A DNA stretch of 30,396 nt from Eledone cirrhosa. Taxonomy: Eukaryota. Shown here in pieces: positions 1 to 30,396 of this stretch. The DNA lies in the NCBI GenBank assembly GCA_964016885.1, contig CAXHJY010000288.1, positions 1-30,396 on the forward strand. Reading direction: 5' to 3'. How positions within the stretch are numbered: position 1 is the stretch's first letter; every line of letters begins with the position of its first letter. Both the position numbers and the translations under genes were made by a program. The notes beneath the pieces were generated by a model that was not told the DNA's origin, ran no database searches, and saw only the letters and a program-made list of their open reading frames with translations.

Positions 1-335
1 GGCACCAAATTTTCGCCCAACTATGGTTTAAAATTTGCAAAAGTTCAATTAGAATAGATTTGGTTAGATGTTTGAGAAGGTCTGGCGCTATTTCATCTGG
101 ACCTGCTGTTTTACGTGCTTTGATCTTTTTAATTGCAGCGTTGAGTTCATCCAGGGTGAAATCGGCTTCTATCCTTTGCCTGGGGGCAAGGAGCAGGTCT
201 TTCATTTCTCTTTTCAATAGTCTTCCTGTCCTTCTTGATTCTTTGTCGCTCTTTCTTCCACTTATAGTGGCATACTCTCGTACAAAAGCTGCATCCTTCC
301 CCCGGTCGCTGGCGTAGACAGTACCTTGTTGTTAC
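1..335 (-). mobile_element. Non-LTR retrotransposon (LINE) ORF2 fragment, region just N-terminal of the RT domain; runs off the window edge
   Basis: Manual minus-strand translation gives ...KDAAFVREYATISG...EADFTLDELNAAIKKIKARKTAGPDEIAPDLLKHLTKSILIELLQILNHSWAKIWC. This matches the F(T)xxEL...K.xGPD.I...L..L..L.N..W motif of APE-type LINEs. Stop codons lie upstream. Confidence 0.8.
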
Positions 336-375
336 TATTGGGTCACCGTTGTTTCCGACGGTTGATTCAATCATA

Positions 376-655
376 AGAATATCTGCTACTAGAATTAATG
401 TGGATGAGTATTACACAGACCGCACACACATGCACACTTAACGTAGTTCTCAGGGAGATTCAGTGTAACACAAGATGTGACGAAGCTAAACCCTTGAATT
501 GCAGGTATAAATCCTTTTATTTCACGTTATTTCAATCCATTCAGCAGATAAAAAATGTCTTGCTGGCGGACACAATCCACCTATGGGTCTGGAAATGGAA
601 GCCATCACCTTACGACCGTGAGCCCACCATATTAACCAGTACACCACGTATATTC
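376..655 (-). mobile_element. Diverged tRNA-derived SINE (same family as 29387-29642) with an internal micro-inversion
   Basis: The minus strand has an A-box-like TGGTGTACTGG head and ...AGCAAGACA. Segment 515-555 matches 29491-29531 but in the opposite orientation to the rest of the element. Confidence 0.55.
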
Positions 656-830
656 ACCATCAACTAACACCAACATTACTTCTCTCTAAAGATAGTGAGT
701 CATGAAAAGCTGAATTATTTTGTTTTTATTTAGTTTTTAGAATAAGAAACCTAATTTACTTCCTTGTTACACTGATTAAATACTAAAGCAGAGAAGTCAA
801 ATAGCTTAACAATACATCTCTGGATGATAC

Positions 831-1058
<228 letters not shown>

Positions 1059-1665
1059 CAGGTCACCAGTTGGTGGTACTGGTAACATGTATCCCAGTAC
1101 AACCTGTCTCATGGTTGGGTCGTTGGCGACTAATCTGGCAACCCCACCAAGGTTTCTTGGTGAGGAGGGTGACTTTGGACATCCTGCAGGACTAAAAACA
1201 AAACCTGTCAAAGGGCAAAGGAGCTCTTAAGAGTCAATGGCCATCCAAAATCACCGGGAGAGATGACCCCTTAGCCTTTGTCAAGGCAGAATTCTAGGAG
1301 AAGGAAAACTCTGATATAACACCTGCAACCCTGATGGTATTCAATGATGTTGACTTGTTCTTCTTTTTGGTAAATATCATCTTGGTTAAGAGAGCGGGAC
1401 TGGCTTTGTGCAGTGCCTTTGCTCACTATAAAAACTTCACGGCACAGGCATTGCTTTATATCTGGAGATCTCTCTACACTTGTCGTCACAGGGTACCATG
1501 GGCCCAGCACTATGTGTCAATAATTGTCACAAGTGTAGTGTTTGTACCAGAGTTTTCAAGTCGCTGGCTGGACTAAAAAGTCACACTCGTTCAGTGCATC
1601 GGTAGGCGTTCTCCTACATGGATATAAAGTAGTGGCCGTACTCGAAAACGAGTTGGCAGACACCA
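1059..1665 (+). mobile_element. Non-autonomous, internally deleted RTE-type LINE derivative (5'UTR-like part fused to the ORF2 C-terminal zinc finger and 3'UTR)
   Basis: CTAGGAGAAGGAAAACTCTGA (1294-1314) resembles RTE 5' regions. 1498-1605 encodes ...[25 protein letters not shown], a C2H2-like finger of the kind that ends RTE ORF2. The element is embedded in microsatellite. Confidence 0.6.
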
Positions 1666-1701
1666 TATATATGAATGCATATATATGTGTATGTATATAT
1701 A

Positions 1702-1764
<63 letters not shown>

Positions 1765-1840
1765 ATATTCACACAAATATACACATATATATATATATAT
1801 GTGTGTGTGTGTATTCACACAAATATACATACATACATAC
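1666..1840. repeat. Compound (TA)n/(TG)n microsatellite with repeated GTATTCACACAAATATAC motif
   Basis: Directly visible; the same motif occurs near 953. Confidence 0.9.
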
Positions 1841-2155
1841 AAAATATTTGGATGCTATCCCACAAACGCTTATCATAATAAAAAAAATAGATAAAAAAAC
1901 TTTCTGGTTAATATAAAGAAGCGTCTGTCTATTCAGAGAAGATCGGAGTAATAACTAAAGAACACGTGATGGCAAGAGGGGAGATAACTATAAGCTAACG
2001 TAGGTCACGGAATTATCAAGGTAAATTACAGTGGATGCTTGACTTGACTGATGACCTGTACTAGTTCTACAAATAAAAGCCAGAGAAGATGAATCTATTA
2101 AATAACCTGGGAAGTCCCCCACCACCAACTATATACATTTCAATAAGTGTATATA

Positions 2156-2287
2156 TAGTACATATACATAGTACAGTATATATAGTACAGTATACATAGT
2201 ACAGTATATATAGTACAGTATATAGTACAGTATACATAATACAGTATACATAGCACAGTATACATAGTACAGTATATATAGTACAGT
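2156..2287. repeat. Minisatellite with a 12-16 bp unit TAGTACAGTATA(CA/TA)
   Basis: About 9 tandem copies visible. Confidence 0.9.
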
Positions 2288-3092
2288 GGACTCTATGAGA
2301 GGAGGTTATTTAAGCTTACACGAAAGAAATAAACTATAAGAAAATATCTGCTGTTGTAGCTCTGAGAGTTTTACCAGTGTTTACTGGTAACAAATAAATA
2401 TACGATGCTTAACATCGTACATTATATGAAAAAATATTCTAGTAGCTTTTTATTAAATTTCATGAAAAATAGTTTAACGATATGGGCATATAAGCCCCTG
2501 GAGACAAATCAAATGTGTACTGCGTCGAGCCAAACTTGTTAAACTATTTTTTTCATAGTCAAAAACCTACATTGAAGCTTCTAAATTTCACGTCAATTCA
2601 ATAAAATTCATTCCCATTCAACGGTTCTAAGACTAGATCGTGTGATGTTGTTTAAGATGGTAGAGTGTAGTTACAAGATCGTATAACAGTCATCTGATAA
2701 ATACTAATAAATAAGTAAATAAGTATTGATGTTCTCTCTCTTTCACTCACTGCCTCCATTTCTCCCACTCTCCCCATCTCTCAATATTATAAGCAAATGG
2801 GGGCCCACGTGCTGGTTGCGGGGCGACCCCGGCAGACAGAATAGAGAAGGCGTTTCCACGGCGGATGGAAGAGCCATTACAGCTCACGAGACTCCCACAT
2901 GCGGATAGTCAACTCCATTTTCATGACTTAATATATTAAATAAATGTAAATAATATTAATGCCCACTTACGCTGTTCCAACTTTCAGAAGCAAACAACAA
3001 ATGTAATAAATAATAGCATCAGTGAAGACATTTAGTAGATTCAGCTTTCGAGAAATGACGACAGAAAAGAAACAAGACTGAAACAATAATCG

Positions 3093-3150
3093 TCTCTACT
3101 TTTGGTACAAGGCCAGCAATTTGAAGGGAAGAGGAATGTCGATTAAATCT
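3093..3150 (-). mobile_element. 3' tail fragment of the abundant SINE family
   Basis: TCTACTTTTGGTACAAGGCCAGCAATTTGAAGGGAAG...GTCGATTAAATC matches 19529-19583. Confidence 0.75.
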
Positions 3151-3168
3151 ATATGTTTATATATATAT

Positions 3169-3291
3169 ATAGGAAAAAGTATGACCCCGACGGCAGAGCT
3201 CAAGTCGTTTCGACGACTATTTCTGGACATAAATAGCCGTCGAAACGGCGGGGGTCATACTTTTAGCCGTCGGCGTCATACTTTTTCCTAT
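3169..3291. mobile_element. MITE-like element with 26-bp terminal inverted repeats
   Basis: ATAGGAAAAAGTATGACCCCGACGGC (3169-3194) versus the reverse complement of 3266-3291 is 25/26 identical. There is an additional internal hairpin. Confidence 0.65.
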
Positions 3292-3709
3292 TTCCCACTC
3301 TACTACTCTAAGTATTGAGTACTCTGGTGCGTTATGGCCCATCTGGTTCCTTACCACAATTCCTTTGGTATATATATATATATATATATATATGCTTGAA
3401 TTCGATCATTCTAATTCATATGCCACCAGTTCTTTGAGCAAACAACACCACACTTGGTGGAACTGGGCATATCAACGACATAACGGAGGCAAACTGTGTT
3501 CCACCATTATGTTTTCCTGTTTTTTCTGTTCAAGTCCTAGCTGCCTCATGAGGTTATAGCTGTTGAATAATGGTATATATATATATATATATATATACCA
3601 TTATACGGCCGACTAAACTCACTCGATATGCAAATTAGGCTGATCAGCCGTTAATATGCATAAGGAAAGTATATACTTTCAGACGTTCAACCATCTGTCA
3701 GGAAGGTAT

Positions 3710-3752
3710 ACGATGCTGACGATAGCTAATACGCTTGAAACTAGTACATCGT
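3710..3752 (+). ncRNA. Type I hammerhead ribozyme motif
   Basis: Stem I ACGAUG/CAUCGU, core CUGACGA (3716-3722), stem II U-AGC uaauac GCU-U, then GAAAC UA GUA^ with a palindromic stem III. Confidence 0.8.
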
Positions 3753-3968
3753 TTCTGTGTCAGTGTTGAACAAAAAGGTGACGTGGTTGCCTAAACACTG
3801 TACGGCGTAATTCGGGCTGTTTGTTTACAAACAAACCGAGCATTATAATAAATGTTCGGTAAACCGATACGTGCATATATATATGTGTGCATGTATGTAT
3901 ATATATACATACTACTGTACGTCTGTATACATATATGTATGTATGTATACATATATAGATACTTACAT

Positions 3969-4041
<73 letters not shown>

Positions 4042-4097
4042 CATACATACTACTGTACGTCTGTATACATATATGTATGTATACATACATAAATACT

Positions 4098-4137
<40 letters not shown>

Positions 4138-4190
4138 TATAGATATATAGATAAATATACACGGGTGTGTATGATTGTGTATAGAAGATT

Positions 4191-4573
4191 ATATTAATAA
4201 GAGGAATTCCAACTTTGTCTGATTTACTCGTTTTATTTACAATCCTTTAAAATTTATAATGGTATTATAATGAAATAGTATGATAGAATATTAAATTCTA
4301 AGTGTTAATTCAACAAGTACGTTCATGCTTTCGCAATCTTCAGGTTCATAATGTGTGGTGACAGTCAAGTTTGCAATTTTCAACAGTTGAAAATTGCAAA
4401 CTTGACTGTCACCACATATTATGAACCTTAAGATTGCGCAAGCATGAAAGTACTTGTTGAATTAACACTTAGAATTTAATATTCTATCATACTATTTCAT
4501 TATAATACCATTACAAAATTTTAAAGGATTGTAAATAAAACGAGTAAATCAGACAAAGTTGGAATTCCTCTTA

Positions 4574-4580
<7 letters not shown>
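4191..4580. repeat. Long near-perfect palindrome (about 194-bp arms, 1-nt centre at 4385), each arm with a degenerate HHR
   Basis: The arms are reverse complements with a few mismatches. HHR consensus AAC CUGAAGA UUGC gaaa GCAU GAAA GUAC UU^ GUU at 4312-4346 (-) and 4424-4458 (+). Confidence 0.92.
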
Positions 4581-4612
<32 letters not shown>

Positions 4613-4615
<3 letters not shown>

Positions 4616-4763
4616 TAGTTCCACAACAGTTCACCATACCAAGAACAAATTTTTCACCTTATGCGAATCCTCAGCTCGGTCTGAGCTGAAGACCAAGCTG
4701 AAGATCCGCATAAGGTGAAACATTTGTTCTCGGTATGGTGAACTAACTGTTGCAGAACTACTT
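4613..4763. repeat. Imperfect palindrome made of two inverted HHR copies
   Basis: The arms are reverse complements around about 4683-4689. Confidence 0.85.
4692..4734 (+). ncRNA. Type I hammerhead ribozyme motif (inverted copy at 4638-4680, minus strand)
   Basis: ACCAAG CUGAAGA UCC gcauaa GGU GAAAC AUUU GUU^ CUCGGU. The mirrored copy reads ACCGAG CUGAGGA...GAAAA...GUU CUUGGU. Confidence 0.72.
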
Positions 4764-4901
4764 CTACCAAACTCATGCCATGGACTGAATGCTCTATTAC
4801 TACGGATATAACCCTCCATGGTTCTACTATTATATATATATATATATATATATATAGTAATATATATATATATATATAGTAATATATATATATATATATA
4901 G

Positions 4902-4944
<43 letters not shown>

Positions 4945-5180
4945 AATACAGTTTATATACATAATTATTTATGGATACATACAGACTGTGCCACATGTAA
5001 ACACACACACGTATATATATATATATATATTTAGTACATGTTGGTTGTTTATCGACACCTATGTATGCAGATTGGAGCACTCAACGAAGTACACAGGTTG
5101 GTTTATTTACTCCAGAGTAATGTAAAATAATTAAGTCAAATATGTAAAATGTGGCTTCGTTTATTAAATGTTAGAGATAT

Positions 5181-5235
5181 ACTGCTATATATATTTCGGT
5201 GACAGCCATCATTGGCTGTGACCTCTTCAGGCAAT
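5181..5235 (-). ncRNA. Type I hammerhead ribozyme motif with long stem II
   Basis: The minus strand reads AUUGC CUGAAGA GGU c ACAGCCA auga UGGCUGU c ACC GAAA UAUAUA UA^ GCAGU. Confidence 0.8.
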
Positions 5236-5296
5236 CCGAATTGGTGTGGGAAAGACAGGTACACATGTTGTTGAAGTGTGTTTTACTCCGTCAATA

Positions 5297-5334
<38 letters not shown>

Positions 5335-5337
<3 letters not shown>

Positions 5338-5523
5338 GTTTCTACTATTGGCACAAGGCCAGAAATTATCCAGTACATTACTGGTACTTTATTTTATCGA
5401 CCCCGTAAGGATGAAAGGCAAAGTTAACCTCGGCAGGATTTGAACTCAGAATGGCAAGGGCCGTAACTCTATGCGTCAAAGCATTGCGTCCAACCCTCTA
5501 CCGATACTGCCAATCCACCGCCC
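5335..5523 (-). mobile_element. tRNA-derived SINE (MetaSINE-like core), near full length
   Basis: The minus strand has an A-box-like TGGCAGTATCGG, B box GAGTTCAAATCC and core CTTTGCCTTTCATCCTTACGGGGTCGATAAAATAAAGTACCAG. More than 10 copies or fragments occur in the window. Confidence 0.88.
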
Positions 5524-5589
5524 ATATATATATATAATATATAACAGATTGACTCGCCTCAATCTGTTATATATATATATACCTTAGTT

Positions 5590-5638
<49 letters not shown>

Positions 5639-5663
5639 TTGTATGGTATGTAATTAACCTTTA

Positions 5664-5709
5664 TGCTCTGATGAGTCCCACTTATAGTGCGGATGAAACA
5701 ATGTTAGCA
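5664..5709 (+). ncRNA. Type I hammerhead ribozyme motif
   Basis: UGCU CUGAUGA GUCC CACU uau AGUG c GGAU GAAAC AAU GUU^ AGCA. Stem I is extended by CUUUA/UAAAG. It lies in an approximately 210-bp island inside (TA)n. Confidence 0.8.
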
Positions 5710-5843
5710 AGTAAAGATATGCATATGCTATAGGCGTTCTTTGTTATTTATTATATCACGGCTCTGTCCTCAGACATCGAGCTAACCTTATACTGCCTGC
5801 TGGATAAGTGGAGTGTTATACACCCCTGATCCTCTCCCTAGTA

Positions 5844-5901
<58 letters not shown>

Positions 5902-5983
5902 GTTATTCCGGGTTGAATCGGAGGTAACCACAGTAAGTAAGGTACTCAATACATAGCAGAGTATAAAAGTTTTAATATAGATG

Positions 5984-6034
5984 AGATTCTACAGGACTAG
6001 AACTGTTTCATTCATTAGAAATCATCAGGAATCT
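5984..6034 (-). ncRNA. Type I hammerhead ribozyme motif within a dispersed repeat (relatives at 24620-24965 and 26474-26602)
   Basis: The minus strand reads AGAUUC CUGAUGA UUUC uaau GAAU GAAACAG uucuaguc CUGUA^ GAAUCU. Confidence 0.82.
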
Positions 6035-6109
6035 GGGTATCAAAAAATAAAAATGGTATTTATAGGTCTCTACAAGTGGTAGGAGAGGGTGGGGAGTGGG
6101 ATGGGTGTA

Positions 6110-6457
6110 GGTCATTGGTTGATAGAAAAGGGAATTCATTAAAAGCTAATTCTACAAAGCTATAGTTTATTTTTATTTATTTATGTTTTTAGAGTAACAA
6201 GGGCAGACAGAATTCTATAAACAGGTTCCGGATGGCATACCATACTTTGTCATTAAGTTTCTCTTAAGCTAACAGATGTCTATAAAATCAGTGGGGGGTC
6301 AGTCATGGTCGATAGAATTAAAGAAAAGGGAGATTCTTCAAATGCTAAAATCATTAAGGTTCTACCAAGTGACAAAGGTCTAGAGAATTCTGTAGACAGA
6401 TTCAAAATACTGAGTGCATATCTTACAATTATCTTCGAACTTCTCTTAAACTAATCA
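6110..6457. repeat. Old diverged tandem duplication (about 190-bp period)
   Basis: Collinear blocks GTCAT(T)GGT.GATAGAA, GAAAAGGGA, GAATTCT.TA.ACAG.TTC and TTCTCTTAA.CTAA each occur twice. Confidence 0.5.
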
Positions 6458-6479
6458 ACTATATGCCAAAAATCAACAG

Positions 6480-6615
6480 ACACATTCACAAAAAAACATA
6501 CTCACTCACACACTTACGCGCAACCATAAACACACACACAAACACATATACACACATAAAAACACACACATATATAAAAATATATTCATATACATACATA
6601 TACATACACACATAC

Positions 6616-6709
<94 letters not shown>

Positions 6710-7033
6710 ATATACACACACATATATATATATACACACATACACACACACATACACATATACACACACACATATATACACATATAAATACACTCACACA
6801 CATACATACAAACACAAATATACATGTGTATACATATACACACAAATACACACACACGTATACATATATATACATATATATACACATACATACATACACA
6901 CACATATACATATATATATATATATAAAAGAACACATACACACACAAATATACATATTCACACACATACACACAAACACACACACACATATATATACACA
7001 TACACATATACATATATTCATATATATAACCAT

Positions 7034-7064
<31 letters not shown>

Positions 7065-7193
7065 TACACATAAACAAATATATACACATACAAACACACA
7101 CACATACAAACACACATACAAACATACATATACACATATATATATATAAAAACATACATACATACATATATACACATATGTATATATATATAT

Positions 7194-7280
<87 letters not shown>

Positions 7281-7368
7281 CATATATATATACATACATA
7301 AACATACATACATACATATACACATATACACACACATACCCAAACACATATATACACATACACACACG

Positions 7369-7412
<44 letters not shown>

Positions 7413-7513
7413 CATATACACACACATATATATATACACGCACACACATATACACATATATATACACTCACACACACACACACATACACATGCATATGTA
7501 TAAATATTTATGT

Positions 7514-7544
<31 letters not shown>

Positions 7545-7659
7545 CATATATATATCCATATATATACAAACATACACATACATACACAGACCTATACATA
7601 AATATACACATATATATATATATATATACAGACATATAACGCATATATACACACATGTG

Positions 7660-7695
<36 letters not shown>

Positions 7696-7866
7696 CACAC
7701 GCATACACACATACACACACACACACACAAATATATATACACACTCTCTCTCACGCACATATATATATATATATATATACACATACACATATACACACAC
7801 ACACACACAAATATATATACACACTCTCTCTCACGCACATATATATATATATATATACACATACAC

Positions 7867-7915
<49 letters not shown>

Positions 7916-7928
7916 TATATACACATAT

Positions 7929-7979
<51 letters not shown>

Positions 7980-8071
7980 CATACACATATACACATACAT
8001 ATACATACATACATACACATACATACACACACACACACATATATATATATATACACACCTGCCCACACGAC

Positions 8072-8128
<57 letters not shown>

Positions 8129-8444
8129 ATATGTGTATGTATATATATGTATATATACATACACGTACATACATACATACATACATACACATACATACAC
8201 ATATATATATACACAGTTTAGGTATGATACATTTTATTACTAATTATATCTAAATGTTTCTTCTCCCTTCATAATGTATTTTTAACTCTGATACTGGTGC
8301 AGTCTGGTTCAAACTGAATTGGTCTGTCCCAGTCATTCATTGAGCAACATCGGTGAAGTTGGCACCCTTAACTCACAGTTGGGTGCGGATGCATTCATGT
8401 ATATATGTGTGTGTCCGCATGCATCTGTGTGTTTCTTAATATAA

Positions 8445-8481
<37 letters not shown>

Positions 8482-8490
8482 TACACACAT

Positions 8491-8571
<81 letters not shown>

Positions 8572-8682
8572 CATATACATATATATAACCACAAACATAT
8601 ATACATAAACATACATACATACATACATACACGTACATACATACATACATACATACATACACATACATACACATATATATAT

Positions 8683-8733
<51 letters not shown>

Positions 8734-8801
8734 CATATATACATACATATACATACATAAATATACACACATAAAACACATATACATACAAACATATATA
8801 T
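6480..8801. repeat. Very long compound (TA)/(CA)/(TACA) low-complexity array, interrupted by unique sequence at about 8215-8440
   Basis: Directly visible; it is the source of the spurious long YI/CV ORFs. Confidence 0.97.
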
Positions 8802-9096
8802 ATAAAAACAAATAACGAAACGAAATTAAATTTCGTTTCGTTTGTAACTCACTTTTGTATGACTGACGCTTAAACAATTAAGTTAAAAATGTACATCCAC
8901 ATATGTATACTGAAATACTAGTATGCATATGAATACACACACGTATACATATGTAGATGTACCGAGTTTTTCACTGGTCACTTTACTGTGAGTGTCCAGC
9001 TATTCTGTATGTAAACACACAGACAAACCGGTTTTTAGAGTCATACTGGTTTTTTAGGAAACACCTTTCCTCTATTCTCCAGAAAGCCAGACAAGG

Positions 9097-9141
9097 AATA
9101 TTGAACTAGTTTCGATGTTGTTACATCTCATCAGCAATATT
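9097..9141 (-). ncRNA. Type I hammerhead ribozyme, array copy 1
   Basis: Reverse complement of the motif at 9910-9954; TCATCAG at 9128-9134. Confidence 0.88.
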
Positions 9142-9562
9142 TACCTATCTTCCGGCCTCTCTAGAGAATCGTAAAAGCACATATCGTTATATGCTTTTTC
9201 TATCAAAATTAGTAGTGGGCAGACTAATTTGCATAGAGCGTGAGTACGTACCGGTTCAACGGAGACGATAAAAACAAATAACGAAACGAAATTAAATTTC
9301 GTTTCGTTTGTAACTCACTTTTGTATGACTGACGCTTAAACAATTAAGTTAAAAATGTACATCCACATATGTATACTGAAATACTAGTATGCATATGAAT
9401 ACACACACGTATACATATGTAGATGTACCGAGTTTTTCACTGGTCACTTTACTGTGAGTGTCCAGCTATTCTGTATGTAAACACACAGACAAACCGGTTT
9501 TTAGAGTCATACTGGTTTTTTAGGAAACACCTTTCCTCTATTCTCCAGAAAGCCAGACAAGG

Positions 9563-9607
9563 AATATTGAACTAGTTTCGATGTTGTTACATCTCATCAG
9601 CAATATT
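9563..9607 (-). ncRNA. Type I hammerhead ribozyme, array copy 2
   Basis: TCATCAG at 9594-9600. Confidence 0.88.
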
Positions 9608-9909
9608 TACCTATCTTCCGGCCTCTCTAGAGAATCGTAAAAGCACATATCGTTATATGCTTTTTCTATGAAAATTAGTAGTGGGCAGACTAATTTGCAT
9701 AGAGCGTGAGTACGTACCGGTTCAACGGAGACGATAAAAACAAATAACGAAACGAAATTAAATTTCGTTTCGTTTGTTTTTATCGTCTCCGTTGAACCGG
9801 TACGTACTCACGCTCTATGCAAATTAGTCTGCCCACTACTAATTTTCATAGAAAAAGCATATAACGATATGTGCTTTTACGATTCTCTAGAGAGGCCGGA
9901 AGATAGGTA

Positions 9910-9954
9910 AATATTGCTGATGAGATGTAACAACATCGAAACTAGTTCAATATT
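9910..9954 (+). ncRNA. Type I hammerhead ribozyme, array copy 3
   Basis: AAUAUUG CUGAUGA GAUGU aaca ACAUC GAAAC UA GUU^ CAAUAUU, with predicted cleavage after 9947. Stem I extends with bulges from about 9882 to 9977. Confidence 0.9.
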
Positions 9955-10375
9955 CCTTGTCTGGCTTTCTGGAGAATAGAGGAAAGGTGTTTCCTAAAAA
10001 ACCAGTATGACTCTAAAAACCGGTTTGTCTGTGTGTTTACATACAGAATAGCTGGACACTCACAGTAAAGTGACCAGTGAAAAACTCGGTACATCTACAT
10101 ATGTATACGTGTGTGTATTCATATGCATACTAGTATTTCAGTATACATATGTGGATGTACATTTTTAACTTAATTGTTTAAGCGTCAGTCATACAAAAGT
10201 GAGTTACAAACGAAACGAAATTTAATTTCGTTTCGTTATTTGTTTTTATCGTCTCCGTTGAACCGGTACGTACTCACGCTCTATGCAAATTAGTCTGCCC
10301 ACTACTAATTTTCATAGAAAAAGCATATAACGATATGTGCTTTTACGATTCTCTAGAGAGGCCGGAAGATAGGTA

Positions 10376-10420
10376 AATATTGCTGATGAGATGTAACAAC
10401 ATCGAAACTAGTTCAATATT
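10376..10420 (+). ncRNA. Type I hammerhead ribozyme, array copy 4
   Basis: CTGATGA at 10383; identical motif. Confidence 0.88.
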
Positions 10421-10841
10421 CCTTGTCTGGCTTTCTGGAGAATAGAGGAAAGGTGTTTCCTAAAAAACCAGTATGACTCTAAAAACCGGTTTGTCTGTGT
10501 GTTTACATACAGAATAGCTGGACACTCACAGTAAAGTGACCAGTGAAAAACTCGGTACATCTACATATGTATACGTGTGTGTATTCATATGCATACTAGT
10601 ATTTCAGTATACATATGTGGATGTACATTTTTAACTTAATTGTTTAAGCGTCAGTCATACAAAAGTGAGTTACAAACGAAACGAAATTTAATTTCGTTTC
10701 GTTATTTGTTTTTATCGTCTCCGTTGAACCGGTACGTACTCACGCTCTATGCAAATTAGTCTGCCCACTACTAATTTTCATAGAAAAAGCATATAACGAT
10801 ATGTGCTTTTACGATTCTCTAGAGAGGCCGGAAGATAGGTA

Positions 10842-10886
10842 AATATTGCTGATGAGATGTAACAACATCGAAACTAGTTCAATATT
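10842..10886 (+). ncRNA. Type I hammerhead ribozyme, array copy 5
   Basis: CTGATGA at 10849; identical motif. Confidence 0.88.
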
Positions 10887-11307
10887 CCTTGTCTGGTTTT
10901 CTGGAGAATAGAGGAAAGGTGTTTCCTAAAAAACCAGTATGACTCTAAAAACCGGTTTGTCTGTGTGTTTACATACAGAATAGCTGGACACTCACAGTAA
11001 AGTGACCAGTGAAAAACTCGGTACATCTACATATGTATACGTGTGTGTATTCATATGCATACTAGTATTTCAGTATACATATGTGGATGTACATTTTTAA
11101 CTTAATTGTTTAAGCGTCAGTCATACAAAAGTGAGTTACAAACGAAACGAAATTTAATTTCGTTTCGTTATTTGTTTTTATCGTCTCCGTTGAACCGGTA
11201 CGTACTCACGCTCTATGCAAATTAGTCTGCCCACTACTAATTTTCATAGAAAAAGCATATAACGATATGTGCTTTTACGATTCTCTAGAGAGGCCGGAAG
11301 ATAGGTA

Positions 11308-11352
11308 AATATTGCTGATGAGATGTAACAACATCGAAACTAGTTCAATATT
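11308..11352 (+). ncRNA. Type I hammerhead ribozyme, array copy 6
   Basis: CTGATGA at 11315; identical motif. Confidence 0.88.
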
Positions 11353-11773
11353 CCTTGTCTGGCTTTCTGGAGAATAGAGGAAAGGTGTTTCCTAAAAAAC
11401 CAGTATGACTCTAAAAACCGGTTTGTCTGTGTGTTTACATACAGAATAGCTGGACACTCACAGTAAAGTGACCAGTGAAAAACTCGGTACATCTACATAT
11501 GTATACGTGTGTGTATTCATATGCATACTAGTATTTCAGTATACATATGTGGATGTACATTTTTAACTTAATTGTTTAAGCGTCAGTCATACAAAAGTGA
11601 GTTACAAACGAAACGAAATTTAATTTCGTTTCGTTATTTGTTTTTATCGTCTCCGTTGAACCGGTACGTACTCACGCTCTATGCAAATTAGTCTGCCCAC
11701 TACTAATTTTCATAGAAAAAGCATATAACGATATGTGCTTTTACGATTCTCTAGAGAGGCCGGAAGATAGGTA

Positions 11774-11818
11774 AATATTGCTGATGAGATGTAACAACAT
11801 CGAAACTAGTTCAATATT
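11774..11818 (+). ncRNA. Type I hammerhead ribozyme, array copy 7
   Basis: CTGATGA at 11781; identical motif. Confidence 0.88.
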
Positions 11819-12036
11819 CCTTGTCTGGCTTTCTGGAGAATAGAGGAAAGGTGTTTCCTAAAAAACCAGTATGACTCTAAAAACCGGTTTGTCTGTGTGT
11901 TTACATACAGAATAGCTGGACACTCACAGTAAAGTGACCAGTGAAAAACTCGGTACATCTACATATGTATACGTGTGTGTATTCATATGCATACTAGTAT
12001 TTCAGTATACATATGTGGATGTACATTTTTAACTTA

Positions 12037-12078
<42 letters not shown>

Positions 12079-12298
12079 CACATACATATACACACATACA
12101 AACAAATATATACACATACAAATAAATAGGTACTCAATAAATATACGCATATACGCAGGCACATAAAGACACCTCTACAGGCAGAAAATGTAGATACGAA
12201 AGAGGTACTCACATAACCATAGTGGCCGTATTTCAGGTTGAGGAGGGGTGGGGGTAGGGTGGGGACGAGGTATAGGGGCCAATAGGGGGAGGTCGTTT

Positions 12299-12715
12299 TT
12301 AGCCATCGGGCTTTAACACTGGCTTAAAGTGTTTGAAAGTTGCAAAGTTCTTGTGCATGCAGTTCGGGCAGTGTTCAGAGAGTTTGTTCAGTAGCGGGCC
12401 CTTGGCGAATAAAATTTCGTAGCTCTCTGAAATACAAAGGTCGCAGCCCTTGTGTCCTCCTTTGTAAGAGCGCGCTTTCTGGAGTATTTTCCATTTAAGC
12501 GTGAAGGGGGTGGAGTTCCTTTTGAGGTCCCAAACGTAGGAGGCGAGTGTTGTCTGATTTGATTTATCCGGTCTTCTGAAGGAGTGGGTATGGGCATACC
12601 AACGGGTCTTAAAGTTGTTGGAGGTCATGCCGATGTAAGTTTTTTTGCAATCCTCGGTGCCTGAGATGACATCGCATTTGTATACGATGTCATTTGTGAG
12701 GCATTTGTTTTCAAG
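12299..12715 (-). mobile_element. 5'-truncated Penelope-like element: C-terminal GIY-YIG endonuclease, frame open
   Basis: Extending ORF 12299-12628 upstream gives LENKCLTNDIVYKCDV...KKTYIGMTSNNFKTRWYAH...LKWKIL...CDLCISE...LLNK..E...CMH. It has the IVY/YIG motifs plus the conserved R, H, E and N residues. (TA)n lies at the 5' junction. Confidence 0.88.
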
Positions 12716-12741
12716 TATATATATATATATATACCTTAGTT

Positions 12742-12795
<54 letters not shown>

Positions 12796-12896
12796 AGTTA
12801 AGGTATATACATATATATATATATATACCTTAGTTAAGGTGTATATATATATATATATATATATACCTTAGTTAAGGTATATATATATATATATAC
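12716..12896. repeat. (TA)n interrupted four times by the mini-hairpin CCTTAGTTAAGG
   Basis: Copies at 12734, 12792, 12828 and 12866; another at 5582. Confidence 0.92.
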
Positions 12897-13892
12897 CATA
12901 ATTAACAACTCACACTTTGGCGGGGATACAAGTCAAAATTGGCTAAAGAAAGCCAATTCCAACTTATATTTCACAGTTCTTATGCTTTTCAAATGTAGAA
13001 TTGAGATGGAGAGTCTGTGGTTTTTCTCGCAGATGCATGAATGTAAACGAGTTTATGAATTATTAATAGGCACAATTCTCATAGAATAAATTTAACACCA
13101 TTATAAATTGTAGAATATTTATATTATAAATAGTAGTATTATTAGGTGTCTAACACAGATACTCTACATATTTCCACTTATATTGATTCTCTATGATGTA
13201 GGAGGTCTCATTACCTGTCAGTCTAAACTTAGACGTAATCAAACGACTTTAAGAAAATAGGTTACCTAAATACTGTCAGACTTCTAAATGGCATCCTTTA
13301 CAAGATAGCATTAACTTTTCGAAATAACTATAAAAAATACACAATTCTTAACTATTTTCGTTTCATAAGCCGTTTTATTTGTAAAAGAGCCAATTATCTA
13401 AAATCCCACTTTTATTACCTCTACTGTAAACATTTCTCATGAAAACCATTTAAAGTATTTTATTTTTTGTTGTATTTTTATCACACTTCATAATATAGAA
13501 ATGTTAAGGTATCAATTTGTTGAGTCACGTAATGACTCTATCAAATCAATTTATCGGTTTATTAGAAAACATATAACATAGGATAAAATAATATGATATC
13601 GATAATAACAAAAAACTAACTATTTTGATCATCAAAAAGAGATAGTAGACATTTATTGTACATAACTTTACTGTTGGATTAATTAGATTACACAATAGAT
13701 GTTAGGATGAGATAGGTGAGATACGTTGGTTTACATTTTCTGTTGAATAGTAAAACTGTGAATGATATGATATTGGAATATCATGAACGTTTGGATGATA
13801 TTGAAAATATTTTGAGAACATTTTGCTTACAGTTCCACTAAGCTTTGAATAATCTAACTTTTGTGGTGTTATGGTGAGATCATGTGAGTGAA

Positions 13893-14050
13893 AGAGTACT
13901 CAAACACTCCTTCCAGCGGGTCCTGTCCGAAGCAAGCGTCTCAGTTGGAAACGGTTGCTTCTGACAGGACCCGCTGGAAGGGTGTTTGATGACTCTGCCA
14001 CCACGACCCTCTCAGGAATAAATGGGCGAAGAAAAAGATGATGAGGATGA
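13893..14050 (+). mobile_element. 3' end of an RTE (Expander/Rex3-like) LINE with a 5' fold-back, flanked by an approximately 105-115-bp direct repeat
   Basis: 13940-14015 matches the reverse complement of 20432-20505 and ends in a (GAT)n-like tail. 13893-13939 is its inverted copy. Flanks 13790-13894 and 14054-14168 are similar. Confidence 0.75.
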
Positions 14051-14221
14051 AAATTTGGATAATATTGTTGAAAATATAAAGAACATTTTGCTACAGTGAG
14101 ATTAATTCCATTGTAGCTTTGAATAATCGAACTTTTGTGGTGCTGTGGTGAGATCGAGTGAGTGAAAGTGGGGTGAGGAGAGGAAATGAGGGACGTCCAA
14201 TCAAGTATCCTCCACCTCCAT

Positions 14222-14525
14222 CTAACTTACCCTCCACCTCTGGGTCCCGGCTGACAGGATGAAGAATACATTGCCCCGGAGCACGGCGAGGCAGTCGTGC
14301 CGGAACTGGCGCGGCTCGTACCTATGGATAGCTAACTCCGCTCCAATAGCTGTGGGTGAGCAGGGATGTGGTCCGGAGGCCAGCAACGCCGAAGTCTCCA
14401 TTGCTAGAAGCTCTACCACAAAACTATTAGTGAGCGAACGATACTTGGACAGTTTGCCCTCTTCGACATTGCGGGCAGCAGAGTCTGGGTTGATAGCCGA
14501 ACGCACCAGGTTGCTAATAGAGAAG
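14222..14525 (-). mobile_element. CRE-like non-LTR retrotransposon 3' fragment (restriction-like endonuclease C-terminus), degenerate
   Basis: AARNVEEGKLSKYRSL...LAMETS...IG...EPR...AVLRGNVFFIL matches the AA..AE..K..KY..L / P.A.ET.G / QRGN...IL pattern of CRE-clade elements. Confidence 0.72.
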
Positions 14526-14707
14526 TTGCTTTGTATGAGAATTTGATAACTCAATTTCTGAGATATATTCTAATTTATTTAATTCGTATTATTAATTTTA
14601 TTTCTGAGCTGTTTACATAAGACATAGAGCAACAACTTGTCAAACTAATCATTTCTTACATATCTCTCTACTTAGAATAGCATGATTTAGTGTTTATTAT
14701 ATGTAAC

Positions 14708-14882
14708 GCAGTATCGGTAGAGGGTTGGACGCCATGCTTTCTAGCATAGTTACGTCCCTTTACAGTCTGAGTTCAAATCCCGCCGAGGTTAACTTTGCCT
14801 TTCATCCTTAAGTGGTCGATAAAATAAAGTACCAGTAATACACTGGGTAATTGCTGGCCTTGTGCCAAAAGTAGAAACAATT
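14708..14882 (+). mobile_element. tRNA-derived SINE copy
   Basis: Same family as 5335-5523. Confidence 0.88.
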
Positions 14883-14937
14883 ATATGTAATAGGCATAAT
14901 TGGCATAAATAATATATTTCAAGTGTTTACACGCAGA

Positions 14938-15100
14938 GGCGGCGAATTGGCGGAGTTGTTAGAATGTCAGATAGAATGATTTGCAGCCTTCGTTCTTGTT
15001 CTTAGCGAGTTGACTTCAAAACCCACCTAAGTCAAAATTATCTGTTAACCTTTCGAGGTCGATAAAAAAAAAATCATCCAGTAATGAGGTCGATTCTTCC
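14938..15100 (+). mobile_element. Older diverged SINE copy
   Basis: GGCGGCGAATTGGCGGAG head, GACTTCAAAACCC B-box-like motif and CCTTTCGAGGTCGATAAAA core. Confidence 0.6.
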
Positions 15101-15163
15101 TCTAAACTTCTCTCTTTTTTTTTATTTTCTTCTTCTCTGGAAGTAATCGGCTGTGTTAAGACC

Positions 15164-15212
15164 CGGAGACGGATGAGCTCTGACAGGAGTAAAATGTCCA
15201 AGATGTGCTCCG
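15164..15212 (+). ncRNA. Decayed hammerhead-like motif
   Basis: CGGAGa CGGAUGA GCUC ugacag GAGU AAAA UGUC caa GAUG UG CUCCG. All three stems can form, but the core has several substitutions. Confidence 0.4.
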
Positions 15213-15240
15213 TCCCTACTTACATACAAAGAAAGAGAGA

Positions 15241-15241
<1 letters not shown>

Positions 15242-15326
<85 letters not shown>
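15242..15326. repeat. (CA)n microsatellite
   Basis: Directly visible. Confidence 0.98.
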
Positions 15327-15328
<2 letters not shown>

Positions 15329-15806
15329 TCTAATCTACTTCAATTGTTGTATCTTGGCATCATGTTCTTACTTGGTGATTGTTATTTCTGAACTAGTATC
15401 GCGTATTTGTTAAATAACATAATTATGTAAAGTTTTCATATACATTTGTATGAGGATCGGTAGATTGTCAGTGAACATGTGAATGTCAGAATCAATAGAG
15501 TGTCGGCCAAACACCCTTCTAGTGTTTTGTTGCATCTCTTCACCTTCTGAATTCAAATGTGGCTGGGATTCTATTTTACTATCAGGTTCTATTTGTTAAT
15601 AAGAGGAACTACAAATGGATTAGTACATCCTATTCAATAGATCGTTCTCTTCATCCAGATGGATGTGGATCTCTACCTTTGTTCCACTATATGCAATATA
15701 CAGTATTATTTTATTTCAAACTAGTGTAATAACCTCACCAAATATGAGATTACTTGATTTATTTATTCGGAGCTGAAATTCGCCGGATCAGTTTGATCAG
15801 CCGGAT

Positions 15807-15860
15807 CACGACCCTCTCAGGAAAAAGTGGGCAAAGAAGAACAACAGCAATAAAGAAGCT
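15807..15860 (+). mobile_element. Very short RTE 3'-tail insertion
   Basis: CACGACCCTCTCAGGAA.AA.TGGGC.AAGAA matches 14002-14033. Confidence 0.6.
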
Positions 15861-16274
15861 GCTGTTTACACGTTTCACAGGAAATGCAACTCAAGATATT
15901 TTTCACCACCAGAATCTTAACTATAATAGAAGAAGAGGAAGGAGAAGAAGAAGGAGAGGAAGAGGGGCAGAAATTATTTTTTGTGATTTATTGAAATATG
16001 ATTTGATAATCTTTTTAAATAATTCGTATGATCCGATAGCTTTAGATATATCTGTCTCATTAAGTTGGTACTTGGTGTATAACTTAACAAAGGGACTTAA
16101 AATTATGATGGAAGGTTTTTAAATAAATATAAACATCTGGAAATAAACAGTTTTGAATCACTGGCCATAAAAAATATTGCAGCTGTCCACTATCTTAAAA
16201 CAGTATTTTACCTTATTATAAAATAGAAGTAAATTTATTCGATATGTCATCGTCATAAATGAAACTTAATGATT

Positions 16275-16362
16275 AGTCTCCTTCGTGGTTCCAGCGGACA
16301 GGATGGGAAAGGTATTGCCCCGGAGGAAGGTGACGGAGAAGCGTTGGAACAACCGCGGTCTA
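16275..16362 (-). mobile_element. Second CRE-like 3' fragment
   Basis: Minus translation RLFQRFSVTFLRGNTFPILSAGT; the nucleotide sequence resembles 14244-14290. Confidence 0.62.
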
Positions 16363-16759
16363 TGTTGTAACCCACTCAATACTAATTCAACACTTCAGTT
16401 TATTGTCTGTATATGATTTAAAACGGAAACATTCAGTCAATAACACAGAATCTCTGAAACTAATAAACTTTCATACAAAGACACTGAGGCATCGGTATTG
16501 AATATGATCATGTGGAACAGCGACACGTCAAGAGGGAAGAAAAACAAACATATTTGCTTCGTTCACAAAATATGATACAATTAAATACCCAAAACTATAC
16601 TACTGTAAAACTATTACATAATACCAACAGTGACGACATTCTTCTTTACACACATATATTAATACATGCATGTATACATATATATACATATATATACATA
16701 TATATACATATATATACATATATATACATACGTATATGTATATGACATATATAGATATT

Positions 16760-16799
<40 letters not shown>

Positions 16800-16893
16800 T
16801 ATATATATATATATATAAGTATTGAAGTTTCCGTTGAAAATTGAAAAAGTCATAGGAGTGAAGAGTGCTCTATGTAAGTACCAGAGCTAAATT

Positions 16894-17022
16894 TAATGTA
16901 TAATAAACAATACAATATAATTACCTCATTACCTTGCGTTTTCAACTCCAGATATATTCTGAATATATCTGGAGTTGAAAACGCAAGGTAATGAGGTAAT
17001 TATATTGTATTGTTTATTATAC

Positions 17023-17026
<4 letters not shown>
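16894..17026. repeat. Perfect palindrome, 66-bp arms, 1-nt centre (16960), abutting (TA)n(GA)n
   Basis: Arms checked by eye as exact reverse complements. Confidence 0.93.
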
Positions 17027-17111
<85 letters not shown>

Positions 17112-17139
17112 AATCAAAGCTATGTTCAAAGCATTTATT

Positions 17140-17186
17140 CACTTACAATTGTTTCATCCAAACCTAGGCTTGGAGTCTTCGGAGCA
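17140..17186 (-). ncRNA. Type I hammerhead motif with a CCGAAGA core variant
   Basis: The minus strand reads UGCU CCGAAGA c UCCAAGCC ua GGUUUGGA u GAAAC AAUU GUA^ AGUG, with palindromic stem III ACAAUUGU. Confidence 0.68.
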
Positions 17187-17677
17187 TTTTTCAATGTTTG
17201 TACACATAATTGACCTCCTTTCCAACGCAAGAGACATACAGATACATATATATATATATTGATGTACAGTGGAGTGACATATATAATACTATATTATTTC
17301 TGTATAGCAATTCAAAATCAAAATTAAAATTAAAACAAAATTAAAACAAAATTAAAATACATTCGGCAGTCAACACAGATAATGCAAGAGGATAGTTTGT
17401 TAGTCAGATGTAGTAGTTAGTGTATGCGTTAGTTACACGTGGGGCATGCAAGTGTGTCTCATTTATATATGATTATTGTGTGGCAGGGTGTTACATGTAA
17501 TACAAGCACTTTAAGCGGGTAAGTAAGAGTATTATGGTGGTTGTAGTGGTAAGGTCATTGAGCTATTTATCTTACTGGTAATAAGGTAGTATTAAATTAC
17601 TGACCTTCACTGTTTAGGGTTTAAAATATACATAACTATAAAAAGTTTTAGTATATACATAACCATAAATAGTATCC

Positions 17678-17743
<66 letters not shown>

Positions 17744-17880
17744 AGTGTAAGTTTCTACACAAAACGAAGGTTATAGAGAAAATTGAGGTTGGTAATGGCA
17801 CATGGAATATATAAGAGACAGAATACTTTTTTGTGTAAAAACATACAATTTTATAAGGTAAGGAAAGAACAAAGGGTATA

Positions 17881-17929
17881 AAAAATGACCGGTTTCGATG
17901 GGTCTGCAAAAGCCATCTTTTCAAATGTT
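17881..17929 (-). ncRNA. Decayed hammerhead motif
   Basis: The minus strand reads AACAU UUGAAAA GAUGG...CCAUC GAAAC CG GUC^ AUUUU, with two core substitutions. Confidence 0.5.
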
Positions 17930-18304
17930 GATTAATATTAAGAAAAATTAATAATAATAAGAGTTAAAATTTGAGATTTGAAAATTCAAGTATACAATTC
18001 AGTGTGGGATTTCATAGTAGTTTCATCTTGGTAGCAGCAAGCTGACTGCCTGTGTGTCCCCTTCTGGCAGCGAATGAGGAATTATTTGTGGGGAGTGGCT
18101 CTTTTTAAGGTCAGATTCAGCAATGGCCAGATGGCCAGCTGCTGGTCAGTTAGGGGGTGGAAGCAATATACATACATATATCTCCATGTGGTCGGTAGGA
18201 GAAGGGAGAGTGATAGAAAGGGAGGGATTTAGTGCACTTACACCTATATATACACATACCCTCATTCACACACACATACATATACATATACATACATATA
18301 TATA

Positions 18305-18357
<53 letters not shown>

Positions 18358-19521
18358 TACATACACACACACACATACATATACATACACATATACACAC
18401 ACACACACAATATATATACATATGTTGTGGTAATGGTGATAATGATAATAAAATGGACATTATTTTTTATCCTATATTTTGTATACCCGCTTGTCAGAAC
18501 AGCAGTAACAACGTCTCTGTCACTGTTCTCTGAGGCAGTGTATTCTCCAGGACCAGGAGACGGAGGATAAGTTAGTTGGAGTTGGAGGATACTCGTTTGG
18601 ACGTAACATATTTGCATATACTTCGTATGAAAATTGATAGCTTTTTCGTGATTTCATAGAAGACCTGTCAACTTTCCCCGTCCGATGGGGAGATCTTTCA
18701 CCCACTTTGGGGTGGGTGAGAGATGTCTTCTCTTGTTAAACGGGGTATAGCTTTCATTATGTAAAATCTCCCCATTTTGCCTCATTTCTTCTTGTTTTGG
18801 GGCACTTTTTGGGGGCAATTCTACATAATAAATTGGGAGTATTTTATGCTGGAATGTTTATAATCTGTAACATTACCTTGTAGCAACTCCTTGTCAGTTA
18901 TTGTGGAAGCTGAATTAATTGTAAATATTAGAAAGAAACAAAACTATAATATGTGCTGTGAGTACAAGAGACTATAAGGAGTATATGATGGGAAAATGAC
19001 GTAAAATACAGTCTTCGGTGTGTTTCGTTTAACACAGTTGTATATTTAAAGAACCTTTGGAATACTTTGTAGCTTTCACTGGGATCTGCAGCGAATAAAT
19101 CGATAAAGTTAAATTATAAACCATTAATTATACCTTAGAGATTAAATTACAGACAGGACTATAATTTAAGTTTCATATTAAGGAAATGATATGTCGAATG
19201 ACGGATGAGATGTACAAGTAAACAAATTAATTCGAGTCCCAAGTTGGATCATTTTTTTTTATCACTGAAAAAACACAGAAAACAATGATAATAGAAAAAC
19301 ATCGTTAAATTATACCTTTTAAATAAAACAAATAATAGTTATTATCAAAATTAGACCAGGCTGATATGCTATATGTTTTATACAGTTCAATATACATTAT
19401 CAATATTTATTAACTCTTATCCTACCAGGACAAGAGCTCTCTATTTATTTCTCGTTCGAATGTGGTAGAAATATAAACATATATAGTTGTAGCTTCTGTT
19501 GTTAAAACTCGTATCGTGAAT

Positions 19522-19752
19522 AATTATTTCTACTTTAGGCACAAGGCCAGCAATTTGAAGGGAAGGGGAAAGTCGATTAAATCAAACCCAATGCATTACT
19601 GGTGCTTTATTTTATCGACCCACAAGGATGAAAGTCAAAGCTAACCTCGCAAGGATTTGAATTCAGATTTGAACTCAGAACTTAAATGGCCGTAACTCTA
19701 TGCTGTAAAGCATGGTATCCGACGCTCTACCGATTCTGCCAATCCATCGTCC
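19522..19752 (-). mobile_element. tRNA-derived SINE copy (longer-tail variant)
   Basis: Same family as 5335-5523, with a small internal duplication GATTTGAA(T/C)TCA. Confidence 0.85.
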
Positions 19753-20429
19753 TGAATAAAACTAATAATTCTATTTTTTTTTTAATTAATAAAGTAAATA
19801 TAAAAAACACCAGAAATATATATTTGAGTCTAACCAAAACGTTACCTCGATACTATAGCATAATTAGATATATTGATTTCTTCTGTCAAGACACTTGACT
19901 AAATGTTCGTTGGCAAGACAATATATCCAGTATAATTGATATATTACAGACAATGAAAGGTATAAAAGGTAGAGTCCATGTGTGGCACATTAAACTTGGT
20001 TATATAATAACGATAATCATGTGGTCGAGCATTTCTTTAGTCTATCGTTATTTCCAGTCTATCGTTATGTTCACTTGAACGTTATTAAATCTCTATCTAT
20101 TTTTATTTTTCGGTTAGAAAAATAATTGACTCACTTGACCAGGTGGTTTAACACATCTCACCCGCAAATAATTAGAATTGTGTGAGAGAAAAGAATAACT
20201 TTTATTTTATATTCTGATGTTTAAATATTTAGTGTGGAACTCAGAGAAGGAATTAAATAATATTATAGCTAACATTACGTAAAAGGAAAAAGTGAAAGAT
20301 CCAGTTTTTCTCCATGAGATTGTTTCCTGTAATAATATAGACTATGGATAATATATCATACTTGGCCGTATTCAGCTCTTTTCTATTAACGACACTCCAT
20401 ACAAATACTTCTTCTGTGTTCACTTATTT

Positions 20430-20815
20430 CTAGGAGGGTCGTGGGGAAGAGTCCACAAATATCCCCTTCCAGTGGGTCCTGTCAGAAACAACCGTCTCCT
20501 ACTGAGCCAGCTGGATACCTAAGCGGGACCAGCCAAACTCATGGATGTTATGCAAACATCTTTCTCGGGATCTACCCTAGTTCTTCTGCCGCTTGGTTTT
20601 GTCTGTAAAATCTGTCCAGCGATTCTTTCCTGAGACATTCTAACTACATGCCCATAGTATCGGAGCTGTGATCTCTCAATTCGGAGAAGTAGTGGATCTA
20701 CCTGGAGTGACTCTCTGATCTCCTAGCTACGGAAGAACCCCATTTCGACTGCTTGTATTCGCGATCGTATTCTTTCGGTTACTACCCAAGATTCATGACC
20801 ATAGGTAGGAGTTGA
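20430..20815 (-). mobile_element. RTE-clade (Expander/Rex3-like) LINE ORF2 C-terminal fragment, pseudogenised
   Basis: Manual translation gives TYGHESWVVTERIRSRIQAVEMGFFR...EIRESLQVDPLLLRIERSQLRYYGHVVRM...PSGRR.RGR...WSRLGI...DRTHWK...LP.RP, with stops and frameshifts. Confidence 0.88.
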
Positions 20816-21890
20816 CACAACTACCGAATTGAAGATAGAATACTTATTCAACGATATGAAATATATTAATTAGAAGAGTTAACAAGTTACTAGAATCATA
20901 TTACCATAGTATGAAAATCTAAATTCATAAGCATGCTGTGTCATTTCTTCAGTCTTTCTTACTATTACGCGTATTGCTAATTCTATCCACCACCTTCATC
21001 GTTCGGCATGTCAGATAAATTCCTGATTTATCAGGAGGCTACTTCAGGATGTACATTAATAACAGCGGAAATTTCTACTTAGATGCAGAAATCCTTTTAT
21101 TGTCCTAATATATGTACTGTGTAAAACTGACAACGTTGTTTCCATACCCTACAGCAAAATGTAGCATAATTTAGTAAAATCGAGTGATCTGAAATGATAA
21201 ACTGCCTTCCGTGTGGTTGCCTGTGTGTGAATTATTTTAGCTTCATCTGACTGATGCTTAAACATAATGCAATTACGATTTCAGATCAGACTGCAGAATT
21301 CTATTCTGCAGAGAGATCTTCAGAATATATGAATAAATATTTCATGATTAAATGCTAACCACATTGTAAGTAAGAATTTGCTTTGCTAATTGATTTTGGG
21401 TTTGTAGTCAAGAGATGTTGCTTTAACTAGCAAACGATTGTGAAGACCCTATACAAATATGATTATATTACGACTATATTTATGTTTTTAATGTCATCTG
21501 TTTAGAAAAGGCTGAATGGTATTAAGAATTACTGGAAGTTTAACTTTGTATTGTATTTAAGTAATGTTTTTATTAAAGTAAAACTTATCTGCATTAAAGA
21601 AAAATTGAAATTTAGCTAAACATTCAATAGATGGATAATAAATTTAGGCTTTTGAATAACATATTCACCATTCACAGACATATTTTAGAGCTATTAGGAA
21701 TTACCGCCTTTCGACACGCTGGCGGTGTGAGAAAAGTGGTGAAACTCGAACGAATGAAGCTGAAGTTTAATGAGATAAAAACACTAAAACAAAATAGTGT
21801 AAGAAGAGTTGTTTGAGAATAATTCTTCACGTTGAGACGTGCGAAATCTTTAGTGTATCTCGAATTTAAATATAATTTTACGTAATAATT

Positions 21891-22180
21891 TAGGCACCAG
21901 CCAACAATGTTTTTTTGTGGCAGGTGAGGAATCGATTAAATCGACCTCAGTGTGTTACTGGTATTCATTTTGTCGGCCCCGTAAGGATGAAAGGCAAAAC
22001 TAACTTCGGCGGGTAGAGGGTCGGACGCCATGCTTAGCAGCATAGAGTTATGCCCTTTTACGGTCTGAGTTCAAATCCCGCCGAGCTTAACTTTGCTTTT
22101 CTTCCTTACGGGATCGATAAAATAAAGCATTAGTAATACACTGGGATAATTGCTGGCCTTGTGCCAAAAGTAGAAACAAC
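21891..22180. mobile_element. Two SINE copies fused head-to-head (21891-22011 minus, 22012-22180 plus)
   Basis: Both match the SINE family and both are 5'-truncated at the junction. Confidence 0.8.
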
Positions 22181-22549
22181 TATTATTACATAAAATGTGA
22201 AGCTAGTATATAATAGCTTCAGATTTTGCCTTGATTATATTTTAAAAGGTCCAGACCATTTCTATACATATATAAATACACTTCATTAAATTTTATAAAT
22301 TGTATTTCAAGAACAACACTTCTTGTGAACGTATAGTTCTTGAGGCCGTACCTTTTGTCAATATATATATATTGATATTTGCAAAAGTCTCGTGAAAGAT
22401 ATTCAGCGTCAGATTCAAAGTGAAATATCACGTTACCTCTCGGAAGGACTTGACCTCGTACGTAGATCAAATAACTTCCAATGAAACATTATAGCACATT
22501 ACATTATAGTTCGATGCGTCGCTCATTAAACAGTGATTGATTTCATCAT

Positions 22550-23150
22550 TAAAATGTTCACCCGTGATGGCTCTATAAACAATAGCGTTGCTGATAAAAC
22601 CAATATAATTACTTCACACTCCAATTCTTCTTTCACGAACACTTCCTCCACACTCTCACGCGCAGGGCCGAATTTAATGGAGGGAGTTATTGCGTCCAAG
22701 GTATTAATTACAGGATAAAGATGGAAAGGAAAGGCTTTCTTAATAAACTCCTGTCTGAGAAAGAAATTCAACACCAACAAAAAGGTAGAATACAATCCGC
22801 AGTAAGATATCTAAATACTGGGACTTAACCAGCCACTTCCTTTGGGTGTTGTTCCTCATCGAGAGCTCTGGTTTCATCGATCTGCGAACTGACATTCTTC
22901 TCCGCAAAATTGGGAAGAGTGCATCCCGCCTGAGGGATGTCACCCCAGGCCTTACACATCTGCTGGATTTAGCTCATGGCTTGTCGTTCTCTGCTAGCTT
23001 TTTCTTGTGTAGGCTCCCACAAAAGAACTTCACTAACAATCTCATCTTTAGCTCTCGATTATGGAAGAAAAGAGAAGTTCGAGGAGCGGGCACACCTGAG
23101 GTCTTGACGGCGATCGTTGCACAACGGAATTGGTTGATTAAAGATTATAG
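22550..23150 (+). mobile_element. Possible heavily degraded, internally deleted LINE ORF2 relic
   Basis: GC-richer island with motif-like pieces DKTNII...SSFT, ILGL, THLLD and FTNNLIFSSRLWK in LINE order. Weak. Confidence 0.3.
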
Positions 23151-24000
23151 AGATCTTCCTCTCCTCGGTATTGCGGGTGGCGGTGCCAGGGTTTGAGACC
23201 GAGGTGACAAGGCTAGAAGAGAAAACGAGCCGCAGCACATGGCATCCCAGATTAGGGATTTATCTCCCTAAAAAAGGAAGATAGATATCCCGTCTGAACG
23301 CTTTCCATCTCCACGGTGGAGGCCAGCTGGCTCTGGTTGCAACGATTATGTCTTTCAGAGCGGCGTATCGCTATGCCAGTAGGATAGCGGGTGTAGACCG
23401 ATCTCGTCAACAACGGCTCCACAACGGCATTTGTGTGGCTCACATACCCGGAGGCCGAGGTGCTGGCTCACTCCAATGTGACTGCACTCATCATTAACAA
23501 GGTTACCGGTTGATGATGATGGCACCGAATTGAACCATGCATCGCTTGATTAAATTAAACATATTTACGGTTATAAACAGTAACATTGCCATATATTTTA
23601 ATGTGGTTATTAAATTTTAAAATAATTCGTAAATTGATATATGTAGTTGGGCGGTGAAAAACTATATCTGTGGCGTTTCTAGAAGTCATATGAATGAAAA
23701 TGTTTTAAATTTAGTTTATCAGAAACATGAAAGAAAAAATAGGTAATTAGATAAAAGGAGTTCGTGTTTCTTCATAATTTTTTACTTAATTAGTCATACT
23801 AATGGCTTTTTTCTATTGGCTGGCAGCTTCATTACTAATACTTTGCTAATTCGCTTTCAGTTTTGTTTTGTTTTTTCGCGGGAATTTCCTTTAAAATAAA
23901 AATTCTACGAGAGCTGTCTATGATTAGAATATGAATATATAACAGAAAGCTGTTAATAAAATATTTTGCTTCCTATGGAAAAAGGTTATCTTTTATAATA

Positions 24001-24145
24001 GTTTCTGATTTAGGCACAAGTCCAACAATTTAGGGGGAGGGGAAAGTCGATTAAATCGACCCCAGTGAATTACTGGTACTTTATTTTATCGACCCCGTAA
24101 GGATGAAAGGCAAAGCTAAGTTTGACAGGATTTGAACTCACAACG
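24001..24145 (-). mobile_element. SINE copy (3' half)
   Basis: Core and tail match the family. Confidence 0.8.
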
Positions 24146-24307
24146 TATGAAAGTTGGTGTGTATCTACGTTGTAAAATGTCTGCCACGCTGGAAAGAGGT
24201 TGGTGTGAGGGGGGGGGGGATAAAACAGAGAAAGAAAGGGAGTTGGTGGCAGTGAAACATTGTATTCGAGAGAAAAATTATCAGTGGTGATGGAAAGGTG
24301 ATTGTAA

Positions 24308-24424
<117 letters not shown>

Positions 24425-24619
24425 TGCATGAGTGTGTTTAAAAAGTAAACAGAAATAATGAAACAAATGACACAGTACATTGACGAAATATATTAGTTTA
24501 ACGCTTGAAATAAAAGGAAAAGAGACTTAACGTTTCAGAAGCAATATCGTGTAGCACTTCACTATTTTTTATTATATGTATAACTATGGGTAGATTGCTG
24601 ATGGGTATCTGAAGGTGAC

Positions 24620-24965
24620 CACAGTAAAAAAAAGGTGCTCAATACGTTGTTAGAGTATAGGCGTCTCCCTTGCGGTCCTCCGAAGAAACGCCTTCTCCAT
24701 TCTGTCCGCCGAGGCTGTGGGGAGGCCACCAATATGATTGACTGACTTGTCATTTTATCAGTCAGATGGCCACTCTCCCACCACTCAGATACCAGTCTAG
24801 TACGCTACCCCATAGTATTAACTGTAACTGTTGACTATTTTGTAGACACATGTATGTTTATTTTATATAGAAATGACTTCTACAGAACTAGAACTGTCTC
24901 ATTCGTATGAAATCATCAGGAATGTCCATTCCTGATGAGTTATGTAGAGGTTATTTCTATATAAT
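24620..24965 (-). mobile_element. Diverged copy of the 5905-6035 HHR repeat, with an approximately 200-bp insertion and a terminal fold-back
   Basis: AGGTGACCACAGTAA...GGTGCTCAATAC...AGAGTATA and TTCTACAGAACTAGAACTGTCTCATTC...GAAATCATCAGGAAT match the 5.9-kb copy. The HHR has GAAAC changed to GAGAC. Confidence 0.65.
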
Positions 24966-25120
24966 ATATACGTGTGTGAGTGTGTGTGTGTACGTGTGTA
25001 TAACACAAGAAGTAAATATAAGGTCAAATCAAATACGTACAAGCACACACACACACACATATATATATATAGAGAGAGAGATAGATAGATATAGATATAG
25101 ATATATACGCAAATGTATAT

Positions 25121-25226
<106 letters not shown>

Positions 25227-25415
25227 ATACTTGGGGAGGGTCATATTTGTGTAATAATATTGCCAGAATTAATAACAGAACACAGTCACTGTTTGCTTGG
25301 TTTTCGCTTCTGTGTCTTTTATATCGGTTAATTTAATTTATTCGGTCCTTACCATTGACTGACCAACGGTCAAAAATACAGATATAATATAGACACAAAC
25401 ACATATATATAGTCT

Positions 25416-25457
25416 AACAAAGTTCTTTCGTTGCACATCTGCAACATCGTCAGTGGT
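25416..25457 (-). ncRNA. Hammerhead motif in the 3' region of the adjacent PLE
   Basis: The minus strand reads ACCA CUGACGA u GUUGCA gaug UGCAAC GAAA GAAC UU^ UGUU. It is on the same strand as the GIY-YIG frame, about 220 nt downstream. Confidence 0.62.
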
Positions 25458-25678
25458 GCTATTATGTTTCCTCCTGTTGTATTGTATGCCTACGCCATCT
25501 TTATTTAGTCTGTTTATTTATTTTTGCCTTCTTCTCTGCGCATGCGTTTGCGTGCGTGTATTGTGTTTGGGTACTGTGTATGGGTTATTGTATTCTATCT
25601 TAATTTACTAGTGTGTGCTTATATGTGTTTATTGTTATTGTGCTTGTGTATGTATTTATTAATTTTTTATTTATTTAT

Positions 25679-26199
25679 TTATACTTCTCTTAGGTCAGTA
25701 TTGTTTGCTTGGGTGTTGTTATTCCATTCATTTTGTTCTGTTTAACCTTGGCCTTCTAAGTTCTATTTCACTGGCCTCTCTGATTTGCCTATCTGCTGGA
25801 TCATTTCTATGTTTAGATATTATTCTAATTTCTATGGTATCTATGTTACCGTCGTGTTGTTGTCTGGCATGTTCATATACTACTGAACCGTTTTTTTCGT
25901 CCTTTAAGTTCCCCCCAGTGTTGGTCTATCCTTTCACCTATGCTACGAGCTGTCTCGCCTATGTATGTTGTTGTCATGTTTCTGCAAGTACCCTCTGTAC
26001 ATCTTATGCTATAGACTACGTTTCTAGTCTTACAGTTTATCCGGGAGTTTACTTTACATATAATACATTTCCTATTAGTACAGTGGGTTTTCTTAAAAGG
26101 GTAGGTTTTGCTGATCAGGGATTTTATGGTGGTTCCTGGCTATTCTACCACCTTAATCTTTAAGTGGGTCTTTCTCAGGGCCTCCCCAAGTATAACAAT
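25679..26199 (-). mobile_element. Penelope-like element fragment (Neptune-like): Cys-rich linker plus GIY-YIG endonuclease, pseudogenised
   Basis: Manual translation gives HCTNRKCIICKVNSRINCKTRNVVYSIRCTEGTC...TYIGETARSIGERIDQH...SVVYEHARQQH...RQIREASEIELRRPRLN..EW. There is one stop, and frameshifts at about 25913 and 25735. Confidence 0.88.
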
Positions 26200-26263
26200 A
26201 TTTGTTTCATATCAAACACGATTTCATATAAAAAACCTCGCAAAACTAATTCATCGCCATTAT

Positions 26264-26441
26264 ATTGGCAGTATCGGTAGAGGGTCGGACGCCATGCTTT
26301 GACGCATAGAGTTACGGCCCTTGCTATTCTGAGTTCAAATCCCGCCGAGGTTAACTTTGCCTTTCATCCTTAAGTGGTCGATAAAATAAAGTACCAGTAA
26401 TGTACTGCGTAAATCTTGGCCTTGTGCCAATAGTAGAAACA
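26264..26441 (+). mobile_element. tRNA-derived SINE copy
   Basis: Same family as 5335-5523. Confidence 0.88.
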
Positions 26442-26473
26442 GTTATATATATATACATATAAGTTTATCATGC

Positions 26474-26595
26474 GTTCAATCGGGGGTAACCACAGTAAGT
26501 AAGGTACTCAATATAAAGCAGAGTATAAATATTTAATATAGAAATGGCTTCTACAGGACTAGAACTGTTCTAGTCCTGTAGAAGCCTTTCTATAT

Positions 26596-26602
<7 letters not shown>
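26474..26602 (-). mobile_element. Truncated copy of the 5905-6035 HHR repeat ending in a fold-back palindrome (centre 26566)
   Basis: GGTAACCACAGTAAGTAAGGTACTCAATA...TTCTACAGGACTAGAACTGTT is shared with the 5.9-kb copy. Arms are 26529-26565 and 26567-26602. Confidence 0.8.
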
Positions 26603-26642
<40 letters not shown>

Positions 26643-26916
26643 AGAAGGGATATTCAATTTGTTGGTAATTCAACAAATATAAATGTTTATAACTGATTCA
26701 GAACACTCAACAGATTTTCTGGAGTATAATATACAATGATATTAAATAAATGGAAACTATATTTATAAAACCATATTTATTCTATTATATATATTTCAAG
26801 GGTACCAAAACTTTCGTACGCCCTCATCAGATAAAATAGGAAGTATGTTTTATAAATTTTGACATAACCAAGGATAATATACCTTAACGGTTTAAGTTAT
26901 CCCTGGATAACTTGAA

Positions 26917-27063
26917 CCGTTTATGTATTAAAGGTCAATATGGCATTGTCATGTTTATATATATATATATATATATAGTAATAATAATAATAATAATAAA
27001 TTTGAAGATCCCGTTAAGGATGAAAGCAGCGATTCTCTGCTTAAACTTTAATCTGTTATTTTA

Positions 27064-27105
<42 letters not shown>

Positions 27106-27141
27106 ATTACAATGTCATATTGACCTTTAATACATAAATGG
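26917..27141. repeat. Inverted repeats of about 40 bp flanking (TA)n tracts and a truncated HHR-like core (27002-27042, plus)
   Basis: 26917-26958 versus the reverse complement of 27101-27141. The core reads UUGAAGA UCCC guuaa GGAU GAAA GCAG cgauucu CUGC UU^. Confidence 0.6.
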
Positions 27142-27811
27142 TATTTTTAATTAAGGCAAGGAATTTCCACGAGGCCAGCCATTTTTATATCATAGTGAGT
27201 TGATACGTGACATGCTGGAGACAATGAATTGATACCTTAAGAAAGGAGCTTATGATTAATTACTTGAGTCTTCAGTGTTGGAGAGAAGCTATGACGTCCA
27301 CCATAATGTGATAAAGACATAAACAGCAACCATATGTGTCTACTTTGGAGAAAGAAGTTAGAAACGTATTAGAAATCCGAGATATTCGTGGGAATTGATG
27401 ATGGATGGTGTTCTGGGAAGTATTATATTCACTTATTATTGCTTATCAAGCTGATCACTAAATACGTTGAATGGTTCTGGAAATGTGGATATTAAACTAA
27501 ATCCTGATAATCGGTAAGCTAAGGGGGAACTATCAATCTGGTAATGTAACAATATAGTGTAATCTTTAATCAGTTTTCTGGCTTTCATATCAATAAACGT
27601 AACTCTATGATTCACTGCAAAAAGAATCGGCTGCGTTCCGAGTTAGAGAGATTGGCTCCGCCAGGTTTTGAAAAGTGCTCAAGACATGCAATGTATCAGG
27701 ATGGCGTCCCTTCGATTCTATTAAGAGTTAAGGGCCGTTTACTTTTACCTATATTATTGATAAGAAGAAAATTTTAAAGAGTTTTACAATAACAACAGAT
27801 ATACGGAATGT

Positions 27812-28118
27812 TTAGTCAACAAAATTTTGGGTTTTTTTTTTTACTGACCTAAGTTTGAGACCTCTTCTTGAGTAATTTGGGGCCGCTGAGTTTTAAAATG
27901 ACAACACTTTGATTCTATCACGTCAAGTTTTCTCTTTGCCAACAAGGAGGGTATACAAAATATCTGTGTTTCCCGTGTTTATGGGATAGCTGAGGGAAAG
28001 ACAAACATGAAAACCTGATGTGTTAGGAAACAACGGATGTCATTTTTGAAATCAACACTTCAAAATTAGCTAAAAACAGTAACAATACCTAAGTCAGAAA
28101 AAAGTGTGTTGACCACTG
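27812..28118. mobile_element. Possible old MITE / DNA-transposon derivative
   Basis: Nested degenerate inverted matches: TAGTCAACA/TGTTGACCA, CTGACCTAAGT/ACCTAAGTCAG and TGAGTTTTAAAATGACA/TGTCATTTTTGAAATCA. Confidence 0.4.
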
Positions 28119-28497
28119 TTATTGTTACATTAACTACTTTAAAAGATCGGCCTGTATGAAAGTTGTAGAATGTCTGACAAGAGAGTTAATAGTGCGATTT
28201 ATTGTAAAGTGTAGTTTTTTATGTAAAGTGGTGTTGTCAGCAGGTACGAAATGTGATAACACATACATTCAACAATTATAAAATATTTGGTGTTGTAGAA
28301 ATGTCTTGTTCCCAGACATTGAATGATCAAGACAGAATTATAGTTAATATCTGCCGTCTACAGAATACTATCAAACAATTAATATTTTTATTGGTGTTGT
28401 CAATTATCATATAGCAGAAGAGTCGCTAATATCTAGTGAGTTGTCTATCTTAACATTTGTTAGTCAGACACACTCATAACCATTCTGGTAACATTGA

Positions 28498-28596
28498 TTT
28501 CTTATTGAGACACAAGACAGACAATTTAGGGGAGAGGAAAGTCGATTATATCGTTTCCAGTACTTGAATGGTACTTTATTTTATCGACCACATAAG
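28498..28596 (-). mobile_element. SINE 3' fragment
   Basis: Tail and core match the family. Confidence 0.65.
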
Positions 28597-28670
28597 GTTG
28601 TTTGAGGATAATCTTCCATGTTGAGATATGCAAGATCTTTAGTGTATCTCGACATTTAGAAATATCATAT

Positions 28671-29065
28671 AATTGTTTCTACTTTTTGGCACAAGGCCAG
28701 CAATTACCCAGTGCATTACTGGTACTTTATTTTATCGACCCCGTATGGATGAAAGGCAAAGTTAACCTCGGCAGGATTCGAACTCAGAATGGCAAGGGCC
28801 GTAACTCTATGCGTCAAAGCATAGCGTCCGACCCTCTACCGATACTGCCAATCCACCGTATTTAGAAATATCATATAATTGTTTCTACTTATGGCACAAG
28901 GCCAGCAATTACCCAGTGCATTACTGGTACTTTACTTTATCGACCCCGTAAGGATGAAAGGCAAAGTTAACCTCGGCGGGATTTGAACTCAGGACATAAA
29001 GAGACGTAACTCTTTGCTATAAAGCATGTTGTCCGACGCTCTACTGATACTGGCAATCCACCAAC
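28671..29065 (-). mobile_element. Two tandem SINE copies (28671-28858, 28877-29065)
   Basis: Both are near full length. ATTTAGAAATATCATAT is duplicated at 28654-28670 and 28860-28876. Confidence 0.88.
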
Positions 29066-29313
29066 CTATATGATTGTGAAAGTAATAACAATGTTTCTGT
29101 TGAAAGTAGGGTTCATTAGAAGAGAAATCCTAATACTGTAGTAGAACAGGACCGTAATTAATTAGATCAAAGGAGGAGAGATTACTGATAATATTTTATC
29201 GATCCCAGAATAATTGAAAATAAATGTTGAACCCAGCAAAACTGAAATCAGAAATGACAGGAACAAAATTTCTCGTTACAAATTCATTCGCCTCTCCCTC
29301 ACATTATATTAAT

Positions 29314-29794
29314 GGTTTCTAATTTAAGCACAAGGCCAGCAATTTGGGTGAGAGGAAAGTCGATTAAATCGGCTCCAGTGTATTACGGTGAAGGCGCATG
29401 GCTTAGTGGTTAGAGCATTAGGCTTGCAATCGAAAGGTTGTGAGTTCAATTCTCGGACCGAGTGATGTGTTGTTTCCTTGAGCAAGACACTTTATTTCAC
29501 GTTGCTCCAGTTTACTCAGCTGTAGAAATGAGATGATAGGACTGAGGTCCCTATCATTAAATCACCCAAGACACCTCCAACGAGATATACCTTGGAGGAG
29601 GCAGCTAAACCTGCATAGGTGTGAGTTGTAACAACAACAACAAGTGTATTACTGGTACTTTATTTTATCAACCCCGTAAGGATGAAAGATAAAGCTAACC
29701 TCGGCGGGATTTGGACTCAGAACCTAAAGGGCCGTAATTCTATGCCGTGAAGTATGGCGTCCGGCGTTCTACCGATTACTGCCAATCAACCGCC
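29314..29794 (-). mobile_element. SINE copy split by a nested insertion
   Basis: Halves 29314-29386 and 29643-29794 rejoin at AGTGTATTAC. Confidence 0.85.
29387..29642 (+). mobile_element. tRNA-derived CORE-like SINE with (CAA)n tail and 10-bp TSD
   Basis: A box TGGCTTAGTGG, B box GAGTTCAATTC, CORE-like CCTTGAGCAAGACACTT...CTGTAGAAATG, and TSD AGTGTATTAC at 29377-29386 and 29643-29652. Confidence 0.85.
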
Positions 29795-30208
29795 TTAACA
29801 TTATAATAATAATTTACTGGAACATAATAATTACAAACATTGTAGGGTCCAATATAAAAAGGCCTATCAAGGATTTTCGAAGTCATTCCACCACTTTACG
29901 TCCTCGAATTCTTTAGAGAAAGCCATGTAATTCTCAATAGTCCCCTCTATCTAAAACGTACACCAATAATAGAGAATATTAAGACATCGATCTTGGAACA
30001 ATTTACAACTCAGCTTCTAGGGATGATAGAAAAATTAAGATTAAGATGTAAAAATCCTTATAAATAAATTCCACTAATTGAATATTGAGCCAAGGAGTAG
30101 AATAAGTGTCAGTTGGTTGTTAAACAAACAAAACAATTGTTTTATATAGTGAGATGCTGGCTTCCATTGGTGAAATTATAACATTTACAATACATACTCG
30201 AGTACACC

Positions 30209-30396
30209 ACATAGATGTATCTCTATATACATATATACACAGCTGACATATATACTACATAGATGTATCTCTATATACATATATACACGGCTGACATATA
30301 TACTACATAGATGTATTTATATATACATATATATACAGCTCTCATTTATATACTACATACATGTATTTCTACATACATATATATATATACACAGTT
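30209..30396. repeat. Minisatellite, about 48-bp unit, about 4 copies
   Basis: ACATAGATGTAT... starts at 30209, 30257, 30305 and 30355. Confidence 0.88.

Follow-up and report, generated by a model that had tools for sequence, protein, structure and literature searches.

The array at positions 8802 to 12038 of the Eledone cirrhosa contig CAXHJY010000288.1 (assembly GCA_964016885.1), within the 30,396-nucleotide stretch of DNA analysed here (the window), is built of units that each carry a hammerhead ribozyme. It raises the question whether such a locus is a copy of a mobile, self-cleaving RNA and, if so, what kind of template it was written from. We addressed this by comparing the array with its relatives across the assembly and with described systems.

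Layout of the array and its ribozymes

The array has a repeat period of 466 bp, with only two period mismatches inside its arms (at 9204 and 10897), and its seven hammerhead cores are identical (CTGATGAG-ATGT-AACA-ACATC-GAAAC-TA-GTT). No stop-to-stop open reading frame of 90 amino acids or more lies within it, and (AT)n flanks it at both ends. The sequence-only reading, which had described about seven nearly identical, non-coding 466-bp units inserted in a microsatellite, was thus borne out on all of these points. The units form two opposite arms placed head-to-head inside the (AT)n: the minus strand holds about 2.1 units and the plus strand 4.9. We numbered the unit from the predicted cut, so that unit position 1 is window position 9948; unit counts of arrays are those of the assembly. 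The left arm (8802..9777, minus strand, 2.09 units) runs from an inner 5′ end at unit position 259 to an outer 3′ end at unit position 302, the long end (...TTTGTTTTTAT), which is joined to (AT)n. The right arm (9773..12038, plus strand, 4.86 units) runs from about unit position 292 to an outer 3′ end at unit position 227, the short end (...TTAACTTAAT), which is joined to C(AT)n. The head-to-head junction (9746..9777) spans a perfect 13-bp hairpin of the unit (unit positions 262-290) and includes 5 nt of microhomology, TTTGT, at 9773-9777.

On the plus strand, a type I hammerhead lies at 9899..9970, with its predicted cut after 9947, and further copies occupy 10365-10436, 10831-10902, 11297-11368 and 11763-11834, with predicted cuts after 10413, 10879, 11345 and 11811. 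The minus arm carries two, at 9547..9618 and 9081-9152, whose cores read from 9600 to 9575 and from 9134 to 9109. Since the two hammerheads of the minus arm and the five of the plus arm point in opposite directions, seven monomers cannot come from one single transcript. The Rfam model HH9 matched 7 of 7 cores (36.5-37.3 bits, E 4e-7 to 8e-7), below its gathering score; an Rfam search at the gathering threshold (score 52) returned no hammerhead. These matches agree with the earlier claim that each unit holds a complete type I hammerhead.

The cleavage-to-cleavage monomer (9948..10413, plus strand, 466 nt) is predicted to be highly self-paired, with helix I joining its two ends (−159.9 kcal/mol; z = −11 against 100 shuffles). 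Compensatory changes were found in 20 of 87 predicted pairs, helices I and II included, among nine units of three related families; as the nine units come from related sequences, this covariation is worth about three independent lineages. The core was intact in 407 of 417 cases in the fetched loci. Helix III is the palindrome ACUAGU and has one or two pairs only. In this it resembles newt satellite 2 and axolotl HHR_Amex1, in which helix III is one pair under a palindromic tetraloop (here A-CUAG-U), an arrangement that predicts dimeric cleavage, although the sequence is different and the unit is larger. Hammerheads with this type of weak helix III are reported to act as dimers in amphibians (PMC7229834). 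In the vertebrate survey (10.64898/2026.07.22.740005), 8 of 9 predicted Xenopus retrozyme dimers gave no cleavage in vitro. The predicted cleavage triplet is GUU in the window copies. In the fetched loci, the triplet at unit position 466 is GUU for the most part; a subfamily, with about 67 of 423 junctions, has GUC, and activity may differ between the two.

A dispersed family with two fixed 3′ ends

The exact 29-nt ribozyme core occurs 2,607 times in the 3.0-Gb assembly, and a motif common to this family and two sister families, with units of about 472-538 nt and 421-430 nt, has 27,655 matches. With at least that many motif matches, the three related families amount to a sizeable mobile fraction of the genome. 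More than 70 loci were examined, and each had precise ends and flanks of its own. The median number of substitutions between units was 1.1 within an arm, 1.25 between the two arms of one insertion and 10.4 between loci (25 loci, 212 units). The dispersal rules out a single-locus satellite as an account of the 466-nt family. The sequence-only reading had placed the unit at the long end of the range for such elements, but 466 nt falls inside the 51-972 bp given in the published survey (10.64898/2026.07.22.740005).

Sister retrozyme cores or loci were seen at window position 3716 (plus strand) and at L071, L082, L087 and L108-L126; their helix II has a U-U pair at its base, their triplet is GUA, they contain an internal (AT)n hairpin, and in the loci inspected they end at the same homologous two 3′ sites. 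Two arrays of the 466-nt family are long, with about 70 units at G000:C1:81846871-81880712 (L053-L057) and about 19 at C1:375634779-375643976, and have higher-order patterns with a period of 3-4 or more, showing later DNA-level expansion towards a satellite. In five sequencing runs of unknown kind, one unit-length contig (495-496 nt) was found in two, a result that tandem DNA or a circle would give alike.

We then compared the ends of the insertions. In a first set of loci, picked for their similarity or in the order in which they lie on C1, 89 of 94 outer ends fell at two positions, a long-end cluster at unit positions 289-302 (n = 49, 41 of them exactly at 302) and a short-end cluster at 215-233 (n = 40). 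Nearly all outer ends are joined to (AT)n, and one locus lies within (CAT)n. The 39 head-to-head pairs of this set comprised 33 with one long and one short end, one with two long ends, and five with a disrupted end, which were left out; a second set, picked by an A>G mark, gave 13 long-short and one long-long pair, and a third addition gave three long-short pairs. Altogether, 49 of 51 intact two-armed insertions combine a long with a short end, the other two have long ends on both arms, and the short-short combination is absent (p = 6e-13). Both long-long insertions (L034 and L137) are composites, the outer part of one arm having a different haplotype. In these two loci, two unit haplotypes are joined in register, as if a second copy had entered an existing array.

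The inner ends behave differently from the outer ones. They are distributed uniformly round the unit and show no concentration at the cut site (7 of 106 within 10 nt of it; 4.8 expected). Arms are longer than one unit in 74 of 106 cases. Arms overlap by 1-12 nt at 31 of 53 junctions, and nine of the 53 have a near-palindromic sequence, against 3.5 expected (p = 0.008). Of 423 cleavage junctions, 421 are in register; only two have an indel. A fixed difference between the arms of one insertion was absent in 22 of 23 loci, and when we asked whether both arms begin in one and the same template unit, a shift of zero came out best or tied for best in 5 of 13 informative loci. The prediction of dispersed arrays with permuted starts thus held for the dispersal and not for the permutation, as randomness is confined to the inner 5′ ends, the 3′ ends lying at two fixed positions.

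This layout is the one described for insertions of Penelope-like elements (PLEs). PLEs form partial tandems, carry an inverted 5′-truncated copy with a tail at one end only, and use (TA)n targets (PMC8557442); here, the inverted truncated copy and one-sided tail are seen in 49 of 51 insertions, and the (TA)n target is shared. The tail of PLEs has been explained by two internal start sites, both target strands being cut and extended, and a PLE dimer has been predicted (PMC11167929). Read after that model, the stretch of about 70-75 nt between the two putative reverse transcription start sites (unit positions 227-233 and 302) would be the tail, at window 10175..10249 on the plus strand. The head-to-head layout and the two fixed 3′ ends, neither of which the sequence-only reading had noted, are the strongest evidence for a retrozyme mobilised by a PLE. 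The units are tandem and non-coding, each with a complete type I hammerhead; the family is dispersed, multicopy and recently mobile; and the monomer is stably self-paired, with a conserved structure. We are therefore highly confident that the element is a real, young, PLE-type non-LTR retrozyme that belongs to an already known class. The earlier proposal of a non-LTR retrozyme moved by a PLE is supported by the dispersal, the covarying ribozyme stems and the PLE insertion signature.

A>G marks and the template

Clustered A>G changes in double-stranded RNA are the signature of ADAR editing. In three loci, each on a different background, A>G changes cluster on the sense strand: 5 at L038, 7 at L148 and 12 at L149. 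Wherever there is coverage, they are the same in both arms and in successive units. At L038, the five changes (in RNA sense) lie in one hairpin and are present in every covered unit of both arms, and this five-change haplotype had no second occurrence in the assembly. Six of the changes at L148 recur in both units of one arm, and all seven are found in both arms; at L149, nine are found in both arms and four recur in two successive units. A genome-wide pattern that required two L038-type changes matched 11 units at five loci, each locus with its own combination, while the mirror T>C pattern had no match genome-wide. The single change A273G had 241 matches, against three for its mirror, although much of this count is an inherited subfamily. 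The hot-spot hairpin for A>G in other copies (unit positions 259-278) corresponds to 10206..10237 on the plus strand of the window, where it is unedited.

Changes shared by a whole insertion differ from those confined to single units. In 39 well-covered loci, A>G made up 18 of 32 insertion-wide changes and T>C five (p = 0.011), with the search motif and three divergent loci left out, the latter only after data inspection; with these three loci included, the numbers were 27 of 80 and 17 (p = 0.17), and in the loci not chosen by edits, 10 of 21 and four (p = 0.18). Unit-specific changes had no A>G excess (20 of 246, against 28 T>C). The contrast between the insertion-wide and unit-specific classes was strong (18/32 against 20/246, p = 6e-10) and persisted when the divergent loci were kept (27/80 against 20/246, p = 1.4e-7). 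Insertion-wide A>G sites are paired in the predicted fold in 25 of 29 cases, compared with 60% of all As; a shortage of 5′ G at the edited sites was weak (13 distinct sites, p = 0.09). Two of three array-wide marks failed privacy tests: 147C was rejected because it marks a subfamily of 335 units, and 342G because it is present in 72 units at many loci. Single A>G marks are often inherited subfamily markers, and the assembly may lack the parent alleles of the hyper-edited loci.

From these marks we infer that the template was sense RNA and that one edited monomer gave rise to several units and to both arms. An ADAR-edited sense monomer that was read repeatedly would fit the marks, a circle most simply, because 421 of 423 cleavage junctions are in register. 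The suggestion that the array is a product of rolling-circle reverse transcription thereby gains genomic support in the A>G marks repeated unit by unit and in both arms; the composites and the patterns of period 2-4 speak against it as the whole story. Given such patterns in several arrays, DNA-level duplication or multimeric templates must also occur.

How far could the array have been multiplied at the DNA level instead? One edited monomer might have been reverse-transcribed once, its tandem and inverted copies then arising in DNA through rolling of a cDNA minicircle, self-priming by fold-back or later unequal exchange, or they might come from template jumps on a linear monomer that left no scar. 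Such copying accounts equally well for the identical marks, would produce the higher-order patterns of the long arrays and agrees with the near-palindromic junctions; the shorter arm of each hyper-edited locus (L038, L148, L149) could be a DNA copy of the longer, and one arm is a possible copy of the other in 37 of 45 insertions. The remaining 8 of the 45 fit neither fold-back order, including L134 and L139, which have A>G changes that the two arms share; there is no regular excess in length of either the long-end or the short-end arm (18 of 32); and in the window, the 976-nt long-end arm cannot have self-primed the 2,266-nt arm. DNA-level copying and template jumps also have to explain why so few cleavage junctions carry an indel. 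Self-priming on an antisense template has been proposed for head-to-head PLEs (PMC3846280), but this version conflicts with the sense-strand marks, which argue against antisense self-priming for the 466-nt family. We consider DNA-level multiplication unlikely, while giving it some weight.

An account in which the ribozyme and any circles are bystanders keeps the PLE but takes as its template a linear, uncleaved, multimeric read-through transcript of a homogeneous array. It draws on PMC11167929, which reports PLE insertion in vitro with no need of hammerhead cleavage and uncleaved RNA as the dominant substrate, and on the weak helix III, the arrays with haplotype patterns of period 2-4, the two composites and the many array-wide variants that are subfamily markers. 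Independent editing of the units of such a transcript predicts unit-specific A>G, but the singletons show no A>G excess, and the multi-edit haplotypes repeat exactly with no second locus in the assembly; we regard this template as improbable. Very improbable indeed is a single-locus satellite, an assembly expansion or a locally amplified remnant of PLE terminal repeats. The window is a 30-kb contig, and local amplification of PLE terminal repeats has been proposed (10.64898/2026.07.22.740005), but the exact cores are spread genome-wide over loci with their own flanks and precise ends, stems covary across three families, and the one PLE terminal repeat compared is not similar to the unit.

The mechanism that we favour, copying of a monomeric RNA by a PLE, would start with multimeric transcripts that self-cleave, probably as ribozyme dimers. 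The monomers would be ligated into 466-nt circles, whose hairpins ADAR may edit. A PLE reverse transcriptase-endonuclease, of the Hydra type or another (TA)n-targeting PLE of the same genome, would nick both strands of an (AT)n tract, with each nicked strand priming at one of two fixed start sites that lie about 70 nt from each other. The template, a single monomeric RNA of the sense strand and most likely circular, would be copied for repeated rounds, and the two cDNAs would stop at random points and be joined by short microhomology. We think that this scheme as a whole, with (AT)n nicking and PLE copying of a sense monomer, likely a circle, from two start sites, is probably right. For the sharper version, in which a single ADAR-edited circular RNA was primed by both nicked strands at the two adjacent sites and read round by a PLE dimer, so that the genome keeps the record of one molecule, we lean only slightly towards acceptance.

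If this version is true, retrozyme arrays are cDNAs made by rolling-circle copying, and twin priming on one sense RNA, not antisense self-priming, is what generally gives PLE insertions their inverted copy and one-sided tail. Retrozyme circles have been described in coral, mussel and axolotl, with PLE copying into tandem cDNA proposed without a test (PMC7229834), and circles as PLE templates are so far a hypothesis only in those parts of the retrozyme literature that we compared. The editing marks would act as natural barcodes on single template molecules, showing template strand, monomer repetition and arm linkage; thousands of loci in the assembly are open to the same analysis, and the mapping of the two start sites allows exact predictions for an in vitro assay. 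In the full-text literature searched, a scope that places most subscription journals, Repbase and Dfam outside, we found no report of the 466-nt family or of editing marks used to infer a template.

The host PLE and related systems

The array sits in the internal (AT)n of a 5′-truncated Hydra-type PLE (5896..12716, minus strand), of which the GIY-YIG end of the open reading frame lies at 12299-12716 (minus strand) and its own hammerhead core starts at 6028. This host family is very abundant and young, with many intact open reading frames (for example, the intact copy at L069:3292-5568); its members are 4.7-5.5 kb long, with a long internal (AT)-rich tract, and so exceed the <3 kb described for the Hydra clade in the relevant section of PMC8557442. 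The L069 copy has an RWK-like motif, DKT, a CxCx5C linker and, at the C terminus, a GIY-YIG with CxxC and CxH; these motifs, together with the hammerhead and the (TA)n target, agree with the Hydra clade of section 11 of that paper, an assignment by motifs. In ten readable pairs of ends of the intact Hydra-type PLE, scored by eye after two ambiguous loci were set aside, the long-short rule holds again, with a tail of 64-68 nt in (AT)n. A protein search with the PLE protein gave 1,172 relatives at about 40% identity, with uninformative names. The Hydra-type PLE is a plausible mobilising partner.

Derivation of the unit from the terminal repeat of this PLE was rejected: in a comparison with this one abundant family, similarity did not exceed that of shuffles (127/300), and only AT-rich or shuffle-level matches were found. 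The similar-looking hairpin that both elements have near the long end (CTCCG...CCGG...CGTAC) is only a lead; in the unit it lies on one side of the end and in the PLE on the other.

Among described systems, the element resembles metazoan non-LTR retrozymes in its non-coding tandem units with one type I hammerhead each, its GC content below 50%, its highly paired predicted circle and its co-existence with PLEs. It differs from the tested invertebrate circles, which are given as 170-400 nt, in its 466-nt unit; the head-to-head arms, fixed double 3′ ends and editing marks are features not described for metazoan retrozymes in the compared sections of PMC7229834 and of the survey, which links its vertebrate units to PLE terminal repeats (10.64898/2026.07.22.740005). 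With Hydra-clade PLEs (PMC8557442) and PAc (PMC11167929), it shares the partial tandems, the inverted 5′-truncated copy, the one-end tail, the two start sites and the (TA)n target; unlike them, its array unit has no open reading frame, and its tail is about 70 nt, compared with 30-40 nt. Chlamys MRC1-type elements are likewise non-autonomous PLE passengers, often in multicopy head-to-tail insertions, but they share 3′ sequence with their partners and mostly lack hammerheads, according to the section on them in PMC8557442. An LTR (plant) retrozyme was rejected, since the topology is type I and the units are tandem, as opposed to type III hammerheads in two LTRs that flank a central region.

The genome contains several further hammerhead-bearing families whose paired ends lie in (AT)n. 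In the window, hammerhead-like cores of at least four other repeat families were seen at 5668 (plus), 5230 (minus), 25453 (minus), 26830 (minus) and 4686 (plus)/4674 (minus). In several of these families there are two end positions in (AT)n, separated by about 90-100 nt, which suggests further PLE families with longer tails. A short non-microsatellite piece (8212-8439), located between the array and the 3′ part of the host PLE, has high depth in the run contigs and is probably a repeat fragment. A two-copy 205-bp repeat at 28654-29062 and a weak tRNA-like match at 29399-29456 (29.2 bits) are both probably of SINE type.
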